Below, piece by piece: positions 1-64,000 of a stretch of DNA of 64,000 nucleotides. The DNA is from Minisyncoccota bacterium (GTDB lineage: Bacteria > Patescibacteriota > Minisyncoccia > Phycocordibacterales > UBA9973). A program made the translations under genes and the position numbers. The notes beneath the pieces were generated by a model that saw only the letters and a list, made by a program, of their open reading frames with translations, had not been told where the DNA came from and did not search any database. Numbering within the stretch: the first letter of the stretch is position 1; the number at the start of each line of letters is the position of its first letter. The stretch lies in assembly GCA_017991395.1 (NCBI GenBank), contig JAGOQQ010000005.1, positions 4,726-68,725 of the forward strand. The letters are read 5' to 3'.

Positions 1-1816
1 AGATCTTTTCAGATGAAATAATCATATTCTTCAAAGAAAAATTAAACGCACCAATAGAGCTTTCAAATCTCCTGACCAATAGACGCCTCATGAATTTTGA
101 AACGTTTACCTGAGCTTGTTTTATTTGTTGAATTTTTTCTTCAGGAGAAATGCCGTCTTCTTCGTATTCTTCAACTAATTTTTTCGCAAAACCAGACCCT
201 TCTTTTAAATAACTCAAAATCTTATATCGAACACCGCGAAAACCAACACTCCTGTCTTCGGGTGAAATTTTTTCTAGAGTGTTTGCATACAAATCAAACA
301 TTTCTCCCAAATCGTATTCTAGTAATTCAGGATCCTTAACTTTTGCAAAAGATACTCCTTGTGCTTTAAGGTCTTCTTTATATTCTTCAATTTCATCCAA
401 ATCCAATCTGGAACGTCTAATGATAAGGGGTTCTATCATTTTTCTCAATTCATCGGCAATTGAGTTTAATTCCACTTTAATCTCTGTGTCTTCAGATGAA
501 TTTTTACGCAACTCTCTTCTTACAGCTTTATATCTTTTGAACAGTGCATGAAAAGACATACTTAAGTTCTCTACGGTTCTAATTGTAGATTGACCCGGAG
601 TGCTAAATAGTTTTATAAGTGCGTAAATATCTTTTGGATCATTATTAAATGGTGTTGCAGAAAGAGCCATTACATAATGCCCCGCGCAAAGTCTATGCAA
701 CATTTTATAATTTTCAGTGTCCTCATTCCGGTGTTTATGCGCTTCGTCTAGAATGAAAAGAATTTTTCCAGTATCTGAGCCATGCCTATCTAATGCTTCC
801 TGAATTTTTCCTGTTGAATAAACTAATCCCTTAAAATCAAATTCAGACATATAATCCTTCCATTGATTTTCAAGATGAGGAGGAGCGATAACAATAGTTT
901 TAAGTCCTAAATTGTGTGCTATTGCTGATGCAATAATACTTTTTCCAAGCCCCACAACATCAGCAATAATTACTCCTCCAAATTTTTTGATTCGATCTAT
1001 CCCAAGATTAATTGCATCTTTTTGATATTTAAGATCAGAAAATTTACCTCCAGTTATATGTTTTGGAGTTTTCATGTCCTCAATTTCAGTAACAGAAAAA
1101 TACTCACTAAGTACTTTGTAATACATTAAGAGAGGATCTGGGAGAGAATAAAGCCATATTTTACTTTTTATCTCTTTTATAAAATTATCTGAAGACTCAA
1201 TATCAGTTATTGTTATATTATTTTCATCGTTCCAGTGATCTTCAAAATACGTAACCTGTTTATCATAATGGTGATTTTCTTCCAAAAGAATATTGAACTC
1301 TCTCTGTCCTTTTAAACCAGACTCACTAAGGTTACTGGATCCAATAACGACATATCCTTTTTGACCATCAGACGTATCAATTTTATTTAAAATATAAAAT
1401 TTTGAGTGATCTGGCTCAGCTGTCTTCTTAATTTGTAAACTACCATCTTTTATTTTGTCCAAAAAAATTTCAAACGCTTTTTGAGATTCTTCATTATCGA
1501 AGTAGTCCGTATCATTAAAGATTTGAGAAAAAGTATCTATATAGTCAGTTTTTGCTCCGGCACGAGAAGAAATATTTGTTTCAACCACATTAGAATCAAA
1601 ATTTAAATCTTTTAATACGGAAACTTTATCAATGATCTTCTTATCAATATCCATTCCAACTAAAATTCGGATTTGCTTGTCTTTTAATTCATTATGTAAA
1701 TCTTTAAATCCAGAAAAGTAGAAATAACCAACCAAGGCATCAATTTTGTCGCACTTTGGCAAAATTGATTTTAAGTTAGATGAAAGTGTATTTGTTCCAG
1801 TGTTTGTTATTGCCAT
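1..1816 (-). CDS. PLD-like (HKD) nuclease domain fused to SNF2-family helicase N-terminal domain. The gene is partial and its C-terminal part runs off the window start.
   Basis: Manual reverse translation from the ATG at 1816-1814. The N-terminal part has an HxK(x)4D(x)6GSxN motif (HSKFYILNKIDTSDGQKGYVVIGSSNLS). Further in are SNF2 motif I (DVVGLGKS), a DEAH box (LDEAHKHRNE) and motif III (LSATP). The reading frame stays open to position 1. The ORF is not in the supplied track because it is truncated by the window edge. Confidence 0.75.
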   Translation of the reverse strand, partial: MAITNTGTNTLSSNLKSILPKCDKIDALVGYFYFSGFKDLHNELKDKQIRILVGMDIDKKIIDKVSVLKDLNFDSNVVETNISSRAGAKTDYIDTFSQIFNDTDYFDNEESQKAFEIFLDKIKDGSLQIKKTAEPDHSKFYILNKIDTSDGQKGYVVIGSSNLSESGLKGQREFNILLEENHHYDKQVTYFEDHWNDENNITITDIESSDNFIKEIKSKIWLYSLPDPLLMYYKVLSEYFSVTEIEDMKTPKHITGGKFSDLKYQKDAINLGIDRIKKFGGVIIADVVGLGKSIIASAIAHNLGLKTIVIAPPHLENQWKDYMSEFDFKGLVYSTGKIQEALDRHGSDTGKILFILDEAHKHRNEDTENYKMLHRLCAGHYVMALSATPFNNDPKDIYALIKLFSTPGQSTIRTVENLSMSFHALFKRYKAVRRELRKNSSEDTEIKVELNSIADELRKMIEPLIIRRSRLDLDEIEEYKEDLKAQGVSFAKVKDPELLEYDLGEMFDLYANTLEKISPEDRSVGFRGVRYKILSYLKEGSGFAKKLVEEYEEDGISPEEKIQQIKQAQVNVSKFMRRLLVRRFESSIGAFNFSLKNMIISSEKI

Positions 1817-1820
1817 AAAT

Positions 1821-2042
1821 TTATTTCAAAAGTTCGCTACTGGAAATCCCAAGCGCTTTAGAAATTTTTTCTAAAGTTGAAAGAGTAGGATTCATTCGAC
1901 CATTTTCAATGTTGCTGATATATGCTCTATCAACACTCAAAGCGTTCGCAAGGTCTACTTGCGACATGTTTTTTTTCAAACGCCATTTTCTTAGGTTTTC
2001 CCCAAGTTTCTTTCCGGATGACATAAATGGATTATATTCCAA
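1821..2042 (-). CDS. XRE-family helix-turn-helix transcriptional regulator
   Basis: The sequence MSQVDLANALSVDRAYISNIENGRMNPTLSTLEKISKALG is a typical Cro/C1-type HTH. The stop codon lies 4 nt before the ATG of the downstream PLD-SNF2 gene. The likely true start is the internal Met at 2024, which is leaderless with respect to the -10 at 2031-2036. Confidence 0.8.
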   Translation of the reverse strand: MEYNPFMSSGKKLGENLRKWRLKKNMSQVDLANALSVDRAYISNIENGRMNPTLSTLEKISKALGISSSELLK

Positions 2043-2072
2043 GTTGCATCACATTACAACGTGTAATATAAT
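2031..2072. promoter_or_regulatory. Divergent promoter pair with a palindromic operator
   Basis: The plus-strand promoter is TTGCAT (2044-2049), a 17-nt spacer, then TATAAT (2067-2072). The minus-strand promoter is TTGTAA (rc of 2054-2059), a 17-nt spacer, then TATAAT (rc of 2031-2036), ending 7 nt before the Met codon at 2024. The palindrome ATTACA-acg-TGTAAT (2053-2067) sits inside both spacers and is the probable XRE operator. Confidence 0.55.
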
Positions 2073-2079
2073 TCACATA

Positions 2080-2445
2080 GGGCATGTCCGCCCCGAATTT
2101 CGCCAAAAGAAAACGGATGGAGCAAGCGGAGGATTCCTCCCCAGACCCCTTCTCCTCCGCTTGCGAAATCCGAAATTAGCCGAGGTTTTGCGGAAACCAT
2201 ATCCCCAGAAAAATGCTTCCGCAAAACCGAGTCCGCATTGTATTCGTGCTTCCGTCCTTTTCCTTTTGGAAAAGCTCTGTGCTTCGCACAGAGGCGCTTC
2301 AGCGCAACGGATGCACGAGATTAGTCACTTTGCCGTTCGAAAAAAGTTCGAGCAAAGTGTACGATTAGAGCACTAAAACAGTAGTAAAAAGAAATGGTGA
2401 GATGTATCTGTATTTACCTCCTCTCCTAGACAGGAGAGGATTGAG
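2080..2445 (+). ncRNA. Candidate structured leader or ncRNA. It is GC-rich relative to its surroundings and has nested stems. The class is unknown.
   Basis: It lies downstream of the plus-strand promoter. There is a perfect 11-bp stem gcaagcggagg (2122-2132) with cctccgcttgc (2153-2163), nested inside cgaatttcgc...gcgaaatccg. A 12-bp stem joins ggttttgcggaa (2183-2194) with ttccgcaaaacc (2217-2228). An 8-bp stem joins ctctgtgc with gcacagag (2275-2293). The terminal hairpin cctctcct-agac-aggagagg (2421-2440) contains the RBS for the GTG start at 2446. I recognised no known riboswitch consensus. Confidence 0.35.
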
Positions 2446-2854
2446 GTGAGGTTGATTGTACATTCCATGAATAGAATAATTAACAACTCAAATAGAAAAA
2501 GTTTTCGTAAAGAGTTGCGGAAAAATCAAACTCCGCAAGAAATTATTTTATGGTCTAAGGTACGAAATAATCAAACTGGTTTTAAATGGCGCCGACAAGT
2601 AAGTATCGGCTCATATATTGCTGATTTTTACTGTAAGGAAAAATTCTTGGTAATAGAAATTGATGGTTCACAACACGAAGATGCTAAGCTTTATGACAAG
2701 CAAAGGGAGAAATTTTTTCAAAATTTAGGAATTAAAACTCTTCGCTTTTGGAACAACGAAATAAATACCAACATCGAAGGTGTGATGCTTAAAATTTATT
2801 CCGAATTATCAAATACACTACCTCACCCCAACCCTCTCCTGGCAAGGAGAGGGG
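2417..2854 (+). mobile_element. DUF559 ORF bracketed by ~35-bp hairpin-containing terminal inverted repeats. It may be a small selfish element.
   Basis: The left repeat is CCTCCTCTCCTAGACAGGAGAGGATTGAGGTGAGG (2417-2451). The reverse complement of the right repeat (2821-2854) is CCCTCTCCTTGCCAGGAGAGGGTTGGGGTGAGG. The two differ only in the loop and a few spacer bases. Confidence 0.35.
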
Positions 2855-2883
2855 GCACCCAAAAACTCAACACACCAAAATGA
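2446..2883 (+). CDS. DUF559 endonuclease-domain protein with a Vsr-like fold
   Basis: It contains FLVIEIDGSQHED ... LGIKTLRFWNNEI, a typical DUF559 core. It starts with GTG after the RBS AGGAGAGG. Its stop overlaps the miaA ATG (ATGA). The C-terminal 20 aa are encoded by the right inverted repeat. Confidence 0.65.
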   Translation: MRLIVHSMNRIINNSNRKSFRKELRKNQTPQEIILWSKVRNNQTGFKWRRQVSIGSYIADFYCKEKFLVIEIDGSQHEDAKLYDKQREKFFQNLGIKTLRFWNNEINTNIEGVMLKIYSELSNTLPHPNPLLARRGGTQKLNTPK

Positions 2884-3740
2884 AAGAAAAAGAACTCAAT
2901 CAAAAACCCAAAATCATCGTCGTCTGTGGACCTACCGCCACAGGCAAAAGCGACTATGCGGTCACTCTCGCCAAAAAAACTTCAGGTGAGATAATTTCTG
3001 CTGATTCACGCCAAGTCTACAAAGGACTTGATATTGGTAGTGGGAAAATAACAAAAAAAGAAATGCGTGGTGTTCCCCATCACCTTCTTGATGTTGTCTC
3101 ACCAAAAAAAGTTTTCACTGTCGAGCAATTTCAAAAACTCGGAAAGAAAGCAATTTCCAATATTTTGAAAAAAGGCAAAACTCCTATCATCTGCGGTGGA
3201 ACTGGATTTTATATTGACGCTCTAGTGTATGAATCAAACTTCCCTGCCGTTCCGCCAAACAAATCACTTCGTACACAACTTGAGAAAAAATCTGTTGAAG
3301 AATTGTTTGAACTTGTACAAGAAAAAGATCCAGAGCGCGCAGATACTATCGACAGCAAAAACAAAGTGCGACTCATTCGCGCACTTGAAATAATTGATGC
3401 TATAGGAAAAGTGCCTAATGTCAAAAAAGAATCTACATATGATGTGGAGTGGATTGGACTAGATTTCCCCGACGAAATTCTCAAGGAACGAATTCACAAC
3501 AGACTTCTCGCACGAATTAAAAAAGGAATGCTCAAAGAAGCACACAATTTGCATACACAAGGTCTCTCATGGAAAAGAATGCGTGAACTTGGACTCGAAT
3601 ATCGATTTATGGCAGATTACCTCACAGGAAAAATATCGAAAGATGAAATGATAACACTACTCGAAACGGCAATCTGGCAGTACGCAAAAAGACAGAGGAC
3701 TTGGTTTAAGAGGAACAAGGAGATACGGTGGGTGAAATAG
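2880..3740 (+). CDS. miaA: tRNA dimethylallyltransferase
   Basis: The P-loop is IIVVCGPTATGKS. The motifs SADSRQVYKGLDIGSGK and ICGGTGFYIDAL match MiaA. Confidence 0.9.
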   Translation: MKEKELNQKPKIIVVCGPTATGKSDYAVTLAKKTSGEIISADSRQVYKGLDIGSGKITKKEMRGVPHHLLDVVSPKKVFTVEQFQKLGKKAISNILKKGKTPIICGGTGFYIDALVYESNFPAVPPNKSLRTQLEKKSVEELFELVQEKDPERADTIDSKNKVRLIRALEIIDAIGKVPNVKKESTYDVEWIGLDFPDEILKERIHNRLLARIKKGMLKEAHNLHTQGLSWKRMRELGLEYRFMADYLTGKISKDEMITLLETAIWQYAKRQRTWFKRNKEIRWVK

Positions 3741-3838
3741 AATTAGTTTTTTGACAAAAAATTCTTTTTATGTATAATAAATACTGCCTAACTCTTGGGG
3801 CATAATACCAAGAATTCGTTCATTTAAATTTAATAATA

Positions 3839-4717
3839 ATGATTCAAAAAATCAGAGAAACACAGAAAACCCATCTTCTAAACATGTTTGGAAATGTGAT
3901 TGATGCTCAATCCCTCACCAAGGATGAGGCACAAGTAATTATTACTCATGGCAATCAGTTGAAGGAAGACTTATTTAAGACTACAAAAGATTTTGTTCAA
4001 AGAGCTTTGTGGCAAGGAAATAACTATCCTAAAGATTATCGCCGTAAGCCAGTTGAACGTCAGGTAAACATTTTAGCCTCAGTTTTTGATTTATCAACTG
4101 ATGAAACAATGAAGTTTGTTACAGAACGATTACCTAACATTAAACTGCCCCGCCATGCCGAAGGATGGTTCGCAATTCCCTCTATCGAAGCTGTTGCGAA
4201 AAAACATTTTCCACAGGTAACAGGTGATATTGATCAGTATCGTGAATGTATTCGATTTGTTTGTAAAAAAGTTAAAGACACACGAGTATTTAGCGATTAC
4301 GGTTTGGGGTACTTCAATCATCATTCGTTCATGGAAAGACCAAAATCTTTAAACGCTTTTGGTTGGATGGGTGGACAAAAGGGAGAAATTATTATTATTC
4401 CTGCACAATTAGGAATGCGCTACCAAGGAAAGTCTATTAATGATGCTTTACAAGCATTCAGAAAAGAAGAATTTCCACTTGGAATGTTTGAAGTGCTTTC
4501 AATTCTCCTTACTCATCCTAAACGATTAGGAATTTATTCCGGTCTTGGTATGACATGTGCAGACAACGCTATATCAAACGATGGAGTTCCTAAGTATCCT
4601 CATTTTTGGATGGATTCAACAGAGCCTTCTTGGGGTGATAGAATAAACTTTCAAAACAGATTGAATGGTTATGACACACAACCTTATTATGCTGTCCTTT
4701 CTGGATTTAAATTTTAA
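3839..4717 (+). CDS. hypothetical protein
   Basis: It is a 292-aa ORF with coding-like composition. I recognised no motif. Confidence 0.5.
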   Translation: MIQKIRETQKTHLLNMFGNVIDAQSLTKDEAQVIITHGNQLKEDLFKTTKDFVQRALWQGNNYPKDYRRKPVERQVNILASVFDLSTDETMKFVTERLPNIKLPRHAEGWFAIPSIEAVAKKHFPQVTGDIDQYRECIRFVCKKVKDTRVFSDYGLGYFNHHSFMERPKSLNAFGWMGGQKGEIIIIPAQLGMRYQGKSINDALQAFRKEEFPLGMFEVLSILLTHPKRLGIYSGLGMTCADNAISNDGVPKYPHFWMDSTEPSWGDRINFQNRLNGYDTQPYYAVLSGFKF

Positions 4718-4736
4718 TTGAATTTAAACTTTTATA

Positions 4737-4766
4737 CCGCTTGCATTTTGCAGGCGGTATTTTTAT
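4737..4766 (+). terminator. rho-independent terminator
   Basis: The hairpin is ccgcttgc-atttt-gcaggcgg, followed by a T-run. Confidence 0.6.
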
Positions 4767-4822
4767 TTCTCAATTTAATATTATGGTAAAAGTATCTAAA
4801 AACGCTACTTTTTCACATCTAC

Positions 4823-5020
4823 GGAGGATGAAGGAATCTTTCCTTGCAGGAACAGTATACCTTTTCGGTGGAGATGAAGGAATCGGTCACAAGTCTTTTT
4901 CTACTGAAAAAGCTCGCGACCCCGCCTCCCGCCGTCGCGGTCCGGCTTTCGATTCCTTCATCCCTCTCGCAATGATGATACAAAAAGACAGAGCGTTTAG
5001 CTCTGCCTTTTTGTTCATTG
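4823..5020. repeat. Array of tRNA-Trp 3'-end-derived fragments joined to conserved element-end sequences
   Basis: GGAGGATGAAGGAATC (4823-4838) is a direct copy of the tRNA-Trp acceptor and T-arm up to the T-loop. It is followed by the 29-mer TTTCCTTGCAGGAACAGTATACCTTTTCG (4839-4867), which recurs at 50578-50606. A second copy GGAGATGAAGGAATCG (4870-4885) is followed by GTCACAAG..TTTTTCT. An inverted partial copy lies at 4947-4965. Confidence 0.6.
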
Positions 5021-5091
5021 CGGGGGATGAAGGAATCGAACCCTCACCAAAGGTTTTGGAGACCTTCGTTCTACCACTAAACTAATCCCCC
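5021..5091 (-). tRNA. tRNA-Trp (anticodon CCA)
   Basis: Manual fold: acceptor gggggat/atccccc, anticodon stem aaggt/acctt, loop ctCCAaa, T-arm gaggg-ttcgatt-ccttc. CCA is not encoded. Confidence 0.8.
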
Positions 5092-5261
5092 ATCTCCGCC
5101 ACAAGGGCGGACGACGCGAATGCCCAGCAAAATAATAATTATGCGGGATCACTTTCCTAAACTAAAGTGTTAGGACTAGAAAGAACATATAACAAAAAAG
5201 AAAAAGGAATCCCTTTTCTTTTTTGCAGTTCTAGTATAGCAAACCTTTCAATAGTAAGAAA

Positions 5262-5423
5262 CTATTTCTTTGCTTCCTTGTGAACAGTGTTTTTCTTACA
5301 CCATTTGCAGTACTTTTTGAGCTCGATCTTTTTTGTAACGAGCTTCTTATTTTTACTTGACCAGTAGTTGATTCTTTTACAACTTCCGCAGGCAAGCTTT
5401 ATCAATCTGTCTTGTGATGCCAT
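5262..5423 (-). CDS. rpmG: 50S ribosomal protein L33
   Basis: The 53-aa product is MASQDRLIKLACGSCKRINYWSSKNKKLVTKKIELKKYCKWCKKNTVHKEAKK, with a Cys4 zinc ribbon and the conserved KYC..C..HTVHKE motif. It is under 60 aa and so is missing from the ORF track. Confidence 0.8.
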   Translation of the reverse strand: MASQDRLIKLACGSCKRINYWSSKNKKLVTKKIELKKYCKWCKKNTVHKEAKK

Positions 5424-5517
5424 AGTGGGTATACAATACTATAATTTGTTTAAAAATGCAAGGATATATTATGGACAAAAGTGCAATAAAATGCTATTTT
5501 ATTTAGGTGTAAAGTAT

Positions 5518-5600
5518 GCGTCGGTGGTAGAGTGGTCAATTACAACAGACTGTAAATCTGTCGGCTTCGGCCTACGTAGGTTCAAATCCTACCCGGCGCA
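5518..5600 (+). tRNA. tRNA-Tyr (anticodon GTA)
   Basis: The acceptor is gcgtcgg/ccggcgc with one G-U pair. The anticodon loop is ctGTAaa. It has a long variable arm and the T-arm gtagg-ttcaaat-cctac. Confidence 0.8.
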
Positions 5601-5604
5601 CAAT

Positions 5605-5655
5605 AAAAATCCCCGTAAGGGGATTTTTTTGACGGGTAGGATTTGAACCGAAGGT
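5605..5655 (+). terminator. Terminator hairpin followed by an inverted copy of the tRNA-Tyr 3' end
   Basis: The hairpin atccccgtaaggggat plus a T-run lies at 5609-5630. It is followed by gacgggtaggatttgaacc (5632-5650), which is the rc of the T-arm and acceptor region of tRNA-Tyr and ends inside the T-loop. Confidence 0.6.
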
Positions 5656-5784
5656 GCCAATTTTTAATGAGCTTGCGTAGTATAAGCGATTGCTAAAAAT
5701 TGAGCATCTCGACTGAAAGGAGAGGCAAATCCTAATAATATATAAAAAATGAGCTACTGTTTTTTAAACAATAGCTCATTATAT

Positions 5785-6381
5785 TTAAAAGATTAAATCT
5801 CTTTTTTCTTTCAACAAATACTCAAACAATACAGCTCGAGTTCTATCTTCAGAAAATTTACGCTCAAGTAAAAGTTTAAATACTTCTTTGTACGTCATCT
5901 CAACAATTTCGATTCTTTCATCATCTTCAGGTCGAGGTTTTCCTTTCTGAAATTCTTCAACAAGATAATAATGCAAATCATGCTCAACGGTAGCAGACGA
6001 AGGAGAAACATAAAAAGGCTTCAGCCTTTCAATAAAAATACCAATCTCTTCTTTTGCTTCACGAATAATCGCATCACGAAGCATGTATTCATTCCCAGAA
6101 TTATCTGATCCGTCTTTTTCAAGAAAATCAAGATACTCACAAAGATTGTCGGCGACCTTTCCTCCAGTCAACCGATAATCCCACGGTTGATCAAGATATT
6201 CCCTTTTTTCTTTTTGAAAAATTAATCCTGTTTCTGTAGGAATTATTGCTCTTACCCCGGGAGATCTCCGGAAATATTCCTTGCCTTTTTCATTCTGAAG
6301 AACTTGTCCAATTTTTCCGTTAAACACAGGACTATATCCGTCGCGTGCATCAATTGCATAATTAATTGGTTTTATTTTCAT
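5785..6381 (-). CDS. NUDIX hydrolase
   Basis: It carries a Nudix box-like sequence, GGKV...E...LRDAIIREAKEEIGI. Confidence 0.6.
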   Translation of the reverse strand: MKIKPINYAIDARDGYSPVFNGKIGQVLQNEKGKEYFRRSPGVRAIIPTETGLIFQKEKREYLDQPWDYRLTGGKVADNLCEYLDFLEKDGSDNSGNEYMLRDAIIREAKEEIGIFIERLKPFYVSPSSATVEHDLHYYLVEEFQKGKPRPEDDERIEIVEMTYKEVFKLLLERKFSEDRTRAVLFEYLLKEKRDLIF

Positions 6382-6548
6382 AGTTATTATTTTTAAATAT
6401 TATATATAATTTTAAATATTTGTCAATATTATAAAATTGATTAGCAAACACTTTACATAAGTGTTTTCATGATACCAACTATGTAGCGCTTTGACTTCTT
6501 TGTTATTGACAGGAACTTTAAATATGTTATTATTGTGAAAAACCGAAC

Positions 6549-7091
6549 ATGAAAAAGGACCCTAGAATCAAGAATCTTGAAAGGATTCACAAAAAACTTC
6601 AATCAACTACCGATAGATTGGGAATGCCCATCGATAAGGGTATTTTTAATACTGTGAAGTACCTCAATGCACTGGGCTACAAAACATCAATGAGCTGTGA
6701 GGGGCATCTTAAAAAATCTGGAAAATTACCTAATGGCGGACTACCATTTCCTTGGGTGGTAATTGATTACGCTAATGACAATGCTGATTTGCAAAAAATG
6801 ACTGACAGCGAAAGGAAACTGTACAAAAAGAATCAACTAAAGAAATGTTTTCCTGTGATGAACGAAATATTAGGTCTTATTGATGAATTTTATAAAAACA
6901 GGCACCATGTGCCATCAATACACAAAATCACAGTAATACCATTTCATCAGGGAAAATTGCGCATTCAAAGTCTTTCTGGATACTTTATTGAAGCTCAACC
7001 AAAAAAAGTTCAATCTGAATGGTTTTTCATAACCAGTATGGAAATGCGATATTTTACAAAATTCTTAGGAATAAAGTACTTCTCAAAATAA
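6549..7091 (+). CDS. hypothetical protein
   Basis: It is a 180-aa ORF. A bidirectional terminator, atcccccttccgggggat (7100-7117), follows it. Confidence 0.45.
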   Translation: MKKDPRIKNLERIHKKLQSTTDRLGMPIDKGIFNTVKYLNALGYKTSMSCEGHLKKSGKLPNGGLPFPWVVIDYANDNADLQKMTDSERKLYKKNQLKKCFPVMNEILGLIDEFYKNRHHVPSIHKITVIPFHQGKLRIQSLSGYFIEAQPKKVQSEWFFITSMEMRYFTKFLGIKYFSK

Positions 7092-7127
7092 GTATTTAAA
7101 AATCCCCCTTCCGGGGGATTTTATAAT

Positions 7128-9824
7128 TTACATCGACTCCTTCTTGCTTCTTGTCTTTGCAATCGGGCTTTTTGTTTTTGATCTACGAGTATCTATGTGA
7201 AGTGCACCATCTTTTACCGACACGTACACCACATCACCCTTTTCTGCTCCCTTAGTAATGATATGTGATGCGACAGGATTCAAAATCTTTGTTTGAATCA
7301 GACGATTGAGTGGTCTTGCACCATACTGTGGATTGTACCCTTCCTTACCGAGCAGTTCGAGTGCTTCATCGGTGATTTGAAGTGCAATATCTTTTGCAGT
7401 CAATCGTGCGCGAACTTGCTCGATTCTGATTTCTACAATATTTCTAATTGATTGAGGTGAAAGAATATCGAATAGAATAATTTCATCAAGACGATTCAAA
7501 AATTCTGGGCGGAAATGATCTTTGAGACTTGTCATAACCTTTTCTTTTGTCTGAACATAATCATCTGTAGCGGTGTTGTTAGAAAATCCTATTGTCTCCA
7601 TTTTTTCAATATGCCGTGAACCAATGTTTGAAGTCAGAATAATTACAGAATTTCGGAAATTCACCACTCTTCCCTTTGCATCAGTGAGTCGTCCTTCATC
7701 AAGCACTTGAAGGAGAATATTGAATACTTCAGGATGAGCTTTTTCAATTTCATCAAACAAGATTACTGAGTACGGGCGATGTCGGACCGCTTCGGTAAGC
7801 TGACCTGATTCATCGTGTCCTACATATCCTGGTGGCGAACCCACAAGCTTTGACACACTGTGTCGCTCCATATACTCAGACATATCTACTCTAATAAGCG
7901 CCTTGTCATCATTGAAAAGAAATTGCGCGAGTGCCTTTGTGAGTTCTGTCTTTCCGACTCCTGTTGGACCAAGAAATATAAATGAACCGATTGGGCGATT
8001 TGGATCTGCGATTCCAGCACGTGAACGGCGAATCACATCAGATATTTTGGTAATTGCTTCACTTTGTCCTATCACACGTTTTGTGAGCTCTTCTTCCATT
8101 CGAGCAAGTTTTGCACGTTCTTCTTCCAGCATCTTTGCAAGAGGAATACCTGTCCATCGTGCGACAACTTCTGCAATATCTTCACTTGTAATTTCTTCTT
8201 TGAGAATACGACGAGATTTTTGGAGCTTCTTCAGTCGTCCGAGCTTCACGTCGAGTTCTTTTGAGAGAGTAGGAATTTTTCCATAACGAATTTCAGCTGC
8301 TCGAGCAAGGTCTGCACGCATTTCTGCTTGCTCAGCTTCTAGTCGGAGTGCATCCAAATCTTTTTTGATTGTCCGAATCTCTGTGACGGTAGTTTTCTCG
8401 TTTTGCCACTTGAGTTCAATTTCTCGAGTTTTTTCTTTGTGGTTTGCAATTTCTTTATCAATATCTTTGATACGATTTTTTGTTCCCTTGTCTTCTTTGT
8501 CGGCAAGTTCAACTTCTTTTTTCAATGCTTCTTTTTCGATTTCAAGTCGCATAATTTTGCGATGGGCTTCATCGAGAATTGGAGGTTTATTTTCAAGTGC
8601 AATCCGAAGAGAAGATGCTGCTTCGTCTATGAGGTCGACAGCTTTGTCAGGAAGATTTCGATTTGTGATGTATCGTACAGAGAGATTGACCGCAGATTGA
8701 ATCGCGTCATCCGTAATACGCACGCCGTGATAGAGTTCATATTTTTCTTTGAGTCCACGCAAAATAGCAGTCGCGTCCTCAGGTGATGGTTCTTCTATGT
8801 AGACAGGCTGAAATCGCCGAGCGAGGGCTGGATCCTTTTCAATGTGTTTTTGATATTCTTTAAGAGTTGTTGCTCCGATTGCACGAAGTTCTCCGCGTGA
8901 GAGTGCCGGCTTGAGCATGTTTGATGCATCAAGTGAACCTTCTGAAGCCCCTGCGCCTACGATAGTATGAATTTCATCAATAAAAAGAATAATCTTTCCA
9001 TCAGCACGTTCGATTTCTTTCATGAGTGATTTCAATCGCTCTTCAAATTCTCCGCGGTATTTTGTACCTGCAATAAGTGAGCCCAGATCAAGAGAAACAA
9101 GCTCTTTGTCTTTCAAAGATTCTGTAACATCACCTTTGGCGATGCGTTGTGCCAATCCTTCTACTACTGCAGTCTTACCTGTACCGGGTTCTCCAATCAA
9201 AATTGGATTGTTTTTTGTACGACGTGAAAGAATCTGCATAATCCGCATTATTTCTGTATCGCGTCCAATCACAGGATCAAGCTTGTCTTCTTTTGCAAGT
9301 TTTGTAAGATTGCGAGTGTATTTTGTGAGTACTCGAAACTTTTTTGGAGAATTTGTGTCGGTAATATTTTGAGCTTTGAATTCTTCGACAATTTTCAGCA
9401 CTTGATCTTTGCTAATTCGGAAACGAGTGAGAAGTTCTTTTGCATCACTTGGAACTTCGAGAAGTGCAACAAAAATATGTTCTGTTGATACAAATTCATC
9501 TTTCAAATATCCTGCGACTTTGCTTGATGTTTCGATGACTTGTGCGAGGTCAGGCGTGAGGTACAGCTGAAACGAGGGTGACGCAACATTGTTGACGCGA
9601 GATTCAGGTGCTTCGATATTTTCAAGTACCGAATCAGTAAGAAGCATCGAATCTATCTCGAGTCGTTCGATGATTGAAAGCACCATAGACTCCTCTTGTA
9701 AAAGGAGTGCGGTGAGAAGATGAAAAGAGTTCACATGGTTTTGACCTCGCTCAATAGCGAGTTCGTGTGCCTTCTTGATAGCTTCTTTTGCTTTTGATGT
9801 GAAGTGATTGAATGGAGGCATCAT
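7128..9824 (-). CDS. clpB: ATP-dependent chaperone ClpB (Clp/Hsp100 AAA+ family)
   Basis: It has an N-terminal Clp N domain, two AAA+ modules ([16 protein letters not shown]) and a long coiled-coil middle domain between them. Confidence 0.9.
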
Positions 9825-9862
9825 ATAGTGTGATTATATAATTTTATTAAAAAATGTCAAAC

Positions 9863-10600
9863 CTACAACCCAAACGTATTTTTCAATTCAGCACCGAAAA
9901 TAACGAGTCCTGTGGTGTCTGTGGCAAGTAATACTCCGAGTGCTTTTCCCTCTTTGTTGACCACGAGTGCGCCTGACTTCATTTGTGGAATAGATGTAAG
10001 CTCTATTCTGGTTCCATAGCCGTCATCTGGCGAGACTGTTTTGACATATACTTTGTCAAACGAAAGAGGATTGCCTTCAATGACGTAAAGCTCATCCCCT
10101 GAAACTGGAGTAGGTGCGTCAAATGTGACAAATTTTTCTGAAGTGATTTTCTTTGATGATTCAAAAAAAGTGATTCGCTCAAGGCTTGAAGACGCGGGGA
10201 TTTTTTGTTCAACACCTGCAACAAGTGAAGCGTATTCCTTTTTTAACTCAATCAACGTTCCTTCACTTATGTACGAGAGCAACTTCCCTTTCGACACCAT
10301 TACGAGTGGGCGAGAAAGTGTCTTTGTGTCATCAAGATATAGTATGCCTACAGAATCCTTGTATTTTGCAACAATATCCGAAGCCGAAAGCGGTGCGGGC
10401 ACAACTGGTATTTCTGGTGTCACCGGTGCAGGATTTGGGTTAAATGTATCTTTGACGACTTGATAGATAGTCTGCGTCACCGGGACTGAACGTTGTTCCA
10501 TGACAGACACTACAGCAATTGCCGTGACAATTGCGGTGACAAAACTTATAAGAAGTCCAAGTAAAATTAATTGTGTTTTTGTAAGATCATTAATATCCAT
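9863..10600 (-). CDS. Hypothetical membrane-anchored protein. Its C-terminal region weakly resembles a trypsin-like peptidase.
   Basis: It has an N-terminal TM segment. MKSGALVVNKEGKALGVL resembles GNSGGPLVN..G.VIGI. The track ORF extends to 10651, but an internal Met start at 10600 avoids overlap with iscS. Confidence 0.4.
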   Translation of the reverse strand: MDINDLTKTQLILLGLLISFVTAIVTAIAVVSVMEQRSVPVTQTIYQVVKDTFNPNPAPVTPEIPVVPAPLSASDIVAKYKDSVGILYLDDTKTLSRPLVMVSKGKLLSYISEGTLIELKKEYASLVAGVEQKIPASSSLERITFFESSKKITSEKFVTFDAPTPVSGDELYVIEGNPLSFDKVYVKTVSPDDGYGTRIELTSIPQMKSGALVVNKEGKALGVLLATDTTGLVIFGAELKNTFGL

Positions 10601-10610
10601 ACTATTAGTT

Positions 10611-11864
10611 CTAACGATTTTTTGCCAAAATCGTGATTGATTGATTTGCAAGATCGACTACATCGCGAAGCGCACGAACAAAGTACACCAAATCTTTTTT
10701 TTCTGTCTGTCGTCCGAGTGTTATTCGCAAGCTACCATCTTCAGGTTTAATTTCTTTCGATAGTGCCATTATAACATGAGACGTGTGTTCGTCTAACGCA
10801 TTGCATGCACTTTTTGAGGATACACGAACACCTTTTGCATCAAGTCCAATCACGAGTGCGTCACTTTCGATTCCATGAAATGTAAAATTGATATTGTTTG
10901 GAAGTCGCAGTGTCTCATGACCATTGAGCTCGGCACCTGGAAACTCTTTTCGAATTTCTTTAATCAAAAAATCTCGAAGTATCGTCAGTCGCTTCACTTC
11001 CTTTTCTTTTATTTTTTCAGCAAGCAAAAGTGCCTGCGCAAAACCAAGTATTCCTGGAATATTTTCTGTTCCTGGTCTTACATCAAATTCTTGTTCACCA
11101 CCTTTCATTATTCCTGAAAATGGAAGTCCGCGTTTTTTGTAGAGCATTCCAACACCTTTTGGACCGTAAATCTTTGAACCATTACAACTAAGCATATCTA
11201 CTCCCAAAGGTGGGACTCGAAGTGGCAAATAATTCACGGCTTGTGTGGCATCTGTGTGGAAAACTGGATACGGTCCAGAAATTTCATTATGCTTTTTGAA
11301 ATGTCGAATTGCTTTTGCAATTTCCGAAATCGGCTGGATTGTACCAATCTCATTGTTTGCATACATCACCGAAACAAAAATCGTATCCTTGGTCAGTGCA
11401 TCGCGGACATCTTTTGGATTTACTATTCCGTCTTTGTCGACAGGAATAAGAGTGACATTGACACCACTTGATCTTATAAACTTTGCAGATTCAAAAAGCG
11501 CTGAATGTTCGATTGCAGAAATAATGATATGTGGATTCTTTGTGGTTTCTTTTGATTTCAGCAAATATCCTTCGAGTATTCCACTAATCGCCATATTGTC
11601 GCTTTCAGTTCCACTTCCGCAAAAAATAATCTCATCCGAATGCACATCAAACACACCCGCCACATCTTTGCGGGCTCTAGTCAGGGCTTCTTTTGCACGA
11701 AGTCCATCTTTGTGCAATGCACTTGGATTGCCAAAATACACCTCACTCGCTTTTTTAACGACTGAAATGACCGACGGATCAATGGGTGTATTTGATGCAT
11801 AATCAAGATATACACTTTTTTCGATTTTCTTTGATTTTGTTGTTTTTCGTGTGGTTGTTGCCAT
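10611..11864 (-). CDS. iscS: cysteine desulfurase (class V aminotransferase; IscS/NifS family)
   Basis: It contains SGTESDNMAI, HTDATQA and the active-site region SCNGSKIYGPKGVGMLY. Confidence 0.85.
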   Translation of the reverse strand: MATTTRKTTKSKKIEKSVYLDYASNTPIDPSVISVVKKASEVYFGNPSALHKDGLRAKEALTRARKDVAGVFDVHSDEIIFCGSGTESDNMAISGILEGYLLKSKETTKNPHIIISAIEHSALFESAKFIRSSGVNVTLIPVDKDGIVNPKDVRDALTKDTIFVSVMYANNEIGTIQPISEIAKAIRHFKKHNEISGPYPVFHTDATQAVNYLPLRVPPLGVDMLSCNGSKIYGPKGVGMLYKKRGLPFSGIMKGGEQEFDVRPGTENIPGILGFAQALLLAEKIKEKEVKRLTILRDFLIKEIRKEFPGAELNGHETLRLPNNINFTFHGIESDALVIGLDAKGVRVSSKSACNALDEHTSHVIMALSKEIKPEDGSLRITLGRQTEKKDLVYFVRALRDVVDLANQSITILAKNR

Positions 11865-11874
11865 AATTTCTATT

Positions 11875-11903
11875 TATTGCAAAAATGATGATTTTGCACT
11901 ATA
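11875..11903 (+). promoter_or_regulatory. sigma70-type promoter for the infB operon
   Basis: TTGCAA (11875-11880), a 17-nt spacer, then TATAAT (11898-11903). Confidence 0.55.
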
Positions 11904-11915
11904 ATCTATGTCTAT

Positions 11916-12371
11916 ATGATAGCAAATACATCAATTATCCTCTATGGGGCAATAGTACTACTTGTCATTAATATCATATGGCTTGTCAGAATGGAAATGA
12001 GACTCAAAAAAGTCTTCCGTGGAAAACGCGCCCAAGACCTTGAAGAAATCATGTCGGGACTTCGAAAAGACATCGACACACTTCACACATTAGAGCGAGA
12101 TCTTGATGTTCGCTCAAAAAATATGGACGCGCGTATTCGTACAAGCCTACGTGGAATTGATACTATCAGATTTAATCCATTCAAAGATCAAGGAAGCAAC
12201 CAAAGTTTTGCAATTGGACTTTTGAATGAAGAAGGAACTGGTGTAGTCATCTCTAGTCTTTATTCACGAGACAGAGTTTCGGTATTTGCAAAACCAATCA
12301 AAAAAGGTCAGCCCGAGTACGACCTGACCGAAGAAGAATCAATCGTATTCAAAAACGCATTACCAAAATAA
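11916..12371 (+). CDS. Small membrane protein. DUF4446-like is a tentative call.
   Basis: It has an N-terminal TM. It sits in an operon position ahead of infB. Confidence 0.4.
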   Translation: MIANTSIILYGAIVLLVINIIWLVRMEMRLKKVFRGKRAQDLEEIMSGLRKDIDTLHTLERDLDVRSKNMDARIRTSLRGIDTIRFNPFKDQGSNQSFAIGLLNEEGTGVVISSLYSRDRVSVFAKPIKKGQPEYDLTEEESIVFKNALPK

Positions 12372-12385
12372 TTTACTAAAAAAAT

Positions 12386-13891
12386 ATGAACACTAAAGGA
12401 GTCACTGTACGTCCTCCTGTTGTTGTCATTATGGGTCACATTGACCATGGCAAATCAACACTATTGGACTACATTCGAAAATCAAACATAGTGGACAAAG
12501 AAGCGGGTGGTATCACTCAGCATCTTTCTGCATATGAAGTGATTCATAAAGACGAAAAAGGAGAAAGTCGCAAAATTACTTTTCTTGATACTCCAGGACA
12601 TGCAGCATTTTCTGGTATGCGTGAACGTGGCGCAACAGTAGCAGACATTGCAATATTGATTGTATCTGCAGAAGACGGCGTCAAGGCTCAAACTATTGAA
12701 GCATTAAATACTATTGTAGAAGCAAAAGTTCCCTACCTCGTTGCGATCAACAAAATCGACCGACCTGGAGCAAACGTGGAGAAAGCAAAAATGGAATTGA
12801 TGGAAAAAGGTGTGTATCTCGAAGGATATGGCGGAAATATTCCATATGTTGAAATTTCTGCAAAGGCTGGGACAAACATTCCTGCACTTCTCGATACAAT
12901 CTTACTTGTTGCTGATATGGAAAACTTCACAGGCGACATGTCAAAAACCGCGCGCGGTATTGTGATCGAATCAAACATGGATCCAAAGCGTGGAATTTCT
13001 GCGACAATGGTGATTAAAGATGGAACACTTTCAAAAGGAATGTTTTTGGTTGTAGAAGACGCAATTGTTGCAACTCGCATTATGGAAGATTTTCTCGGAA
13101 AAACTATTTCTGAAGTTTCGATGTGTGCACCTGTGCGACTGATTGGTTTTGATAAAGTTCCTGCGGTAGGATCAGTGTTTGAATCTTTTAATTCAAAAAA
13201 AGAAGCTGAATCTGCTGTTGCACTCTACAAAGAGATACTTCGCACAGGAACTTCAACTGTCAAAAAAGAATTACTATCACCAGACACGAAAGTTATTCCA
13301 ATTGTCATCAAGACTGATGTGGTGGGAACTGGTGAAGCAATTGAAAAAGAAATACTAAAAATGAACACTTCAGAAATTTCATTCAAAATTCTTTCTCGTG
13401 GAGTTGGCTCTATTGGTGAAAATGATCTCAAAGCTGTAAGTGGTGACAAAGAAGCATTGATAGTGGGATTCAACGTCAAAATCGACTCAAAGGCCGAAAA
13501 CTTAAACGAATCATTGCAAATCCCAGTTCACACATACACAATCATTTACAAGCTCACAGAGATGCTTGCAGAACTTATTGAAGAACGCCGACCACGCAAG
13601 CAAGTCATGGAAGTTGTAGGAAAAACAAAAGTACTGAAAACATTTAGTGCGACAAAAGAACGGCGTGTGATCGGTGGACGTGTGGAATCAGGCAAACTCG
13701 CACAGGGTCACAAAGTAAGAATAATGCGACGTGATTTTGAAATCGGCGAAGGTGTAATCATTGGTGTAGAACAAGGAAAAATTAAGTCAAAAGAAGTACT
13801 CGAAGGAAACGAGTGCGGAATCCTGGTTGAAGCAAAAAATGAAATCGCACCCGGTGATTATCTTGAATCTTTTGTGATGACGACAAAATAA
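12386..13891 (+). CDS. infB: translation initiation factor IF-2 (short form lacking N-terminal domains)
   Basis: The G domain has [12 protein letters not shown] and DTPGHAAF. The C-terminal IF2 domains are present. Confidence 0.9.
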
Positions 13892-13892
13892 A

Positions 13893-14243
13893 ATGAGTAT
13901 TAGACAAGACAAAGTAAGAGGAGAACTCATGAAGTATGTAGCAACATACATTGAGCACGAAGCGACACGACAATCGCTTATTAGTGTTACCGATGCATCA
14001 ATATCCCCTGATTTGAAACGAGGAACAATTTTTATTTCTGTATTTCCTGAAAAAGAAGAAAACACTGCAGTATTATTTCTAAAACGAAAGCGTCCAGAAA
14101 TCCGCGCATTTATACGAAAGCAATTTCAAGCAAAGACTATTCCCTTCATCGACATCGAAATCGACCGAGGTGAAAAAAATCGCCAGCATATCGAATCCTT
14201 AGAAAAACAGATTCGTGACAGCGACGCAGAGATTGGGAAATAA
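13893..14243 (+). CDS. rbfA: ribosome-binding factor A
   Basis: It sits immediately downstream of infB. It has an RbfA-like sequence (R..RV..E..K......TR..LISVT...ISPDLK...IF). Confidence 0.7.
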   Translation: MSIRQDKVRGELMKYVATYIEHEATRQSLISVTDASISPDLKRGTIFISVFPEKEENTAVLFLKRKRPEIRAFIRKQFQAKTIPFIDIEIDRGEKNRQHIESLEKQIRDSDAEIGK

Positions 14244-14245
14244 AA

Positions 14246-14272
14246 AAACCCTCGAAAGGGTTTTTTTATTTC
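14246..14272. terminator. bidirectional rho-independent terminator
   Basis: aaaaaccctcgaaagggttttttt. Confidence 0.65.
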
Positions 14273-14282
14273 CCACACACTT

Positions 14283-15392
14283 CTATTGCGGAACAACAAT
14301 CAATGAAATATTTTTAGTTATATTTTGAGTAGTTATGTCCATATTTAAATAACACGGTTGATTCATCTGAAGACCACTAATCAAATTATTACCCAACTCC
14401 AATCTTTGCAGTGGACCATCATTAATGCCTGCAAGATTTGTGGCAACACCATTAATAGTTGTACACGTTCCATTCGAATAATTAATTACTACTTTATTGC
14501 TTCGTCCAAAACCCAAACCGACAAGTGAATTATCGTCTTGTGTAAGTATCGGTGTGAAATAATTATTACCTGCAAGAGATGCAAATATTGCTGTCTTGTT
14601 AATCCCGTCTACATGAAGAGCACGGTCTGGCATGTTTAAGACTGGTAAATAAACTGCTGGGGAGGATGAAGAATCTTGTAAGGTATCAATTTTAAAACTA
14701 TGAATTCCAGAAAAAAGTTGGTCTTTGGGAATGTTGTATGTGAACTCAATAGTTCCAACCTGATTTGCTGGTACGGTAAAAGTATTATTGTTATTGATGA
14801 TATTAGTTGAAGTTGAGACAGAGTTAAAATATGGACCCCATCCTGCTGTCGACCTTAGTTCTAAAGTGGTTCCATATTTAGAAGCAGAACTACCATTTCT
14901 TTTCCAAGGAATCTGTGGAAGCATCACGTCGCTTCGCTGAAAAGAATATGGAGTGAAAACAAAATCACTCGTTCCTGAAAAAACATTTATTAAAACTTTG
15001 TAATCAACAGTGTTTACATTATCAGTAACAGTTATTAAATTTGGAAATGGTGCGTAAATGACTGGGTTTACAGAAAGTTTGTTTGGGTTTCCATTTTTAC
15101 TAATATCATCCTGAGCTTGATTTACATTTGCTGTCGCAGGCTTAGAAACAATTTTTACACTATTGAGTCGTGTTATTTGATCAGAAACTATTTTTTCTTC
15201 AAATTCTTTCATGGCGGTACTAGTTGCTATTTCTTTTGACGAATCAATCAAATTTTGACTTTTCACTGCGATTTGTGAATCTGAAACAGACGCACTCTGA
15301 TCTCTAGTACTGCTTAGTGAATTGATCATAAACCCAAACGTTAACCCAATGATCAGAACTAAGACAATTACTATAATATTATTATTTTTCAT
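14283..15392 (-). CDS. hypothetical secreted/membrane-anchored protein
   Basis: It has an N-terminal TM or signal sequence (IIVIVLVLIIGLTFGFMI). I recognised no other motif. Confidence 0.5.
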   Translation of the reverse strand: MKNNNIIVIVLVLIIGLTFGFMINSLSSTRDQSASVSDSQIAVKSQNLIDSSKEIATSTAMKEFEEKIVSDQITRLNSVKIVSKPATANVNQAQDDISKNGNPNKLSVNPVIYAPFPNLITVTDNVNTVDYKVLINVFSGTSDFVFTPYSFQRSDVMLPQIPWKRNGSSASKYGTTLELRSTAGWGPYFNSVSTSTNIINNNNTFTVPANQVGTIEFTYNIPKDQLFSGIHSFKIDTLQDSSSSPAVYLPVLNMPDRALHVDGINKTAIFASLAGNNYFTPILTQDDNSLVGLGFGRSNKVVINYSNGTCTTINGVATNLAGINDGPLQRLELGNNLISGLQMNQPCYLNMDITTQNITKNISLIVVPQ

Positions 15393-15493
15393 ATTTTGTG
15401 AATTACATTATCCCGTGTTTACTAATACTTGAATTTTACCCCTTCCCGCAGGGTTTTGGCAAACGCATCTGTGTACAAACATAAACAATGTCT

Positions 15494-15678
15494 GAGGTGG
15501 GACTCGGTCACGAATATTTTTCTCGCCGTCGCTTGAAAAATTTCTCTACCCCAGCTCGGTATTTTATTCTGGTGAACAAAATATACCTGCGCTTTTAGAG
15601 TCCCACACGTACGCAAAAAACTTTGCGTACTCTCGGGCACATATTAAAATAACCACCATTGGTGGTTATTTTAATATG
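15494..15678. repeat. tRNA-Leu(TAA) 3'-fragment with element-end sequences and a 27-bp-arm palindrome
   Basis: GAGGTGGGACTCG (15494-15507) is a direct copy of the tRNA 3' part up to the T-loop and is followed by GTCACGAATATTTTTCT. The palindrome ctcgggcacatattaaaataaccacca/tggtggttattttaatatgtgcccgag (15631-15686) incorporates the tRNA acceptor end. Confidence 0.55.
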
Positions 15679-15763
15679 TGCCCGAGGTGGGACTCGAACC
15701 CACACGGCCGTTAAAGGCCAAGAAATTTTAAGTCTCTCGTGGCTACCATTACACCACTCGGGC
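15679..15763 (-). tRNA. tRNA-Leu (anticodon TAA)
   Basis: The acceptor is gcccgag/ctcgggc. The anticodon stem agaga/tttct has loop ctTAAaa. It has a long variable arm and the T-arm gtggg-ttcgagt-cccac. Confidence 0.8.
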
Positions 15764-15781
15764 AACTTTATTATTTTTTTG

Positions 15782-15853
15782 AGGCGTGGGCGGGAATTGA
15801 ACCCGCGCATGGCGGTTTTGCAGACCGCAGCGTTACCACTTCGCCACCACGCC
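15782..15853 (-). tRNA. tRNA-Cys (anticodon GCA)
   Basis: The acceptor is ggcgtgg/ccacgcc. The anticodon stem gcggt/accgc has loop ctGCAaa. The T-arm is cgggt-tcaattc-ccgcc. Confidence 0.8.
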
Positions 15854-15969
15854 AAAGACTTGTGTAACCCACTATACACAAAATACACTAAAAAATAAAG
15901 TTTTTCCGGGAGTTAATAATATTTGAAGTATAATTAAATATAATGTATAATGCCCAAGTATTTTAATAT

Positions 15970-16042
15970 CCACCCGTAGCTCAGCTGGTAGAGCACTCGA
16001 CTCTTAATCGATTGGTCGTTGGTTCGATTCCAACCGGGTGGA
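15970..16042 (+). tRNA. tRNA-Lys (anticodon CTT)
   Basis: The acceptor is ccacccg/cgggtgg. The D-arm is gctc-agctggta-gagc. The anticodon loop is ctCTTaa. The T-arm is gttgg-ttcgatt-ccaac. Confidence 0.8.
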
Positions 16043-16468
16043 CACGAATTAAAAAGAAGAACTTCTTCTTGTTTTTAGTTCGTGTCCAAGCCGCAGTAAT
16101 GTTTTTGTTTGAGCGAAGCGAAAGGCAAAAACCACGAGGCGGGCTCGCGAAATTTTTACGTCAGTAAAAATATTTGTGAGGACACGTAGTAGCAAGAACT
16201 TCTTCTTGTTTTTAGTTCGTGTCCAAGCCGCAGCGATGTTTTTGTTTGAGCAAAGCGAAAGGCAAAAACCGCGAGGCGGGTGAGAAAGTGTGGGACACTT
16301 TCGCAAGACCTTTTGAGAATTTTTGTGAGCGAGCGAAACAAAAAGTCCAAAAGGTGTACAGAATCTGTAAGATTCGCGAAATTTTTACGTCAGTAAAAAT
16401 ATTTGTGAGGACACGTAGTAGCAAGAACTTCTTCTTGTTTTTAATTTAAAAAAAGATAGTAACAATAT
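16043..16468. repeat. Tandem ~140-bp direct repeats (about 2.5 copies) with hairpin modules between two tRNA genes
   Basis: aagaacttcttcttgttttta occurs three times (16063-, 16203-, 16420-). gttcgtgtccaagccgcag..gtttttgtttgagc.aagcgaaaggcaaaaacc.cgaggcggg occurs twice. cgcgaaatttttacgtcagtaaaaatatttgtgaggacacgtagtagcaag occurs twice. The first hairpin pairs with the tRNA-Lys 3' end (tggacacgaa / ttcgtgtcca). Confidence 0.7.
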
Positions 16469-16550
16469 GCTCGGGTGGCGTAATTGGTAGCCGCGTCAGT
16501 CTTAGGAACTGGTGGAGAAATCCGTGGAGGTTCAAGTCCTCTCCCGAGCA
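16469..16550 (+). tRNA. tRNA-Leu (anticodon TAG)
   Basis: The acceptor is gctcggg/cccgagc. The anticodon stem tcagt/actgg has loop ctTAGga. It has a long variable arm and the T-arm ggagg-ttcaagt-cctct. Confidence 0.75.
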
Positions 16551-16976
16551 CAACGAAAAATAATGAACCCAATGCGAGAGCATTGGGTGATTTATTTTTA
16601 TGCTCGGGAGAGGACTTGAAAGCCGGAGGCGGTATACAAGACGCAGCGAAGCGAAGTGCTTGTCGCCGAGGCGGGGTCGCGAGTACTTAGTAGAATTTGA
16701 GCTGGCGAAAAATTATACTTAGTAACTCGTGACCAAGACACTGCTTGGCTTGCGCGAGAGGACTTGAAAAGGTTCTCCCATATTTTTGTGAGCCTGCGAA
16801 CAAAAATGGGAAACCTGTACTGCTCCTGTAAGGAGAAAATCCTCTCCTGGACACTATCCCAAATTCTCGTGACCAAGTCCCCTCCCGACGACCACTGAAA
16901 TTATACTTAGTAACCTGTGACCAAGACATCCCAATACGCAAATTAAAAACACCCGAACTCACGTACGGGTGTAAAT
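16551..16976. repeat. Non-coding repeat region carrying inverted T-loop-truncated copies of the tRNA-Leu(TAG) 3' end and other short repeats
   Basis: The terminator hairpin cccaatgcgagagcattggg is followed by gctcgggagaggacttgaa (16601-16619), the rc of the T-arm and acceptor. A second copy gcgagaggacttgaa lies at 16755-16769. attatacttagtaac.tgtgaccaagaca occurs twice (16713-, 16897-). Confidence 0.55.
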
Positions 16977-17651
16977 TTATTCTTTAAATTCTATTGGTCC
17001 ATATATACATTCACTTTGCCTTGAATATACTGCCCACATTCTATCTCCCCAGCAATAGTGCCACCATTCTCCTGGGTACCAGACAAAATCTTCAGTCTCC
17101 ATTACGTCACGTAAAATCTTTCGATTCTGTTTTTGTATATCAGTAATTTCATCAGAGAGCATTTGAAATTTCGTGTACCAATCTGCGCTCATTGCTTCGC
17201 TCGGATAAATTGTTCCCATATCAAGCAAGGTTCCATCAGTGCACGCAAGAGTAACATCAATCGCGCCTCCACAATGATGATTTGCAAGCGGTAAAGGTTT
17301 TGCGATAACAAGACGTACTTGCTCCTCAATTTCTTGATCAGACCAAAGAGGATTTTCAATTTTAATCTTTTCAAATTTCCTATCCCATGAATCTTGTTGA
17401 GCACGAAGAGTTCTATAACCTTCTATTAAAACCAGTACAGTTTTTTCAGGAAGTCTCTCTGAGACTTTATACAACTTTTCTGCAACAGATTTACGAACGT
17501 AAAAAATGGCCTCATAGAGCTTCTTAACCAGACCAACTTTTAATCGATCAGTCTCTACAATAGGAACCAATTCTTCTCCAGATTCTTGGATGACAACTTT
17601 TTGCCATGCGCTTCTTGGTAATACATTTCTAATTTGATTTATCATTTTCAA
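16977..17651 (-). CDS. D-alanyl-D-alanine dipeptidase-like peptidase (M15 family, VanX-like)
   Basis: It contains HHCGGAIDV and GEWWHY, the zinc-ligand motifs of M15 dipeptidases. Confidence 0.65.
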   Translation of the reverse strand: MKMINQIRNVLPRSAWQKVVIQESGEELVPIVETDRLKVGLVKKLYEAIFYVRKSVAEKLYKVSERLPEKTVLVLIEGYRTLRAQQDSWDRKFEKIKIENPLWSDQEIEEQVRLVIAKPLPLANHHCGGAIDVTLACTDGTLLDMGTIYPSEAMSADWYTKFQMLSDEITDIQKQNRKILRDVMETEDFVWYPGEWWHYCWGDRMWAVYSRQSECIYGPIEFKE

Positions 17652-17709
17652 GAATTTTTATTTTCTATATAATACCAAAAAGTATATTTATTACAAGAAA
17701 AAATACTCC

Positions 17710-18096
17710 TCAAAACTCCAAATCATCTCCTTTTGGAATAATTCTCTGGAAAAAATTTTCAGGCTTTTTCTCTACTTCTTCGCTATCCTTCTCATTGTCT
17801 ATAATCACCACTACTCCTTCCCCTTCTTTTGTAACTTGAAAATTCTCTCGTATTACTTCCTCCTGTCCTCTTTCACTTTTAAGTGAAGTTATATCTTCCT
17901 CTAGTTTTTGCTTTCGCACTTGAAGCTCCGTCAATTCTCGTGAAGCTTGTTCTTTGAGCTGTCTTGTATCACGATTCTTTTTAACAAGAGTAATCATGTT
18001 TGAGGCGAAGAAAATACACACGCCAATCAACACCAATAATACAATCGGTGAGTGGAACCATTTTGGCTTTTTTGATGATACTTGATAGTCTGCCAT
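17710..18096 (-). CDS. septum formation initiator family protein (FtsB/DivIC-like)
   Basis: It has an N-terminal TM and a coiled coil (QLKEQASRELTELQVRKQKLEEDITSLK). Confidence 0.55.
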   Translation of the reverse strand: MADYQVSSKKPKWFHSPIVLLVLIGVCIFFASNMITLVKKNRDTRQLKEQASRELTELQVRKQKLEEDITSLKSERGQEEVIRENFQVTKEGEGVVVIIDNEKDSEEVEKKPENFFQRIIPKGDDLEF

Positions 18097-18475
18097 TATC
18101 TGGTATTATAAGCTACATAGCCATAATTTGCGAACATATATATGATCCTAAACCCAAAACATCGAAAAAAAGTGAAAATTATCTGGAGTATTATTTCTAT
18201 TTTAATTGTACTTTCAATGATACTTCTCTATACACCAGTGTTTAGATAGCAATAAGCATGAGAACATAGAACGTGAAGCGTAGAACGTAAAATACTGATT
18301 TTGTGTCATTCTGAACTTGTTTCAGAATCTCAAATACTAAAGAGCGACGGCATAGCCGTCGCTCTTTTTGATTTTCTACATACAAAATATAGTGTTTCGA
18401 GGTATATTTAATTTGCTTGACTTTTTCGGAATTATGTAGTATAATACACACAAAAGAACTTAAAAACTATATCTC

Positions 18476-18958
18476 ATGAAGAACGTACTTCCCTTGTTTA
18501 TCCTCGCCTTGTTTTTTGCATCCTGCGAAAAAGAAGAGATCAACACCTTGGTATCACCGATTCCGCCGGCAACAATACGAGTTACTTATTTAGTGCACTC
18601 AGTAGACCAACAAGCAGAAACGTTAAGCAGAAAAATTACTTACGTGTCTGACTGGAAAAAGGACTCTGCTGGTAACGCGGTGACCCCCGTACTAACCACG
18701 GTTGTTGCAACAGGAAACTTTACAATAACTGTTGAAATGACCACAATCCATGTACCCGTAGGCACAAGCCACCCAGGGAAATTTAATTGTATGGTTCCTT
18801 CCGGAATAGGCTGGGAATCTACAGACGGAAAAAATTCCCTTACGGTAGTCGAAATTAAAAATGAAGACTCACTGGTAGCAAAAAAGTCTGGAGGTTGCGT
18901 AAGTAGCGGTAGGTCTTTCTTTACAGCAGATGTTTACTTATACGATATGTATTGGTAA
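18476..18958 (+). CDS. hypothetical lipoprotein
   Basis: The signal peptide has a lipobox (LALFFASC). A bidirectional terminator, atccctttc...gaaagggat (18975-19002), follows it. Confidence 0.55.
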   Translation: MKNVLPLFILALFFASCEKEEINTLVSPIPPATIRVTYLVHSVDQQAETLSRKITYVSDWKKDSAGNAVTPVLTTVVATGNFTITVEMTTIHVPVGTSHPGKFNCMVPSGIGWESTDGKNSLTVVEIKNEDSLVAKKSGGCVSSGRSFFTADVYLYDMYW

Positions 18959-19011
18959 ACACATTGCAAAAAAACAAAATCCCTTTCTTTTAACTGGAAA
19001 GGGATTTTTTA

Positions 19012-20835
19012 CTATCCTTCTCTCATCATTTTCAAAAAAACGTCATGAGGAATATTGACCTTTGCGCGAGCTTGCATCTTTTTCTTTCCTTTCTTTTGTT
19101 TTTCGAGCAATTTCATTTTTCGAGTAATATCACCTCCATACAAATATCCCGTCACATCCTTTCGAAACGCGGACAATGTCTTTGAAGCGATAATTCTACC
19201 ATTTGCATATCCTTGAATCTTAGTGACGAACATTTGCCGTGGAAGAATACCATGCAATTTTTCAACCGCATTTTCTGCTTCTTCTTGTGCACGACGTTTT
19301 GAAATAACTCGCGTAAACGCAGGAACAATTTCTTCTGCAACAAAAATATCAAGTCGTGTGACATCAGCGAGACGCATATCTGCAAATTCGTAGGAAATTG
19401 ATGCATACCCAGATGAAATACTTTTGAGTTCATCAAAAAAGTTTCGCATCATTTCTCGAAGTGGCATAAGAACATTGATCGCAGAACGATTGTCTCCAAA
19501 GTTTTCTGTTTCGTGTACCTCTGCTTCATGATCATACAAAAGTGGCATAAGTGAACTAAGATAATTTGATGGTGTGATGATTTTTATTTTCACCCACGGC
19601 TCCATCACTTGCGTAAAATCACCATCGTTTGGAAAAAGATGAGGAGAATAAATAGTTTGTTCTTTACCGTTTTTGAGTTTGACAATATACGTAATCGAAG
19701 GCGTGGTGACTACAAGTTCAAGGTTGAATTCTCTGCGAAGTCTCTCTGAAATGATTTCCATATGAAGCATCCCAAGGAAGCCACATCTATACCCACGTCC
19801 AAGTGCCCCAGAAGCCTCTTCCTCGAATGTAAACGCAGAATCCGAGAGCTTGAGTCGAGACAAGGCAAGCTTGAGCTCTGGGAAGTCGTCCGCACTTTCT
19901 GGATAAATAGACGCCCACACCACAGGACGTGGGAGCATGTATCCAGGAAGTGCTTCTTGAGGATTTTTGAAGAGTGTAATCGTATCTCCCACAGACGCGA
20001 TACCTGGGCGTTTGATACCGGTCACAATATATCCAATTTCACCCGCACAAATTTTTTCTTTTGAAACTTCGTCAGGACTAAAGGTACCAACTTCAAGTGT
20101 GATAAATTTTTCATTTGAAATTCTAAAAAGAAGTGTGTCGTGTGGCTTCACCTGTCCGTTCAAAATTCGAACATACACAATCACACCTTGGTGGTTTGAG
20201 TATTTGAAATCAAACACAAGTGCCTGAAGCACAGACGCGGAGTCACGCGGATCTGACGCGGATGAACGCGGAGAAGTAATAGTTGGAGCAGGTACTCTTT
20301 CTTTTACAGCCCTTAAAAGTTCAGCTACACCCTGTCCGGTTTTTCCAGAAACCTCAAGCACAGTATCTGGATCAACATTTAGAAGTGCGGCAATTTCAAG
20401 CTTAGTTTCGTCCACGCGTGCAAGTGGTGAATCCACTTTTGACACCGCGGGAATAATCACCAGTCCACTTTCGCGCGCCATTTGAAGTGTAGTGAGAGTC
20501 TGCGCTTGAACACCTTGAGTAGAGTCAACAAGAAGAATAGATCCTTCTACTGCTTTCAATGCACGAGATACTTCGTATGAAAAGTCGATGTGTCCAGGAG
20601 TATCGATGAGGTTCATCACATACATCTGTCCATCAATTTCGTATTCCATTCGCACAGGTTGCATTTTGATTGTAATTCCCCGCTCTCGTTCAAGCTCCAT
20701 ATTGTCTAGTACCTGATCACGCATTTTGCGAGATTCAATAGTATGAGTCACCTCAAGCATACGATCGGCAAGCGTAGACTTGCCGTGGTCGATGTGGGCG
20801 ATAATAGAAAAGTTTCGGATATTTTCAGGCTTCAT
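19012..20835 (-). CDS. lepA: elongation factor 4 (LepA)
   Basis: The G domain has [10 protein letters not shown] and DTPGH. The LepA-specific C-terminal domain is present. A repeat-encoded peptide, SPRSSASDPRDSAS, is inserted in the linker after the G domain. Confidence 0.9.
   Translation of the reverse strand: MKPENIRNFSIIAHIDHGKSTLADRMLEVTHTIESRKMRDQVLDNMELERERGITIKMQPVRMEYEIDGQMYVMNLIDTPGHIDFSYEVSRALKAVEGSILLVDSTQGVQAQTLTTLQMARESGLVIIPAVSKVDSPLARVDETKLEIAALLNVDPDTVLEVSGKTGQGVAELLRAVKERVPAPTITSPRSSASDPRDSASVLQALVFDFKYSNHQGVIVYVRILNGQVKPHDTLLFRISNEKFITLEVGTFSPDEVSKEKICAGEIGYIVTGIKRPGIASVGDTITLFKNPQEALPGYMLPRPVVWASIYPESADDFPELKLALSRLKLSDSAFTFEEEASGALGRGYRCGFLGMLHMEIISERLRREFNLELVVTTPSITYIVKLKNGKEQTIYSPHLFPNDGDFTQVMEPWVKIKIITPSNYLSSLMPLLYDHEAEVHETENFGDNRSAINVLMPLREMMRNFFDELKSISSGYASISYEFADMRLADVTRLDIFVAEEIVPAFTRVISKRRAQEEAENAVEKLHGILPRQMFVTKIQGYANGRIIASKTLSAFRKDVTGYLYGGDITRKMKLLEKQKKGKKKMQARAKVNIPHDVFLKMMREG
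20231..20272. repeat. In-frame 11-bp-periodic TCCGCG(T)NNNN tandem array inside lepA
   Basis: cagacgcggag tcacgcggat ctgacgcggat gaacgcggag. This encodes the extra peptide SPRSSASDPRDSAS between the G domain and domain II. Confidence 0.8.
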
Positions 20836-20963
20836 GTCTTGCCATCATATCAGAAAAGTGTTGGAAAATAAAGGCCTCTTAAACGCGAACGAGACGCGAA
20901 CTGAACGCTGACTGGATGCGAATTTAGCGAAAATCACAAGAAAAACTTAATTATTAATAATCA

Positions 20964-20992
20964 TTGACAAAACCATATAATTGTGATAAAAT
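20964..20992 (+). promoter_or_regulatory. sigma70-type promoter
   Basis: TTGACA (20964-20969), a 17-nt spacer, then TAAAAT (20987-20992), upstream of the ORF at 21016. Confidence 0.55.
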
Positions 20993-21015
20993 GTTTTTAA
21001 ACAATAAACATAAAA

Positions 21016-21267
21016 ATGGAGCCAAAAATAGCTATCGAGCTAATTCAAACTGGAAAATTATCAACGGAGGAAATTCTTCAGATTGGTAAAGAAGTAAAGG
21101 ATCAAAAGGTCTGGCAGGAGATTATTCAACAAATCGACTGGTCAAAATTTGAAATCAATGAAATGCTCAAGATTGGCAAAGAAGCAAATGATCCGAATGT
21201 CTGGCAAAAGATTGTTCAACAAATTAAATCTGGCAAATTCAAACAATACGAAGACCATCGTGGTTGA
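21016..21267 (+). CDS. small hypothetical protein with two ~35-aa internal repeats
   Basis: The repeats are EEILQIGKEVKDQKVWQEIIQQI and NEMLKIGKEANDPNVWQKIVQQI. The gene has a strong promoter and a terminator hairpin, gctcccctttattggggagc plus a T-run (21306-21336). Confidence 0.5.
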   Translation: MEPKIAIELIQTGKLSTEEILQIGKEVKDQKVWQEIIQQIDWSKFEINEMLKIGKEANDPNVWQKIVQQIKSGKFKQYEDHRG

Positions 21268-21390
21268 CAGATTTTTTTCAAATCTAAAAACTTAATTATT
21301 ATCATGCTCCCCTTTATTGGGGAGCTTTTTTATTTTTCATTTTCTGCGTTTTTTCCGCGTTCAGTCCGCGTGGTTCCGCGTCTTAGACGT

Positions 21391-23082
21391 TTAATCAGCG
21401 ATATTTTGATCTGGCACCACCACTGCCTGTTTCCAAAACTTTCTGTGTAGTGCTTGTGCCACTTCGGCAAGCTCGCGACTCTTAAGCAAATACAAAATTC
21501 CTGCCCACGCAATAAGTCCAATTATTCCTGCGACAAATCCCTGCAAGAAAATTCCCCAAAATGTATTTATGTCTACAATATCATCCAAAAATCCCAGAGC
21601 CTTGTATGTGACAAATCCAAGAATAAATGATGCGGCGATACTTTCAAATCCCACACGTTTGATTGTTGTTTTTGTTTCGGCAAAATAATCTTTTCTAAAC
21701 ATGAGCCAAAGTGCAAATGCATTTGCAATGATTCCACACGCATACCCAAGTGGAAGCATGAGTATTCGTGTACCTTCGATACCATCTACACGAAGAAGAG
21801 AATCTAGAAAATGCGCAAAAAATGGAACTTTGTCATACAGCATCAAAAATCCAAACGCAAAAAGAATTTCAGAAAGTGTAAATACAATATTTACCACAAG
21901 CGGACGATTCGTTCGGCCTGCTGCATAGTATCCACGTGTCAAAAGCACAATAAGACTTTGAGCAACAACAGAAAATGCAAAGAGTGCGAGAGCCGCCGCA
22001 GTGAGTCGTGTGTCATCCCAAGTAAATCTCCCTGTACCCAAAATCACACGAACAATCTGCGCACGTAATACGACGAAGAGTACAATCACTGGCATTGACC
22101 AAAAAATAATCTGACGCATTGATGTCATTATTGAGTGGCGAAATTCATCGAGCTTGCCGAGTGAAAATGCTTTTGCAAGCGTCGGAAATGCCGCGACAGA
22201 ATATGACACACCAATAATACTGATTGGAACTGCTTGAAGATTGTATGCAAAAGAGAAAATAGAAATTGATCCTTCATCCATCATTGAGGCAATAGCAATA
22301 AGTACCAAAAGTGCAAGACTATTGAGTGAAAGCCCAAGTGTTCTTGGGAGTGAAAGTAGCACAACTTCTTTGAGGAGTTTTTTGTCGACAGATTTTACAA
22401 CTGCTGGTGCAAATGAATGTGAGTACAGTACTGGCAACTGAATAAGCATATGAAGTATCGCTCCGATCACCACACCAATACCAAGACCAATCACACCCAT
22501 AGACGGGTAGAAAAAATAAATACCAGCAAGTATTCCGGCATTGTACAGTACTGGCGCAAGTGCATAGACAAAAAACTTTCTATACAACTGTGTGACTGTA
22601 CCAAAAAGATTTGAAAGTCCAAGAAATATTGGAGACAGAAGCATCACACGACTAGTAAGTACGAGTTCGTACATTTGGGCACTATCAAAACCTGGTGCGA
22701 TAAATGGTGCGATGTCTGGCATCAGTACAAACAAAATGACCGAGACCACTGCCATGAGAGCAAGGAAGCCTGAAAACACCTGAGAGAGAAATGCTCGAGC
22801 TACCGATGTATTGTTTTCATCGCCTTTCAATCGGTCAATCACAAATGGCAAAAGCACCGTAATTGAAACCATTGTAGAAACAGAGTTGAACATCAAGTCC
22901 GGAATTCGAAATGATGCGTAGTAGACATCGAGCGATCCAGACGCACCAAGCACGTGCGCAAAAGACCTGTCTCGAATCAATCCGAGAATCTGTGAGAGAA
23001 ACGCAAATCCGGCAAGCAAAAAAGCGGCTTCTGTGATACCGCTAAATTCCTTGTGTACGAGTGAGAGAAGCTTTTTGACCAT
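21391..23082 (-). CDS. murJ: lipid II flippase MurJ (MviN)
   Basis: It is a polytopic membrane protein. The N-terminal motif is IRDRSFAHVLGASGSLDVYYASFRIPD. Confidence 0.85.
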   Translation of the reverse strand: MVKKLLSLVHKEFSGITEAAFLLAGFAFLSQILGLIRDRSFAHVLGASGSLDVYYASFRIPDLMFNSVSTMVSITVLLPFVIDRLKGDENNTSVARAFLSQVFSGFLALMAVVSVILFVLMPDIAPFIAPGFDSAQMYELVLTSRVMLLSPIFLGLSNLFGTVTQLYRKFFVYALAPVLYNAGILAGIYFFYPSMGVIGLGIGVVIGAILHMLIQLPVLYSHSFAPAVVKSVDKKLLKEVVLLSLPRTLGLSLNSLALLVLIAIASMMDEGSISIFSFAYNLQAVPISIIGVSYSVAAFPTLAKAFSLGKLDEFRHSIMTSMRQIIFWSMPVIVLFVVLRAQIVRVILGTGRFTWDDTRLTAAALALFAFSVVAQSLIVLLTRGYYAAGRTNRPLVVNIVFTLSEILFAFGFLMLYDKVPFFAHFLDSLLRVDGIEGTRILMLPLGYACGIIANAFALWLMFRKDYFAETKTTIKRVGFESIAASFILGFVTYKALGFLDDIVDINTFWGIFLQGFVAGIIGLIAWAGILYLLKSRELAEVAQALHRKFWKQAVVVPDQNIAD

Positions 23083-23308
23083 TGTTTCTATTATATACGA
23101 GGAAAGGATGTATATTCAAACTGTTGATAAATTCCAATGAGCGGCGGCCTTTGGCCGCCGCTCATTGTGCGCGTAATAACAAAAGAATTTTAGATCCTGA
23201 AACAAGTTCAGGATGACACGGAATTCAGTATTTCAGGTTCTACGCTCCACGTTTAACGTACAACTTTCCCCGCTATTCCCTCATCCTTATTCCCTAACCC
23301 CTCTTTCT

Positions 23309-25969
23309 TTACCCTACCACTATATTTATAATTCTTCCTTTTACATACACAAACTTTTTAATTTCTTTTCCTAGAAGCCACGCGATTATCTTTGGATCTT
23401 GAAGTATCATATTTTTTACTTCGTCCTCATCTGCATTTTCATCAAGTGTAATTTCGCTACGCACCTTGCCATTTACCTGAATCCCAATTGTCACACCCTC
23501 GTGTGCAATTTTCTTTTTGTTTACTTTTGGCCACTCACTTTGATGTATTGAGTTTTTCATTCCAAGATTCTCCCAAATTTCTTCTGTCATAAATGGTGCA
23601 AACGGAGAGAGGAGTTTTATGAAATGAATATAATCATCTTTTGTTATGGCAGGCATATCATCAATCTGATTTTGTAAAATCATTAATGCTGAAATAGAAG
23701 TGTTGAAAGAAAATCCTTCAATGTCTTTTTGAACTTTTTCTGTGGTCTTGTGTAAAAGTGATTCAAATTTGTTGTATTTTTCGAGAGTTTCTTTTGAAAT
23801 ACTTTTCACAACTTTTTCCTGTGTACGCCATACTCGCTCAAGAAAACGTCTTGGCCCCATAATACTATCTGTATTCCACAATACCATTTGATCAAATGGT
23901 CCCATAAAAGATTCATACACACGAAGTGTGTCTGCACCATACGTCTTCACAATGTCATCAGGATTGATAACATTTCCCCAACGCTTAGACATTTTTCTTC
24001 CATCTTGGGCAATTACAAAACCTTGGTTGCGAAGTGCTTTGAACGGTTCTTCTGTGGGAACATATCCCATATCTTTCAAAAACTTGTGCCAAAAACGAGA
24101 ATATAAAAGGTGTCCTGTCGCATGCTCTTGTCCTCCAACATACATATCTACATCTTTCCAGTACGCAATTGCCTTTTTGTCTGCAAAAGCTTTTTTGTTT
24201 TTTGGATCCATATAGCGAAGAAAGTACCATGAAGATCCAGCCCATCCCGGCATTGTATTTGTCTCATATCCAGATTTGACCCAAGATGATACTGTCGCGA
24301 GAGGACTCTCACCTGTTCCAGACGGTGCGTATGATTTTACGTTTGGAAGCTTGAGTGGCAAAGATTTTACCTCACTTATTGTGCCATCTTTTTTGTGAAC
24401 AAGAGGAATTGGCTCACCCCAATATCTTTGTCGTGCAAAAATCGCATCACGCATTTTGTATTTTGTTACAATACGTCCACCAACTTTTTTTGTAATAGCT
24501 ATGCGCGCTTCGTGTGTTGAAAGTTTGTCAAAATCACCCGAATTGATCAGCTTGCCTTCTTCGCCGAGATAACAATCTTTTCCTTGTACAACTTTGACCA
24601 AAAATGACTCAAGTGTTTCAAGATCCATTCCAGAACCCGATGGCTCAACCACACACTTTTTTTCAAGTCCGTATTTTTCTGCAAATTCAAAATCTCTTTT
24701 GTCATGAGAAGGTACTGCCATCACCGCACCTGTGCCATATGACGCAAGTACATAATCAGCAATCCATACTGGAACTTCTTCACCATTTGCGGGATTGATA
24801 GCAAACACACCGTCAAGAATAACTCCTGACTTTTCTTTTGAAATATCTGTGCGATCGTGAATATCTTTTAATTTTGCACGAGCAATATATTCTTCAACCT
24901 CTTCTATATTTTTAGTATTCTTTTTCAATCTTTCAACAAGTGTGTGTTCGGGTGCAAGTACAACATACGTCACACCAAAAAGAGTATCCGCGCGAGTAGT
25001 GAAAACTTTTAATACAGCGTCTAGCGACTTGCTACTAGCGACTAGTTTGAAATCAATTTCGCTTCCTTCAGATTTTCCAATCCAATTTCTTTGAATTTCT
25101 TTTATGTTGTCGTTCCAATCAAGTCCATCAAGTCCGTTCAAAAGTCTATCTGCATATGCTGTGATTCGCATAAACCACTGTCGCATCATTTTCTTTGTAA
25201 CAGGATGCTCTCCGCGTTCTGACACTGGGCCACTTGGTCCATCAATAATCTCATCATTTGCAAGCACAGTCCCAAGTTCTTCACACCAATTCACTTCACT
25301 ATATCCTTGGTATGAGAGACGGTAATTCATCAGCATTTTTTCACGCTCATTTGACGACATTTTTTTCCAATCTTCTTTTGAAAAAAGCGAAGTGCTGTCG
25401 GAACATTCTGCCTCTACATTTTTATTTCCTTCTTTACTAAAAATAGTTTCAAGTATTTTTATGTCTCGTGCGCAATTTTTCTTTTTGTCATACCAAGAAT
25501 TATAAAGTTGCAAAAAAATCCATTGAGTCCATTTGTAATAGCTCGGGTCGTGAGTTGCAATCATCTTGTCCCAGTCATACGAAAATCCAATGATTTCGAG
25601 TTGCTTTCGATATTGTTTTACAAGTGTATCAGTAAAAGGCCCCGGATTCTTTCCAGTTTTGATTGCGTATTGTTCTGCAGGAAGTCCAAATGAATCAAAT
25701 CCCATCGGATGAAGTACGTTGTATCCTTGCATTCTCTTGAGTCGTGCAAACACATCAGACGCAATATACCCCCGCGGATGTCCCACGTGAAGTCCTGCCC
25801 CAGATGGGTACGGAAACATATCCAATACATAGCACTTACGCGGAAGTGACGCGGACTTTCGCGGACTAGACGCGGAAGGATTCTTTGTTTTATAAACCTT
25901 TTTCTTCTCCCACTGTTTTAGGATTTTTGCCTCAATTTTCTTGTGGTCATATTGCGTTAGTTTTTTCAT
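23309..25969 (-). CDS. leuS: leucine--tRNA ligase
   Basis: It has the HIGH-region FPYPSGAGLHVGHP and the KMSKS-region KMSKRWGN, with class I editing and anticodon-binding domains. A repeat-encoded insert, NPSASSPRKSASLPRK, lies near the N-terminus. Confidence 0.9.
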   Translation of the reverse strand: MKKLTQYDHKKIEAKILKQWEKKKVYKTKNPSASSPRKSASLPRKCYVLDMFPYPSGAGLHVGHPRGYIASDVFARLKRMQGYNVLHPMGFDSFGLPAEQYAIKTGKNPGPFTDTLVKQYRKQLEIIGFSYDWDKMIATHDPSYYKWTQWIFLQLYNSWYDKKKNCARDIKILETIFSKEGNKNVEAECSDSTSLFSKEDWKKMSSNEREKMLMNYRLSYQGYSEVNWCEELGTVLANDEIIDGPSGPVSERGEHPVTKKMMRQWFMRITAYADRLLNGLDGLDWNDNIKEIQRNWIGKSEGSEIDFKLVASSKSLDAVLKVFTTRADTLFGVTYVVLAPEHTLVERLKKNTKNIEEVEEYIARAKLKDIHDRTDISKEKSGVILDGVFAINPANGEEVPVWIADYVLASYGTGAVMAVPSHDKRDFEFAEKYGLEKKCVVEPSGSGMDLETLESFLVKVVQGKDCYLGEEGKLINSGDFDKLSTHEARIAITKKVGGRIVTKYKMRDAIFARQRYWGEPIPLVHKKDGTISEVKSLPLKLPNVKSYAPSGTGESPLATVSSWVKSGYETNTMPGWAGSSWYFLRYMDPKNKKAFADKKAIAYWKDVDMYVGGQEHATGHLLYSRFWHKFLKDMGYVPTEEPFKALRNQGFVIAQDGRKMSKRWGNVINPDDIVKTYGADTLRVYESFMGPFDQMVLWNTDSIMGPRRFLERVWRTQEKVVKSISKETLEKYNKFESLLHKTTEKVQKDIEGFSFNTSISALMILQNQIDDMPAITKDDYIHFIKLLSPFAPFMTEEIWENLGMKNSIHQSEWPKVNKKKIAHEGVTIGIQVNGKVRSEITLDENADEDEVKNMILQDPKIIAWLLGKEIKKFVYVKGRIINIVVG
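25838..25880. repeat. In-frame 11-bp-periodic TCCGCG array inside leuS
   Basis: acgcggaagtg acgcggacttt cgcggactag acgcggaagg. This is the same repeat family as in lepA and the intergenic copies. Confidence 0.8.
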
Positions 25970-26039
25970 ACTTCACTAAGGATATCAAAAAACCCCCGAA
26001 AAATCGAGGGTTTAAATACAATGCTTCTAATCCAATAAC

Positions 26040-26615
26040 TCACTTTCCCAAAGAACACACTGGGCGAAATTTTGTTTCTATAGGTGACAAAATTCCGCCT
26101 GACCAAGTAAACGCACTGTGATGATCAAGAGGAGGGTACAATATACGTCTAATCAAAATCGGAAATGATTTATAATTAGTAATGCCTTTTAGTCGAAATT
26201 CCAACAAATCTTTATCTGATGGATACTCCATTATTGCCATTTCAAAAAGTGCATTCACGCCATCTTCGAAATTTCTCGCTTTGACTGAAAAATCGTGTGC
26301 TTTTGGATGATCATAAAGCGATCTCAGGCACAATCCATAATTCACTACATAAGATTGCTTAGCAATTCTTTCAAACGCGTTATTTGACTCTTCTACTCCA
26401 TAAATTTCTGTCAAATACACAATTTTCCAACTACCTGAAAGCGAAACACGCACATTTCTAATTTTCTCTTCGTACGGGTCATCTTTTTGAGGAATTGTAT
26501 AGCGGAGTCCAATAATATCAATATCCGAATTATATTCCGGTTGACCGAAGATTTCTCGAAAGTACTCGAGTTTTTCCTGCACACTTACTTCCATTTTGAT
26601 GAAGTCTGTTTCCAT
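26040..26615 (-). CDS. hypothetical protein
   Basis: It is a 191-aa ORF. I recognised no motif. Confidence 0.45.
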   Translation of the reverse strand: METDFIKMEVSVQEKLEYFREIFGQPEYNSDIDIIGLRYTIPQKDDPYEEKIRNVRVSLSGSWKIVYLTEIYGVEESNNAFERIAKQSYVVNYGLCLRSLYDHPKAHDFSVKARNFEDGVNALFEMAIMEYPSDKDLLEFRLKGITNYKSFPILIRRILYPPLDHHSAFTWSGGILSPIETKFRPVCSLGK

Positions 26616-26852
26616 TTTTTCTAAGATTGTTTAGAAACAGTCTACTGTATTTGGTTTAAAAAGCAAGTAAAATACAAAGTGGGAAAATGCCGAGGCATTT
26701 TCCCACTGTATTTTTTTACCCCTCCTCGCATTCACTTCGTTCATGTCGTCCTCCCCTCTAGGGGAGGCTTTAATTCCGAATTCACTTTTCACTAACCCTA
26801 TTTACTAATCCCTGTTTTCTAAAGTCTAAAGACTAACTACTAAAGACTCTAA

Positions 26853-27899
26853 TTAAAGTCCCTTTGCTTCAACTGGTTTTGGGTATGGCGGGTACATATC
26901 CTTGTCGATAGTTCGTTCATAGCAGGTTCTACCTATTTTGTGATCCCAAGATTCATTTGTAGCTACACCAGGGTATGGATAGTTCGAACTTGTTGCCACA
27001 TCTCTCTCTGTCATCACAGGATACGCAATTCCACCACCAGAATACTCTTGCCATCCTTTTGGCATATCAGCACTAAATGTCGCACATAGTTCAAATGTCA
27101 TATCACTCTTTTTTGCATATTCATATGAAAGACCTTTTTCAAATTCCGGATCAACAGGAATCGTACTACCTGAAAGCGGATTTGAAAGTAATGCAAGTGT
27201 ATCAGGGAGCATTTCTTTTTGTTGCCAATAATTAATGACACTCCATTGGATTGATATCAGGTCTTGTACACGTTTGTCATCAAGACGAAGTGCGCGCTGA
27301 CTTTTCGGAGAACCAATAACAGAAAAGCTAAATGCGACAAGAAGTATCACCCATACAGACGCTTTGACCGCAGACCAAATACCTACTTTCATTTTCCATA
27401 CCCTTTCTCTGTTTGTAATTTCAAAAATATAATACACGCCCACAAATACCGCCACGAGAAGCGTCACGAGTACTTTGAATATAAAGCGTGAAGTGATTTC
27501 GCCGGAAACAAAATAACGCACAAGTGTCACGAGATCAACCACGACGACAATACTCGACAAAAACAAAATCAAATACACCATCCATTTTCGAATAGCAGTA
27601 TCAATATTTCCAAGTCCCGCTTTTGATGTCTTGCTCCAAAAATACGAAAGTGCCAAAAATACTGGGAACACTATAATAAGTGTCGCGATAGATGATCTGA
27701 TTGCATCATAGTTGTAGCTTGTGTATCCATATTGATATACAGCATTTAATACGTCTGGAAACTTTTTATCGAGAACATCGAAAGCAAGTGTAAGAAACGA
27801 TGTCACGACCGTAATCAATGACACAATTACGCCAAGCGACAAAAAGAAAAACTTCGGTGTCATTTTTGGCTGATTTTGCTGAATAGTTGTGTTTTCCAT
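26853..27899 (-). CDS. hypothetical polytopic membrane protein with a C-terminal extracytoplasmic domain
   Basis: Several TM helices lie in the first ~200 aa. Confidence 0.5.
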   Translation of the reverse strand: MENTTIQQNQPKMTPKFFFLSLGVIVSLITVVTSFLTLAFDVLDKKFPDVLNAVYQYGYTSYNYDAIRSSIATLIIVFPVFLALSYFWSKTSKAGLGNIDTAIRKWMVYLILFLSSIVVVVDLVTLVRYFVSGEITSRFIFKVLVTLLVAVFVGVYYIFEITNRERVWKMKVGIWSAVKASVWVILLVAFSFSVIGSPKSQRALRLDDKRVQDLISIQWSVINYWQQKEMLPDTLALLSNPLSGSTIPVDPEFEKGLSYEYAKKSDMTFELCATFSADMPKGWQEYSGGGIAYPVMTERDVATSSNYPYPGVATNESWDHKIGRTCYERTIDKDMYPPYPKPVEAKGL

Positions 27900-27957
27900 A
27901 TATGTATAAGTTAATTGAAGTGATAATATAAATATAGTATACTACTAACCCACACAA

Positions 27958-28506
27958 ATGACATCTCGTAAAACACCAAAAACAAAAACCCGAGTTCGCC
28001 CACGCCTTGAGCGCTGGACAGAAAATGCTATTAGCTGGGTCGGCTCAAAAAACTCAGTTGCGGTACATACCGTCTTTTTTATAGGGATGTTTCTTTTGAT
28101 ATTCCTTGGGGTAAAACCTGAGACAGTACTACTTGTACTTACGACAATTGTGTCACTCGAAGCGATCTACTTGGCAATCTTCATTCAAATGACCGTCAAC
28201 AAAAACACATTCGATATTGAAGAGATTCAAGAAGACGTGGAAGAAATTCAAGAGGATGTGGAAGAGATTCAGAAAGATGTCGATGAGATTCAAGAGGATG
28301 TGGATGAAATTCAAGAAGACGTCGAAGAAATTCAGGAAGACGTGGAAGAAATTCAAGAGGATGTTGATGAGATTCAGGAAGATGTTGACGAGATCGAAAA
28401 AGAAGAAGAGACAGCAGAACAAAAGCATGACCGCGAACTTCTCACAAAGATTGAAGGAACACTTGGAATTTTAATCAAAGAAATTGAACAGTTGAAAAAG
28501 AAATAA
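27958..28506 (+). CDS. Membrane protein (2 TM, DUF1003-like) with an acidic C-terminal heptad array
   Basis: The array is (E/D)EIQEDV x9, encoded by 21-bp tandem repeats at ~28219-28395. A terminator, ccccgcacacgtgcgggg, follows at 28510-28535. Confidence 0.55.
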   Translation: MTSRKTPKTKTRVRPRLERWTENAISWVGSKNSVAVHTVFFIGMFLLIFLGVKPETVLLVLTTIVSLEAIYLAIFIQMTVNKNTFDIEEIQEDVEEIQEDVEEIQKDVDEIQEDVDEIQEDVEEIQEDVEEIQEDVDEIQEDVDEIEKEEETAEQKHDRELLTKIEGTLGILIKEIEQLKKK

Positions 28507-28539
28507 CCCCGCACACGTGCGGGGTTATTTCTTAGTAAA

Positions 28540-29439
28540 TTAAAACTCTCCTACAAAAGAAATCTCCGTTTCAAGCCAATAACCAGTTTGTTCTTTTACT
28601 TCATTTTGTATTTTTTGAATAAGAGTCCTCACATCCGAAGCTTTTCCTTCTCCTGTATTCACAAGAAAATTTGCATGCTTTTCAGAAACTTTAATACCTC
28701 CAATTTGATGTCCCTTAAGTCCGACTTTTTCAATTAAGCGTCCTGCCCCCACATTCTCAATTTTTTTAAATACCGAACCACATGAAGGATATATATCAAG
28801 CTGGGGTTGTCTTTCTTTTCTCCAGGCAATATTTTCATTCGCCTGCATTTTAATTTTCTCTTTTGTAGATTGAAACAATTTAAAAGTTACCTCAAGTACA
28901 ACTATATTTCTTGTATGCAATATACTAAAGTCGTATCCAAATTCAAAAAAATCTCTATCTACAACACACTCTGTATTATTTTCATCTAAAATTTTTACAG
29001 AATCAACAAGCATCTCAATAAAAAATGTGTCTTTTCTATCTGCTGTAAGAAAATGTAAATTTTGCCACAACGCTCCCCCCACAGTACTCGGTATTCCTGC
29101 AAAATTCTCAAGTCCTGAAAGTCCCTTCTCTGCTGAATACGATATAAGATTTTCTATAGTAGCTCCACTTTCTGCAATACAATACTCATCTTTAAAACAT
29201 ACATTATCAGATTCATTCTTGATAACGAGACCCCTAAATCCTTTATCTCCGAATAAAATATTTGCTCCTGCGCCTAGTAAAAAATAATGGATATTATTTT
29301 CCCTCGCATAAATAATTGCCGACTTTAGATCTTCTTGATTTTGAGCAATAAAAAAGTAATCTGCAAATCCACCAATTTTATAAGTAGAATAAGCGGCAAG
29401 TGATACATTTTTTTTAAATTTTAAAGAAATATCTTCCAT
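28540..29439 (-). CDS. murB: UDP-N-acetylenolpyruvoylglucosamine reductase
   Basis: It has the FAD-binding domain (SLAAYSTYKIGGFADYF) and the MurB C-terminal domain. Confidence 0.8.
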   Translation of the reverse strand: MEDISLKFKKNVSLAAYSTYKIGGFADYFFIAQNQEDLKSAIIYARENNIHYFLLGAGANILFGDKGFRGLVIKNESDNVCFKDEYCIAESGATIENLISYSAEKGLSGLENFAGIPSTVGGALWQNLHFLTADRKDTFFIEMLVDSVKILDENNTECVVDRDFFEFGYDFSILHTRNIVVLEVTFKLFQSTKEKIKMQANENIAWRKERQPQLDIYPSCGSVFKKIENVGAGRLIEKVGLKGHQIGGIKVSEKHANFLVNTGEGKASDVRTLIQKIQNEVKEQTGYWLETEISFVGEF

Positions 29440-29510
29440 AATTATATAGTGCTTATAATATCACTCTCATTAAAAAAAGTGACCCTTTATAGTATCGCTC
29501 TTTTAATCTT

Positions 29511-30620
29511 TTATATTTTAAACTCAATCACATCTCCATCCTTTACAATATATTCCTTCCCTTCAGTTCGTACTTTTCCTTTTGCACGGGCGTCGGCATA
29601 TGAACCACAGTCTAGTAGTTCCTGCCAGTTCACCACTTCTGCTCTGATAAACTTGTCTTTAAAATCCGTATGAATTGCCATTCCTGCCACTGGTGCAGTA
29701 CTTCCCTTTTTTATTGTCCACGCACGAGTCTCTTGGACTCCTGTAGTAAAATATGTGTCTAGACCAAGAAGCATATACGCTTCTTTGATGAGAGTATTGA
29801 TGCCGTCTGTCTCGCCTCCCATTTCAATACGGAAAGTTTCCTTTTCTTCTCCTTCAAAATCTTTAAGTTCATCTTCAATCTTTGCATCGAGTACCACAAA
29901 TCGTGAACCTATTGAAACAATATATTCACAGAGTTCTTTGAAAAGTTCTGGGTGAGTTTCGTCGAGATTTTTTGCTCCGGCTTTTTTGTTGAGCCCGTAG
30001 AGAAATGGCTTGAAAGTGAGGAGTCCGAGTTGTTTTATTTTTGGAATTTCTTTTTCCTCCAAATCTACTGTGTGTGCCATTTTTTCATCTTCAAGTGCTT
30101 TCAGTGTTTTTGTAAGTGCACTGTGTTCGATGATCGCTTCTTTGTCGCCTTGTTTAATTTCTCGAGAAATATTATTGATACGCTTTGCAACGGTTTCAAG
30201 GTCGGCAAGAATGAGCTCCATATTGATCACCTTGATATCTCGAAGTGGATCAATGTCACCATAGACATGAAGAATATCATTTCCATTTCCGGCTTTAAGT
30301 GGAAAAATTCTCACCATTTCAAAAATCGCATCAGTCTCTCGAATGTTTGCAAGAAATTTATTTCCGAGTCCTTCACCTTTTGACGCACCTGCGACAAGTC
30401 CTGCGATGTCTACAAACTCAATCGCAGCCGGAACAGTCTTCAAGGTTTTTGAAAATTCTGAAAGCTTCCAGAGACGTTCATCGGGCACACCCACAATACC
30501 CACCGATGGATCGATAGTACAAAATGGATAGTTTTCAGCAGGCACACCCTTTTTGGTGAGTGCGTTGAATAATGTTGATTTTCCCACGTTCGGCAAGCCG
30601 ACAATTCCTATACTTAGCAT
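29511..30620 (-). CDS. ychF: ribosome-binding ATPase YchF (Obg-like GTPase family)
   Basis: It contains GIVGLPNVGKSTLFNALT and NYPFCTIDPSVGIVGVPDERL. It has a C-terminal TGS domain. Confidence 0.85.
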   Translation of the reverse strand: MLSIGIVGLPNVGKSTLFNALTKKGVPAENYPFCTIDPSVGIVGVPDERLWKLSEFSKTLKTVPAAIEFVDIAGLVAGASKGEGLGNKFLANIRETDAIFEMVRIFPLKAGNGNDILHVYGDIDPLRDIKVINMELILADLETVAKRINNISREIKQGDKEAIIEHSALTKTLKALEDEKMAHTVDLEEKEIPKIKQLGLLTFKPFLYGLNKKAGAKNLDETHPELFKELCEYIVSIGSRFVVLDAKIEDELKDFEGEEKETFRIEMGGETDGINTLIKEAYMLLGLDTYFTTGVQETRAWTIKKGSTAPVAGMAIHTDFKDKFIRAEVVNWQELLDCGSYADARAKGKVRTEGKEYIVKDGDVIEFKI

Positions 30621-30671
30621 TGTGTCACTATAGCAAAATCCAGTACAAATGTCATTTGTACTGGATTGTTA

Positions 30672-32390
30672 CTACATCAATTTTTTGAGCTTATTTTCAA
30701 TAAATTTGTCGAGAGTGTCAAGATTCTTTTTTACCTTTGCAAACACCACTTCTTCTCTTTGACTTAGAGCCCTATCAACCCTAATCTTCTCAAGTGTATC
30801 AAGTTGCGATTCGAGATCCTCTTTGAATAACATTGTTGCCTCGTGAATATTCTTTACTGTGACCATCAATTCTTGATTCATGCGTCGCTTTAATCCAAAG
30901 AATTTATGCCATCCAATATACAGTGCGATAAGTAGCACAACAAACAGTACTACAACAACAATTATCGAAAAGAGTGCAAAACTTATTTTTTCAAATTGAG
31001 TTTCCGAAACAGTAAGGTGTATTTTCTCTGACAATTGACTGCTCACGTTTTCTCCAAGCACACTTCTTGCAGACACTTCAATCACACCAACTTTTTTTAA
31101 TTTTTCCGTTACTACTGAGAATGATCCGTCCTCTGATGTCGTCTGAGTGTATCGCCCTACTTCTTCATCACCCATAAACAACAATACTTCTACTTGTGTA
31201 TTTGGATATTCAGACTTTCCAAGTATCGTCACCGTATCTCCTTTTTGTACATCTTCACCACTAAGTTCGATTTGGGGTATTGAAATTTTTGGTGTAGTAA
31301 ATACTACAGTAGCGACTGTTTGATTTTCTGCCTTGTCATATGCAGTCACTATAAGACTATGATTTCCTTCGTTTTGATACGGCAAAAGATACGTACCGTC
31401 AACAATTTGATCAATAGACACTTTTTGCAATTGCTGATTGTCAATTTTGAGTGTATAAAAATCTATTCCTGAAGTACTATCTTCAGCATCGAGAGTTACT
31501 GATGCTCTATTTTGTACTATTGATATCTTTGGTTCAAAAGATTTTGGTGGAGTTGCATCAACTTTTATAACATAGTGCGTTACTGCACTTGAAGTATTGT
31601 CATTCTTGTATCTCAAATGAAAATAAGAAATACCATCAGAAATACTGCTGAGTGTTTTTTGTGTTACCGAATTATCGTATGAGACTGTAGGAGTTGAGTT
31701 TGATGTCTTGTTGAAAAGAGTTTGAATTGATGTCACTCCGCTAGGTATTTTCCAGCTCAATGTCGCAGAAGTATTTTTGTACCAACGATTTTGATCAGGA
31801 TGTGTATCAGACGAAATAACTGGCTTTGATATCGAAGTTTGTGATTTGTCTGGGACTACAACTTCTGGAATTTCCGCAGGCTTCGCAATTCCAACTGTTA
31901 TAGTGCTTCCATTTTTTGAGCTTAAAATATTTGTCCCAAGACCATCGTTTTTTCGAACTGCACCATCTGTAAACAACACAGATGCAGTCCCTTGTTTCTT
32001 AGCCTTAAACACAATCGACGCTATTGTGCCATTTGAGCCATTGAATCCAGGATTTGCAGCACCGCCATTAAACACAATCCTACCAGTACCATTTGAAAAA
32101 CTTGGTTCTTCAACCCACAAAGTAAATATTGAAGAACTTTTACTTATAGAAATAACTTCCAATACATCATTGGGAAACTGAATCACTCCTTCGGCGTTGT
32201 TGACTGCCAAACCACCAGTATCTACCTTGATCGATACTGTTGTAATATTGCCAACAGATACCGACGATGAACTCGGCGACAGTGTCAACGTGGCAGCGAG
32301 AGCAGGAATAGGAACACAGACACACAGCATCGCGAGAAGTGTGAGTATGTGCTTCCTATTTAAGATTAATTCAATGAACCTGATTCGCAT
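30672..32390 (-). CDS. cell-surface protein with an N-terminal cohesin-like domain, Ig-like repeats and a C-terminal TM anchor
   Basis: It has a signal peptide. A ~140-aa beta-sandwich region (VSVGNITTVSIKVDTGGLAVNNAEGVIQFPNDVLEVISI) resembles a cohesin. A TM helix plus basic tail lies at the C-terminus. Confidence 0.5.
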   Translation of the reverse strand: MRIRFIELILNRKHILTLLAMLCVCVPIPALAATLTLSPSSSSVSVGNITTVSIKVDTGGLAVNNAEGVIQFPNDVLEVISISKSSSIFTLWVEEPSFSNGTGRIVFNGGAANPGFNGSNGTIASIVFKAKKQGTASVLFTDGAVRKNDGLGTNILSSKNGSTITVGIAKPAEIPEVVVPDKSQTSISKPVISSDTHPDQNRWYKNTSATLSWKIPSGVTSIQTLFNKTSNSTPTVSYDNSVTQKTLSSISDGISYFHLRYKNDNTSSAVTHYVIKVDATPPKSFEPKISIVQNRASVTLDAEDSTSGIDFYTLKIDNQQLQKVSIDQIVDGTYLLPYQNEGNHSLIVTAYDKAENQTVATVVFTTPKISIPQIELSGEDVQKGDTVTILGKSEYPNTQVEVLLFMGDEEVGRYTQTTSEDGSFSVVTEKLKKVGVIEVSARSVLGENVSSQLSEKIHLTVSETQFEKISFALFSIIVVVVLFVVLLIALYIGWHKFFGLKRRMNQELMVTVKNIHEATMLFKEDLESQLDTLEKIRVDRALSQREEVVFAKVKKNLDTLDKFIENKLKKLM

Positions 32391-33306
32391 TTCTCTTTCG
32401 CTTACGTAATTTTCTAATGATTAAATAAAGTATACTTACACCAATACATACCATCACAAGTGATGCCCAAGGAAATGCTTTCTTTTGAACAAATGTTGCT
32501 GTTTGGAAATTTCCAGCTTTGTCATATGCTGCCACTATTACATCGAGTTTTCCGTCTTGGTCTATCAGTACATAGTGTGTGCCTGTACGAACAGGTGGAT
32601 TGTTGCCCTCTGTTACTTCATAGTGACTTATCCCAGACTCTTTGTCTGTAGTCTCAAATGAGATAAACTTTTTTCCATCATAGAGATTTTGATCTTGAAT
32701 CAATTCGATTGTAAAAGGTTCTGGAGCGTTGTTATCATTTGATATTATTTCTTTCCAGACATCTTGTGGTTTTTCACGAGCTGTTCCAACGTTGATTGTT
32801 GAAGAATTCTTTGTGATATTACGAGTCGTCCCTAGCCCATCATTTAAAAATGAAGTTATTACTTTTGGAGAAATAGTAAACTTTCCTTCTTGATGTATCT
32901 TTACCACCACACTAAAAAGTAACAACTTTTCACCAGTCACTCCACCTGGTACTCCTCCCACAAAAGAAATCGCACGACCTTCTTCCAAAGAAGGTTTTCG
33001 TGGCCACATTGTAAATGCAGAATTCACCAGACTCAATTCCTTTATTTCAAAATTGCCTTTGTGTTCATCGGTCAAAACAATAGACCCGTCAATAGAATTG
33101 ATTGTCTCCCCTTCGGTGTTTAGATACACCCGAATGATTGCAGTGTCATTTGCATTGATCAGGGTATCGCTCGAGGCACTAATTGTTGCAGCAGATACAA
33201 GTGATGGAATACAAAAGCTGATCAGTACAATACATCCTGCCGAAACAAATGCTCGAACATTATTTTTTATAGTTATTTTATTGATCATAAAGGTTTTGTT
33301 CCCCAC
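32371..33306 (-). CDS. paralogous cohesin-like-domain surface protein with a C-terminal TM anchor
   Basis: Its N-terminal domain is homologous to the 572-aa neighbour (ATISASSDTLINANDTAIIRVYLNTEGETINSIDGSIVL). It has a C-terminal TM and an RKLRKRKR tail. Confidence 0.5.
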   Translation of the reverse strand: MGNKTFMINKITIKNNVRAFVSAGCIVLISFCIPSLVSAATISASSDTLINANDTAIIRVYLNTEGETINSIDGSIVLTDEHKGNFEIKELSLVNSAFTMWPRKPSLEEGRAISFVGGVPGGVTGEKLLLFSVVVKIHQEGKFTISPKVITSFLNDGLGTTRNITKNSSTINVGTAREKPQDVWKEIISNDNNAPEPFTIELIQDQNLYDGKKFISFETTDKESGISHYEVTEGNNPPVRTGTHYVLIDQDGKLDVIVAAYDKAGNFQTATFVQKKAFPWASLVMVCIGVSILYLIIRKLRKRKRNANQVH

Positions 33307-35723
33307 TGGTAAAGAAGGATTGAGAAATCAACAGAGTCAACTTTTGTGTCAACATTTATATCTACGCAAGGATTTGCGAATGGTGATTTTGTTTTCCAGA
33401 AAAAGAGCAATATTGAGAAATCAGTTGAATCTACTTTGCCACTTGCATTGAAGTCTGCCCCATTACAAGATCCATTAGTAGTGGTTGATCCTCCACCTCC
33501 TCCGCCCCCGCCACTACTAGGTGCACTGCCAGAAGTGACAGTAAATACACGCGATGCAGACGAACTGTCTGTGCCGAAATATACTTTGAGTTTAAAATAA
33601 TACGTCCCCGCCGTCGCGACAGTTGCAGACAATCCAGTATTCCAATCTTCACTTGGATTAATAAACTTCGCTGCTAATGCATAGTACGCGTCATCATTTC
33701 CTCCACAATCATTTGATAGGTCAGACACAACACACCACTCGTATTGGTATTCATACCCTGAAAGACCTTCGTTTGTAATAGTCACATTTCCTGTAATCGA
33801 TGTAAGGTCTGTAGCTGTGACTGAGTTGATGAGTACTTGCGCTGGAGATCCTGATACTTCCCAATAATCATTTGTCTGAATTGTCTTACCACTTTCTACT
33901 TCTGTAGAAATAATAGCTTCCCAAAGTCCTTGAGCGGCATTGTTTGAAACCGAGTATGTGTATTCATATACTCCCGTGCTCAACAATGTTGTTGCGACAC
34001 CTGAGACAACAATGTTTCTATCTGCATCATACAAAGTGACTGTTGGAATTGAAAATGGTGCGGTAGGTGTGGCACTTGAATCTAATATAAATACTTTCGT
34101 TCTGTACGTATATCCTGCTTGAACTCTTTCAACATTACCCATTTTTACTGACCAGTTGTCTGCGCCTCCCGCTGTCGAAACTTGTGCATCAACATTTGTT
34201 GCAAGTTGTTCTCCGATTGATCCGACAGTGACGAGTGACGATGAAAGTACATTCCATACATCCTCTGCGGTTATGTCATTTCCATAGTTTGAAAGAGTTC
34301 GTGTGCCATTTGCCCACACTGCTGTTGCAATAGAACTTGTTGAATAATCAGACAATGTTCGTGTTGCAGAATTCCACACATCAGCTGCGGTGAGTGAACT
34401 TGTACCTCGAGTAGATACTTGAACATCCAGATTGTCTGCAATAAGCTTTCCTACACTTCCACTCGCAGTAAGTCCCGATGATGCAGTATCCCAAATAGCA
34501 TCGACAGAAGTAGTTGAAATATCTACCGTACCTGTAAGAGTACGCGTACCGGCCGCCCACACATCAGCTGCAGAGATATCATTTAATGCAAGAATAAGTG
34601 CCTCATTTGCTTGTACTTGTGTAAGAATGTCGGACGATTGTGCATCAACATTTGTTGCAAGTTGTTCTCCGATTGATCCGACAGTGACGAGTGACGATGA
34701 AAGTACATTCCATACATCCTCTGCGGTTATGTCATTTCCATAGTTTGTGAGAGTTCGAGTAGCATTTGCCCATACACCTGAAGAAACCGCATCAACTCCT
34801 GTGGTTGAAAGTGTTCGTGTCGCAGAATTCCACACATCACCTGCGGTGAGCGTACTTGTGCCCCGAGTAGATACTTGAGCATCCAGATTGTCCACGATCA
34901 ACTTACCAATACTTCCTGAAGTAGAGAGTCCCAATGTTGCAGTATCCCAAATAGCATCCACTGAAGTAGTGTCTACAGTAACAGTTCCAGAATTTATTGA
35001 ACGAGTGCCATGTGCCCACACATCAGCTGCAGAAATATTGTTGAGTGCATTGATAAGTCCTTGTGTAGTTTGAATTTCTGCCACAACAGTAGCTTCAGAT
35101 GTATCTATGTAACTTTCAGTGGCAAAACTTCCACCTCCGGCAATATTCTTTGTAGTCAATTGTCTCGTTGGGGCAAAAGCTCCGTCCCACACATCAGCTG
35201 CAAGTGATCCGAAAGCTGTCATGGTACGAGTACCATTACTCCACACATCTGACACAAGAGTTCCAAAGGTTGTGAGGGATCGTGATCCACTCGCCCAGAC
35301 TGCAGAAGCGATAGACGCGTCGCTGACTTCCGCATTTTTAGCAATAAATGTTTTATCGAGTTTCAACAAATCACCACCAATCAAAGTCCCACACGTAATA
35401 AATGTAGGATATTTCCCTTCTACTCCAGGAACTGTATATGAGTAATAATGCCATCCTGTGGCATCGTCAGTCATTGTGGCTTCATTCACAAGAGTTGCTC
35501 CGGCTGGTGAGTATATTGAAATAGTACAATCATCTGTGGTGGGAGTATAGTCATCTTCGTATATAAACTCTCCTATAACAATCGCTTCACTTGGTTCATA
35601 TGTTTCGATAGCATAAGAAATTTGAGTAAAAGAAAATACTAAAAACATTACAATAAATGTTTTTAAAAAGATACCCACTTTTTTATTTTTAAAATAATGG
35701 ATTATCACAGTCAAATTACTCAC
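33285..35723 (-). CDS. large secreted repeat protein with a C-terminal dockerin domain
   Basis: It has a signal peptide. It has internal ~110-aa repeats with ADVW/DVWN motifs. After a Gly8 linker there are two Ca-binding dockerin segments, DFNASGKVDSTDFSILLFFW and DINVDTKVDSVDFSILLYQW. Confidence 0.6.
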   Translation of the reverse strand: MSNLTVIIHYFKNKKVGIFLKTFIVMFLVFSFTQISYAIETYEPSEAIVIGEFIYEDDYTPTTDDCTISIYSPAGATLVNEATMTDDATGWHYYSYTVPGVEGKYPTFITCGTLIGGDLLKLDKTFIAKNAEVSDASIASAVWASGSRSLTTFGTLVSDVWSNGTRTMTAFGSLAADVWDGAFAPTRQLTTKNIAGGGSFATESYIDTSEATVVAEIQTTQGLINALNNISAADVWAHGTRSINSGTVTVDTTSVDAIWDTATLGLSTSGSIGKLIVDNLDAQVSTRGTSTLTAGDVWNSATRTLSTTGVDAVSSGVWANATRTLTNYGNDITAEDVWNVLSSSLVTVGSIGEQLATNVDAQSSDILTQVQANEALILALNDISAADVWAAGTRTLTGTVDISTTSVDAIWDTASSGLTASGSVGKLIADNLDVQVSTRGTSSLTAADVWNSATRTLSDYSTSSIATAVWANGTRTLSNYGNDITAEDVWNVLSSSLVTVGSIGEQLATNVDAQVSTAGGADNWSVKMGNVERVQAGYTYRTKVFILDSSATPTAPFSIPTVTLYDADRNIVVSGVATTLLSTGVYEYTYSVSNNAAQGLWEAIISTEVESGKTIQTNDYWEVSGSPAQVLINSVTATDLTSITGNVTITNEGLSGYEYQYEWCVVSDLSNDCGGNDDAYYALAAKFINPSEDWNTGLSATVATAGTYYFKLKVYFGTDSSSASRVFTVTSGSAPSSGGGGGGGGSTTTNGSCNGADFNASGKVDSTDFSILLFFWKTKSPFANPCVDINVDTKVDSVDFSILLYQWGTKPL

Positions 35724-35749
35724 ACCAAACCACTTACAACCCTAAAAAA

Positions 35750-35908
35750 TTACTTCTTCTTATCAGTGTCTGTTCCTTTGAATGCACCAGTAAAATGCTT
35801 AATTGCATCAACGATACTCTTTGCAAGTTCTGGAATCTTCTTTGATCCAAACAAAAGCACGAGCACGACTGCTATTATAATAATTTCTTTTGTTCCTAAT
35901 CCAAACAT
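35750..35908 (-). CDS. tatA: Sec-independent translocase subunit TatA/E
   Basis: The 52-aa product is MFGLGTKEIIIIAVVLVLLFGSKKIPELAKSIVDAIKHFTGAFKG... It is under 60 aa and so is missing from the ORF track. Confidence 0.75.
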   Translation of the reverse strand: MFGLGTKEIIIIAVVLVLLFGSKKIPELAKSIVDAIKHFTGAFKGTDTDKKK

Positions 35909-35946
35909 ATAAATATAAGTTAAAAATACACTCTAATAAATTGTTG

Positions 35947-36102
35947 CTACTTTTTTGCACCATCTGCTGATTTGAAAATACCCATAAGGTGTCTTACTGC
36001 ATCAGCAATACTCTTTGCAAGTTCTGGAATCTTCTTTGATCCAAACAAAAGCACGATCACGACTGCAATGATAATAATTTCTTTTGTTCCTAATCCAAAC
36101 AT
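35947..36102 (-). CDS. tatA: Sec-independent translocase subunit TatA/E (second, tandem paralog)
   Basis: The 51-aa product is MFGLGTKEIIIIAVVIVLLFGSKKIPELAKSIADAVRHLMGIFKSADGAKK. Confidence 0.75.
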   Translation of the reverse strand: MFGLGTKEIIIIAVVIVLLFGSKKIPELAKSIADAVRHLMGIFKSADGAKK

Positions 36103-36113
36103 AATTTTGTGTG

Positions 36114-36881
36114 TTAGTTTTCCAAAAGGACATGCTCCTTTTGAGATTTATTAAAGAGAACTGTGATTTCAAAAATCAAAATCAATGGCACCGCCATTAA
36201 CACTAATGATAAACCGTCTGTCGGCGGAAGTAAAGAGACTAACACAAATATTCCTGCAATTACATGCCTACGCTTTGACTTCAGAAATGACACACTGAGT
36301 ATGCCCATTCGAATTAAAAATGTAACAACTAACGGTAAAATAAAAAGTATCCCAAGTAAAGACGAGGTGAATACAATCTGAGAAATAAACAACCCAATAT
36401 CCCAATAATTCACCACTCCTAGTCCCACATTTATATGAGCTACAAACTTGACCGCATAATAGAGCGTCCCACACCCATACAAAAACCCTACAAGATACAT
36501 CACAATTCCCATCGGCAACGATAGTAAAAAAGTTGTGCGCTCTTTTTTGAGTAATCCCGGTTTAACAAATGTATATAGTTGAAAAATAAAAATTGGTATT
36601 ATCACCACGCACGCAGTAAAAAATCCAATACTCATTGCAAGATCTATCAATTGAAAAGGAGACGTGGTCACTATCTTCACGCCTTCAATCTGAATCTTGC
36701 TCAACATAAACTTGATGATTGGCGACGTTCCCAAAAACCCAAGAACAAACACAACCAAAAAAATTTTGGTCAGCAACACAATATTACTTCTTAATTCTTC
36801 TAGATATACAGCGTATTTATCTATGCTTTTCTGGAAATTGTTCACCCTCCTATTCTGACATAATAAAGATATTTCCTCCAC
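36114..36881 (-). CDS. tatC: Sec-independent translocase subunit TatC
   Basis: It is a 6-TM protein with TatC-like topology and sequence. It lies upstream of two tatA genes on the same strand. Confidence 0.8.
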   Translation of the reverse strand: MEEISLLCQNRRVNNFQKSIDKYAVYLEELRSNIVLLTKIFLVVFVLGFLGTSPIIKFMLSKIQIEGVKIVTTSPFQLIDLAMSIGFFTACVVIIPIFIFQLYTFVKPGLLKKERTTFLLSLPMGIVMYLVGFLYGCGTLYYAVKFVAHINVGLGVVNYWDIGLFISQIVFTSSLLGILFILPLVVTFLIRMGILSVSFLKSKRRHVIAGIFVLVSLLPPTDGLSLVLMAVPLILIFEITVLFNKSQKEHVLLEN

Positions 36882-37026
36882 CTCTTGGGATTTCAGTTAC
36901 CAGATATTGAGTACTGCTAGGCTCAATATTTATATCGTCAATTTCACCTGCATATACAGCAGACGGTATTTCCACAATATAATCCTGAATTTCTCCGGTT
37001 TGAAAATTTACATCAGTGAGTGCCAT
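36850..37026 (-). CDS. small hypothetical protein (58 aa)
   Basis: The ORF is tightly packed. It starts 5 nt after the upstream gene and overlaps the tatC start. It is speculative. Confidence 0.3.
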   Translation of the reverse strand: MALTDVNFQTGEIQDYIVEIPSAVYAGEIDDINIEPSSTQYLVTEIPRGGGNIFIMSE

Positions 37027-37030
37027 ATTT

Positions 37031-37690
37031 TTAACTTATTGATTGAATTTTTCCCTTTTTTCGTTTTTTTAACATTGAAACAACGTTGTTTGTGGTACTT
37101 TCATCTGGAATAATTACTTCTGTTGCATCTAGGGGATCACTTGGCGGTATGAGCACTTCCGGCTCTACAACTTCAGGCACCGAGCCGTCATCTGACGGTT
37201 CGACCACTTCACTGTCATCCTGATTTACACCTTCGACTTCACCTTCTGTTTCGACGACAGGTGTTTCTTGCGGTACTTCATCAAGATTTTCATTGGTCTC
37301 CTCTTCTTCTACAACATCAACAGGCTCTATGCGCTGTTGTTCTATTTTTGTTTGCTCGGTACTTATGACTTCATCCAATGAATCAACCTCGAGAGTACCA
37401 CCGTCCATTTTTTCCAAAAGCTCATTGGACATTCTGACATACGACGCAGAAGTGTGAGTTGATTGTGGATCAATTTTCAAAATTTCTTCACCCAATTCTT
37501 TTGCGCTGTTGTATCGATATACCAACCCTCCGTAGGCAATATATTGAGCGTGGAATGATCCTGTAATCACGCCTGGATTCGAAACATCATACACTTCAAT
37601 AAGTGCATTGTCATCGTAATCACCTGTTGCAGTTGCAACCTTTAAGGTTTGATTTTCCGAAACTAATTGATCTTTTTCAATATGAATCAT
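37031..37690 (-). CDS. hypothetical acidic protein (C-terminal half E/D/V/P-rich)
   Basis: It is a 219-aa ORF. I recognised no motif. Confidence 0.5.
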   Translation of the reverse strand: MIHIEKDQLVSENQTLKVATATGDYDDNALIEVYDVSNPGVITGSFHAQYIAYGGLVYRYNSAKELGEEILKIDPQSTHTSASYVRMSNELLEKMDGGTLEVDSLDEVISTEQTKIEQQRIEPVDVVEEEETNENLDEVPQETPVVETEGEVEGVNQDDSEVVEPSDDGSVPEVVEPEVLIPPSDPLDATEVIIPDESTTNNVVSMLKKRKKGKIQSIS

Positions 37691-37691
37691 A

Positions 37692-40355
37692 TTAAGATTG
37701 AGTTAGGAGTGCGCGCACTTTAATATTGTCAGCTAATGATGTTGGAGTGTATCGAATATATGTTGTTTCGTTGAGCTTGTCAGTAGAATCGTACGAGCCC
37801 CATGCAGCACCATCATTTGTAGATTTTTGAAATGAACCTAGTGGTACTCCAGCGTCCGTGGTGTCAGTGAGTAACAATGCTCCAGTTTCAGCATTGTATA
37901 AACGAATTTTAAGTGCAGGAACAGTACCTCCAAATGCAGTTGAAAATCTCCATGCAAATATTTTACTACTTATTGAAGATTGTCCAACTGAAGGCTGGTA
38001 GTGACTGTCTGTCGTATTGTCTTCATATGTACAGCAAATACTATACACTCTATTTGGGAGACATAGTGCACCAATTGTTCGAAACTCTATTGCAAACTGA
38101 ATATTTGCACCCGGTGACGCAGCTGACAAATCACCCGTCTTGTCCACGAGTGTCCACGCACCTGAATCATCATCTATTCCTGAAGTCCTATAATAAATTC
38201 GTATAGGCTCTGTAGGCATCGTGAGACCTGCGTCTCCAAGATATCCTGCAGTGCTCACATATACACGCGAAAGCACTTCAGCGTTGGTAGTAAGCATTGA
38301 AGGTGTAATGAGTCGTTGGTTGACGGTCCCATCAGCATATTCCCAATCAGCACCCAGTGGCACTGTATACATTACGTTTGTAGTTGCAGCTGTTCCTGTA
38401 CGCACCATATACACAAGTCCTGCCTGTGACCACACAGAAAGAAGTGCACCCTGAGGATTTGGATGTGGAACAGAACTATTGTCCGCTGCCGATTGATCTT
38501 GCTGACCAGTATCTGCGAGAAACATATGATCAAATTCATATGAACCCGATGCGTCATATTTTGTAATATACGCGCGACGATGAGCCGTGGTGGCACCAGC
38601 TCCTGTTGAGGTCACAATAAGCCTATCAATCTGGTCTGCAATCTCAACACTTGCCAACAATGAAGACAGAGTATATGTTCCTGATCCTCCTGTTGGGACT
38701 TCTGTCATAGAATCAGAAACCCACGAGGCACTTCCTTGCACAATATCAGTCAACGGTGCGCGATGAATTCTTGTGGTAGATGCAAAATAAAGACATTTAA
38801 TACCAGAACCTGGACCATGAGAAAGTGTGCCAATACGCCCATTGTTTGCCTGAGAGACAGTACCTGTAACTGTTTGTGTTGCTGTATGAAGAACCCATGC
38901 AGACGCTGTCTTGCCTCCCTGTATTCCACCTAAAGTTGTTAAGTCTGTTCTAAAATTGTATTTGTATACCTGCGGAGTTGTAGCTGCTTGAAGCTCAATT
39001 ATATACGCATACTGCGTAGTCCAATTCACCCTATCATCCAAAGCAAGTCCACAAGAAATACCGTTTCCTCCTACAATGACATACGCAGATCCACCGGGCA
39101 CAGTAGTTGCTGATGAAATAGTAAGACCAGTAGTAGACCCAACCGCAGTAATGGTAAACCAATCAGTAATGGCAGATGGAGTGGTTGATCCAAATCCAAT
39201 TTTACATCCCAAATACAATGCAGCTGTCCAAGCAGTACCAACACCTGTAACAGCAGTGGTTCCTGGTACGGTCACAGTTCCTGTTGCATACACAGAATCA
39301 AGATCTACCAAACTATACGCAGCCTTTGCTTTGTCCACTGTTGTTGCAGCAGAAATGGTAGTACCACCCACCACAAAATCGTCATATGATAGACCATTTA
39401 CGAGCGTTAGACCAGCTGATGCAATCACTGCAGCCGTGGTTGATGTGAGTACTTTGAAGTCTTCTATAACATACGCAGTACCTGCGGACACTGTAATATT
39501 TGCGGCAGTTCCTCCTGTTCCTGTTGCAGTAATATTTGATTGCAGAGTGAGTGAAGTGTCAGAACCAACAGCGTTTATGTAATACCAAGTTGCTATCTGT
39601 GTTGGATCAGTACTTCCAAAACCAATCCGTGAACCAATTGCAATACGATCAGCCGACCATGTAGTACCAGACCCCGTGACTGTGGCACCAGAGACTTCTG
39701 CTGTACCTGTAGTATATGTATCATACACAACGCGCATACCTCGAATCGTCTGTACACCTCCACCTGTTGGATAAGTGATTGTAATAAAACCTCTCCAAGT
39801 AAAAAGCGATGTCAATCTGTCATAAACAAAACAAGAAATACGTCGAGTTGTGGCAGCTGTCGCTATATCAGCCAAAAAAACCCAATCTTTTTTGACTTCT
39901 TTATTGATTACAAAAGAAGTTCCACCTGCGATAGTTCCCGCAGAAGCAGAGAGTGTGAGAGATGTCGCAGAATCGATTGCGGTAATTGTATACCACGTTG
40001 TAATTTCTGCTATGTTTGTCGAACCAAATCCAATTCGAGCACCAATTGGAACACCGTCTGCGAGCCACCCAGTACCAGAACCGGTCACTGCTGTTCCTGA
40101 AACAGCAACTGTACCAGTGGAATACAAACCTTCTTTGTTTACCCATGAGATTACGTGTGGGTATGTAGAAGGTATAGATGTTCCAGTTTCAAAAGGACGA
40201 CCAACACCTATGGTCATTGGTCCAATATAATTGTCCTCTGCCGAGGCGCCAGAATATTGCTCAATCAAATCTCCCATCATTGTAAATGATGAATCGTAGG
40301 AATCATACGGTACTGTTGTCCCAGTAAATACGTGTTCAATTGCTCTTTTTGCCAT
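37692..40355 (-). CDS. giant Thr/Gly/Ala/Ser-rich repeat protein (putative surface or fibre-like protein)
   Basis: The 887-aa product has three ~60-aa internal repeats (TGTVAVSGTAVTGSGTGW...IGFGST....ITTWYTITAIDS). There is no obvious signal peptide. Confidence 0.55.
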   Translation of the reverse strand: MAKRAIEHVFTGTTVPYDSYDSSFTMMGDLIEQYSGASAEDNYIGPMTIGVGRPFETGTSIPSTYPHVISWVNKEGLYSTGTVAVSGTAVTGSGTGWLADGVPIGARIGFGSTNIAEITTWYTITAIDSATSLTLSASAGTIAGGTSFVINKEVKKDWVFLADIATAATTRRISCFVYDRLTSLFTWRGFITITYPTGGGVQTIRGMRVVYDTYTTGTAEVSGATVTGSGTTWSADRIAIGSRIGFGSTDPTQIATWYYINAVGSDTSLTLQSNITATGTGGTAANITVSAGTAYVIEDFKVLTSTTAAVIASAGLTLVNGLSYDDFVVGGTTISAATTVDKAKAAYSLVDLDSVYATGTVTVPGTTAVTGVGTAWTAALYLGCKIGFGSTTPSAITDWFTITAVGSTTGLTISSATTVPGGSAYVIVGGNGISCGLALDDRVNWTTQYAYIIELQAATTPQVYKYNFRTDLTTLGGIQGGKTASAWVLHTATQTVTGTVSQANNGRIGTLSHGPGSGIKCLYFASTTRIHRAPLTDIVQGSASWVSDSMTEVPTGGSGTYTLSSLLASVEIADQIDRLIVTSTGAGATTAHRRAYITKYDASGSYEFDHMFLADTGQQDQSAADNSSVPHPNPQGALLSVWSQAGLVYMVRTGTAATTNVMYTVPLGADWEYADGTVNQRLITPSMLTTNAEVLSRVYVSTAGYLGDAGLTMPTEPIRIYYRTSGIDDDSGAWTLVDKTGDLSAASPGANIQFAIEFRTIGALCLPNRVYSICCTYEDNTTDSHYQPSVGQSSISSKIFAWRFSTAFGGTVPALKIRLYNAETGALLLTDTTDAGVPLGSFQKSTNDGAAWGSYDSTDKLNETTYIRYTPTSLADNIKVRALLTQS

Positions 40356-40367
40356 ATATAATAAAAA

Positions 40368-41018
40368 TTACACTTCTAAATAATCAATGTTAATTTGCAC
40401 AGTAGTTGTTCCTGATATTACACAGTATAACACCTCGTCAACACCACCCTCAATATAATTTGGATGATTGTTTGCCCCATACAGTCCACCAGTCTTGGGT
40501 GAGACATATTTTTCATGATCTGTACCACCTGCAGTAAATCGAAATGATACGGATGTCGCATCGGCAGTAAGAGAAAAACGTGATGCATACACACGAATTT
40601 TATTTCCAGAACCAGGTGTCAGCACATTTCCAGAAGCTGCGAGGTTTAATGAGAGCTTGCTGACACTTTGTCCTGCAATGAGCGCACTCACTGTCTCTTC
40701 TGTTGCAGGATTGATACGAGTATTGGAAGCATTTTTAACTCCTACCACATTTGAGGTCGGAGTACTTCCTGCGACATACGCCTTTGCACTCTTGGGAAGT
40801 ACAGAGGATGCAATAAGTCCAAGCCCGGTAAGTCCTGCAACCTTCAAAAAAATTCTTTTATTGTTATCTGCGGGATTTTCTTGTTCGGATAATACTTTGG
40901 ATTTTTTCTTAGATAGACGAACCTGTGAAGTCACCGGAGTATCAGAAACAATCACTTTTTGATTAAGTGATTTAGAGGACACCAATTTGAAAGAATATTT
41001 AGAATCTAAAAATCGCAT
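40368..41018 (-). CDS. hypothetical secreted protein
   Basis: It has an internal hydrophobic segment (IFLKVAGLTGLGLIASSVL). It is co-directional with and adjacent to the giant repeat protein. Confidence 0.5.
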   Translation of the reverse strand: MRFLDSKYSFKLVSSKSLNQKVIVSDTPVTSQVRLSKKKSKVLSEQENPADNNKRIFLKVAGLTGLGLIASSVLPKSAKAYVAGSTPTSNVVGVKNASNTRINPATEETVSALIAGQSVSKLSLNLAASGNVLTPGSGNKIRVYASRFSLTADATSVSFRFTAGGTDHEKYVSPKTGGLYGANNHPNYIEGGVDEVLYCVISGTTTVQINIDYLEV

Positions 41019-41098
41019 ACACTACACTTCTTATTCTACTACACACTAGTTTTTATACAATGAAAAATCCCCACAATGTGGGGATTTTTCATTGTGGA

Positions 41099-41329
41099 CT
41101 ATTTTCCACCCATCAATTTTTGGAGTTCGGCTTGATACTTTTGCATTACCACCATAGTTGCGTTTGACTGAGGCATTCCACCTTTTGTTTTTTCTTGGAT
41201 TTCTTTACCAATCTTTTCAAAAAGTTCTGGATTTTCAGTCACAAGTTTTATAATTCTCTCCTGTTCAGCCTCTGGTACTCCCTTGAGCTGACGTTTGAGC
41301 ATTTGCTTCATTAAAAAATTCTTAAACAT
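41099..41329 (-). CDS. small hypothetical protein (76 aa)
   Basis: I chose the internal Met start MFKNFLMKQMLKRQ. The longer track ORF would overlap the convergent signal-peptide gene. Confidence 0.4.
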   Translation of the reverse strand: MFKNFLMKQMLKRQLKGVPEAEQERIIKLVTENPELFEKIGKEIQEKTKGGMPQSNATMVVMQKYQAELQKLMGGK

Positions 41330-41414
41330 TTCATCATTGTATAGCAAAAATCTAATTTCGTACAACTTGACTATGTGATGTTTTAGTCTATAATCACAAG
41401 TCAAAACGAACCTT

Positions 41415-41882
41415 ATGAAAAAAATACACATAGTACTACTCTTGCTTCTACTTCCGCTATACACGCATGCCCAGGAAAAACCTCCAGGACTCACGTATAT
41501 TGATTCTATCAATTTGTCTGTGCAGTCTACCGCACTTGAACTTGCCATGTTTGAATGCCTTCCAGAATCAGACAGTGGCGAGCTTGAAATCATACCAATT
41601 GGAAGCATGTACTTCTGTGTTGTCCAATGTATTTCAAATGATAAATTATTTCAATTTGAGTACGAAAGTAGTTCATGGATTAATATACCATTACCCTCAC
41701 TACAAGATCCTGAAGTCGCAACAATTCGAAAAGTGAAATCACTTTTTCAAAAAAACGGACAGATTTTTATCACACTCCACTGGTCCGGTGCTGAAATTCG
41801 AGGATATGATGATGAACGTCCGTATGTATATGAAGACAAGACATTTACACTGTCTTATTTGCAACAATTGGTGAAGAAATAA
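41415..41882 (+). CDS. hypothetical secreted protein
   Basis: It has a clear signal peptide (MKKIHIVLLLLLLPLYTHAQE). Confidence 0.55.
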   Translation: MKKIHIVLLLLLLPLYTHAQEKPPGLTYIDSINLSVQSTALELAMFECLPESDSGELEIIPIGSMYFCVVQCISNDKLFQFEYESSSWINIPLPSLQDPEVATIRKVKSLFQKNGQIFITLHWSGAEIRGYDDERPYVYEDKTFTLSYLQQLVKK

Positions 41883-41914
41883 CGTGAAAGCGCCCGAGTA
41901 TACGGGCGCTTCTT

Positions 41915-42142
41915 TTATTCTGCAGATGGAAGTTCTTCTTTAAAATTTTCCACTTCACATCCACCATTTTCTTTACACAATCCTCCACAATGTACACACG
42001 CAGTCATTATTCCTGGATGAGTGTTATCCGCACAATCACACTCTACAAGAGGCTTGTCGTGTCGCGGACAAGTATCCGCTGTACACACTCCTGGTTCTGG
42101 GGCAACTCCGTTACATCCACCGCTACATACATAATGAGACAT
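41915..42142 (-). CDS. small cysteine-rich protein (12 Cys in 75 aa), putative metal-binding
   Basis: It carries CSGGC, CTADTCPRH, CDC, CVHCGGLC and GGC motifs. Confidence 0.5.
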   Translation of the reverse strand: MSHYVCSGGCNGVAPEPGVCTADTCPRHDKPLVECDCADNTHPGIMTACVHCGGLCKENGGCEVENFKEELPSAE

Positions 42143-42220
42143 AATTAGTTTATAGTTTTAAGTTGATAGTTTATAGAATGAATGCGACCACAAACTTCTA
42201 TGTTATAAAGTATAACAAAT

Positions 42221-42829
42221 ATGTATACTATACCCATGACAAACGGTGAAAAACTCACACATCTCCAAATTGGCTGGCATACGCGAAACACCTGCCCGCT
42301 CAAAAAATTCGCTATACAACCAGTCTTTGGCGAAGGCAATCCTGAGGCAGATATTGTATTCATCGGCGAAGCCCCGGGAAAACTTGAAGATATTGAAGGA
42401 AGACCATTTGTGGGATCATCAGGAAAGTTTCTTTCTGAAATGCTTAGTTCAATAAAAATAGAAAGAGAGAGCGTGTATATCACCAATATGGTAAAGTATC
42501 GTCCGCCAAACAATCGGGACCCACTTCCACTTGAAAAAAATGCGTGCAAAGGATGGCTGATTGATGAGCTCAATTTTATACAACCAAAACTAATTGTTTT
42601 TCTTGGTCGACACGCAATGAGCAATTTTTTTCCTGAAGAAAAGATAAGTGAAGTACATGGAAAGCTCCTTACGAAAAAATTTACGAATCTCGCGACCTCA
42701 CACTTTCTTCCGCTCTATCATCCAGCGTCTGCCCTCTACAATGGTGGGTTGCGCGCTACACTAAAAAAAGACTTCAAAAAAATTCCTGCATTTTTGAAAA
42801 AAATTATATCGCGAACGCACGCGGACTAG
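42221..42829 (+). CDS. udg: uracil-DNA glycosylase, family 4
   Basis: It contains [17 protein letters not shown] and [12 protein letters not shown]. The last 5 codons and the stop are supplied by the TCCGCG repeat array. Confidence 0.8.
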
Positions 42830-43053
42830 ACGCGAACCTAACGCTGACAGATACATTCACAGTCTTTAGTGTTTAGTTGTTAGTCTTTAGTGAATTTCTG
42901 TATTGTGTCATCCTGAACTTGTTTCAGGAACTCAAGGTTTTTAATTCATTCTTACCCCTCTGCCCTTCGGGCACCTCCCCTCAAGGGGAGGCTTCATACA
43001 TCCGCGTCCATCTGCGTAAAGTCAGCGTTTAGTCTGCGTTAGTTCGCGTCTTA
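42830..43053. repeat. mosaic intergenic repeat block
   Basis: It holds a TCCGCG-type 11-bp array (42811-42850), an ACTAAAGACTN 11-bp array (42859-42893) and the hairpin gtgtcatcctgaacttgtttcagga (42905-42933). It also holds the hairpins gcccttcgggc and cctcccctcaaggggagg (42975-42992) and a second GCG 11-bp array (43009-43053). Confidence 0.75.
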
Positions 43054-44289
43054 TTATTTCCGTACTCGATACTTCCACCCTTCCACAAACAAACTAAAGA
43101 ATTTGAGTGGTGCGACAATGCCTGCAAAATACACGAAGTCAATTGCGTGACGAATAAAATATCCCAATCCTCCATAAATTTTTATTGGGCCGTACACAAA
43201 CACACCCCAGTCATTACCCACTGGAATCGAGAGCGCAACCTTCTTCGGTGAATACAGTGCGCGGTTTTTGATACCACGAATCTGTCCCAAAATTTGTTTT
43301 GCGACGAATGCACCATCATACATTGCCGTCTGTGCAAGGCCACTATATTTTGTATTTGCCGCATCACCGACTATATATACATTGGTATGACCATGTGCTT
43401 GCAAATACTCATCGACAACCACCCTTTTATTATCAGCAAATTCGAGTCCGTTTATTTGTGAATATATTCGACTCAATCGAGTTCCTGCTGTCCAAATAAC
43501 CGTCTTTGCTTTTAGTGACATATCTTTCATAAAAACCTGTTCCACTTCCTCACGCTCGAGACGTCGATTGAGAAAAATATTCACACCGAGTTTTCGTAGT
43601 TGTGCAAGAATTTTTTCTGACACATCAGGAGGTAGCTGTGGTACCACTCGTGGATTTGACTCAATAAGATCAACGGTGATAAATGACGGATCTACCTCAG
43701 TAAGTTTGGCAATTTTTTTCATAAAAATAGCGAGGTCGCCCGCAACTTCTACGCCAGAAGGCCCTCCACCCACCACAACAATATGAAAATGTGACACGAG
43801 TTCATTTTGCGATGGATGCGTATGTGTTTTGAAAAGAGTTGTAATATGTTCCTTCAAACGATTTGCTTCTTTGATTGATTTGAAACCAAATGACATTGTG
43901 TCGAGTCCTGGCACATCAAAATACGTCGTCTCACTCCCCATCGCAAGCACAAGATAATCCGCAATATACTCACCTGTGTCTTGGCAGACAACTTTTTTTC
44001 CTATAACATCTACAGACGTCACTGTATCAATAAGTATTTCAACATTACTTGGAACCATTTCTTCAAGTGGTATCGCCACTTCAATTGGCGAAGAACCAGT
44101 GACTACACGATATAGCCCTGGATAATATTCAAAATAAGACTTGTTTGAAATCAAAGTCACCTTCACCGAACTTCCGACTCTAAATGCAATCCGTCGAGCT
44201 GTTTCAATACCAGCAAATCCTCCCCCAACCACAATCACCCGAGTTACCAATGAATTTTGTGTCATAGATAAAAAAAGTATACCATGCAC
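43054..44289 (-). CDS. ndh: type II NADH dehydrogenase / FAD-dependent pyridine nucleotide-disulfide oxidoreductase
   Basis: It has two Rossmann GxGxxG motifs (VVGGGFAGIE and VVGGGPSGVE). Confidence 0.75.
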   Translation of the reverse strand: MHGILFLSMTQNSLVTRVIVVGGGFAGIETARRIAFRVGSSVKVTLISNKSYFEYYPGLYRVVTGSSPIEVAIPLEEMVPSNVEILIDTVTSVDVIGKKVVCQDTGEYIADYLVLAMGSETTYFDVPGLDTMSFGFKSIKEANRLKEHITTLFKTHTHPSQNELVSHFHIVVVGGGPSGVEVAGDLAIFMKKIAKLTEVDPSFITVDLIESNPRVVPQLPPDVSEKILAQLRKLGVNIFLNRRLEREEVEQVFMKDMSLKAKTVIWTAGTRLSRIYSQINGLEFADNKRVVVDEYLQAHGHTNVYIVGDAANTKYSGLAQTAMYDGAFVAKQILGQIRGIKNRALYSPKKVALSIPVGNDWGVFVYGPIKIYGGLGYFIRHAIDFVYFAGIVAPLKFFSLFVEGWKYRVRK

Positions 44290-45767
44290 TATTCGACTAG
44301 TGTAAATTCATCCGGATCATACTCATCAGCATCTTTTTCCTCCTTTGAAGTCCTTCTAATTCGAAATACAGCAACAACACCCACAATGAGCACAATCACA
44401 AACAATCCATAATATATAAGTTTTGAAAAATCTTTCGACATAGTGAGTGAATCAACTGCCGTGAGAGTATTTGCAGAAAGTGTATTTTCCGTGAGAGATG
44501 AGTCCCCTGAATCAACAGGATCAACTGGGCCAGACGATGCGACAATCGAATCACTCTCGCCTTTGACAGAAACAGTACTCACGCGTGCCACAGATTTTGT
44601 CGCAGTACTCGCACTTGTACCACCTGATGTGTTCGCAAGTGCAATCGTCGAACTTTTTGCTGACGCCACGACACCACTTGGATGAATAAGTGTTGCACTA
44701 TAGAGTGGACTAAATCCAAGAACTGAAGGTCGAAGGATAATTTTTTTACCTTTCATCAAAATTGTATTTTTCGGCAACACATACGAAGTACTTCCTGAAT
44801 GTATCTTCCACATCGACAAATCAATATCATCTCCTGTGGTGTTTGAAAGTTCAACTTTTGGCTCCGATGGAGTACCAAGAGACGTGATAAGCACACCACC
44901 ATCAGTCACAGAAATAATTTTCTTTATGACAATCTCCGGTGTAAATGCACCGCGTGATTTGTAGTACTCAAAATACACCACATACTCACCTGCGTCGTTG
45001 TAAATATGAGTAAATGGTAATCCATCAAAATATTCATGTACAGTACCATCTCCAAAATTCCACACATATCTTCCGGGCAATACTACTTTTCTTTCTGTGT
45101 TTACAATCAATGTCGAAAACTGTGTGGGCACACCTTTTGTAATTGGATCTTTGACACTAATTGTCCCCGCATAACGAGGAATCACATACTCTTTATCAAC
45201 CTCAATTTCTTCTTCCTCTGTTTCTTCTTCGTTTTCTTCTACTTCTGTTGTCGTTTTTGTATTTACACTTCCAGGTGTTGGCGTCCCTGGTGCAAGTACA
45301 TTTCCAAATGATCCAAGCGAATTTCCATCACCTGCACCACCTTGCGATTTTGTATAGGTTACCGAATCAATAACGTCATTGTTTGAATCCACAATCGAAA
45401 GTGAATCACCTTCATTTGCAAGTGCCATCACGGTATCAATAACTGTTCCCGAATACGACGGGTAATCATTTTTAAACACAGTCGCATTTGCTGCCAAAAT
45501 CACATACCCATTTGCCGGCACAGAAAGCGAACCAGCTCCGCCATTTACTGGCGGAGCATTGAGTCCGTGATTTGCCCCGTCGTTGAATTTGTATCCTTCA
45601 AGTGTTATTGAAGAAGATGAATCATTGTGTAGTTCAATCCATTCGTGATCTGTATCTGTACCTGCCAAATCATACATGATTTCATTTATACTCAAGCCTG
45701 CATGTGCATAGAGTGGCACACACCATACTCCAAGAGTTATATATACAAATACGAGAAACGATTTCAT
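44289..45767 (-). CDS. secreted lamin-tail-domain (LTD) protein with a C-terminal TM anchor
   Basis: It has a signal peptide. The LTD motif is INEIMYDLAGTDTDHEWIELHN...GY. It has a C-terminal TM and an acidic tail. Confidence 0.6.
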   Translation of the reverse strand: MKSFLVFVYITLGVWCVPLYAHAGLSINEIMYDLAGTDTDHEWIELHNDSSSSITLEGYKFNDGANHGLNAPPVNGGAGSLSVPANGYVILAANATVFKNDYPSYSGTVIDTVMALANEGDSLSIVDSNNDVIDSVTYTKSQGGAGDGNSLGSFGNVLAPGTPTPGSVNTKTTTEVEENEEETEEEEIEVDKEYVIPRYAGTISVKDPITKGVPTQFSTLIVNTERKVVLPGRYVWNFGDGTVHEYFDGLPFTHIYNDAGEYVVYFEYYKSRGAFTPEIVIKKIISVTDGGVLITSLGTPSEPKVELSNTTGDDIDLSMWKIHSGSTSYVLPKNTILMKGKKIILRPSVLGFSPLYSATLIHPSGVVASAKSSTIALANTSGGTSASTATKSVARVSTVSVKGESDSIVASSGPVDPVDSGDSSLTENTLSANTLTAVDSLTMSKDFSKLIYYGLFVIVLIVGVVAVFRIRRTSKEEKDADEYDPDEFTLVE

Positions 45768-45774
45768 ATCAGTA

Positions 45775-47880
45775 TTATGCAGACGTGCCTAAAATTTTTC
45801 GGAGTACGTCTTCGGGGACTTCTTTTCTTGTTTCGACTTTTGGTGGTGTGTGGTCGCTTTGTGGTGTAGAAATTTTCTCTTCACGTGTATGCACTGAAAA
45901 ACTTTCCTTTATTACTGTTTCTGAATTTTGTGTTTTTTCATCTCTGCGTACTGGAGTATCTTTTTTCATCACCCTACTCAAAAGTGCTTTGAGTTCTGCT
46001 TTTTTTTCTGCGGTTGGTTCTTTTTTTGAGGTATTGTTGAGAGTAGAAAGTGAGATTGATTCTACAGATTTTGTGGAAGTAGACACAAGAGACCCCTGTG
46101 TGACGGTGTGTTCAGTATTTTTCGTGTGCACTACATTTGATGTTCTTGGTGCCTCACTTTTCTCAACTCTTGGAGCTTGTGTTTCAAGAACACTCAGTAG
46201 CTCTTTAAGTTTTGGAGAATGTGGAGCATGTGTGTGCGCTGGCCGAGGATTGACTGACGCTGGCTTTCTCACATCTGTATTAGTGTGATTTTTGAACTGG
46301 TGTGGTGCTGGTGCGACACGAGGTGTTGGCGCTGGTGTTCGCGGTGGTTCTGGCCGCACAACCGGGCGCTCGTGACTAGTATCTCTGTGTGGTTTTGACT
46401 GAACTGGTGTTTGAGTTTGAGGTTGTGGCTCTGGTCGTGGTGCGATATTTTCAGTGATAGGATTTCGAATTGCAGTTTCAATTTTGCCTTGAAATGGTTT
46501 TCGCATACCTTCAACTCGTGGAGCATCATACTCTTTTTTAACACCCGCATCCCTTTCTTTGAGATCCTTTTCAGATTTTGAACTATCGCCATGCCAAGAA
46601 TTGATTTCATTCTCCACTTCTTCTTTTGGTCGAGCATAATTTCTCCGTGAGGCGTCAATCATTTTGTCGAGATACACAAACTCTGGCTTCGGCCACGGTG
46701 CAAGCGTATGGGCAGAAAATGGCTTTGATGTCATCCCGCCGATCATGAGTCGAAGATAAATCTGCGCGAAACCGAGGTTGGTCAAATCTTGTGCGGTAAA
46801 TGTCGGCGCAAATTCTTTTTCAAAAATTTCTGCATCAGAAGGTCCAATTCTAAAGGTCACCATGCTTCCGACGTTTCCAAGAATCGCATCACGCACTTCA
46901 TCTACCATTTGAGTCACATACTGGTTTGCGACAGTAAGACAGAGCTTGTACTTTCGAGCCTCAGATAGAATTTGCGCAAATGATTCGTTTGCAAAGTTTT
47001 GAAATTCGTCCACATAAAAATAAAATGGAGGAAGCTTGTCGATTTCACTTTGCGAAATTTCAGCACGAGACATTGCCGCAAGATAAATTTTGGTTACAAA
47101 CATACCGCCAAGAAGATTCATATTTTGTTCGCCAATTCTTCCCTTTGAAAGATTGATGATAAAAATCTTTTTCTTGTCCATGATTTCTCGAATATCAAAA
47201 GACGATGTGGGCTGGCCGATGATATTTCTAATCAACGGATTGAGTGTATATTGTCCGATTTTATTTTGAATTGCCGGAGTTGCCTCAGCCGCAAATTTGT
47301 CAGTATATTTTGCATATTCATCAACCCAAAAAGATTTTACGGCTGGGTCTTTGATATTGTCTACAATTTTCTTTCGAAATTCTTTGTCTGAATACATTTT
47401 GTTCACACCCATCAATGTAGATCCCGGATACTCAATAAGAGCAAGAAGTGTATTGTTCAAAATGTATTCCATACGCGCACTCCATGCGTCTTGCCAGATC
47501 TTTTTGAAAACACTCATGAGCCCAGACACCACAAGGTGGCGTTTGTCTACACCAATGTCTTCGAGTACATTAAATGACATCGGATACTCTGTATCAAATG
47601 GGGCAAAATAAATCACATCGTTGATTCTATCTTCAGGTACATACTCAAGTGCTTTTTCTGCAAGTGATCCGTGCGGGTCAATCACACACACACCTTCTCC
47701 ATTTTGGATATCTTGAATAACCAGATTTTCAAGCAGTGTTGATTTACCTGTACCAGTCTTACCGATGATGTACATATGTCGAGTACGGTCCTTGGCTTGA
47801 ATACCAAATTTTGTTTTCTTATTACGAAAATCCGTTTCGCCGAAGTATGTTACTTTTTTATCTGGATCAAAGTCGCTCAT
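45775..47880 (-). CDS. VirD4/TraD/TraG-like coupling-type ATPase (DUF87 AAA-like) with a long Pro-rich disordered C-terminal tail
   Basis: Walker A is IIGKTGTGKSTL. Walker B is FYFYVDEFQNF. The C-terminal ~280 aa are P/T/K-rich. Confidence 0.55.
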   Translation of the reverse strand: MSDFDPDKKVTYFGETDFRNKKTKFGIQAKDRTRHMYIIGKTGTGKSTLLENLVIQDIQNGEGVCVIDPHGSLAEKALEYVPEDRINDVIYFAPFDTEYPMSFNVLEDIGVDKRHLVVSGLMSVFKKIWQDAWSARMEYILNNTLLALIEYPGSTLMGVNKMYSDKEFRKKIVDNIKDPAVKSFWVDEYAKYTDKFAAEATPAIQNKIGQYTLNPLIRNIIGQPTSSFDIREIMDKKKIFIINLSKGRIGEQNMNLLGGMFVTKIYLAAMSRAEISQSEIDKLPPFYFYVDEFQNFANESFAQILSEARKYKLCLTVANQYVTQMVDEVRDAILGNVGSMVTFRIGPSDAEIFEKEFAPTFTAQDLTNLGFAQIYLRLMIGGMTSKPFSAHTLAPWPKPEFVYLDKMIDASRRNYARPKEEVENEINSWHGDSSKSEKDLKERDAGVKKEYDAPRVEGMRKPFQGKIETAIRNPITENIAPRPEPQPQTQTPVQSKPHRDTSHERPVVRPEPPRTPAPTPRVAPAPHQFKNHTNTDVRKPASVNPRPAHTHAPHSPKLKELLSVLETQAPRVEKSEAPRTSNVVHTKNTEHTVTQGSLVSTSTKSVESISLSTLNNTSKKEPTAEKKAELKALLSRVMKKDTPVRRDEKTQNSETVIKESFSVHTREEKISTPQSDHTPPKVETRKEVPEDVLRKILGTSA

Positions 47881-47944
47881 TACTTCAAATTATAGTATAT
47901 AAATGCAATAAAAAACACTCGCACAACTGTGGAGTGAAATTTAT

Positions 47945-48922
47945 TTAAAATTTAAACGGAGAAATCAGTGATTTTAATTTTATTTCAGCCGGTACTGTAG
48001 GGGTCACAGTAGCAGTGGATGTCGCTGAAATTGATTCGGGAGTAGAGAGTATAAGGGGTTCAAGAACGGGTTGTGTGATTGGTGCATCAATATCATCAGT
48101 CACTACTTCACCGTCAGTGATAAACAATTCATCTTTATATGTAAGATCACCATCAAAGAAATCTTCCTCCAAAGTATCAAGCGCCTCGTTCTCTACAAAA
48201 TCTTGGATTTCTTCAAACGGTGCTACCTCATCGGCTTTTGTTGCAACTTCCACTTCAACTCGTGATGTAGTCTCTTGTGCGACTTGTGTTTGTTCGGCTA
48301 CAGATGCGAGAAGAGTCGCCACTGCAGTACTTGATTGAGTATCGTTTGTAGATTCTGAAATCTTAGAAAGTGATTGTGTGTGAACCTCGAGTGTGTCTTC
48401 GAGTTCTCCTGTAATTTCCACCGCGTCAGAAAGATCTTCCTTTTTTGAAAGCTCAGCGATATGTTCAGATGCTTTTGTAACATGCTCTTCGATATTTTTT
48501 TGCAATTCAACCTGAATTGATTCTTCGAGCTTGCCTGATCGTGCAAGAGTAGCCGCTTCTTCGAGACGACGTTCTGTGAGCTTTACTTCATACTTTGCTT
48601 TTGATTTTTCACCGAGCACAAGAAAGCCTTCAACTTTTTCTGTCATTTCAGTTTTGACCGGATAGAGTGCCTCACCAGGTAGAGATTGGTTTGAGGCATA
48701 TCCTACTCCACCAGAAAGCACAAAGATAATAGCGACGAGGGATGCAGTGTATCGTGATTGAGACATCATCGATATCATGTGTATAAAATATGGTGTCTTG
48801 ATTGGGATAATTCCAGTACGTGAAAGAAGCGCATTTCGAATTGCGAGTTTGTCGTCTTGTGTCATTCGCACACGTGATGCGTGTGAAAAAAGTTTTTTTA
48901 GTTGTTTATCGTAATCGCTCAT
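47945..48922 (-). CDS. putative anti-sigma factor (single TM, long acidic extracytoplasmic domain)
   Basis: It overlaps and lies downstream of the ECF sigma gene. It has one TM segment (LVAIIFVLSGGVGYA). Confidence 0.5.
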   Translation of the reverse strand: MSDYDKQLKKLFSHASRVRMTQDDKLAIRNALLSRTGIIPIKTPYFIHMISMMSQSRYTASLVAIIFVLSGGVGYASNQSLPGEALYPVKTEMTEKVEGFLVLGEKSKAKYEVKLTERRLEEAATLARSGKLEESIQVELQKNIEEHVTKASEHIAELSKKEDLSDAVEITGELEDTLEVHTQSLSKISESTNDTQSSTAVATLLASVAEQTQVAQETTSRVEVEVATKADEVAPFEEIQDFVENEALDTLEEDFFDGDLTYKDELFITDGEVVTDDIDAPITQPVLEPLILSTPESISATSTATVTPTVPAEIKLKSLISPFKF

Positions 48923-49418
48923 CGTGTAATTCTTTTAGTTTCTTAAGTGCCCTGTGAAGTCGTACTGAAATTGAATTTGGTTGATCTCCAGTGAGTTCTG
49001 CAATTTCTTGAATCGTCATATCGTCTACATATCTCATGACCAATACATTTCTATATGATTCGTCAAGTTCATCGAGGAGCACCAGAAGTTTTTTTGCATC
49101 AATTCGAGATTCTTCTTCTTTGCGACCACCGTGAGCTATGTCGAATCCGTCTTCAGAAAGCTCGTCGAGTGACACTTGTGGCTTTCTTTTTCGCAAATAG
49201 TCTATCAGCTGATTGTGCAGTACTCTGTATAAAAATGGCCGTATTTCGTCTACTTTATTGCCTTTTTTCATATATTCCCACGTTTTCATAAATGTCTCCT
49301 GGAGGAGCTCTTTTGCTGCCTCTTTATCAGAAACTCTGAAAATCACGTGACGGAATAAGTCATCTGCGTATTTGTCATATGCATCCAAAAATTGTTTTGA
49401 AATCTTATCAATCTCCAT
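48906..49418 (-). CDS. RNA polymerase sigma factor, ECF (sigma-24) subfamily
   Basis: Region 2 is FMKTWEYM.. and region 4 is IQEIAELTG...ISVRLHRALKKL. Confidence 0.75.
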   Translation of the reverse strand: MEIDKISKQFLDAYDKYADDLFRHVIFRVSDKEAAKELLQETFMKTWEYMKKGNKVDEIRPFLYRVLHNQLIDYLRKRKPQVSLDELSEDGFDIAHGGRKEEESRIDAKKLLVLLDELDESYRNVLVMRYVDDMTIQEIAELTGDQPNSISVRLHRALKKLKELHDERLR

Positions 49419-49525
49419 ACTTATGACGTATAAAGAGGCATAATCTTACACCTCTTTATGTGCGTAAATATATAATACCATGCAATCAAAAAAGCCCCCC
49501 TTATAAGGAGGCTACAATACACAAA

Positions 49526-50116
49526 TTAGTTCAGATTTGGGTCAGATGGGAAATTGGCAAGCAATTTATACTTATCCCCCATAGAACGAAGAACATCACC
49601 CCAGAGATTTTCTGGCGCATAGTCAAAGATCCATTTTTTCACGTCTGCACGAATGGAGGGTGAGCTCTGATGTACTATCCATGATTTCTCACTAATCTCA
49701 AACTCCAGCTGATGTGGCTCCCACCCAGCATACCCGGCAAAAAAGCGAATCTGATTTGGCCTAACCTGTTTAGTGTCAATCAAAAACAACAGCTGATCAT
49801 AATTTCCACCCCACCATAAATTTTCACCAAGCATTACTGAATTTTCAAGCTTCTTACCAATAGTGTGAACATAATACAGTGTGTCGTCTTCTACAGGACC
49901 ACCAAAATAAAGTTGTGCATCAATGAAGGGAAATTCATCAACTGCTTCGTTTACTGACTTATCAGTAATTTTGTTAAAAATAAACCCTCTTGTTCCCCAT
50001 TGGTCAAACTCTGTAATCAAGACTGTTGAGCGTGCAAAATATGAATCAATCAAGAATGGCTCAGCGATAATAATTCCTCCAACTGAGGGCTTCGGTACAC
50101 TATTTCTTTTTTCCAT
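49526..50116 (-). CDS. YqgE/AlgH family protein (DUF179)
   Basis: It contains GGPVEDDTLYYVHT and YAGWEPHQLEFE, which are characteristic of the family. Confidence 0.65.
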   Translation of the reverse strand: MEKRNSVPKPSVGGIIIAEPFLIDSYFARSTVLITEFDQWGTRGFIFNKITDKSVNEAVDEFPFIDAQLYFGGPVEDDTLYYVHTIGKKLENSVMLGENLWWGGNYDQLLFLIDTKQVRPNQIRFFAGYAGWEPHQLEFEISEKSWIVHQSSPSIRADVKKWIFDYAPENLWGDVLRSMGDKYKLLANFPSDPNLN

Positions 50117-50212
50117 TGTGGGTGATTTTTGGAGGTTCGAGACACTTTTTCTTGATACTACACTTTTTTAAAAAAGGGTCAAATAAATGCGTCCGCAGTA
50201 CGGCGGACGCAT

Positions 50213-50503
50213 TTATTTGAAAACCCCTTCACTCTTCAATGTTTTTCTCTTCTTTTCAACACCCCATCTGTATCCACCAAGTGTTCCGTCTTTTCTGATC
50301 ACCCGATGACACGGTACAACTATTGGTAGATTATTTTTTCCGATGGCTGTCCCTACTGCGCGTACTGCTTTAGGTTTGCCAATCTTTTTTGCAATGTATT
50401 CATATGTGCATACACTTCCCTTTGGAATTTTCAAAAGCTCATTCCATACTTTTTGCTGGAATGGTGTACCTTGAGAAAATATTTTTTTCTGAGATGGGGT
50501 CAT
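50213..50503 (-). CDS. ogt: methylated-DNA--protein-cysteine methyltransferase, DNA-binding/catalytic domain
   Basis: The active-site motif is IVVPCHRVI. A terminator hairpin, aaataaatgcgtccgc...gcggacgcatttattt (50175-50212), follows it. Confidence 0.75.
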   Translation of the reverse strand: MTPSQKKIFSQGTPFQQKVWNELLKIPKGSVCTYEYIAKKIGKPKAVRAVGTAIGKNNLPIVVPCHRVIRKDGTLGGYRWGVEKKRKTLKSEGVFK

Positions 50504-50880
50504 GGGTGAATGATATCACGAAAATACAGGACTCTCGACTACCGTCGCGGGTACTTCACTTATTTAGTACAGGACTCTTTCCTTACAGGAACAGTATACC
50601 TTTTCGATTTTCTCAGAGCACAGCTCTTCGTAAATAGCGAAAAGCTTTTCGAGTCCTGACGCAGAGTCTCCCAGACTCTGCTTACGGTCCACGCAAGAAA
50701 AAAGGCCTAACAAAAGTTAGGCTCTTTTTTCAAAGTGTGGACTTCTCTACACAAGAATTGAATCAACAGGATGATACCAAAAAGAGCTATAAATGGCCTA
50801 ATGTCCTGCCTAGAAACTTAGAAGAGGAAGAGTTATTCTGGAAACAGGTATATGATGATGTAATAGAGTTAGCATCGATA

Positions 50881-51708
50881 CTAAGAGGAGAGTAATTTTG
50901 TCATTTTGATTTTTAAGGACACTAAACCATCTTTAAAGATAAAGTCACCATACAAACACCAATTAGTTCCTTGTATGGCATTTTGTATCGTGGTACGGAC
51001 AACTTGAAGAGATTGTGTTTCTCCTCTCACACTCAAATCCAATGTTTTTATTATAAACGTTGTCTCTTTGCAATAGGGTTTTTCAATACAACTTATCCTT
51101 GTGTAGTTCTGATTAATTAGTACCCTGTTCAGTCTTTTCTTAATTTTAAATATTGAAAGTTGTTCAACTTTTGTTTCTTGAGGTGAAAGTTTTTTAGGTC
51201 CAAGAATATCTGCAAGTATTAAAATATCATCATAAACTTTTTCCCAAAACTTCCCAATGTGCACACAAGGATCATCATCTTTTATACAGTACTTTTCCCT
51301 GTCAGCTTCTTTGATCTTTTTTCTCTTTCTTAATTTATATGGTTTTTCATCTTCAGATTCACGAGGTGGCACCCATTCAGAACCATCATTATATAGTGCA
51401 CGCTTTGGAAGATGTCCCTCTAGGCACGAATAGAAAATGAGTACTCTTCCTTCATCTACAATTTTAGAAGTTGCTCTCATTCTTCTTTTGCATTGGAGAC
51501 AGTATATATCTTCGGGAATAACAGTTCTAGATAAGAGGAGAGCTTTTTGAGCAAGTCGTTCTCTTACAAGCTTCAAGTAAGTAGGTTTGGCTTTCCACCT
51601 TTGATACAAATAGGAACTTTGCTTAATGTGTTTCTTTTTCTTTGCGAAAATTATAGTTTGGGAATCATATAAATCATTGAGATATTTTTCTTCTTGTTGC
51701 ATATACAA
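50881..51708 (-). CDS. hypothetical protein (island cargo), with a possible Zn-ribbon-like CxxC...C..H element
   Basis: It is a 275-aa ORF. It contains YCLQCKRRM...FYSCLEGH. It is lysine-rich. It has its own upstream region. Confidence 0.45.
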   Translation of the reverse strand: MYMQQEEKYLNDLYDSQTIIFAKKKKHIKQSSYLYQRWKAKPTYLKLVRERLAQKALLLSRTVIPEDIYCLQCKRRMRATSKIVDEGRVLIFYSCLEGHLPKRALYNDGSEWVPPRESEDEKPYKLRKRKKIKEADREKYCIKDDDPCVHIGKFWEKVYDDILILADILGPKKLSPQETKVEQLSIFKIKKRLNRVLINQNYTRISCIEKPYCKETTFIIKTLDLSVRGETQSLQVVRTTIQNAIQGTNWCLYGDFIFKDGLVSLKIKMTKLLSS

Positions 51709-51904
51709 ATGATTCAGTATATACCGAAAAGAGATTACTTATATTTTATTGTATAAACATATCAGAAACGAGTACTTTTAGTTTTCCACAATTATTTATA
51801 CGCAATTCACATTTCAAATAAAGTGTGTTATATTATATATATCTCATCTACCCATGGTAGAAGGAGCAAAGAGGCCGTTACCCTATGGGTAGCGGCCTCG
51901 GTCA

Positions 51905-52408
51905 TTATGGATTAAATTTCATAAAGTTTGAATACTCCTTCTGAAGTTTCTTTTTGTCATGTTTATACACAATTGGATAGGCCGTCCATGGCAAAATATA
52001 ATTTTTTCGCTTATTTAAAACAACTAAATATTCCCAATCTCCAAAACAAAGACATATTCTATACTGAATGCCCTTTTTGGTATTTCTTTGATTCTCCCAC
52101 ATTTTCACATTATTCACATTACTGCTATTTTCGATTATTGGTTTTGGCCACTTAATTCGCTCGCATCTTGATTCATCTAAGTTTCTTTGAAGTTCTGGAA
52201 CTTTTCCAGAAGTTGTCATATGCCAGAAAGTTGCTGCCTTGCCTTCAATTAGAGGATATTTTTTCAACCCTAACTTATTACCATTATATATTGGTCTTGA
52301 TTCAATAAAATCTTGTACAAAAGATTTGTAAACCGCATCAACAAAATCATCCCAATTGCTAGAATGGTGAATAAGTAATATAAGGTCTGGTAAGGTTAAG
52401 CTGCTCAT
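51905..52408 (-). CDS. hypothetical protein (island cargo), downstream partner of the DUF3800 gene
   Basis: The ORF starts 8 nt after the DUF3800 stop at the Met in MSSLTLPDL. The track ORF extends to 52447. A terminator hairpin, ggccgctacccatagggtaacggcc, follows it. Confidence 0.45.
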   Translation of the reverse strand: MSSLTLPDLILLIHHSSNWDDFVDAVYKSFVQDFIESRPIYNGNKLGLKKYPLIEGKAATFWHMTTSGKVPELQRNLDESRCERIKWPKPIIENSSNVNNVKMWENQRNTKKGIQYRICLCFGDWEYLVVLNKRKNYILPWTAYPIVYKHDKKKLQKEYSNFMKFNP

Positions 52409-52416
52409 CAATAAAA

Positions 52417-53130
52417 CTACTCGGGTGAATAAAATGAAGGCTCCCAAAAGAATATGTTAAATTTCTCCTCTCTCACCAATGTCGACTTTTCAAGAGAATA
52501 CCCGGATCGTTCTTCGATTCTTTTAATTAAGATTTTCTTGGCTTCGCTTTTTCTTTCACTTCTTTGGGAATATGAAATTGCACCTATTAAAAGATCTGTT
52601 AGTTGCATAATTCCTGTTTCGTTGGATCTTATAATTTGTGTCTTTTTAATGATTTTATTATCGAAATCATACATCGAATTAGAAAGAATATTATGTAATT
52701 CCTTTACTTTTGATCCACCCTTTGTATCCTTAATATCCAAGTAAATATTATATTTAGAATCCGGACTTAAAATCACTTTTAACATATTAAAATATGTTTT
52801 GTAATAGAAAACATCATGTGTTTGTTTATATTGAATGTGATTAAGTTTGTTTTTGTCTTTTATCACCACAATACGAAAATGTAAGTCATCATTATCAAAG
52901 AAGTAATCAATGAGGTCTAAATAAAATTCTTTTTTCACAGTGGAAACTTTGGTCCACTTAATTTCGAAAACGGGGTTAAAATTATGTCGAATTTTTATCT
53001 CCTTGATTCTAGAGTTAATTTCTCTGATTTTCTCTTTAGGACACCAAATAGCACCAAGTACCATGTGTTTTTGGTGATCATTCTCCAAGTGACAACTTTC
53101 ATCACAATAAATATTGTATAAGTTTCCCAT
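52417..53130 (-). CDS. DUF3800-like protein (island cargo)
   Basis: The N-terminal motif NIYCDESCH resembles the conserved (I/L)Y.DESG start of DUF3800 proteins. It is 237 aa. Confidence 0.45.
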   Translation of the reverse strand: MGNLYNIYCDESCHLENDHQKHMVLGAIWCPKEKIREINSRIKEIKIRHNFNPVFEIKWTKVSTVKKEFYLDLIDYFFDNDDLHFRIVVIKDKNKLNHIQYKQTHDVFYYKTYFNMLKVILSPDSKYNIYLDIKDTKGGSKVKELHNILSNSMYDFDNKIIKKTQIIRSNETGIMQLTDLLIGAISYSQRSERKSEAKKILIKRIEERSGYSLEKSTLVREEKFNIFFWEPSFYSPE

Positions 53131-53224
53131 GAGGTGATTATACCACCTTCATTTGATTTAAATAAAATTACTTAAAACTATTTTAAATCACTATTTTTAG
53201 AATTTCCAAACGGACCTTGTCAAG

Positions 53225-53257
53225 ACAGGAAAAAGAGCTATTTCTAGCTCTTTTTTG
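53225..53257 (-). terminator. terminator hairpin immediately 3' of tRNA-Ala
   Basis: On the minus strand it reads agagctagaaatagctct plus a T-run. It is similar to the hairpin acagagcgtttagctctg plus T-run just 3' of tRNA-Trp (4995-5019). Confidence 0.55.
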
Positions 53258-53330
53258 TGGACCGTACAGGACTCGAACCTGCCACCCCATCATTGCAAAT
53301 GATGTGCTCTACCAGATGAGCTAACGGCCC
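53258..53330 (-). tRNA. tRNA-Ala (anticodon TGC)
   Basis: The acceptor is gggccgt/acggtcc. The D-arm is gctc-atctggta-gagc. The anticodon stem catca/tgatg has loop ttTGCaa. The T-arm is gcagg-ttcgagt-cctgt. Confidence 0.8.
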
Positions 53331-53493
53331 AGAATTTAATTTCAAACTTTATCTTTCCTCCCCTCTTTCACGATACACCACAGACGAGGTTGGGAGGTAA
53401 GGCATTGAAATCCACCCCAATAGTATACCCATATTTATATTTTTTGCAATATATATACACCCTCATCAATACTGCTCATGATATACTATTTAT

Positions 53494-54558
53494 ATGGACG
53501 CATTCATTCAACAAACTCAAAAAAAGTCACATACTTTTCTCGTGGTCACGTTTTTGTTAATTATATTTTTTGCATTTATAAGTATTATCGGCAGTATTGC
53601 TGTTGGTAGAAAAATAGACTCATTACAACGAAAAACCCTCATCACGCGTGCTGAAACCGCATCACTTGCTATCAATACTGAATACCTAAAAAAACTTGCA
53701 GGGACTCCGGAGGATATCAGATTGCCAGAATATCAATCACTCAAAAAATTGATGTTCGATCTCAAACAAAAAAATTCTGATGCACGCTTTGTGTATCTCA
53801 TGGGACTGCGTGGTGAAAAACTATTCTTTTATGTTGACTCAGAACCTACCGACTCCAAAGAGTATTCTGCTCCAGGTGATATCTATGAAGAAACATCACC
53901 TGAAGAAATTGAGAATTATCTAAAAGGAACCGCATTTGTGCAAGGTCCTTATGAAGATCGTTGGGGTAAATGGGTCACCGCAGAAGCACCAATATTTGAT
54001 ACAAACGGACAAACTATCGGAATCATTGGTGTCGACATCAGTACAACAATCTGGCGAACTGAAATATTGTTTGCACGAATAATGATATCTGTCTCTGCTG
54101 CTCTTTTGACTGTATTCTTGCTCATTTTGTATATGTATCTCGAACGATCAATAAAAAGTTTGGACAGTCTCAAGCAAACCAAAAACACACTTGAAGCTCA
54201 GAAGGCAGTATTGAGCGAAGCAGAAGATGTGGCAGGACTTGGTAGATTCACTCTCCTTCTTGGTAGTGGCACAATGACATGGGACAAAACAATGTATACA
54301 TTTTTTGCAATCCCAGATAATACAAAAATCGATAGAGAATTATTTGAATCTTACATCGACGAAAAAGACAGACAAAAAATACGGCAAGTGTTTGACACTC
54401 TCACAAATGGTAGCGAAAGTCGGGCAATACTTGAATACACAATTTCACACAATGATACACACCGCACTCTCCTTAGTATCATGAAAGCATACAAAGGTCC
54501 ACAAGGTGAAATCACTCGCATTGTCGGTACTACTCAAGACGTATCCAACAGACATTAA
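53494..54558 (+). CDS. membrane sensor protein with a periplasmic Cache-like domain plus a cytoplasmic PAS domain and no output domain
   Basis: It has two TM segments flanking a ~150-aa extracytoplasmic region. The C-terminal PAS-like fold is GRFTLLLGSGTMTWDKTMYTFF...GEITRIVGTTQDVSNR. Confidence 0.5.
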   Translation: MDAFIQQTQKKSHTFLVVTFLLIIFFAFISIIGSIAVGRKIDSLQRKTLITRAETASLAINTEYLKKLAGTPEDIRLPEYQSLKKLMFDLKQKNSDARFVYLMGLRGEKLFFYVDSEPTDSKEYSAPGDIYEETSPEEIENYLKGTAFVQGPYEDRWGKWVTAEAPIFDTNGQTIGIIGVDISTTIWRTEILFARIMISVSAALLTVFLLILYMYLERSIKSLDSLKQTKNTLEAQKAVLSEAEDVAGLGRFTLLLGSGTMTWDKTMYTFFAIPDNTKIDRELFESYIDEKDRQKIRQVFDTLTNGSESRAILEYTISHNDTHRTLLSIMKAYKGPQGEITRIVGTTQDVSNRH

Positions 54559-54559
54559 A

Positions 54560-54600
54560 TTAAATCACTTGCACATATATGTGCAAGTGATTTAATTTTT
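54560..54600. terminator. bidirectional terminator (perfect 16-bp-arm palindrome)
   Basis: ttaaatcacttgcacatat/atgtgcaagtgatttaa, flanked by T/A runs. Confidence 0.65.
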
Positions 54601-55554
54601 ACCAAGTGAATCATCTATTCGTGACTCGAGAAACTGTGCGAATGATATTCCCATTGCATCAAGTGCTTTTGAAAATGGTGAGTGTTCATTGAATGCAGGT
54701 TGATTGTCTACTTCGAGCACATACAAGCCTTTTTTGTTTTGAATAAAATCAATACTCGAGTATCCTTTGAGTCCGAGCGCGCTGTGAATTTTGCGTGCAT
54801 GCGCTTCCACTTCATCACGTTTCTCTTTGTGTGTATCCTTTGGAATATAAAACAAGTATTCGCCCGAAACCCTATGATGCGTACAAAGCATTCCCTCTTT
54901 TGTTGAAATACAGTGTGCAGGAAATGTATAGTGCTCTTTGTTTCTAAAATTATCTATCACACCAGTCCAAAGTTCTTGTCCGTAAATATATTCTTCAATC
55001 AAAATTTCTTCATATTTATTTTTCAAATCATACAATGCACCGACGAGCTCGTCGTATGTTCGTGCAATATATGTATCGACAGATGATCCGCCAGAAAGTG
55101 GCTTCACTACCCACGGTGGTGAAATTGTCATAAAGACATCCTTCGCAACAAGTTCCACAATGTCATCGTCCACACATTTTAATACACGAGACTTTGGAAT
55201 CAAATATCCAAGTTCTTTGAGTCTTTCTTTTGCGAGAACTTTGTTGTGGCAAATCGCGGACGCAAGCATCCCCGAACCCACATACGGCACAGAGAGTGAG
55301 TCGAGAAATTGTTGGACTTTACCATCTTCTCCAAAATGCCCATGAAGTGAGTTCCAAATAATATCCACGCTCATTTTGAGTTTATCAGGACTGACAGGCA
55401 GACCATTCATGTGCCATTCACCATCTTTTGTAATAAGTAAATCAATCGGAATAAACTTGTCGCGGTTCAAACTCGAAAGAACTCTTCCTCCAACAAGAAG
55501 AGAGATATCATATTCTTGACTTACTCCGCCACGCAATACTCCAACACGAATCAT
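54592..55554 (-). CDS. ddl: D-alanine--D-alanine ligase
   Basis: It has ATP-grasp motifs. The N-terminal motif is IRVGVLRGGVSQEYDISL and the C-terminal domain is EVDNQPAF. I chose the internal Met, and the track ORF extends to 55605. Confidence 0.8.
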   Translation of the reverse strand: MIRVGVLRGGVSQEYDISLLVGGRVLSSLNRDKFIPIDLLITKDGEWHMNGLPVSPDKLKMSVDIIWNSLHGHFGEDGKVQQFLDSLSVPYVGSGMLASAICHNKVLAKERLKELGYLIPKSRVLKCVDDDIVELVAKDVFMTISPPWVVKPLSGGSSVDTYIARTYDELVGALYDLKNKYEEILIEEYIYGQELWTGVIDNFRNKEHYTFPAHCISTKEGMLCTHHRVSGEYLFYIPKDTHKEKRDEVEAHARKIHSALGLKGYSSIDFIQNKKGLYVLEVDNQPAFNEHSPFSKALDAMGISFAQFLESRIDDSLGKN

Positions 55555-55646
55555 ATACGCTAAGTATAAAGCTAAAAGCTGAAAGTTCAAAGAAAAATAC
55601 ACCATACTACTCTGTATGGTGTATTTTCAAATCACATTTTCTGCCC

Positions 55647-56915
55647 CTACTTCTTTCCCAGAAAATTTTTACTTCTTTTTAATTTATGAAATGTTATTGC
55701 AAATCTGTGTGCTTCACTATTTACAAGTAAAATAGCATCTTTGTATTTTGAGACAATAGTTTTGTCGCCACGAATCTCCCGCGCTTTGTGGCGTTCATCT
55801 TTTACCACCGCCACGATGGGAATTGAAATTTGATATCTATCAAGTACTTGCTGTGCAATATTTTCTTGCGCGACAGAGCCGTCTACTACAACTAAGTCAG
55901 GAATTCCCCATTCCATATGTCGAAAACGTCGCGAAAGAATTTCCTCAAGTGCACCCGTGTCATTGGAATTTGCCTGCGTGCGAACTATAAACTTTTTGTA
56001 TTCTTTTTTGGCGGGGATGCCATTTTCAAGTACTGTCATAACGCCGACCATGTTTTTACCCGACATGTGCGCCACATCATATGCCTCAATTCTAAAGACA
56101 GAGATACCAGATTGATATACCTCTGTGCTCAAATCATTTTTCAACAACGCCACGTCATTTATATGTTCGAGTGAAAAGAGTGTTTTCTTTATTTTGTGAG
56201 CTTCTTCAAATTTCTGTTTTTTTGCGCACTCCATCATTTCCTTTTTAAGATTTCTGACAATATCTTTTTTCTTTCCTTCAAAAAACAATCGAATATTTTT
56301 GACCGTTTTTCCATATCGAAGTGCCGCATCAGACTCACTCATGTCAGGAGTAAGTTCGATTTGTTTATAAAACTCATAATTATCACTTTTTGATGATGAG
56401 TCATCTCGAAATGGAAAAATCCGTCGAATGATTTTCAACGCCTCACGCAGTGCACTTCCGTTTGCAAATGGACCATAGATTGCTTTTAGTTTAAAGTTTT
56501 TTCCTGTATTGGTTTCAAAATCAATATCTTTTTTTCGAATTGAGAGCACTTGAGGAAATACTTCATCAGTGATACCGACACACATAAAACTTTTGTCTGA
56601 TTTCTCTTTGACGTTGTAATGTGGTTGATACTTCTTTATTAGCTCTGCCTCCAAAAGAAGCGCCTCAAGTACAGAGTCTGTTTCTTTCCAGTCGAGTGTA
56701 TCCGTTTTGACCGTCATATCTAGAATTGCCGGACCGCGAGTGTCGATCAAATCCTTGGCAAAATAACTCCGCGTACGATCTCTAAGTGATGTCGCTTTCC
56801 CAATATACAAAATATCTTTTCCCTTTCGGACCCCTACGCTTTGCTTCGACGGTCCAAGAAAAAAATACACCCCTGGTTTTTCAGGGATATTTAGTTTTTT
56901 GACTTCAGAAATCTT
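55647..56915 (-). CDS. uvrC: excinuclease ABC subunit C (short form: GIY-YIG plus the RNase H-like endonuclease domain)
   Basis: The GIY-YIG motif is PGVYFF...ILYIGKATSLRDRTRSYF. The C-terminal UvrC endonuclease domain is present. I chose the Met at 56915, and the track ORF extends to 56978. Confidence 0.7.
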   Translation of the reverse strand, partial: KISEVKKLNIPEKPGVYFFLGPSKQSVGVRKGKDILYIGKATSLRDRTRSYFAKDLIDTRGPAILDMTVKTDTLDWKETDSVLEALLLEAELIKKYQPHYNVKEKSDKSFMCVGITDEVFPQVLSIRKKDIDFETNTGKNFKLKAIYGPFANGSALREALKIIRRIFPFRDDSSSKSDNYEFYKQIELTPDMSESDAALRYGKTVKNIRLFFEGKKKDIVRNLKKEMMECAKKQKFEEAHKIKKTLFSLEHINDVALLKNDLSTEVYQSGISVFRIEAYDVAHMSGKNMVGVMTVLENGIPAKKEYKKFIVRTQANSNDTGALEEILSRRFRHMEWGIPDLVVVDGSVAQENIAQQVLDRYQISIPIVAVVKDERHKAREIRGDKTIVSKYKDAILLVNSEAHRFAITFHKLKRSKNFLGKK

Positions 56916-56920
56916 CATAT

Positions 56921-57322
56921 TTGACAAGTATACAATACGGGCGTAAAGTGAGCAAAAACGTACATATGAGCACATCACACATCACTGGAGTCGATTTCAT
57001 CACAACTGAAATCTGTGGGTTGTTTCAAATCAACACCCAAAACAAAAACAGCGAACATAGAGAAATTTGGTGTATGTTTAATTCTATTCAAAATAGACCA
57101 TCACTCGAGGGATTCGTACATAGAGATCTGTGTACTCGAATAGGCATAAAAATGAAAAATCATATGAAGAGTATGTTGGTTATATCAATTTTGTCCGAAA
57201 AAATACTTTGTATTTTAGATAACCATCTCAAACAAAAATCGATTTCATACGATTATGCGCATCAAATGGTGTGGAGGAAACTTTATGAACACAAACAAAT
57301 ACAACTTGGTGAATTTATGTAA
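56921..57322 (+). CDS. hypothetical protein (low confidence)
   Basis: The 133-aa ORF is followed by a plus-strand terminator, gccggcaatgccggc plus T6 (57330-57350). Confidence 0.3.
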   Translation: MTSIQYGRKVSKNVHMSTSHITGVDFITTEICGLFQINTQNKNSEHREIWCMFNSIQNRPSLEGFVHRDLCTRIGIKMKNHMKSMLVISILSEKILCILDNHLKQKSISYDYAHQMVWRKLYEHKQIQLGEFM

Positions 57323-57376
57323 ACACACTGCCGGCAATGCCGGCTTTTTTATTTCCTCCTCCCTCCTTCGTTAAAA

Positions 57377-60007
57377 CTACTTGTGGGCACGCAAAATTTT
57401 CTTCAAATATTTTCCAGTATAACTTTTTGGAGTATTCGCCACTTCTTCTGGTGTTCCCTTCGCCACAATGTCTCCACCACCCACGCCACCTTCTGGACCA
57501 ATATCAATAATATAATCCGCACACTTTATAATATCGAGATTGTGTTCGATCAACACCACAGAATTTCCTTTTATCACAAGTTGACTCAGTACACCTAAAA
57601 GATTGGCAACATCATCATAATGAAGTCCTACAGTTGGTTCGTCGAGTAGATAGATTGTTTTTTCGAGATGTGGACGATAGAGTTCCGAAGAAATTTTCAC
57701 ACGTTGCGCTTCTCCACCTGAAAGTGTAGTTGCACTTTGTCCAAGCTTCACATAGCCGAGTCCAACATCCATCAATGTTTTCAGTCGATCATAAATAGCG
57801 GGAATATCTTCAAAAAATGTCAGACCTTCTTCGACAGTCATCTGAAGTACTTCATAAATATTTTTGCCACCGAGTTTTGATTTTGTTGCACCTTTAAATT
57901 TGACTTGGAGAGTTTCTTTGTCAAAACGTTTTCCACCACACACATCACACGTCACATATACGGTTGGCAAAAAATGCATCTCTACAGCAATTTCTCCATT
58001 TCCTTCGCAGGCTTCACAACGTCCACCTTTGACATTGAACGAAAATCTATTTGCCTTCCATCCTCGAAGTCTCGCTTCTTCTGTTGTCGCAAACAAATCT
58101 CGAATAAAAGTAAATGATCCTGTATAGGTCGCAATATTCGAACGAGGTGTTCGGCCAATTGGTGATTGGTCTATCAATATCGCGCGCGACAAATATTCTG
58201 TACCAGAAAATGATGCACAGTTGTATGTTTGTGCACTTCGAAATTTTCGCTCATATCGTGCGAGAAGATTTTTGTGCAGAATCTCGTACATAAATGAACT
58301 CTTCCCACTTCCTGACACACCCGTAATACACACGAGCTTTCCAAGCGGAAGCTCAACATTCATATTTTTAATATTAAACACTTTTCCTCCAACAACCTTG
58401 AGAGATCCTTTATCAGAAGTTCTACGTTTTTCTGGAATTTCGATTCGTGCTTCACCGCGAAGATATGCGAGCGTACGAGATTTTGAAGGATTGGTCTTGG
58501 CATCAAGAAGCTTGCCGAGATAATCTGCGACAATCACTTCCCCGCCATGCACACCGGCCTTTGGACCAATATCAATAATATAGTCCGATGCAAAAATAGT
58601 ATCTTCATCATGTTCCACTACGAGAATTGTATTCCCCAGATCGCGAAGATTTTCGAGAGTCCTAATGAGACGTTCGTTGTCGCGTTGGTGAAGTCCAATT
58701 GTCGGCTCATCAAGTACATACAGAGCTCCCACAAGTCGTGAACCAAGTTGTGATGCAAGACGAATACGTTGTGATTCACCGCCTGAAAGCGTGTTTGTTT
58801 TTCGGTCGAGTGAAAGGTATTCAAGTCCCACATTCAACAGGAACTCAAGCCGAGCTTCAATTTCTCGAATGACTGGTTTTGATATTTCTTTTTCTGAAGG
58901 AGATAATTTGAGTTCAATAAAAAAGTCTACTGCCAATTGAATAGACATTCTGGTTAGTTCTACTATGTTTATTTTCTTCCCGTTTGTTGCCACTAGAAAC
59001 ACGTTTAATGCTTCTGACCGAAGTCGCGCACCTTTACAATCATCACAAGGCTCATCTCCTCCAAAATACTTTGAACCCAACCCATTACAAGTTGGACAGG
59101 CACCGTATGGCGAGTTGAATGAAAATAGTCTTGGTTCCACTTCAGGAAAAGAGAATCCGTCATTTTTACATGCAAATTTTGCAGACATGATAAATTCTTC
59201 TTCACCAATCGAAATAGTCACCAATCCATCGGCTTCAAGAAGTGCCCGCTCAATTGCCTCAGCAAGTCGCATTCGAGAATCATTTGGATTGTCTTTAAAT
59301 TCATGAAGTGCAAATTCGTCAATCAGAATATCTATCGAGTGTTTCTTTTGTTTTGAAAGCTCAATACGGTCGCGAAGGTTTTTCATCTGTCCGTCGAGAC
59401 GTACGCGAGAATACCCTTTTCCGAGTAGATCATACAGTAGCTGATAGTACTCACCTTTTCTTCCACGCACCACAGGCGCATACACAGTGAGAGGAATCTC
59501 ATTCCACTCCACGCCCATGACAGATTTTTTCTTTTTATTTGAATTTGTGTACTCAGTGATTTTTTGTTGAACAAACGAAGTGATTTCTTCGTTTGAAAGT
59601 TTTTTAATTTCTTCACCACACTCCGGACAATGCGGATGACCCACACGAGCATACAGCACGCGAAGATAGTCGTACATTTCGGTGATTGTTGCCACAGTCG
59701 AACGTGGGTTGTTTGAGCGAGATTTTTGATCTATTGAGATTGCGGGTGAAAGCCCTGTGATTTCATCTACATCTGGCTTGGGCATTTGATTCAAAAATTG
59801 CCGTGCGTATGCAGAAAGAGATTCCACATACCGTCTTTGACCTTCTGCGAAAATAGTATCAAACGCGAGAGAACTTTTGCCACTTCCAGACATACCCGTA
59901 ACCACCACCATTTTGTTTCGTGGCATCTCAACTGAAATATTTTTGAGATTGTGAGTTCGAGCACCTTTGACCACAATCAATTCACTTTTTTCGTTATTTT
60001 TTTTCAT
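57377..60007 (-). CDS. uvrA: excinuclease ABC subunit A
   Basis: It has two ABC ATPase modules ([23 protein letters not shown]) and zinc-finger Cys clusters (CPECG, CPTCNG, CEAC). Confidence 0.9.
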
Positions 60008-60155
60008 TGCATTATCTCTGACTAATTGCCAGTAAAAACACTATGAGCCCCATCAAAACTGTATGGGGGTATATGTGTTTGGTTGTACATGTATAGTACC
60101 ACAAAATGGACAAATAAATACTCTGCTTCAAAAGATTGACTTTCGAATATAATTA

Positions 60156-60410
60156 TTGTTAAATGGTTTAAACCCAAAAAATAATATCATGGAAAACGTT
60201 ACGCGAGGATTACAAATAGTGTTCTTCATTTCACTATTTGCACTGTATGTGTGCACAACATTCAATCTTTACCCAAATGAAATAGTGATTGAAGAATATC
60301 TATCTAAGTTAAATTTCTTTGCTCGCCTTATTATCGCAAGCGTACTCACGATGATTTTGTTTTTATTGTATTTTTTTGCTGGAAATAAAATGATAAAAGA
60401 AGTTGACTAA
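60156..60410 (+). CDS. small hypothetical membrane protein
   Basis: It has two predicted TM helices. Its stop overlaps the next ORF's start (ATGA-type). Confidence 0.4.
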   Translation: MLNGLNPKNNIMENVTRGLQIVFFISLFALYVCTTFNLYPNEIVIEEYLSKLNFFARLIIASVLTMILFLLYFFAGNKMIKEVD

Positions 60411-61459
60411 TGGCACAGTGGGTGGATTTTGTTTTTACAAAATCCACCTTTTTTATTTGGAACAATCTATACGAAGGATTACACTATATGTATATGAAAA
60501 AGTTTTTAATATTTCTTGGTGTCTTGTGTGCACCACTTATTAGTCTCGCGCACGTTGGATATGTTGTCGGACCCGAAGAGCTTCCCTTGTATATGGGTAA
60601 TGACGGAGCATTTTTGTGGAGTGCATTATCGGACTCATACAATGTCATACTTACTCTAGTAGTGCTCGCATTGTTTATACTCGTGTACTGGATTGCGCAC
60701 CACAATTATTTTATTGAAAAGTATCTCAAAAAGATTCGTGCAAAAATTGAAACCTATTATGAATTCATTCCATGGATTCTACGCCTCTCACTTGGAATAG
60801 CACTCATTGGCGCGGGCTCAGCCCACACGCTCATTTCTCCCCTCTTGCCACAAATGCCACATTTTGCACTCATGCAAGTGGTACTCGGCTTTATGATGCT
60901 TGCAGGATTCTTGCTCACACCAGTAATTATATTTACAATAGTCTTGTTTTTGTTTGCACTCCTTCAAGATGCATACCTGATCGGAAATATTGAATTTATT
61001 TTTGGAGCATTCGCATTGCTCATACTTGGCAACGACCGCCCAGGACTTGATGACATTTTGATGATTCCCGTACATAAAATTGAATCACTCAAAAAATATG
61101 TACCTCTCGTGATTCGACTTGGCCTCGGTGGTGCAATGATATATCTTGCATTATTTGAAAAACTTTTCAATCCACATATTTCAGAACTCGTTGTGACAAA
61201 ATTCAATCTCACTTCGGTGATTGGTGTCTCGCCTGAAATGTGGGTTCTCGCAGCAGGACTGATTGAACTACTCGTTGGACTATTTATTTTTATTGGATAT
61301 CATACACGACTCACATCTGCGATAGCATTTCTCGTGATCACCACAACATTTTTCTATTTCAAAGAAGATGTGTACTCACACGTTACACTCTTTGGAATGC
61401 TTTCAGTACTGTTTATTACAGGAGGAGGCGCGATGAGTGCGGACTTTAATCGCAGATAA
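60410..61459 (+). CDS. hypothetical polytopic membrane protein
   Basis: It has about 8 TM segments. An alternative start is at MYMKKFLIF (60488). The final codons and stop are encoded by a GCGGAC-type repeat. Confidence 0.5.
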   Translation: MAQWVDFVFTKSTFFIWNNLYEGLHYMYMKKFLIFLGVLCAPLISLAHVGYVVGPEELPLYMGNDGAFLWSALSDSYNVILTLVVLALFILVYWIAHHNYFIEKYLKKIRAKIETYYEFIPWILRLSLGIALIGAGSAHTLISPLLPQMPHFALMQVVLGFMMLAGFLLTPVIIFTIVLFLFALLQDAYLIGNIEFIFGAFALLILGNDRPGLDDILMIPVHKIESLKKYVPLVIRLGLGGAMIYLALFEKLFNPHISELVVTKFNLTSVIGVSPEMWVLAAGLIELLVGLFIFIGYHTRLTSAIAFLVITTTFFYFKEDVYSHVTLFGMLSVLFITGGGAMSADFNRR

Positions 61460-61756
61460 TCACAGAAAACACGCGGATAGTCGCGGACAAGAGAACACTT
61501 ATGAAGGGCTAAAGCTTAAAGAAATTGGTTTCCTAAAACCAGAATCCTCCTCATTTGAATCATTGCGCAAGGCTGACGAGCCGAGCATAGCAAAAATTCA
61601 GCAGAATTTTATGCGTGATTAAGGGAACACTTATGCAAAGCTCAAAATGAGGAGGATTGGAAAGAGAAAACATCTTTGAGATCCTGAAACAAGTTCAGGA
61701 TGACACAATGCAGAATTTAACTAAAACCTAAAGACTAGCGACTAAAGACTGAATTT

Positions 61757-63895
61757 TTAACTTTTAGGTTCAAGCTTTCTCTTCAATACCACAATCTCGT
61801 CTCTTAATATCGCTGCTGTTTCAAAATCAAGCTCTTTGACGGCTTTACTCATTTCTTTTTCTTTGAGCTTTACGATTTTCTCATACACCATAAGCTCACG
61901 TTCTTCATCAGACATGTATCGCTTTTCAAGTGCGCCTTTCAATGACTTTGCAGGTTTGTTCAATTCTTTTGCATACGCTTTTTTAAATAGCTCTACGTCG
62001 AGTGCAAGCTCGGCATTGACTGCCTTGCCGTGCTCACTTTCCATTTGCTCAGTAATATCTTTGATATTTTTCTTAATTGTTGTTGGAGTTATTTTGTGTT
62101 TTTTGTTGTACGCAATTTGAATTTCTCGACGACGATTTGTTTCTTTTATTGCGCGGTCCATCGAACCAGTCAGGTTGTCAGCATACAAGACAACGTGACC
62201 TTTGCTATTTCTCGCTGCACGGCCAATTGTTTGTATCAAAGATGTCTCACTTCGAAGAAATCCTTCTTTATCCGCATCAAGAATTCCGATAAGTTCCACT
62301 TCCGGCAAATCAAGTCCTTCTCGAAGCAAGTTTACTCCAACAAGACAATCAAATTCCCCACGACGAAATTGTGACAAAATTTTGATTCGGTCCATTGTCT
62401 TGATATCACTATGAAGATATTCAGAATTTATTTTCTTTCCTTTTTCTGGAGGAAGCTCTTTCAAATACGAAGCCAGATCTTCCGCCATTTTTTTTGTGAG
62501 AGTTGTCGCAAGTACACGTCCACCACCAACAATTGTTTTGCGAGCCTCATCAATAAAATCTTGTATCTGTCCTTTGTATGCACCAGTCGGAACTATTGGG
62601 CGTATTGAGAGTACTGGATCAAGCAATCCAGTCGGGCGAATAATTTGCTCTACCACTTGGTCACTCGACTCACGTTCAAGAAGCGACGGTGTCGCCGAGA
62701 CATATACTACTTGTCCAATTCGTTCTTCAAATTCAGGGTACTTTAGTGGACGATTATCCTTTGCAGACGGAAGTCGAAAACCAAATTCCACAAGTGTCTG
62801 CTTTCGAGATGCATCACCTGCGTACATTCCCTGGAGTTGCGGAAGTGTCACGTGTGATTCATCAATGACTGTCAAAAATTCTGGCGTTCCATCTTTTGCA
62901 TGAGGAAAATATGAAAGCAGTGTCTCAGGTGGTTCGCCTTCTTTTTTTCCTGCGAAGTGTCGAGAATAATTTTCAATACCAGAGCAATATCCAACCTCAC
63001 GAATCATCGCCAAGTCATAGCTAGTTCTTCGCTTGATACGCTCCACTTCAAGTAGCTTCCCTTCCTTTTGAAATTTTTTGAGCTGAAGTTCAAGCTCTTT
63101 TTTAATATCTTTCATTGCCCGTTCGAGTTCTTTGTCTTGTGTAATAAAATGCTTTGCAGGAAAAATAAAAATATTTTCTGGTGTCTCCAGGATTTCTGAA
63201 GTGATTGGATCGATTTTCAAAATTTTAGTAATCGAATTTCCCATCAATTCAATTGAGTACATAAATGTTTCCGATACTGGCATCACATCAAGTCGTGCAC
63301 CAGTAGAGCGAAATTGTCCTGGAGAAAGATCGGCATTTGTTCGTTCAAAATGAACATCCACCAGCTTTCGCATCAAATCATTGCGATTGATTTTGTCGCC
63401 AATACTCAAACGAGTATTTTTTTCTTCGTATTGTTTTGGTGAGCCCAATCCATACAAACACGACACTGATGCGACAATAATCACATCCTTTCGTGTGAGA
63501 AGTGCTTGGGTCGTCGCATGTCTCAATCGATCAATTTCTTTGTTGATTTGTGCATCCTTTTCAATAAAAGTATCCGTCACCGGCATGTATGCTTCGGGCT
63601 GGTAGTAGTCGTAGTACGATACAAAATAATGCACTGCGTGGTCTGGGAAAAATTCTCGAAACTCTTGTGCGAGCTGTGCAGCCAGAGTTTTGTTGTGAGC
63701 AATAACAAGAGTTGGCTTGCTAATGTTTGCGATCACATGCGCCATTGTAAAAGTCTTCCCAGTTCCGGTAGCACCAAGAAGGGTTTGCTTTCGCAATCCC
63801 TTTTTTATCCCTTCAGTGAGCTGTCGTATAGCTTCTGGCTGATCGCCCGCGGGAGAGTAGTCACTCTTTAAATTAAATATAGATTTGTTGGACAT
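61757..63895 (-). CDS. uvrB: excinuclease ABC subunit B
   Basis: It contains SGDQPEAIRQL and GATGTGKTFTMA, helicase motifs and the C-terminal UvrB/UvrC interaction domain (DFETAAILRDEIVVLK). I chose the Met at 63895. Confidence 0.9.
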   Translation of the reverse strand: MSNKSIFNLKSDYSPAGDQPEAIRQLTEGIKKGLRKQTLLGATGTGKTFTMAHVIANISKPTLVIAHNKTLAAQLAQEFREFFPDHAVHYFVSYYDYYQPEAYMPVTDTFIEKDAQINKEIDRLRHATTQALLTRKDVIIVASVSCLYGLGSPKQYEEKNTRLSIGDKINRNDLMRKLVDVHFERTNADLSPGQFRSTGARLDVMPVSETFMYSIELMGNSITKILKIDPITSEILETPENIFIFPAKHFITQDKELERAMKDIKKELELQLKKFQKEGKLLEVERIKRRTSYDLAMIREVGYCSGIENYSRHFAGKKEGEPPETLLSYFPHAKDGTPEFLTVIDESHVTLPQLQGMYAGDASRKQTLVEFGFRLPSAKDNRPLKYPEFEERIGQVVYVSATPSLLERESSDQVVEQIIRPTGLLDPVLSIRPIVPTGAYKGQIQDFIDEARKTIVGGGRVLATTLTKKMAEDLASYLKELPPEKGKKINSEYLHSDIKTMDRIKILSQFRRGEFDCLVGVNLLREGLDLPEVELIGILDADKEGFLRSETSLIQTIGRAARNSKGHVVLYADNLTGSMDRAIKETNRRREIQIAYNKKHKITPTTIKKNIKDITEQMESEHGKAVNAELALDVELFKKAYAKELNKPAKSLKGALEKRYMSDEERELMVYEKIVKLKEKEMSKAVKELDFETAAILRDEIVVLKRKLEPKS

Positions 63896-64000
63896 AAATT
63901 TTAGTATCATTTTTCATCCCCTAAATGATGGTTGACTTGGGATCTTTCGTTAGACCAACAACGCCCACATTTCAAGATCAATAAATTTTCCATTCTGAAT

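What the first reader, a model, noticed from the sequence alone, without database searches (positions are those of the whole stretch)
1..2072. XRE regulator plus PLD(HKD)-SNF2 helicase fusion, with divergent promoters sharing one palindromic operator
An N-terminal HKD phospholipase-D-like nuclease domain fused to an SNF2 ATPase is an architecture seen in restriction-like and defence-type helicase-nucleases. Here it is preceded by a small leaderless XRE repressor in an operon-like arrangement 4 nt apart. The palindrome ATTACAacgTGTAAT lies in the spacers of both divergent promoters, so the repressor probably controls both transcripts. The helicase is truncated by the window edge, so partner genes such as a methylase or other defence components may lie just upstream of position 1.
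Basis: partly seen in the sequence, partly recalled or inferred. Interest (0 to 1): 0.55.

Follow-up and report, generated by a model that had tools for sequence, protein, structure and literature searches.

The report
Regulated PLD–SNF2 restriction-modification cassette head
The window's first 2 kb is the front end of a restriction–modification-type defence cassette of a candidate-phyla-radiation bacterium: a small repressor gene and an uncharacterised nuclease–motor gene whose methyltransferase partner lies just off the window, all sitting inside a previously undescribed repeat-bounded cassette.

Summary
Window 2-1816(-) encodes the first 605 aa of a 1088-aa protein with one HKD (PLD) nuclease domain and an SNF2 ATPase. 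An XRE gene (1821-2024, 67 aa, ATG start) ends 4 nt upstream.

A public contig identical to the window extends it by 4.7 kb. The helicase stop overlaps a 1048-aa gamma N6-adenine methyltransferase with a TaqI_C target-recognition domain. This helicase–methyltransferase pair recurs in about 80 metagenome loci with no conserved third gene. It falls far below the cut-offs for DrmD, PglX, RapA and Hma. I read it as a two-subunit, ATP-dependent R-M-like system.

The XRE resembles R-M controller (C) proteins. Its -10 box ends 6 nt before the ATG, so the mRNA is leaderless. The palindrome is not significant alone, but its half-sites are conserved in relatives.

The divergent promoter is also conserved. 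It faces a 290-370 nt structured repeat, which I call E350. E350 occurs as inverted pairs bounding 2-8 kb cassettes, mostly R-M, in many Patescibacteria. The R-M system is a new variant of a known kind. The repeat-bounded cassette is the most novel part and is unexplained.

The parts
2..1816 (-). First 605 codons of the 1088-aa HKD(PLD)-SNF2 nuclease-ATPase, the predicted R subunit. It is cut by the window edge; the rest is on L083 at 5960-9226.
   Evidence: Translation. Pfam PLDc_2 and SNF2-rel_dom. Full length from the identical contig L083.
1331..1408 (-). Single HKD catalytic motif: H137-x-K139 ... G159-S-S-N162. The motif Asp position is N144.
   Evidence: H137, K139, G159, S160 and N162 are invariant in 22 and 36 family members at 37-81% identity. 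AlphaFold model pLDDT 81. Best Foldseek hits are SauUSI (E = 9e-8), BfiI, Zucchini, NgoAVII R and Nuc.
737..952 (-). SNF2 ATPase lobe 1: Walker A GLGKS (938-952) to DEAH box (737-748).
   Evidence: G289-L-G-K-S293 and D357-E-A-H360 are invariant. Checked against the DNA.
1821..2024 (-). 67-aa XRE/HTH_3 regulator of controller (C) protein type, including its stop codon. It ends 4 nt upstream of the helicase ATG.
   Evidence: HTH_3 E = 4e-19. PADLOC R-M 'Control_protein' E = 3.4e-18. PDB matches C.Esp1396I, C.BclI and C.AhdI at E = 6e-8 to 4e-7. The exact 67-aa product is on record.
2031..2059 (-). XRE/operon promoter: TTGTAA, 17 nt, TATAAT. The -10 ends 6 nt before the ATG, so the mRNA is predicted to be leaderless.
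   Evidence: 10 of 12 matches. A -10 hexamer ending 6-7 nt before the ATG is found in 12 of 16 XRE-bearing relatives.
2053..2067 (.). Putative operator ATTACA-acg-TGTAAT, with half-site TTRCA. A third TTGCA half-site lies 5 nt away at 2044-2048.
   Evidence: Unique in the window. The half-sites are kept while the spacers vary in L099, L136, L148, L119, L129, L004, L116 and L143. Other XRE clades carry other palindromes at the same place.
2044..2072 (+). Outward (divergent) promoter: TTGCAT, 17 nt, TATAAT.
   Evidence: Read from the sequence. 28 of 32 distinct XRE-side flanks of the repeat carry a -10 hexamer ending 10-17 nt before CCGCCCC, against 13% of shuffles.
2085..2373 (+). 'E350' structured repeat, starting at TGTCCGCCCC. 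Hairpin 1 is 2122-2133/2153-2164 and hairpin 2 is 2184-2195/2217-2228. Both have conserved C-rich loops. It is the cassette boundary and lies outside the finding's coordinates.
   Evidence: No ORF and no Rfam match. Covariance model R1 scores 182.6 bits here and finds about 100 copies in Patescibacteria contigs. 24 of 27 pairs covary and 94% of cells are paired. Copies occur as inverted pairs 95-100% identical within a genome.

Best explanation
Shown by sequence comparison:
- The region is the head of a three-gene operon: C-like XRE (67 aa), HKD-SNF2 protein (1088 aa), then a gamma-class N6-adenine methyltransferase with a C-terminal TaqI_C target-recognition domain (1048 aa). The genes are packed with a 4-nt gap and then a 4-nt overlap.
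- The helicase and methyltransferase form an obligate pair found across many phyla.

Inferred mechanism:
- The methyltransferase subunit reads a short asymmetric site through its variable recognition domain and methylates host DNA.
- At unmethylated sites it recruits or licenses the SNF2 motor, which translocates double-stranded DNA using ATP.
- Each chain carries only one HKD motif, so two chains must meet to complete a PLD active site, as in Nuc, BfiI and SauUSI. Cleavage would therefore follow collision or dimerisation of two motors.
- This behaviour resembles Type ISP or Type III enzymes, but is built from a PLD nuclease, an SNF2 motor and a separate Type IIG-like methyltransferase that has lost its nuclease.
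- An XRE dimer binds the TTACA-N3-TGTAA operator. The operator is centred about 36 nt upstream of the leaderless start, over the -35 hexamer, and lies in the spacer of the outward promoter. The XRE would thus autoregulate the operon and gate the outward transcript into the flanking E350 repeat.

Context: the whole unit is cargo of an E350-bounded cassette that is common in Patescibacteria.
For: - Domains and intact motifs.
- PLD fold nearest to restriction nucleases.
- Contig extension giving the methyltransferase.
- Methyltransferase domains (Eco57I, N6_Mtase, TaqI_C, weak MmeI_hel and MmeI_Mtase), with the NPPY and DPACGSG motifs read from the translation.
- Helicase followed by a methyltransferase homologue in virtually every locus with downstream DNA, down to 42% identity. 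The methyltransferase C-terminus (recognition domain) diverges or fails to align while residues 1-780 are conserved.
- No other conserved neighbour.
- The methyltransferase N-terminus lacks a conserved D...(D/E)xK motif.
- No + strand terminator between the genes, and the XRE promoter is the best + strand promoter match.
- XRE similarity to C proteins.
- Leaderless geometry and clade-specific palindromes. Leaderless C mRNAs are documented in PMC2632904.
- Defence-island neighbours in the 92-93% nucleotide-identical relative L001 (Cas4-like nuclease, Shedu SduA).
Against: - No experiment exists for any family member.
- R precedes M in a single apparent operon, so a C-type delay cannot separate M expression from R expression as it does in classical C-regulated Type II systems.
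- Near-identical XREs precede methyltransferases, Type I and Type III genes, and even non-defence genes. The XRE is therefore a cassette regulator rather than a dedicated controller of this nuclease.
- The palindrome alone is not statistically significant.
- A physical R-M interaction is inferred only from gene linkage.
- In the motif Asp position, this HKD motif has N144.
Confidence: 0.7

Rival explanations
1. The pair is a fragment or reduced form of a larger known multi-gene defence system. Candidates are Type-2 BREX-related/Hma (HKD-Swi2/Snf2 helicase, N6-MTase, DUF499 ATPase, DUF3780), DISARM class 1, and ARMADA. The missing components would be encoded elsewhere or have been lost.
For: An HKD-Swi2/Snf2 helicase with an N6-MTase is exactly the effector/modifier pair of Type-2 BR systems (PMC12839542). 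The best named hits are DrmD, 'C3a139 HKD+Snf2', HmaA and PglX. An SNF2 helicase with a PglX-like methyltransferase recurs in DISARM I and ARMADA.
Against: No DUF499, DUF3780, DrmA/DrmB (YprA/DUF1998), PglZ or BrxC-like gene is conserved next to the pair in about 80 loci. All named-family scores are far below the curated cut-offs: DrmD 144 of 610, PglX 100 of 500. PADLOC matches are partial. Within the E350 cassette the operon is bounded on the XRE side by housekeeping genes.
Confidence: 0.12
2. The two proteins are independent. The methyltransferase is a self-contained Type IIG/L enzyme or an orphan methylase. The HKD-SNF2 protein is a SauUSI-like, modification-dependent (Type IV) ATP-dependent nuclease.
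For: The best structural match of the PLD domain is SauUSI, a Type IV PLD-helicase enzyme. The methyltransferase's best PADLOC hit is a Type IIG enzyme at 249 bits.
Against: The genes are strictly linked, with overlapping stop and start codons, over 42-100% identity. The Type IIG match starts only at residue 161, so the nuclease domain is missing, and the N-terminus has no conserved PD-(D/E)xK motif. No SRA or DUF3427-type reader of modified bases was detected in the helicase.
Confidence: 0.1
3. The XRE is an antitoxin or mobile-element immunity repressor unrelated to control of the nuclease. The palindrome and the + strand promoter are chance features of AT-rich intergenic DNA.
For: XRE/HTH_3 is a very broad family: HipB, RstR and phage repressors also score. 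The 6-3-6 palindrome is not significant alone. The + strand -35 is only 3 of 6.
Against: The half-sites are conserved while the spacers vary in at least 8 relatives. Different XRE clades have different, often highly significant palindromes at the same distance. The -10 boxes of both promoters keep fixed positions. The gap to the next gene is 1-7 nt in nearly all loci.
Confidence: 0.06
4. The helicase is a housekeeping SNF2 protein of the RapA/HepA type.
For: RapA and eukaryotic remodellers are among the distant PDB and NCBIfam matches.
Against: RapA scores 34.8 bits against a cut-off of 576. The HKD nuclease motif is invariant. The gene is always linked to a methyltransferase. The phyletic spread is patchy, with recombinases nearby.
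Confidence: 0.01

Closest known systems
Type ISP restriction-modification enzymes (LlaGI, LlaBIII)
   Same: Same functional parts list: nuclease, SF2 dsDNA translocase, gamma N6-adenine methyltransferase and a C-terminal recognition domain related to Type IIG/MmeI enzymes (PMC3874165). The same collision-type cleavage logic is expected.
   Different: Here the parts are split over two polypeptides. The nuclease is PLD/HKD rather than Mrr/PD-QxK. The motor is SNF2-like. The operon is preceded by a C-like regulator.
Type-2 BREX-related (BR, also called Hma) systems
   Same: An N-terminal HKD endonuclease fused to a Swi2/Snf2 helicase, paired with an N6-adenine methyltransferase and proposed to act like an R-M system (PMC12839542).
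   Different: Those systems are defined by a DUF499 AAA+ ATPase and, in 98% of cases, DUF3780. Neither is present in the conserved neighbourhood here. The HmaA match is only 76 bits and partial.
DISARM class 1 (DrmD SNF2, DrmMI methylase, DrmC PLD, DrmA/B) and ARMADA
   Same: The same three activities (SNF2 helicase, adenine methyltransferase, PLD nuclease). DrmD is the best named match for the helicase.
   Different: PLD and SNF2 are fused here. The defining DrmA/DrmB (YprA helicase plus DUF1998) are absent. DrmD scores 144 bits against a cut-off of 610.
SauUSI and the NgoAVII/CglI family (ATP-dependent PLD restriction enzymes)
   Same: A PLD nuclease that must dimerise, coupled to an SF2 ATPase. 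These are the closest structural matches to the PLD domain.
   Different: SauUSI is a Type IV enzyme with a reader domain for modified cytosine and has no methyltransferase. NgoAVII and CglI have the PLD on a B3-domain R protein and a separate Z1-type helicase.
Controller (C) proteins of Type II R-M systems (C.PvuII, C.AhdI, C.Esp1396I, C.BclI)
   Same: A 67-aa HTH_3 protein immediately upstream of, and co-oriented with, the restriction gene. It has a palindromic site over its own promoter and a leaderless mRNA (PMC2632904).
   Different: A single 15-bp palindrome plus one extra half-site, rather than the 35-bp double C-box with a conserved GTG. M lies downstream of R in the same operon. The same regulator family heads Type I, II and III cassettes and non-R-M cassettes. 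The operator also gates an outward promoter.
Transposon-like R-M units flanked by inverted repeats (Furuta, Abe and Kobayashi 2010)
   Same: R-M gene sets bounded by inverted repeats without a transposase. Some have an 8-bp target duplication (PMC2853133). One E350 pair also has an 8-bp direct repeat.
   Different: Those repeats are 26-65 bp and private to each unit. E350 is a 290-370 nt structured family with conserved loops. It is shared by many different cassettes and Patescibacteria lineages. It has a regulator and promoter 'head' and often a 400-470 nt structured 'tail'.

Membership tests
PLD/HKD nuclease superfamily | HxK(x)4D(x)6GSxN motif with catalytic His, Lys and Asn | tested here: met
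   H137, K139 and G159-S160-S161-N162 are invariant in 36 relatives. The Asp position is N144, a known tolerated variation (own knowledge). Pfam PLDc_2 scores 30.6 bits against a cut-off of 27.
PLD/HKD nuclease superfamily | PLD fold | tested here: met
   AlphaFold model pLDDT 81. Foldseek probability 1.0 to SauUSI, BfiI, Zucchini, NgoAVII R and Nuc. TM-scores are modest (0.35-0.45 of the query).
PLD/HKD nuclease superfamily | Active site formed by two HKD motifs, either in tandem or by dimerisation | not testable with these tools
   Pfam reports one PLDc_2 stretch in the 605 aa held by the window and none in the C-terminal 770 aa of the 98%-identical relative L001. No other HKD motif appears among the conserved columns of the family alignment. 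Dimerisation is therefore inferred.
SNF2 family ATPases | SF2 motifs I, II (DExH), III and VI, plus a Pfam SNF2-rel_dom and Helicase_C match | tested here: met
   GLGKS, DEAH, (T)ATP and QRxGRxxR are invariant or nearly so. SNF2-rel_dom scores 46.6 bits against 24.9. Helicase_C scores 58.7 bits in the C-terminal half.
RapA/HepA (housekeeping SNF2) | Score at or above the NCBIfam equivalog cut-off | tested here: not met
   34.8 bits against a cut-off of 576.
R-M controller (C) proteins | Small HTH_3 protein similar to known C proteins | tested here: met
   PADLOC Control_protein E = 3.4e-18. PDB C.Esp1396I 6e-8, C.BclI 1e-7, C.AhdI 4e-7.
R-M controller (C) proteins | Directly upstream of, and co-transcribed with, the restriction gene | tested here: met
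   4-nt gap here and 4-7 nt in 18 relatives.
R-M controller (C) proteins | C-box operator at its own promoter and a leaderless mRNA | tested here: inconclusive
   A palindrome lies over the -35 and the -10 ends 6 nt before the ATG. The architecture differs from the 35-bp double box (PMC2632904). Binding and the transcription start were not measured.
R-M controller (C) proteins | Delays R expression relative to M | not testable with these tools
   M is downstream of R, and no internal promoter stands out above chance.
Type ISP R-M | Single polypeptide: Mrr nuclease, helicase, methyltransferase, recognition domain | tested here: not met
   Two polypeptides and a PLD nuclease.
Type III R-M | Beta-class Mod with an internal recognition domain, plus Res with a C-terminal PD-(D/E)xK nuclease | tested here: not met
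   The methyltransferase is Eco57I/gamma-class with a C-terminal TaqI_C domain. The nuclease is an N-terminal PLD.
Type IIG/IIL R-M (MmeI, Eco57I) | N-terminal PD-(D/E)xK nuclease fused to the methyltransferase and recognition domain | tested here: not met
   The Type IIG profile aligns only from residue 161. The N-terminus conserves E60, H63 and D68-P-R70 but has no D...(D/E)xK motif. This rests on sequence only; no structure was predicted.
DISARM class 1 | DrmA helicase and DrmB (DUF1998) present; DrmD at or above cut-off | tested here: not met
   There is no conserved extra gene. DrmD scores 144 of 610 bits.
BREX | PglZ and BrxC present; PglX at or above cut-off | tested here: not met
   Both are absent from the neighbourhoods. 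PglX scores 99.9 of 500 bits.
Type-2 BREX-related / Hma | DUF499 AAA+ ATPase and DUF3780 in the locus | tested here: not met
   Neighbour clustering over about 80 loci finds neither. In L083 and L001 the flanks are housekeeping genes on one side and Cas4-like plus SduA on the other. The HmaA match is 76 bits and partial. Individual neighbours were not all scanned with Pfam.

The most novel reading that the evidence does not exclude
The XRE, operator and outward promoter form the 'head' of a previously undescribed class of repeat-bounded gene cassettes in Patescibacteria.

- Architecture: 2-8 kb cargo is enclosed by inverted copies of a 290-370 nt structured element (E350). E350 has two or three hairpins with covarying stems and conserved C-rich loops.
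- Cargo: mostly Type I, II and III R-M systems, this HKD-SNF2 system and other defence genes.
- Tail: the far end often carries a 400-470 nt GC-rich structured RNA.
- Neither element matches any Rfam family.

E350 and the tail would be new non-coding RNAs, or DNA hairpin sites, that mobilise, exchange or insulate defence cassettes in organisms that largely lack CRISPR.
Probability: 0.5. Interest if true: 0.75.

Novelty: new variant of a known kind. Interest (0 to 1): 0.57.

Why it matters
The pair would be an ATP-dependent restriction system built from parts not yet seen together in a characterised enzyme. The R subunit combines a PLD nuclease with an SNF2 motor. The methyltransferase and recognition-domain subunit is derived from Type IIG enzymes. 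The pair is widespread in uncultivated phyla, so one biochemical study would annotate hundreds of genes. It would also test whether a single-HKD motor cuts by collision.

The cassette architecture around it matters for a second reason. It suggests how candidate-phyla-radiation bacteria, which rely heavily on R-M, package, regulate and perhaps exchange defence genes. It also points to two unclassified structured nucleic-acid elements that can now be tested directly.

Tried and rejected
- The 73-aa TTG-start XRE is not on record. The ATG-start 67-aa form is.
- Rfam at gathering threshold over the window, and at E up to 10 over 1950-2950, gave nothing relevant for 2073-2445.
- The idea that the intergenic GC-rich stretch is RNase P RNA, tmRNA or a group I/II intron is not supported.
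- The idea that inverted E350 pairs are rRNA-operon processing stems was rejected. There is no rRNA or any other Rfam hit in 11 such loci.
- Membership in DISARM, BREX, Dpd, Zorya, Hma or RapA was rejected. All matches are partial and far below cut-offs.
- A third conserved gene next to the pair was sought and none was found.
- A search for an internal methyltransferase promoter found promoter-like sites only at chance frequency.
- A whole-length MAFFT and RNAalifold run on 380 nt of E350 was too gappy to give a structure. It was replaced by a covariance model of the first 160 nt.
- Strand assignment of E350 from wobble pairs is inconclusive: 24 G.U cells against 26 A.C cells.
- A target-site duplication was found for one of three testable pairs: an 8-bp repeat, TTAAATAC, in LBUF02000001. 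This is inconclusive.
- E350 was not found in IMG/VR viral contigs.
- The pattern hits in Verrucomicrobiota and Acidobacteriota contigs (L087, L147, L157) were not confirmed by the covariance model and are taken as chance.
- Literature searches found no description of E350-type cassettes.
Full report
**1. What is in the window**

The minus strand of window 2-1816 is an open frame of 605 codons that runs off the window at position 1. Pfam finds a PLD-like domain (PLDc_2, residues 45-195) followed by an SNF2-related ATPase (SNF2-rel_dom, ResIII, DEAD).

Four nucleotides upstream of its ATG (1814-1816) lies the stop codon (1821-1823) of a small HTH_3/XRE gene. The mechanical ORF starts at TTG 2042. 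The 73-aa product is not on record, whereas the 67-aa product from ATG 2024 is. The closest relative also starts at that ATG.

The palindrome ATTACAacgTGTAAT is at 2053-2067 and is unique in the window. The promoter scan finds TTGTAA, 17 nt, TATAAT on the minus strand at 2059-2031. Its -10 ends 6 nt before the ATG, so the transcript would be leaderless. On the plus strand, TTGCAT (2044-2049), 17 nt, TATAAT (2067-2072) can be read directly.

On the XRE side the palindrome covers the -35 hexamer, not the spacer.

**2. Beyond position 1**

The 67-aa XRE led to NCBI contig JAHZTO010012305.1 (GCA_020049755.1), held as L083. Its first 7775 nt are 100% identical to window 7775..1. It adds 4725 nt beyond the window edge.

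- The helicase is 1088 aa long.
- Its stop overlaps by 4 nt the start of a 1048-aa protein with Eco57I, N6_Mtase and TaqI_C domains and weak MmeI helicase-spacer and MTase matches.
- The NPPY and DPACGSG motifs are visible in the translation of the relative L001.
- L001 aligns with the window end at 91.7% and with L083 at 93.3% nucleotide identity. There the methyltransferase is followed by a Cas4-like PD-(D/E)xK gene and a Shedu SduA gene, which is a defence-island setting.

**3. The helicase–methyltransferase pair is the conserved unit**

A scan of metagenome contigs with the N-terminal 330 aa returned 80 loci at 37-93% identity.

- In essentially every locus with enough downstream DNA, the helicase is followed directly by a homologue of the methyltransferase, down to 42% helicase identity.
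- Methyltransferase residues 1-780 align well. The C-terminal recognition domain diverges or fails to align, as expected for a specificity domain.
- Clustering of all neighbouring ORFs found no conserved third gene. It found only large serine recombinases (15 loci), variant XREs and RadC-like genes, which are marks of mobile DNA.
- Protein relatives come from Patescibacteria, Atribacterota, Elusimicrobiota, Actinomycetota, Planctomycetota, Clostridia, Bacteroidota and others.

**4. Catalytic integrity and fold**

- In alignments of 22 and 36 relatives, H137, K139 and G159-S160-x-N162 (the HKD motif) are invariant, as are GLGKS (289-293) and DEAH (357-360). T388-P389 of motif III are invariant too. 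In motif VI (QRxGRxxR), R801, G803 and R804 are at least 90% conserved.
- An AlphaFold model of the first 272 aa (pLDDT 81) matches SauUSI best (E = 9e-8), then BfiI, Zucchini, the NgoAVII R protein and Nuc.
- Pfam reports a single PLDc_2 stretch and no second HKD motif appears among the conserved columns. An active site therefore needs two chains. This follows from established knowledge of Nuc, BfiI and SauUSI.
- By sequence the helicase is remote from every solved structure. The best matches are Chd1, RapA, ISWI and DDM1 at E of about 1e-6 to 1e-7.
- The methyltransferase N-terminus (1-160) is conserved (E60, H63, D68-P-R70) but has no D...(D/E)xK motif. The Type IIG profile aligns only from residue 161. 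The methyltransferase has probably lost the Type IIG nuclease.

**5. Classification**

All matches to named families are partial and far below the curated cut-offs.

| Family | Score (bits) | Cut-off (bits) |
|---|---|---|
| DrmD | 144 | 610 |
| Anti-phage PLD protein | 112 | 1100 |
| DpdE | 98.5 | 500 |
| RapA | 34.8 | 576 |
| PglX | 99.9 | 500 |
| HmaA (PADLOC) | 76 | none given |

The literature describes an HKD-Swi2/Snf2 helicase with an N6-MTase as the effector/modifier pair of Type-2 BREX-related (Hma) systems. Those systems are defined by a DUF499 ATPase and DUF3780 (PMC12839542), which are absent here. SNF2 with a PglX-like methyltransferase also occurs in DISARM I and ARMADA together with a YprA helicase, which is also absent.

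The functional parts list equals that of Type ISP enzymes (PMC3874165). Here, however, it is split into two proteins and uses different nuclease and motor families. I therefore file the pair as a new variant of ATP-dependent R-M systems, not as a member of any named system.

**6. The XRE and its operator**

- The XRE's best PADLOC hit is the R-M 'Control_protein' (E = 3.4e-18). Among solved structures, C.Esp1396I, C.BclI and C.AhdI are near the top.
- Among HKD-SNF2 loci at 64% identity or more, 18-19 carry a small XRE 4-7 nt upstream. Others carry an HTH_17 protein, a zinc-ribbon protein, or nothing. The 42-49% clade has none.
- In 12 of 16 XRE-bearing loci a TATAAT or TATACT hexamer ends 6-7 nt before the ATG.
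- Inverted repeats centred 30-46 nt upstream are present and differ by XRE clade. Several are highly significant (0-3 of 500 shuffles), but the window's own is not (98 of 500).
- For window-type XREs (81-97% identical), the half-sites are conserved while the 3-nt spacers and the -10 region vary. This holds in L099, L136, L148, L119, L129, L004, L116 and L143.
- A sister group is about 90% identical and has the same recognition helix, VDRAYISNIENG. It carries TTGCA-N5-TTGCA-N4-TGCAG at the same place. This suggests the half-site TTRCA.
- Leaderless C mRNAs and operators over the promoter are typical of C proteins (PMC2632904). The 35-bp double box with a conserved GTG is not reproduced here.

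**7. The divergent promoter and what it faces**

Window 2073-2445 has no credible ORF, tRNA or Rfam match. Its first 160 nt or so are conserved next to the XRE in L004, L005 and L006, even where the XRE is only 52-56% identical. They fold into two hairpins whose stems change by compensatory substitutions while the C-rich loops stay constant.

*Distribution.* A two-anchor pattern found 78 stretches in GTDB species genomes, almost all Patescibacteria. A few come from short contigs binned elsewhere. A covariance model confirmed about 100 copies. Of 27 base pairs, 24 show double-sided changes, and 94% of cells are paired against 27-58% in slid controls.

*Arrangement.*
- The element (E350) starts exactly at TGTCCGCCCC and runs 290-370 nt.
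- It occurs as inverted pairs, 95-100% identical within a genome, that enclose 2-8 kb. Some pairs lie inside long curated contigs.
- One end (the 'head') carries a divergent XRE. In 28 of 32 distinct flanks it also carries a -10 hexamer ending 10-17 nt before CCGCCCC, against 13% in shuffles.
- The other end (the 'tail') often carries a 400-470 nt GC-rich region. It has a closing helix of about 30 bp, 17 covarying pairs, and invariant G.U pairs in the outward orientation. It has no Rfam match.

*Cargo.* Genes after the XRE include Type I hsdMSR, an EcoRI-like methylase, Type III mod-res, Dam-class and N4/N6 methylases, a Z1 helicase, R.Pab1 and SF1-helicase-REase fusions. There are a few non-defence genes, such as an AMP-binding enzyme and a GT8 glycosyltransferase.

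*Link to this locus.* Only 4 of about 80 HKD-SNF2 loci carry E350 as defined by the model. Diverged variants and the tail motif appear in a few more, for example L018, L043 and L024. The XRE is best seen as the regulator of a cassette type in which this R-M pair is one cargo.

**8. What remains open**

- The strand and nature (RNA or DNA hairpin) of E350 are not settled by pair statistics: 24 G.U cells against 26 A.C cells.
- One pair is flanked by an 8-bp direct repeat next to tRNA-Gln, and two others are not.
- No copy is found in viral contigs.
- R-M units bounded by short private inverted repeats are known (PMC2853133). I found no report of a shared, structured, regulator-headed repeat family.

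**9. Verdict**

The finding is confirmed and its interpretation is supported. The system is an uncharacterised two-subunit R-M-like module under C-like control, which makes it a new variant of a known kind. The cassette-bounding E350 and tail elements are the most novel and least understood part.

Noticed in passing
window 2085-2373 (+); L084-L161: 'E350' is a 290-370 nt structured repeat starting at TGTCCGCCCC. It has two hairpins with conserved C-rich loops (TTCCTCCCCAGACCCC and CCCCAGAAAA) and covarying stems. It occurs as inverted pairs, 95-100% identical within a genome, that bound 2-8 kb cassettes (mostly R-M) in many Patescibacteria. It is not in Rfam 15. Its function and mobility are unknown.
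   Followed up: partly
L089 152-611(-), L106 4133-4593(-), L152 202-661(-), L043 ~12400-12950(+), L024 ~4800-5360(+): A 400-470 nt GC-rich 'tail' region lies just inside the far E350 copy of many cassettes. It has a closing helix of about 30 bp, 78 predicted pairs (17 with compensatory changes) and invariant G.U pairs in the outward orientation. Some variants lack a central module, and it sometimes follows a tRNA gene directly. It has no Rfam hit at E up to 1 and is a candidate new large structured RNA.
   Followed up: partly
L150+L155 (LBUF02000001.1, about 37.0-42.8 kb): In this curated Parcubacteria genome the E350-bounded cassette is flanked by an 8-bp direct repeat, TTAAATAC. It sits 13 nt from the 3' end of tRNA-Gln. 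This looks like a target-site duplication. Two other pairs show none.
   Followed up: partly
window 2446-2883 (+), with 2417-2452 and 2820-2855: A DUF559 (Vsr-like endonuclease fold) ORF (E = 3e-34) is bracketed by a 36-nt inverted repeat (86% identical) of the type CCTCCTCTCCTAGACAGGAGAGG. It lies immediately outside E350. A DUF559-like ORF also lies near the element in L005 (396-764).
   Followed up: no
L001 5469-7284; L022 7083-7733: In close relatives the methyltransferase is followed by a Cas4-like PD-(D/E)xK gene (PDDEXK_1) and then a Shedu SduA gene (PADLOC E = 5e-97). The Cas4-like gene recurs in L022 and could be an accessory of the system in this sub-clade.
   Followed up: partly
L029, L073; L034-L036, L072, L031: In other HKD-SNF2 loci the slot directly upstream of the helicase holds something other than an XRE. 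It is either a 62-63 aa excisionase/MerR-type HTH_17 protein or a 63-aa four-cysteine zinc-ribbon protein. This suggests interchangeable small regulators.
   Followed up: no
L076 6001-7084, L077 1686-2103: In these two loci the helicase match stops after about 104 aa and is followed directly by methyltransferase-like sequence from about residue 393. This is an apparent internal deletion or decayed copy of the pair.
   Followed up: no
L137 5709-7565: One E350 cassette carries an N4/N6 methylase followed by a ResIII plus Z1-domain helicase. Z1 is the motor type of the CglI/NgoAVII H subunit. The cassettes therefore collect several kinds of ATP-dependent restriction systems.
   Followed up: no

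Follow-up and report, generated by a model that had tools for sequence, protein, structure and literature searches.

CPR bacteria (Patescibacteria) have tiny genomes, and the ways in which they acquire and shuffle accessory and defence genes are poorly understood. In the window, as we call the whole stretch of 64,000 nucleotides analysed here, a structured region of about 360 nt (2080-2445) lies between an XRE-family regulator gene and a DUF559 gene followed by miaA, and an earlier note made from the letters alone had described it as a riboswitch-like leader of DUF559-miaA. The question raised by this locus is what such a structured sequence could be doing at this place. Our results suggest, with a probability of roughly 0.6, that it contains a modular, hairpin-rich repeat of a class that, in Paceibacteria (CPR bacteria), forms the outward-facing arms of islands or cassettes of accessory genes.

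Composition and parts of the flagged region

The description of the region as GC-rich was borne out, as 2050-2375 reaches up to 57% GC in 100-nt windows, compared with a mean of 38.8% for the whole 64-kb window and 28-38% in the flanks. The predicted fold of 2070-2450 has an energy of -147.6 kcal/mol against -97.6 ± 5.9 for shuffled sequences (z = -8.4; none of 100 shuffles reached it), the opposite strand is just as stable (z = -8.8), and 2076-2376 folded alone still gives z = -6.9. At gathering thresholds, no Rfam 15 family matched anywhere in the window; a scan of 1950-2550 at E <= 10 returned chance miRNA/snoRNA matches only, and the copies at two other miaA loci (L004 and L035) were likewise without Rfam match, in agreement with the first description of the region as an unclassified structured element matching no known riboswitch. 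ARAGORN placed no tRNA or tmRNA in the flagged region, and a full-text literature and preprint look-up returned no description of the element. An intrinsic-terminator scan found none within 2080-2445; U-tracts are missing 3' of H1, H2 and H4 on the plus strand, and on the minus strand UUUUCUUUU follows H1 directly, but the loop there measures 19 nt.

The flagged 360 nt consist of three unrelated parts, namely a promoter/operator region (2031-2079), a unit of 286 nt (2088-2373) and the repeat of a DUF559 insertion, which starts at 2420. In the first part, a promoter-like site for the XRE gene lies on the minus strand (2031-2059; TTGTAA, 17 nt, TATAAT; 10/12 matches in the promoter scan), overlapped by a plus-strand promoter-like site that points into the unit (2044-2072; TTGCAT at 2044-2049, a 17-nt spacer, TATAAT at 2067-2072). 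The earlier note had called the latter a consensus promoter about 8 nt upstream; its -10 box is indeed perfect, but the label is too strong because the -35 box departs from TTGACA at 3 of 6 positions, and the promoter scan did not list the site. Between its hexamers lies an operator-like palindrome of 15 bp (2053-2067, ATTACA-ACG-TGTAAT). By sequence comparison, homology with a contig carrying nearly the same cargo (L206) stops at about 2083, and the promoter-like site at 2044-2072 is part of the cargo/XRE side. Its promoter and operator layout recurs in L095, L138 and L172; in XRE-adjacent copies a promoter with operator lies 8-15 nt 5' of the unit, and a -10 box is also found 10-15 nt 5' of other such copies.

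The nested multi-stem architecture noted before is confirmed within the unit. Its inner boundary and 5' leader (2088-2121, plus strand), beginning CCGCCCCGAATTTCGCCAAAAGAAAAC, are kept in all subfamilies, and duplicated pairs start here. H1 (2114-2172, plus strand) has a perfect 12-bp stem (2122-2133/2153-2164) with a 19-nt loop, TTCCTCCCCAGACCCCTTC, and is enclosed by an outer helix of CGGAT (2114-2118) with ATCCG (2168-2172). H2 (2184-2228, plus strand) is again a perfect 12-bp stem (2184-2195/2217-2228) with the loop ACCATATCCCCAGAAAAATGC, and a long-range helix of GAAUUUCGC in the leader with GCGAAAUCC 3' of H1 is possible. A variable module follows (2245-2317, plus strand), predicted to form a three-way junction in the window copy; it is 96.5% identical in L172 and partly present in L095 and L112, and most copies carry other modules instead.

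The unit closes with an outer, 3' module (2326-2373, plus strand), which includes H4 (2326-2359, CACTTTGC paired with GCAAAGTG), the hexamers TCGAAA (2337-2342) and TACGAT (2360-2365) spaced by 17 nt, and the end GAGCAC (2368-2373). From the alignment of 21 distinct 3' modules and the junctions with tRNA trailers, this module is read as a promoter-like site that points outward and closes in a sequence similar to a tRNA 3' end; the consensus of 3' modules across copies is T(T/C)GAAA-17-(TGn)TAnAAT. The conserved unit stops at 2373, with flanks diverging at once after (A)GCAC or ACACCACC, and the junction from the unit end to the DUF559 insertion (2374-2419, plus strand) has no conserved feature in comparison with L172, L035 and L004. 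The window copy is probably transcribed from 2044-2072 toward DUF559-miaA, both promoters (2044-2072 and 2337-2365) being called from consensus matches only.

The third part belongs to the DUF559 gene (2467-2883, plus strand; Vsr-like endonuclease fold; Pfam DUF559 E = 3e-34). Its left inverted repeat (2420-2451, plus strand) is the hairpin CCTCTCCT-AGAC-AGGAGAGG followed by ATT-GAGGTGAGG, and its right inverted repeat (2821-2852, plus strand), CCTCACCCC-AAC-CCTCTCCT-GGCA-AGGAGAGG, lies within the 3' end of the DUF559 ORF. A pattern search for the inverted hairpin+GGGTGAGG repeat gave 2 matches against 0 expected, and two further instances in L054 stand in other surroundings, with no DUF559 gene nearby. 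At L035 and L004 no DUF559 gene separates the unit from miaA, and a gap of 4-5 nt is left between the unit end and the miaA ATG. Judged from these alignments, the DUF559 gene would be a separate small insertion between the arm and miaA (2880-3740, plus strand; Pfam IPPT E = 5e-68), the core gene beside the island. The terminal hairpin that had been read as sequestering a ribosome-binding site (cctctcct-agac-aggagagg) is present at 2420-2439 and contains AGGAGAGG, but it lies outside the conserved unit, which ends at 2373, and the proposed expression platform is instead part of the DUF559 insertion repeat. Gene callers also place the DUF559 start at ATG 2467 instead of the proposed GTG at 2446.

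A dispersed and modular repeat family

The 286-nt unit at 2088-2373 is one copy of a hitherto undescribed repeat family in Paceibacteria. A 21-base pattern of leader and H1 matched no fewer than 120 metagenome stretches, searching with a covariance model returned 83 hits, and blastn retrieved at least 127 copies from about 95 Paceibacteria contigs or loci, only one of them inside the 64-kb window. The copies are many, dispersed and intergenic with unrelated flanks; up to 3 occur within 9 kb (L124, L125), and contigs break inside the unit. Units measure 166-601 nt and differ in their exchangeable middle modules, and inserts are found in the loops of H1 and H2. Other small GC-rich repeat modules are plentiful in the genomes that carry the unit. 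As for hallmarks of MITEs, the 5' and 3' ends of the unit are unrelated, forming no terminal inverted repeats, and no target-site duplication was seen at the L004 pair.

Several other origins were considered and rejected. A decayed or small protein gene could be imagined from an open 155-aa ORF (1909-2376), but its reading frame is not kept between copies, the subfamilies and L035 being set apart by indels of 1 or 2 nt. A phage or plasmid origin found no blastn match among 50,697 phage and 72,556 plasmid records, and the pattern was absent from viral contigs. Nor is the unit specific to miaA, being present in only 3 of about 80 miaA loci, where L035 and L004 share it with the window; the closest relatives have a tRNA-Leu in place of the unit at miaA.

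The stems of H1 and H2 covary under kept pairing, and the C-rich loop motif CCCCAGA is constant. In H1, 96.7% of cells are paired, 7 of the 12 pairs are changed on both sides (a level reached by none of 500 shuffles), and 75 cells are changed on both sides compared with 19.5 in shuffles. Three stem subfamilies of H1 have their loop in common. H2 occurs in 24 distinct stem variants around a conserved loop, with 293 Watson-Crick, 3 G.T and 1 A.C pairs and changes on both sides in 7 of 15 pairs. Taken together, H1 and H2 reached a score that none of 500 shuffles matched, with 90% paired against 37-53% in slid controls. Conservation of the unit and compensatory change in both stems, the lack of which the earlier note had named as refuting, were found, and its alternative of a decayed coding gene was dismissed by the indels described above.

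Inside each subfamily the stems are perfect and invariant, and the G/A state of both loop motifs shifts jointly between subfamilies. Wobble-type pairs, counted for a hint of the acting strand, amount in H1 to 19 G.T against 9 A.C, most of the G.T coming from three hybrid copies that combine a type A 5' arm with a type C 3' arm, and to 3 against 1 in H2. The rarity of G.T in H2 (3/297) would be unusual for selection purely at the RNA level and is compatible with palindromes maintained at the DNA level.

Inverted pairs, cargo and recombinases

The arrangement of the copies points to the borders of mobile gene sets. We found 28 inverted pairs, with a minus-strand copy at the left and a plus-strand copy at the right, enclosing 1.8-8 kb; the bias in pair orientation at contig ends is partly an assembly effect, because contigs break inside the repeat. 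L163, which is palindromic, and L084 and L138, which are oppositely oriented to each other, might all be assembly artefacts and were set aside as evidence of inversion, since an assembler has no means of orienting a segment that lies between two identical inverted repeats. The cargo between pairs is mostly made of unrelated singletons, such as type I R-M, a P-type ATPase with a glycosyltransferase, PPDK, an ABC transporter and SAM-HAT, and the only recurrent cargo gene is an XRE gene of about 70 aa, whose homologues (30-92% identity) stand divergently beside the unit 5' end in at least 16 loci. Fifty-three copies start 0-40 nt past the end of a co-oriented gene, and about 58 have a divergent gene instead. 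Where inner flanks match, the outer flanks differ in 13 of 18 comparisons. Just past the outer end of some copies lie perfect 48-bp palindromes CCACCA...TGGTGG (L179, L152), and canonical terminators lie just past the unit in L172 and L179.

A large serine recombinase (Pfam Resolvase, Recombinase and Zn_ribbon) is co-oriented beyond the outer end in 9 loci, and a tRNA is found at its far side in L169, L098, L163 and L153. No tyrosine recombinase was present among the cargo and flanking genes scanned against Pfam, where only the serine recombinase was found. In 4 of the 9 loci, the recombinase is flanked by inverted repeats of 115-155 nt, one arm beginning at a tRNA 3' end and the other at the unit outer end, with identity running from the shared CCACCA, CACA or CGCCA. 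The shared tRNA 3' end is only 4-6 nt long (GAGCAC in the window, GGCACA or GAGCACA in tRNA-Leu), and identity with the tRNA trailer begins exactly at the shared end in three of the four loci examined (L163, L153, L169). From their sequences, the CCACCA...TGGTGG palindromes and H1 (12+19+12 bp) are candidate att sites that may serve a large serine recombinase.

Synteny around miaA agrees with such an insertion. Most of the 28 relatives scanned have the order tRNA-Leu(caa), miaA, tRNA-Trp, with a gap of 0-2.5 kb between tRNA-Leu(caa) and miaA (about 300 nt or less in many relatives); the window retains miaA and tRNA-Trp and has the island arm upstream, where the relatives have tRNA-Leu(caa).

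The window's own cargo begins with the XRE-family HTH gene at the head of the operon (1821-2024, minus strand; 67 aa from ATG 2024, with TTG at 2042 also open; Pfam HTH_3 E = 4e-19), followed by the N-terminal 605 aa of a PLD-SNF2 helicase (1-1816, minus strand; Pfam PLDc_2, SNF2-rel_dom, ResIII). An overlapping contig (L203) holds the full helicase of 1088 aa and then an Eco57I-type N6-methylase; it adds 6.5 kb of cargo and ends inside the cargo, so that the left arm, recombinase and tRNA-Leu of the window island were not seen. In L206, the helicase-methylase order is extended by a PD-(D/E)XK nuclease, and the cargo, 96% identical, is bounded by inverted arms of a different family, the two arm types sharing only CCCGCCYGAA. 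Related cargo in L204 belongs to another island type, in which a serine recombinase is present and the arms are absent. The unit at 2088-2373 is probably the right arm of a defence island (XRE, PLD-SNF2 helicase, methylase, nuclease) that lies upstream of miaA.

Proposed role of the arms and alternative explanations

We favour the reading of the units as island arms at the probability given at the outset. The inner end, CCCGCCCGAA..., would abut the cargo, at either the last cargo stop codon or the promoter region of the XRE gene that heads it. The arm body would consist of H1 and H2, with freely changing complementary stems and CCCCAGA loops, and the outer end of a sigma-70-like promoter pointing out of the island, then a stretch of 4-6 nt that agrees fully with a tRNA 3' end; it is exactly here that, in other genomes, the homology with tRNA trailers and with the large-serine-recombinase unit appears to begin. 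The arms may therefore be recombination-prone borders at which cargo, arms and flanks reassort. As all arms would occupy transcribed positions, an arm could also relay island transcription onto the displaced neighbour, in the window from 2044-2072 and/or 2337-2365 into DUF559-miaA. In L172 and L179, a terminator directly past the unit makes the outward promoter look pointless. The hairpins would work as a folded single strand, an RNA role being slightly favoured over folded DNA, in which a 3'-end or leader structure of the transcript that inevitably crosses the arm binds a factor via the C-rich loops; a folded-DNA role in recombination seems nearly as likely as this transcript role.

The most serious competitor, which we consider possible but clearly less probable than the island-arm reading as a whole, takes the hairpins as folded-DNA recombination sites (cruciform or single-strand) and the arms as substrates of cassette exchange or inversion, with transcription incidental; the enzyme would be the neighbouring large serine recombinase or another, and the crossover would fall at the inner CCCGCC and/or in the H1 loop. 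It draws on the near-perfect Watson-Crick stems, in which G.T and A.C are equally rare, and on the H1 loop itself, where homology breakpoints and 85-nt inserts cluster just after CCCCAG in at least 8 copies, where the A/C hybrids join, and where loop-inverted variants occur (L121_3087-, L189_226-). The same cargo between arm families sharing only CCCGCCYGAA, the independent assortment of inner and outer flanks, the adjoining recombinase in 9 loci and the palindromes past some outer ends fit it as well. However, the two arms form true inverted repeats of each other, loop included, from which inversion and not excision would be expected, and many pairs are heterotypic; the H1-loop inserts are mutually homologous and possibly stem from one inherited event, and repeats are places where contigs from metagenomes may be chimeric. 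The duplex sites used by large serine recombinases measure about 40-60 bp, and these enzymes are not known to require hairpins. The step beyond, that the arms are the working sites of a new CPR cassette system analogous to integrons or dif modules, in which XRE-switched cargo operons are exchanged or inverted, a large serine recombinase enters at tRNA 3' ends and the hairpins are read as folded nucleic acid, is speculative and on present evidence rather improbable.

The remaining alternatives treat the unit as an RNA or as a passenger. A stand-alone regulatory RNA gene under XRE control, or a put-type processive antitermination RNA for island read-out, with loops CCUCCCCAGA and UCCCCAGAAAA binding G-rich targets (Shine-Dalgarno regions) or a protein, would explain the promoter and operator palindrome just upstream in XRE-adjacent copies, the conserved loops on covarying stems with linked G/A states of the two motifs, and the terminators after the unit in L172 and L179; yet about half of the copies lack a promoter of their own and start right past a stop codon, no terminator is conserved within the unit, module content and length (166-601 nt) vary, and G.U pairs are nearly absent, so that we think it unlikely. 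Slightly less credible still is the view of the unit as a MITE- or REP-like repeat that is purely selfish, is mobilised in trans and serves neither island nor host, operon borders being simply where its insertions are tolerated. Multi-copy, intergenic, modular and assembly-breaking repeats in genomes rich in other small GC-rich modules would be expected of it, but the units have neither terminal inverted repeats nor a target-site duplication at L004, keep a strict polarity with the inner end to the cargo and the promoter end outward, and are linked to the XRE gene, the recombinase and tRNA ends. Transcription from the minus strand, starting at an extended -10 from the outer end (GTGCTCTAAT, GTGCTGTAAT) and ending at H1 and the conserved U-tract GUUUUCUUUUGGCG (the 5' leader in reverse complement), has little to commend it. 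The minus strand is G-rich with a slightly better fold, the A-rich leader composition is kept in all subfamilies so as to place the U-tract just after the extended H1 helix, and one loop-proximal A.C in the window-type H2 becomes G.U on that strand; against this, a 19-nt loop is atypical for an intrinsic terminator, minimum-energy folds often lack H1, the H1 hybrids pair via G.U on the plus strand only, and the -35/-10 geometry is much better on the plus strand. The model first put forward for this locus, a ligand-sensing 5' leader controlling DUF559-miaA through a hairpin that sequesters the Shine-Dalgarno sequence, is now highly improbable. It accounted for a conserved and unclassified structure with a promoter upstream and a hairpin at 2420-2439 containing AGGAGAGG. 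But the at least 127 copies have unrelated neighbours, many of them following a stop codon or forming inverted pairs, the unit is present at no more than 3 of about 80 miaA loci, the hairpin belongs to the DUF559 insertion and its motif recurs elsewhere (L054), the units 4-5 nt before the miaA ATG in L035 and L004 leave no platform, and perfect, subfamily-invariant stems are unlike those of aptamers.

Implications

As arms of islands, the units show where variable cassettes begin and end in many groundwater and sediment Paceibacteria, and CGCCAAAA...GGATTCCTC offers a simple sequence handle for finding cassettes and their cargo in metagenomes; the family also accounts for a class of assembly breaks. 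If the arms are recombination substrates, they would represent a new mechanism of cassette exchange tied to large serine recombinases, enzymes that are used in genome engineering, and if the reading as a cassette system were true, this would be the first serine-recombinase system dependent on structured sites or on an arm-encoded RNA. If instead the arms act as RNA, they would form a new and abundant class of structured RNA whose two C-rich loops are identical. In annotating AT-rich genomes, intergenic islands that are rich in GC and fold well should not be taken for riboswitches by default.

Comparison with known systems

Like the riboswitches and cis-acting leaders of Rfam, the window copy has a conserved, covarying structure 3' of a promoter. 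Unlike them, the unit has no aptamer match, no single gene class downstream and no conserved expression platform, and its perfect stems, invariant loops and positions after stop codons set it further apart. BOX elements of Streptococcus pneumoniae and Correia elements of Neisseria are closer, being multi-copy, intergenic and modular with variable internal boxes, and forming stable stem-loops at operon borders that can supply outward promoters. The unit differs from both in its greater length (166-601 nt), its fixed polarity, its inverted pairs around cassettes, and its linkage to XRE genes, large serine recombinases and tRNA 3' ends; neither terminal inverted repeats nor target duplications were seen.

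Genomic islands integrated at tRNA genes also have a recombinase beside the tRNA, their distal junction repeats a short part of the tRNA 3' end, to which the 4-6 nt shared here may correspond, and their variable accessory and defence cargo resembles that of the syntenic tRNA-Leu-miaA hotspot described here. Classical tRNA islands, however, have short direct repeats at their ends, whereas structured inverted arms of 200-600 nt are found here, and the recombinase unit, with inverted repeats of its own on both sides, is placed beyond one of the arms. Inverted arms with an adjacent recombinase are features of Hin/Gin-type switches as well, but the enzyme here is a large serine recombinase of 408-546 aa and not an invertase of about 190 aa, and the two orientations expected of a switch are seen only in contigs (L084 against L138, palindromic L163) that could be assembly artefacts.

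The pdif (Xer) modules of Acinetobacter plasmids and the cassettes of integrons share with our islands a cargo that is bounded by sites and reassorts between backbones, and the sites of dif modules are inverted, like the unit arms. Neither XerC/D-type 28-bp sites nor IntI were seen here, and the linked enzyme is a large serine recombinase instead. Integron attC sites are 57-141 nt long and in direct orientation, in contrast to the mostly inverted pairs of unit arms; their stems, like those of H1 and H2, covary with structure kept, in the case of attC because the site is used as folded single-stranded DNA.

Structure and extent of the unit

The genome carrying this stretch belongs to a low-GC Paceibacteria/Nomurabacteria (CPR) lineage (mean GC 38.8%), and its MiaA is 69% identical to its best match among GTDB representative genomes. 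A spacer of ~400 nt, with GC of up to 57%, separates a divergent XRE-family gene (1821-2024, minus strand) from a DUF559 gene. The interval 2070-2450 is much more stably folded than shuffled sequence, with z = -8.4 on one strand and -8.8 on the other, as is 2076-2376 (z = -6.9). These values agree with the earlier note, which had read the spacer as a GC-rich riboswitch-like leader of DUF559-miaA, and the stems that it named are present, namely H1 (2122-2133 with 2153-2164), nested in CGGAT/ATCCG, and H2 (2184-2195 with 2217-2228). A three-way junction (2245-2317) and hairpin H4 (around 2326-2359) follow. The site leading into the unit (TTGCAT-17-TATAAT, 2044-2072) had been taken for a consensus promoter; its -10 box is perfect, but its -35 box matches at only three of six positions. 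A 15-bp palindrome (ATTACA-ACG-TGTAAT) overlaps this site, which is arranged back to back with the promoter of the XRE gene. The region is not coding, because 1-2-nt indels separate the subfamilies, and a decayed protein-coding gene is therefore not borne out.

Homologues set the bounds of the conserved unit at 2088 (CCGCCCCGAATTTCGCC...) and 2373 (...TACGATTAGAGCAC). Similarity to the closest copy, in the homologous locus L172, ends at GAGCAC, and L172 has an intrinsic terminator 16 nt past this point. In two miaA loci that have no DUF559 gene, L035 and L004, the miaA start codon follows the unit end by 4-5 nt; therefore, the hairpin cctctcct-agac-aggagagg (2420-2439), beyond the unit end in the window, lies outside the unit. 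With GAGGTGAGG, this hairpin makes up the left copy (2420-2451) of an inverted repeat whose right copy (CCTCACCCC...CCTCTCCT-GGCA-AGGAGAGG, 2821-2852) sits at the other end of the DUF559 gene, and gene callers start DUF559 at ATG 2467. Since the hairpin falls outside the unit and in a repeat that brackets a gene with this start, the supposed Shine-Dalgarno-sequestering platform is instead part of a small insertion of its own, placed between the unit end and miaA. The bracket, an inverted hairpin (CCTCTCCT-NNNN-AGGAGAGG) with a GGGTGAGG motif, suggests either a small mobile cassette carrying DUF559 or a palindromic repeat family in its own right. Two further copies of the hairpin+GGGTGAGGTTGATT motif, with a TTGATT tail, occur in another Paceibacteria genome (L054, 1345-1385 and 1937-1977), not near any DUF559 gene.

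A covarying repeat family

Among 80 miaA loci examined, the unit was found only in L035 and L004, the latter with two copies. A 21-base pattern that covers part of the 5' leader and the upper part of H1 matched at least 120 metagenome stretches, the family covariance model R1 recovered 83 copies in 80 loci searched, and blastn with three subfamily representatives recovered 127 copies in ~95 loci. Units run from an inner boundary (CCCGCCCGAA) and leader (TTTCGCCAAAAGAAA) through H1, a linker, H2 and a variable middle to a conserved 3' module. The middle is a three-way junction in the window and L172, contains other modules in most copies and carries deletions in L035; in some copies, an insert of ~85 nt interrupts the loop of H1 or of H2. 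Units measure 166-197, 251-288, ~371, ~412 or 601 nt, with 286 nt in the window. The 3' module reads T(T/C)GAAA-17-(TGn)TAnAAT and then (A)GCAC or ACACCACC, directly past which the flanks of the copies diverge; its geometry is sigma-70 promoter-like (extended -10 in subfamily B) and points away from the unit 5' end.

Three versions of the H1 stem (A, GCAAGCGGAGGA; B, GCCCGCGCGGA; C, GCAAATGGAAAA) share a 19-nt loop, TTCCTCCCCAGACCCCTCC. H1 is paired in 96.7% of cells compared with 45-60% in slid controls, changes occur on both sides in 7 of 12 pairs, and 75 doubly changed cells were observed versus 19.5 in shuffles. For H2, 24 distinct stems (e.g., GGTTTTGCGGAA, CGAAGTTTTGGCAAA, CCGCACCCCGCC) all enclose the loop TCC..CCCCAGAAAA, with 293 Watson-Crick, three G.T and one A.C pairs. 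None of 500 shuffles reached the covariation observed for leader, H1 and H2 together (42-sequence alignment), in support of a conserved structure with compensatory changes. In most copies, the core of the H1 loop (CCTCCCCAGACCCCTCC) forms a perfect pyrimidine-rich mirror repeat, from which the window copy (loop at 2134-2152) departs by one substitution (CCTCCCCAGACCCCTTC). The complement consists of successive G-tracts (GGAGGGGTCTGGGGAGG), and each of the two could adopt a non-B DNA or RNA structure.

Inverted arms and their cargo

The unit is a member of a large structured-repeat family that forms polar, inverted arms of variable cassettes and is linked to an XRE gene, a large serine recombinase and tRNA ends. 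We found 28 outward-facing inverted pairs, with 5' (inner) ends facing each other, that enclose 1.8-8 kb. Contigs break ~30-100 nt beyond H1, and therefore part of the pair-orientation bias at contig ends is an assembly effect; the arrangement itself is real, as internal pairs in seven loci show (L004, L101, L124, L136, L163, L167 and L179). A pair usually encloses a single operon, and hardly any two pairs have the same content: examples include type I restriction-modification, P-type ATPase with glycosyltransferase, PPDK with histidine phosphatase, an ABC transporter, SAM hydroxide adenosyltransferase with glycosyltransferases, and LD-carboxypeptidase/HIT/NadD-like genes. The sole recurring cargo gene is a ~70-aa XRE gene heading the operon, whose homologues (30-92% identical to that of the window) lie divergently beside the unit 5' end in at least 16 loci.

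On the 5' side, 53 copies begin no more than ~40 nt from where a co-oriented gene has its stop codon, and ~58 face a divergent gene, a class with a -10 box (TATAAT, TATACT or TACTAT) 10-15 nt upstream of the unit. Because copies follow stop codons or lie downstream of -10 boxes, gene context and predicted promoters would place the plus (sense) strand of every arm in a transcribed position, probably as cargo 3' UTR at one arm and as leader from the predicted XRE-side promoter at the other. In L035 (3240-3262) and L004 (3975-3997), just 11-12 nt separate the miaA ATG from the -10 box of the arm promoter, and in the window the XRE ATG follows its own -10 box by 7 nt (2024-2036, minus strand); these mRNAs are likely leaderless or near-leaderless.

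The window's island extends into L203, a 12.5-kb contig identical across the overlap, which contains one arm only, the same as the window's. Its cargo genes are XRE (67 aa), those for a PLD-SNF2 helicase (1088 aa) and for an N6-methylase of Eco57I/TaqI_C type (1048 aa), and another gene of which just the start is included. In contig L206, orthologous cargo, 96% identical and including a PD-(D/E)XK nuclease, sits between inverted copies of a different arm (CCCGCCYGAAGCCCCATCGCCATACC...) at both contig ends. This arm has only its first 10 nt in common with the window unit, and window/L206 homology ends at ~2083, just ahead of the CCGCCC motif. Since such similar cargo stands between different inverted arms, arms can be swapped at the inner boundary. 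The cargo operon (window 1-2024, L203 5752-12500, L206 103-7483), with XRE, fused PLD-SNF2 helicase, methylase and nuclease, has the look of a defence system, restriction- or DISARM-like; L204 carries related pairs of helicase and methylase in a different island with a serine recombinase. Elsewhere in the window, a 36-46-nt repeat (AGGA.TCTTTCCTT.CAGGAACAGTATACCTTTTCG) occurs at 4832-4867, 50571-50606 and 16803-16848 (minus strand), and arm L124_1703 carries a related sequence as an insert in its H2 loop. At least ~9 tandem 21-nt repeats (28177-28424, within ORF 27958-28506) code for an acidic heptad repeat of EEIQEDV type.

Serine recombinase and tRNA ends

Nine loci have a co-oriented large serine recombinase gene (Resolvase, Recombinase and Zn_ribbon_recom domains; 408-546 aa) at a distance of 450-1100 nt, usually ~450-500 nt, beyond the outer end of one arm. 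In four of them it is flanked by 115-155-nt inverted repeats, 73-100% complementary: L163 (5083-5206/6690-6813), L153 (120-234/1704-1818), L169 (2443-2597/4104-4258) and L098 (3786-3911/5961-6086). The distal repeat arm starts at a tRNA gene 3' end and the proximal one at the unit outer end. In three of the four, identity starts at a few bases common to both ends: CACA in L153, CGCCA in L169, and in L163 tRNA-Ala ...GCTCCACCA|TTCCGAATTTG... versus unit ...AAACACCACCA|TTCCGAATTTG.... Since identity begins at these shared bases, the unit outer end would sit in place of the tRNA 3' end. The repeat arm abutting the tRNA in L169 encodes the last ~60 aa of the recombinase. It is possible that the recombinase is an IS-like unit or that its gene can be inverted.

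Most of 28 relatives scanned have the order tRNA-Leu(caa), miaA, tRNA-Trp, with a tRNA-Leu to miaA gap of 0-2.5 kb, a variability that marks an insertion hotspot. The slot appears to be a general one; among miaA loci L003-L030, other unrelated DNA fills it in L007, L013, L022, L026, L027, L029 and L030. The window contains miaA and tRNA-Trp (5020-5091, minus strand), with the arm upstream of miaA, and the arm's last bases, GAGCAC, resemble the tRNA-Leu 3' end (GGCACA or GAGCACA) over a few bases only.

Beside tRNA-Trp (4828-5020) lie several partial copies of its 3' half (GATGAAGGAATCG), two of which form a 13-bp stem around a ~65-nt GC-rich module (4886-4950). This module recurs in at least eight other Paceibacteria genomes (L078, L029, L046, L032, L027, L015 and others), resembles the insert in the H1 loop of some arms and may represent either debris of an att site or a further mobile module. 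Around tRNA-Lys and tRNA-Leu(tag) (16044-16470 and 16590-16900) are duplicated 73-87-nt blocks (16057/16194, 16145/16374) and partial copies, some inverted and some direct, of the tRNA-Leu 3' end (GAGAGGACTTGAA); 16278-16372 matches inserts within arms of L124 and of L152, in the latter at 100% over 41 nt.

Possible roles and relation to known systems

We propose that the arms are borders where islands, cargo and flanks may recombine, with the hairpins used as folded single strand. The outward promoter and read-through from the island could keep the displaced neighbour expressed, namely DUF559-miaA in the window and near-leaderless miaA in L035 and L004. For the hairpins we tentatively favour a role in the transcript (probability roughly 35-40%), as a structure of the 3' end or leader in which the two identical C-rich loops would bind a factor. 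The riboswitch reading of the unit has become scarcely credible; an Rfam 15 scan of the region gave no credible match at any threshold, consistent with the earlier failure to recognise a known riboswitch core, and ARAGORN detected no tRNA or tmRNA there.

A role of the hairpins as folded DNA during recombination is only somewhat less likely than the transcript role, and the other readings share the remaining probability. Of 18 comparisons with matching inner flanks, 13 combine inner flanks that match at 70-98% with unrelated outer flanks, and the converse also occurs; the window and L138 have the XRE gene and arm in common, with DUF559-miaA beyond the arm in the former and a recombinase in the latter. 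Three independent copies join an A-type H1 5' arm to a C-type 3' arm, local homology stops in the H1 loop right after CCCCAG in at least eight copies, with ~85-nt inserts at the same point, and the loop is inverted in two copies. Wobble pairs are nearly absent from the stems. These observations favour events at the DNA level, but they are weakened by metagenome contigs that may be chimeric or arbitrarily oriented at repeats, the palindromic contig L163 and the comparison of L084 with L138 being possible assembly artefacts.

Neither Rfam nor the phage and plasmid records nor the literature searched yielded a description of the element, and we consider it unlikely that the unit marks a truly new cassette-exchange system. 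It resembles BOX and Correia-type modular repeats but has no terminal repeats within a unit and, at the L004 pair, no target duplication. Its likeness to the inverted sites of dif modules and to the structured attC sites of integrons comes without the Xer or IntI enzyme, respectively, being seen here. The unit also resembles the arms of tRNA-targeting islands, from which it differs in that its own arms extend over 166-601 nt.

Follow-up and report, generated by a model that had tools for sequence, protein, structure and literature searches.

Organization of the DUF559 locus

The window analysed here, a 64-kb stretch of DNA from a Patescibacteria (Ca. Pacebacteria) lineage, holds a single DUF559 ORF, which directly precedes miaA. 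The gene is intact and is bracketed by two 34-nt units, the left one matching the reverse complement of the right one at 29 of 34 positions (Table 1). The near-identical inverted hairpin flanks described in an earlier sequence-only reading are thus present. That reading also had the DUF559 ORF running into the miaA start, and indeed the stop codon TGA (2881-2883) overlaps the ATG of miaA (2880-2882) in an ATGA at 2880-2883. The hairpin pattern has four matches in the window, compared to none in 100 shuffles. In both flanking units the stem measures 8-9 nt, the first loop 4-6 nt and the second loop 3 nt, and the mirror tails, of 9 nt, are perfect. The hairpins are palindromic in themselves, so that the inverted orientation is defined by the tails and by the second and first loops rather than by the stems; the stems also score as a direct repeat (85%).

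Table 1. Features of the DUF559 locus and solo repeat units in the window.
Feature	Position	Strand	Description
Left junction segment	2370-2418	+	only in cassette-bearing relatives: GCACTAAAACAGTAGT ... GTATCTGTATTTACC
Left triplex-type unit ('B' orientation)	2419-2452	+	hairpin + TTG + AGGTGAGGT
Left unit hairpin	2419-2440		TCCTCTCC TAGACA GGAGAGGA
Left hairpin, perfect core	2420-2439		CCTCTCCT-AGAC-AGGAGAGG
Left unit, second loop	2441-2443		TTG, 3 nt
Left unit, 9-nt mirror purine tail	2444-2452		AGGTGAGGT; points toward the DUF559 gene
DUF559 (YcjD-like, Vsr/I-Bth0305I fold) nuclease gene	2467-2883	+	likely start ATG 2467
Right triplex-type unit ('A' on + strand)	2820-2853	-	inverted copy of left unit
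Right unit, tail	2820-2828		ACCTCACCC; reads GGGTGAGGT on - strand; then CAA, then hairpin
Right unit hairpin	2832-2853		CCCTCTCCT GGCA AGGAGAGGG
Right hairpin, perfect core	2833-2852		CCTCTCCT-GGCA-AGGAGAGG
Right junction segment	2857-2902	+	cassette-bearing alleles only
miaA (tRNA dimethylallyltransferase)	2880-3740	+	Pfam IPPT, 5e-68
Solo triplex-type unit	26718-26767	-	intergenic; hairpin 26750-26767 (CCTCCCCT CT AGGGGAGG); 25-nt second loop; tail GAGGGGT on - strand (26718-26724)
Solo triplex-type unit	42954-42991	-	intergenic; hairpin 42974-42991 (CCTCCCCT CA AGGGGAGG); 13-nt second loop with mini-hairpin GCCC GAA GGGC; tail GAGGGGT on - strand (42954-42960)

The longest DUF559 ORF (2446-2883) opens at a GTG at 2446, inside the left tail. 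In the homolog alignment, nearly all sequences start at a methionine matching ATG 2467 ('M(N/P)RIINN'), so the left unit probably stops short of the true start by 14 nt, and the overlap of the left repeat with the start codon that had been described is probably wrong. The conserved DUF559 core stops near 2811 and the right unit sits within the 3' end of the ORF, the last 24 codons reading through this unit (PHPNPLLARRG...) and the spacer beyond it. The right repeat does encode the C-terminal extension assigned to it, and the resulting 'PHP(S/N)PLL..G' tail is common to nearly all close homologs.

No terminator-like site was found by scanning positions 2000-3000, and no T-runs follow the hairpins. 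There is no convincing sigma-70 match in or beside the left unit of the window. In several close relatives, a TATAAT lies between the unit and the ATG. A search of the units and the gene against Rfam returned no match at the gathering threshold or at E<=1.

DUF559 is a large nuclease family of 'unknown function', to which E. coli ycjD belongs. The window ORF matches the Pfam DUF559 profile (PF04480) with E=3.4e-34 over positions 3-108 of 109. It also matches the NCBIfam model of E. coli YcjD (PRK09767, E=2e-25), at a score under the cut-off of that model (89 vs 218 bits). Residues D53, E64, D66 and H70 are invariant in 25 aligned sequences including the window protein, whose D..E.D...H motif is intact. 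In the AlphaFold model (pLDDT 82) a Vsr-type alpha/beta fold is predicted. The closest structure is 3HRL (E=2e-6), the Neisseria protein NGO0050 of the same DUF559 family (E=7e-18). It is followed by the catalytic domain of the homing endonuclease I-Bth0305I (Foldseek probability 1.00, TM 0.77 on the target), and comparison with Vsr itself (1VSR) gives a TM of 0.50. The protein consists of a 115-residue nuclease core only, with no DDE, HUH, serine or tyrosine recombinase domain, and no transposase is present at the locus. The immediate neighbours (an HTH gene, miaA and an unknown ORF) include no C5-cytosine methyltransferase. A defence system was also considered and was rejected, as PADLOC gave only a weak partial match to a segment of DpdF.

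Identity and distribution of the flanking repeats

The BoxC/PIT/TM motif has been recognised in E. coli since the 1990s and, over three decades, has been catalogued in hundreds of bacterial genomes. The BoxC and PIT elements are reportedly treated in Bergler 1992 and Bachellier 1999. To our knowledge, the motif has no known function, origin, dispersal mechanism or partner enzyme. The sequence-only reading had not recognised it in the units that it called terminal inverted repeats.

Judging by their sequence, both flanking units are copies of this intrastrand-triplex motif. In each, a loop separates a pyrimidine arm from a purine arm, and a further loop of 3 nt joins the purine arm to a 9-nt purine tail that is its mirror image, a pattern equal to that published for TM_ECO/BoxC (PMC4666352). 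The general rule of the motif, a pyrimidine arm, a 3-6-nt loop, a complementary purine arm, a short loop and a third segment mirroring the purine arm through G.G:C, A.A:T or T.A:T pairings, describes them as well. The mirror tail is not restricted to the window. Among the pyrimidine/purine hairpins found beside DUF559 genes, 189 of 205 (92%) carry a mirror tail 6 nt or longer, versus 17% with shuffled flanks. A tail forming a direct repeat, which would give three binding sites in place of a mirror, was rejected, the mirror rule winning by 151 to 3. ViennaRNA predicts a hairpin only for these units.

The sources on this intrastrand-triplex motif are Hoyne and Maher 2000 and Holder et al. 2015 (via PMC4666352). 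Triplex formation by a single strand has been seen by CD and NMR, for TM_ECO of E. coli only, and the E. coli motif gave no in vivo triplex signal and had no promoter or terminator activity (PMC4666352). Its loci are prone to rearrangement, the genes adjoining it have no functional bias according to Holder et al., and a mobility-related gene has never been seen beside it in the published work (PMC4666352).

The repeats analysed here resemble BoxC/PIT/TM_ECO in their C/T arm, 3-6-nt loop, G/A arm, loop of about 3 nt and G-rich mirror third segment of about 9 nt. They are likewise intergenic and dispersed, often occur in inverted twos, and occupy loci that vary between strains. Unlike the published motif, they are linked to DUF559 genes, with a preferred orientation relative to them, and are partly translated as the DUF559 C-terminus. 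They also occur in Patescibacteria, with 8-9-nt stems and with solo units whose second loops measure 13-25 nt.

The association with DUF559 was surveyed in 107 unique DUF559 loci from many phyla, a unit within 150 nt of the gene being counted as near. The density of triplex-type units is 73-fold higher near the gene (6.4 per kb) than in the remainder of the same loci (0.087 per kb). At least one unit lies within 150 nt in 97 of the 107 loci, and about 8-10% hold none. The other DUF559 copies hence carry the same kind of terminal repeats, as the sequence-only reading would have it. GC-rich hairpins number 0.86 per locus in the 100 nt upstream of the DUF559 core and 0.82 in the 100 nt downstream of it, compared to about 0.02 per 100 nt farther off. 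The loci were chosen by tblastn, so the downstream unit may slightly favour selection; the upstream enrichment is free of that bias.

The units are also oriented. Their tail points toward the gene in 59 upstream units versus 13 (p=4e-8), and in 49 downstream units versus 16 (p=5e-5). The tails-inward layout of the window is the dominant class, with 35 of 47 typed pairs. Orientation is not fixed, as six loci show A..B, three B..B and three A..A. The stem sequence is kept across phyla, which disfavours generic hairpins. As read from the sequences, the association of DUF559 with the motif is a positional one. No report linking DUF559 or ycjD to BoxC or to intrastrand triplexes was found in the searchable literature, which omits much older work (Bergler 1992, Hoyne 2000); an earlier report of the link is thus possible.

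Solo hairpins of the same motif class had been noted elsewhere in the window, and both are present (Table 1). They have a 7-nt mirror tail of the ACCCTC type and a long second loop. Since these two units (CCTCCCCT stem) are of another variant than the flanking pair, the window genome does not display a simple dispersal of the flanking variant. The long-loop variant of the solo at 42954-42991 is also found upstream of DUF559 genes in two surveyed loci (L005 and L010). Across the survey, the same repeat variant does recur elsewhere in the same genomes, as gene-less singles and inverted pairs. The arm variant of the DUF559-flanking unit of the same locus was found in 28 of 46 distant units, where 2.7 were expected, and gene-less tails-inward pairs about 40 nt apart occur in L025 and L070.

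The homolog ycjD also adjoins BoxC units, and E. coli K-12 has both ycjD and 23 copies of the motif. Its ORF ends in a degenerate unit ('SPSP*'). Unlike the window gene, ycjD has no clean tails-inward pair, and the window protein falls below the YcjD equivalog cut-off. In 60 spread E. coli genomes, the median number of matching places is 17 with ycjD and 5 without it (Mann-Whitney 7e-10), a comparison confounded by phylogroup. O157:H7-like genomes are without ycjD, yet have about 12 places. Holder et al. counted 29 copies of TM_ECO in strain 55989 and one in IHE3034 (PMC4666352). No clean empty site with a readable breakpoint was found in E. coli, where ycjD-negative strains hold the eefRABCD operon.

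Filled and empty alleles of the tRNA-Leu/miaA spacer

In this Patescibacteria lineage, the spacer between tRNA-Leu(CAA) and miaA is filled by the module plus flanks of about 50 nt (left) and 25-45 nt (right). An empty site, as looked for since the sequence-only reading, exists in related genomes. In these relatives (L115, L116, L117, L119 and L120, within L115-L120), tRNA-Leu(CAA) is followed by a terminator, a promoter and then miaA, and the spacer holds no DUF559 gene and no such hairpin or unit. Their miaA DNA is 80-92% identical to that of the window. Filled relatives are L001-3 and L121-123. The window miaA is 91.6% identical to that of the empty L116 and 84.0% identical to that of the filled L122, and the two kinds of allele are interleaved in the miaA tree. 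The module is therefore polymorphic in presence and absence at a fixed site among close relatives.

The difference between both alleles is a replacement, whose edges lie at the 3' end of the tRNA and inside the first miaA codons, and not at the repeat ends. The left junction segment follows the 3' end of tRNA-Leu(CAA) in cassette-bearing relatives. In the alignments, the right one takes the place of the native miaA promoter (TGGTATAAG) and start codon of the empty relatives, and no promoter-like or terminator-like site was found in it. The first five miaA codons (MKEKE) are found in cassette-bearing relatives only, and from 2903 onward the sequence is again homologous to that of the cassette-free ones.

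Between the window and L122, the region from the left unit to the ATG is identical (50/50), even though the two miaA genes share only 84% identity, and the right unit is 95.6% identical. The DUF559 gene differs by 23 synonymous and 7 non-synonymous codon changes, with 20% of the codons synonymously changed, and the codon changes indicate that it is under purifying selection. The cassette and miaA have diverged to a similar degree at synonymous positions (0.20 and 0.25 per codon, respectively), so this comparison gives no sign of recent horizontal movement at the locus.

A TIR-bounded insertion, as proposed in the sequence-only reading, is partly upheld by these data: there are empty relatives and terminal repeats, but no transposase, no target-site duplication and no edges at the repeat ends. 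Target-site duplications had been named as a sign to look for and are absent from the window locus and from 35 tails-inward loci, where the longest word common to the outer flanks measures 3.7 nt versus 3.4 nt in the control. Two identical DUF559 proteins, P0062 (18 contigs) and P0021 (8 contigs), occur in one genomic context each, which rules against recent transposition. The family is almost absent from plasmids (36 of 72,556 records) and phages (3 of 50,697).

A replacement of a whole segment between conserved flanks, with interleaved alleles, would also be expected of a free-standing homing-endonuclease gene. Such a gene would cut the cassette-free tRNA-Leu/miaA allele or another specific site and be copied in by recombinational repair, the repeats being passengers or aids to expression or stability. 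The likeness to the Vsr-fold homing endonucleases of the I-Bth0305I family extends to the catalytic fold, second-closest to the model, and to the polymorphism at one site. In L127, the 5' two-thirds of DUF559 have given way to a LAGLIDADG ORF at this very site, which suggests a niche for selfish nuclease genes, and at least two E. coli lineages carry ycjD in place of eefRABCD (PMC12817139). We nevertheless regard homing as an unlikely explanation. It leaves unexplained why the same motif, in the same orientation, surrounds the gene in unrelated contexts and phyla, and the known homing endonuclease genes do not share such conserved repeats at their flanks. Unlike such genes, DUF559 is not found in an intron or intein, and the contexts of its homologs differ fully (miaA, SecD, LamG), hence there is no conserved target gene. 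The synonymous divergence, similar to that of the host gene, gives no sign of a recent sweep.

Possible roles of the nuclease and its repeats

The DUF559 protein might also be an ordinary host repair nuclease, either a Vsr-type T:G mismatch nickase or another structure-specific enzyme. The repeats would then be mRNA-stabilising or regulatory hairpins, or recombination hot spots where acquired genes land. Caulobacter VsrA, a DUF559 protein, has been proposed to act in very-short-patch repair (PMC12907096). The purifying selection on a single-copy, chromosomal gene and the rearrangement-prone motif loci of E. coli would agree with such a role. Against it, no cytosine methyltransferase gene adjoins the window gene, and no T-run terminators follow the hairpins. 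The 73-fold, oriented enrichment at DUF559 genes contrasts with the lack of neighbour bias for the E. coli motif, and generic hairpins would not need a stem sequence conserved across phyla. We consider a plain repair function to be quite improbable.

A classical TIR transposable cassette, with the 34-nt repeats as transposon ends moved by DUF559 or by a transposase in trans and the gene-less pairs as MITEs, appears very unlikely. In its favour, inverted ends lie close to both ORF ends, the ORF running into the right one, gene-less tails-inward pairs have the same ends, end units are tandemly multiplied in L084, L088 and L013, and predicted inversion targets show a 14-fold enrichment of 'DUF559 domain-containing protein' (PMC9881135). 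A bare nuclease core without a recombinase domain, the missing target-site duplications, indel edges off the repeat ends, a single copy in the window, one context per identical protein, rarity on plasmids and phages and an unfixed unit orientation all speak against it.

The layout of triplex-type repeat, DUF559 nuclease gene and inverted triplex-type repeat is conserved across phyla as a three-part module. Our preferred reading, to which we assign about an even chance on the basis of the sequence comparisons, is that this is a conserved module of a nuclease and its cognate repeat, similar to REP/RAYT and exchanged between lineages as an allele. The nuclease would recognise and cut the structure or the sequence of its flanking repeats. 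As in REP/RAYT, a single-copy chromosomal nuclease gene would lie between copies of a repeat family that the nuclease maintains or disperses. The whole allele would pass between lineages by homologous recombination in the conserved flanks, a homing-like replacement, and not by transposition. Because the module took over the spacer, miaA is left without its own promoter and start codon, and it would be co-transcribed with DUF559 and translationally coupled to it via the ATGA overlap.

The likeness to REP/REPIN-RAYT lies in the single-copy chromosomal nuclease gene flanked by inverted short palindromic repeats, in the dispersal of the repeat as singlets and inverted doublets in the same genome, in the taxon-specific variants and in the rarity of the gene on plasmids. 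The enzymes differ, the RAYT being an IS200/IS605-like HUH Y1 tyrosine transposase and DUF559 a PD-(D/E)XK nuclease of Vsr fold. Unlike in REP/RAYT, the DUF559-linked repeat has a third, mirror segment, and an action of the nuclease on the repeats is inferred here. By analogy, the DUF559 system may work like a RAYT, though it is no member of the RAYT family.

The presence of the repeat on both sides of DUF559 genes across phyla points to the nuclease as the missing partner enzyme of the motif. More broadly, though somewhat short of an even chance, YcjD-type DUF559 proteins could be the missing partner enzymes of BoxC/PIT/TM elements from E. coli to Patescibacteria. They would then form a second system of the REPIN-RAYT kind, based on a PD-(D/E)XK nuclease that acts on hairpin or triplex DNA and so creates, maintains or destabilises the repeats. 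DUF559 and BoxC/PIT/TM are both orphans, and their oriented linkage across phyla gives them a hypothesis that can be tested in E. coli K-12.

Triplex-type units at both ends of the DUF559 gene

The two flanks of the DUF559 gene, which the sequence-only reading described as near-identical terminal inverted repeats, are BoxC/PIT/TM_ECO-type motifs. The anatomy of this motif is CCCTCNCCC-N3-6-GGGNGAGGG-N3-GGGNGAGGG (PMC4666352). Across a 3-nt loop, the 9-nt tail of either unit mirrors the purine arm perfectly, with G placed on G and A or T placed on A, as in purine-motif triplexes. The left unit equals the reverse complement of the right one at 29 of 34 positions, and a coding stretch of ~370 nt lies between them. 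The hairpins are palindromes themselves, so it is the tails and loops that give the units their inverted orientation. The pattern CCTCYCCT-N2-8-AGGRGAGG has four matches in the window, compared with none in 100 shuffles. Two solo hairpins, suspected earlier to be related, indeed belong to the same class, with 7-nt mirror tails and long second loops (13 and 25 nt).

Features of the window and of comparison loci (L numbers) from other genomes or metagenomes
Feature	Locus	Position	Orientation	Detail
Left unit	window	2419-2452	+	TCCTCTCC-TAGACA-GGAGAGGA-TTG-AGGTGAGGT
Right unit	window	2820-2853	inverted relative to left	ACCTCACCC-CAA-CCCTCTCCT-GGCA-AGGAGAGGG
DUF559 ORF	window	2446-2883		Pfam E=3e-34
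miaA	window	2880-3740		overlaps DUF559 ORF in ATGA
HTH gene-cassette spacer	window	2085-2400	+	320 nt
(G)AGATCCTGAAACAAGTTCAGGATGACAC repeat	window	18301-18334, 23188-23219, 42899-42935, 61675-61712		hairpin TCCTGAA-ACAAG-TTCAGGA + GACAC
Solo triplex-type unit	window	42954		19 nt from a (G)AGATCCTGAAACAAGTTCAGGATGACAC copy
Filled site	L001-3, L121-123			ParB(-), tRNA-Leu(CAA), ~60 nt, cassette, miaA (286 aa)
Empty site	L115, L116, L117, L119, L120			(ParB), tRNA-Leu(CAA), terminator, TGGTATAAG promoter, ATG miaA (281 aa)
LAGLIDADG-type ORF	L127	36-605		189 aa
DUF559 3' end and mutated right unit	L127	606-724
Small GIY-YIG ORF	L115	1172-1489		beside ParB
Gene-less pairs	L025; L070	2578-2738; 2604-2750	tails inward	~40 nt between units
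Solo unit before another ORF	L110	~1000-1080		hairpin + GGTGAGG
Tandem units	L084	630-760, 1130-1200		3 upstream, 2 downstream of DUF559
Tandem units	L013	4390-4560		4 downstream of DUF559
Decayed ycjD 3' duplicate	L128 (E. coli K-12)	4245-4400	-	ETVLENI...LN

The overlap of the two genes agrees with the translationally coupled arrangement proposed for DUF559 and miaA. The left repeat had been placed over the start codon; since homologs begin at a Met equivalent to window ATG 2467, the unit probably lies 14 nt upstream, without overlap. The C-terminal "PHPSPLLKGEG", common to homologs, is the right-hand unit in translation. Neither a terminator-like site nor a convincing promoter was found in 2000-3000.

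Holder et al. (2015) found the motif in over 260 genomes. It marks strain-variable loci. They count 29 TM_ECO copies in strain 55989 and one in IHE3034. The single-stranded motif forms a stable triplex in vitro; it gives no triplex signal in vivo, lacks promoter and terminator activity and is accompanied by no mobility gene. Neither an endonuclease nor ycjD is mentioned in that paper (PMC4666352). Among predicted inversion targets, Milman et al. report a 14-fold enrichment of "DUF559 domain-containing protein" (PMC9881135), consistent with inverted repeats overlapping DUF559 genes. No link between DUF559 and the repeat was found in searchable papers, and older non-indexed literature could hold a prior mention. 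Motif and DUF559 were each already known; their pairing would be a further case of the known kind in which a nuclease gene sits between copies of its own dispersed repeat.

A conserved, oriented module across DUF559 loci

The association was analyzed in 80 loci from GTDB genomes of many phyla and 31 metagenomic loci close to the window protein. Each locus has on average 0.86 perfect GC-rich hairpins in the 100 nt before the DUF559 core and 0.82 in the 100 nt after it, against ~0.02 per 100 nt farther away. The translated C-terminal tail lies within the query, possibly favoring loci with a downstream unit; the upstream enrichment is not attributable to this bias. In Proteobacteria, Bacteroidota, Chloroflexota, Cyanobacteria and Patescibacteria alike, the pyrimidine arm always comes first in the stem, which is of the CCCTCTCCC type. 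With duplicates removed, 107 loci remain; 205 such hairpins lie within 150 nt of their DUF559 genes, and 189 of these (92%, versus 17% with shuffled flanks) are followed by a mirror tail of 6 nt or more. A direct-repeat rule for the tail was rejected, the mirror rule outscoring it 151 to 3.

The density of triplex-type units close to the gene is 73 times that in the remainder of the same loci, and other DUF559 copies do have repeats of this kind: 97 of 107 loci carry at least one unit. Tails point toward the gene in 59 upstream units (13 otherwise) and 49 downstream units (16 otherwise), and 35 of 47 typed pairs have the window layout. Units and DUF559 genes form a conserved, oriented module. 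Close relatives show a nearly constant order: an optional extra unit, hairpin + N4-5 + GGTGAGG, 10-25 nt (often with TATAAT), ATG and gene, CCTCACC + N4 + hairpin, and stop. Tandem multiples occur at some of their loci; whole-unit arrays with 42-nt spacing were also seen at L084 and L013.

The catalytic residues of DUF559 are invariant among aligned homologs. The AlphaFold model (pLDDT 82) best matches the DUF559 structure 3HRL, the only solved relative by sequence; the homing endonuclease I-Bth0305I (catalytic domain) comes next, with PvuRts1I/AbaSI and Vsr after it. E. coli YcjD is connected to the window protein through NCBIfam. Set beside the oriented pairing with units, a homing endonuclease gene with the repeats as passengers is unlikely, and a repair nuclease of the host, beside which the hairpins would be incidental, somewhat more so.

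Filled and empty states of the tRNA-Leu/miaA site

Between tRNA-Leu and miaA, the cassette is either there in full or missing in full. Window MiaA is 100% identical to that of a Ca. Pacebacteria MAG. Related genomes provide the empty site, where neither DUF559 nor a triplex-type unit is present. The proposed insertion upstream of miaA is partly upheld, as a filled/empty polymorphism, but its form is a replacement: homology ends at the tRNA 3' end and restarts at window 2903, inside miaA, whose promoter and start have been replaced by the module. The miaA DNA of empty L116 is closer to the window (91.6%) than that of filled L122 (84.0%), so the two states are interleaved.

Between the window and L122, the stretch from left unit through ATG is identical (50/50), the right unit is 95.6% identical and the DUF559 core 90.7%, with 23 synonymous and 7 non-synonymous changes. 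Purifying selection thus acts on the gene and its left unit. Cassette synonymous divergence is similar to that of miaA, with no sign of recent transfer. In L127, the LAGLIDADG-type ORF stands between tRNA-Leu and miaA in place of the 5' two-thirds of DUF559.

Two further observations concern this neighborhood. The L115 GIY-YIG ORF, another selfish-type nuclease gene, lies just upstream of the empty site. The window spacer, at the place matching tRNA-Leu(CAA) of relatives, folds much more stably than its shuffles (MFE -117.6 versus -79.0 +/- 4.5 kcal/mol, z=-8.5), contains several long perfect stems and has no Rfam or tRNA match; it may be a structured RNA of new type or a decayed or rearranged element.

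A true TIR transposon is very improbable: target-site duplications, sought as its trace, were not found, no transposase is present, and identical proteins occupy a single context each (P0062, PAP2-DUF559-SecD; P0021, peptidase-DUF559-LamG). Plasmids and phages seldom carry the family: it is found in 36 of 72,556 plasmid records, mostly megaplasmids, and in 3 of 50,697 phages.

Dispersed copies, ycjD and possible roles

Distant units on the same contigs are often arranged as inverted pairs, and 28 of 46 share the arm variant of their own locus's gene-flanking unit (2.7 expected). The two gene-less pairs, which occupy orthologous positions in two sphingomonad genomes, show the ends of the cassette but lack the gene. 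In L110, a solo unit and TATAAT-like box directly precede another ORF; the same order occurs 5' of DUF559 in several close relatives. The second dispersed repeat, (G)AGATCCTGAAACAAGTTCAGGATGACAC, is also present in L115.

In E. coli, ycjD lies between sapF and fabI, and BoxC was originally described here, beside envM/fabI. A degenerate unit forms the end of the ycjD ORF. Downstream, the canonical BoxC unit CCCCTCGCCCCTCTGGGGAGAGGGTTAGGGTGAGGGG directly follows a duplicated, decayed ycjD 3' end, an arrangement that resembles what is left of another cassette's end. ycjD is present in 3,377 of 5,426 complete genomes, the remainder carrying eefRABCD at the site. Across 60 genomes chosen as a spread sample, the number of matching places is 10-25 (median 17) where ycjD is present and 1-15 (median 5) where it is absent. 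This would agree with the repeat depending on ycjD, but the comparison is confounded by phylogroup.

The nuclease would act on its flanking repeats, in a REP/RAYT-like relationship, and the module may spread between lineages via allelic recombination. At the window locus, miaA expression would now rely on the cassette.
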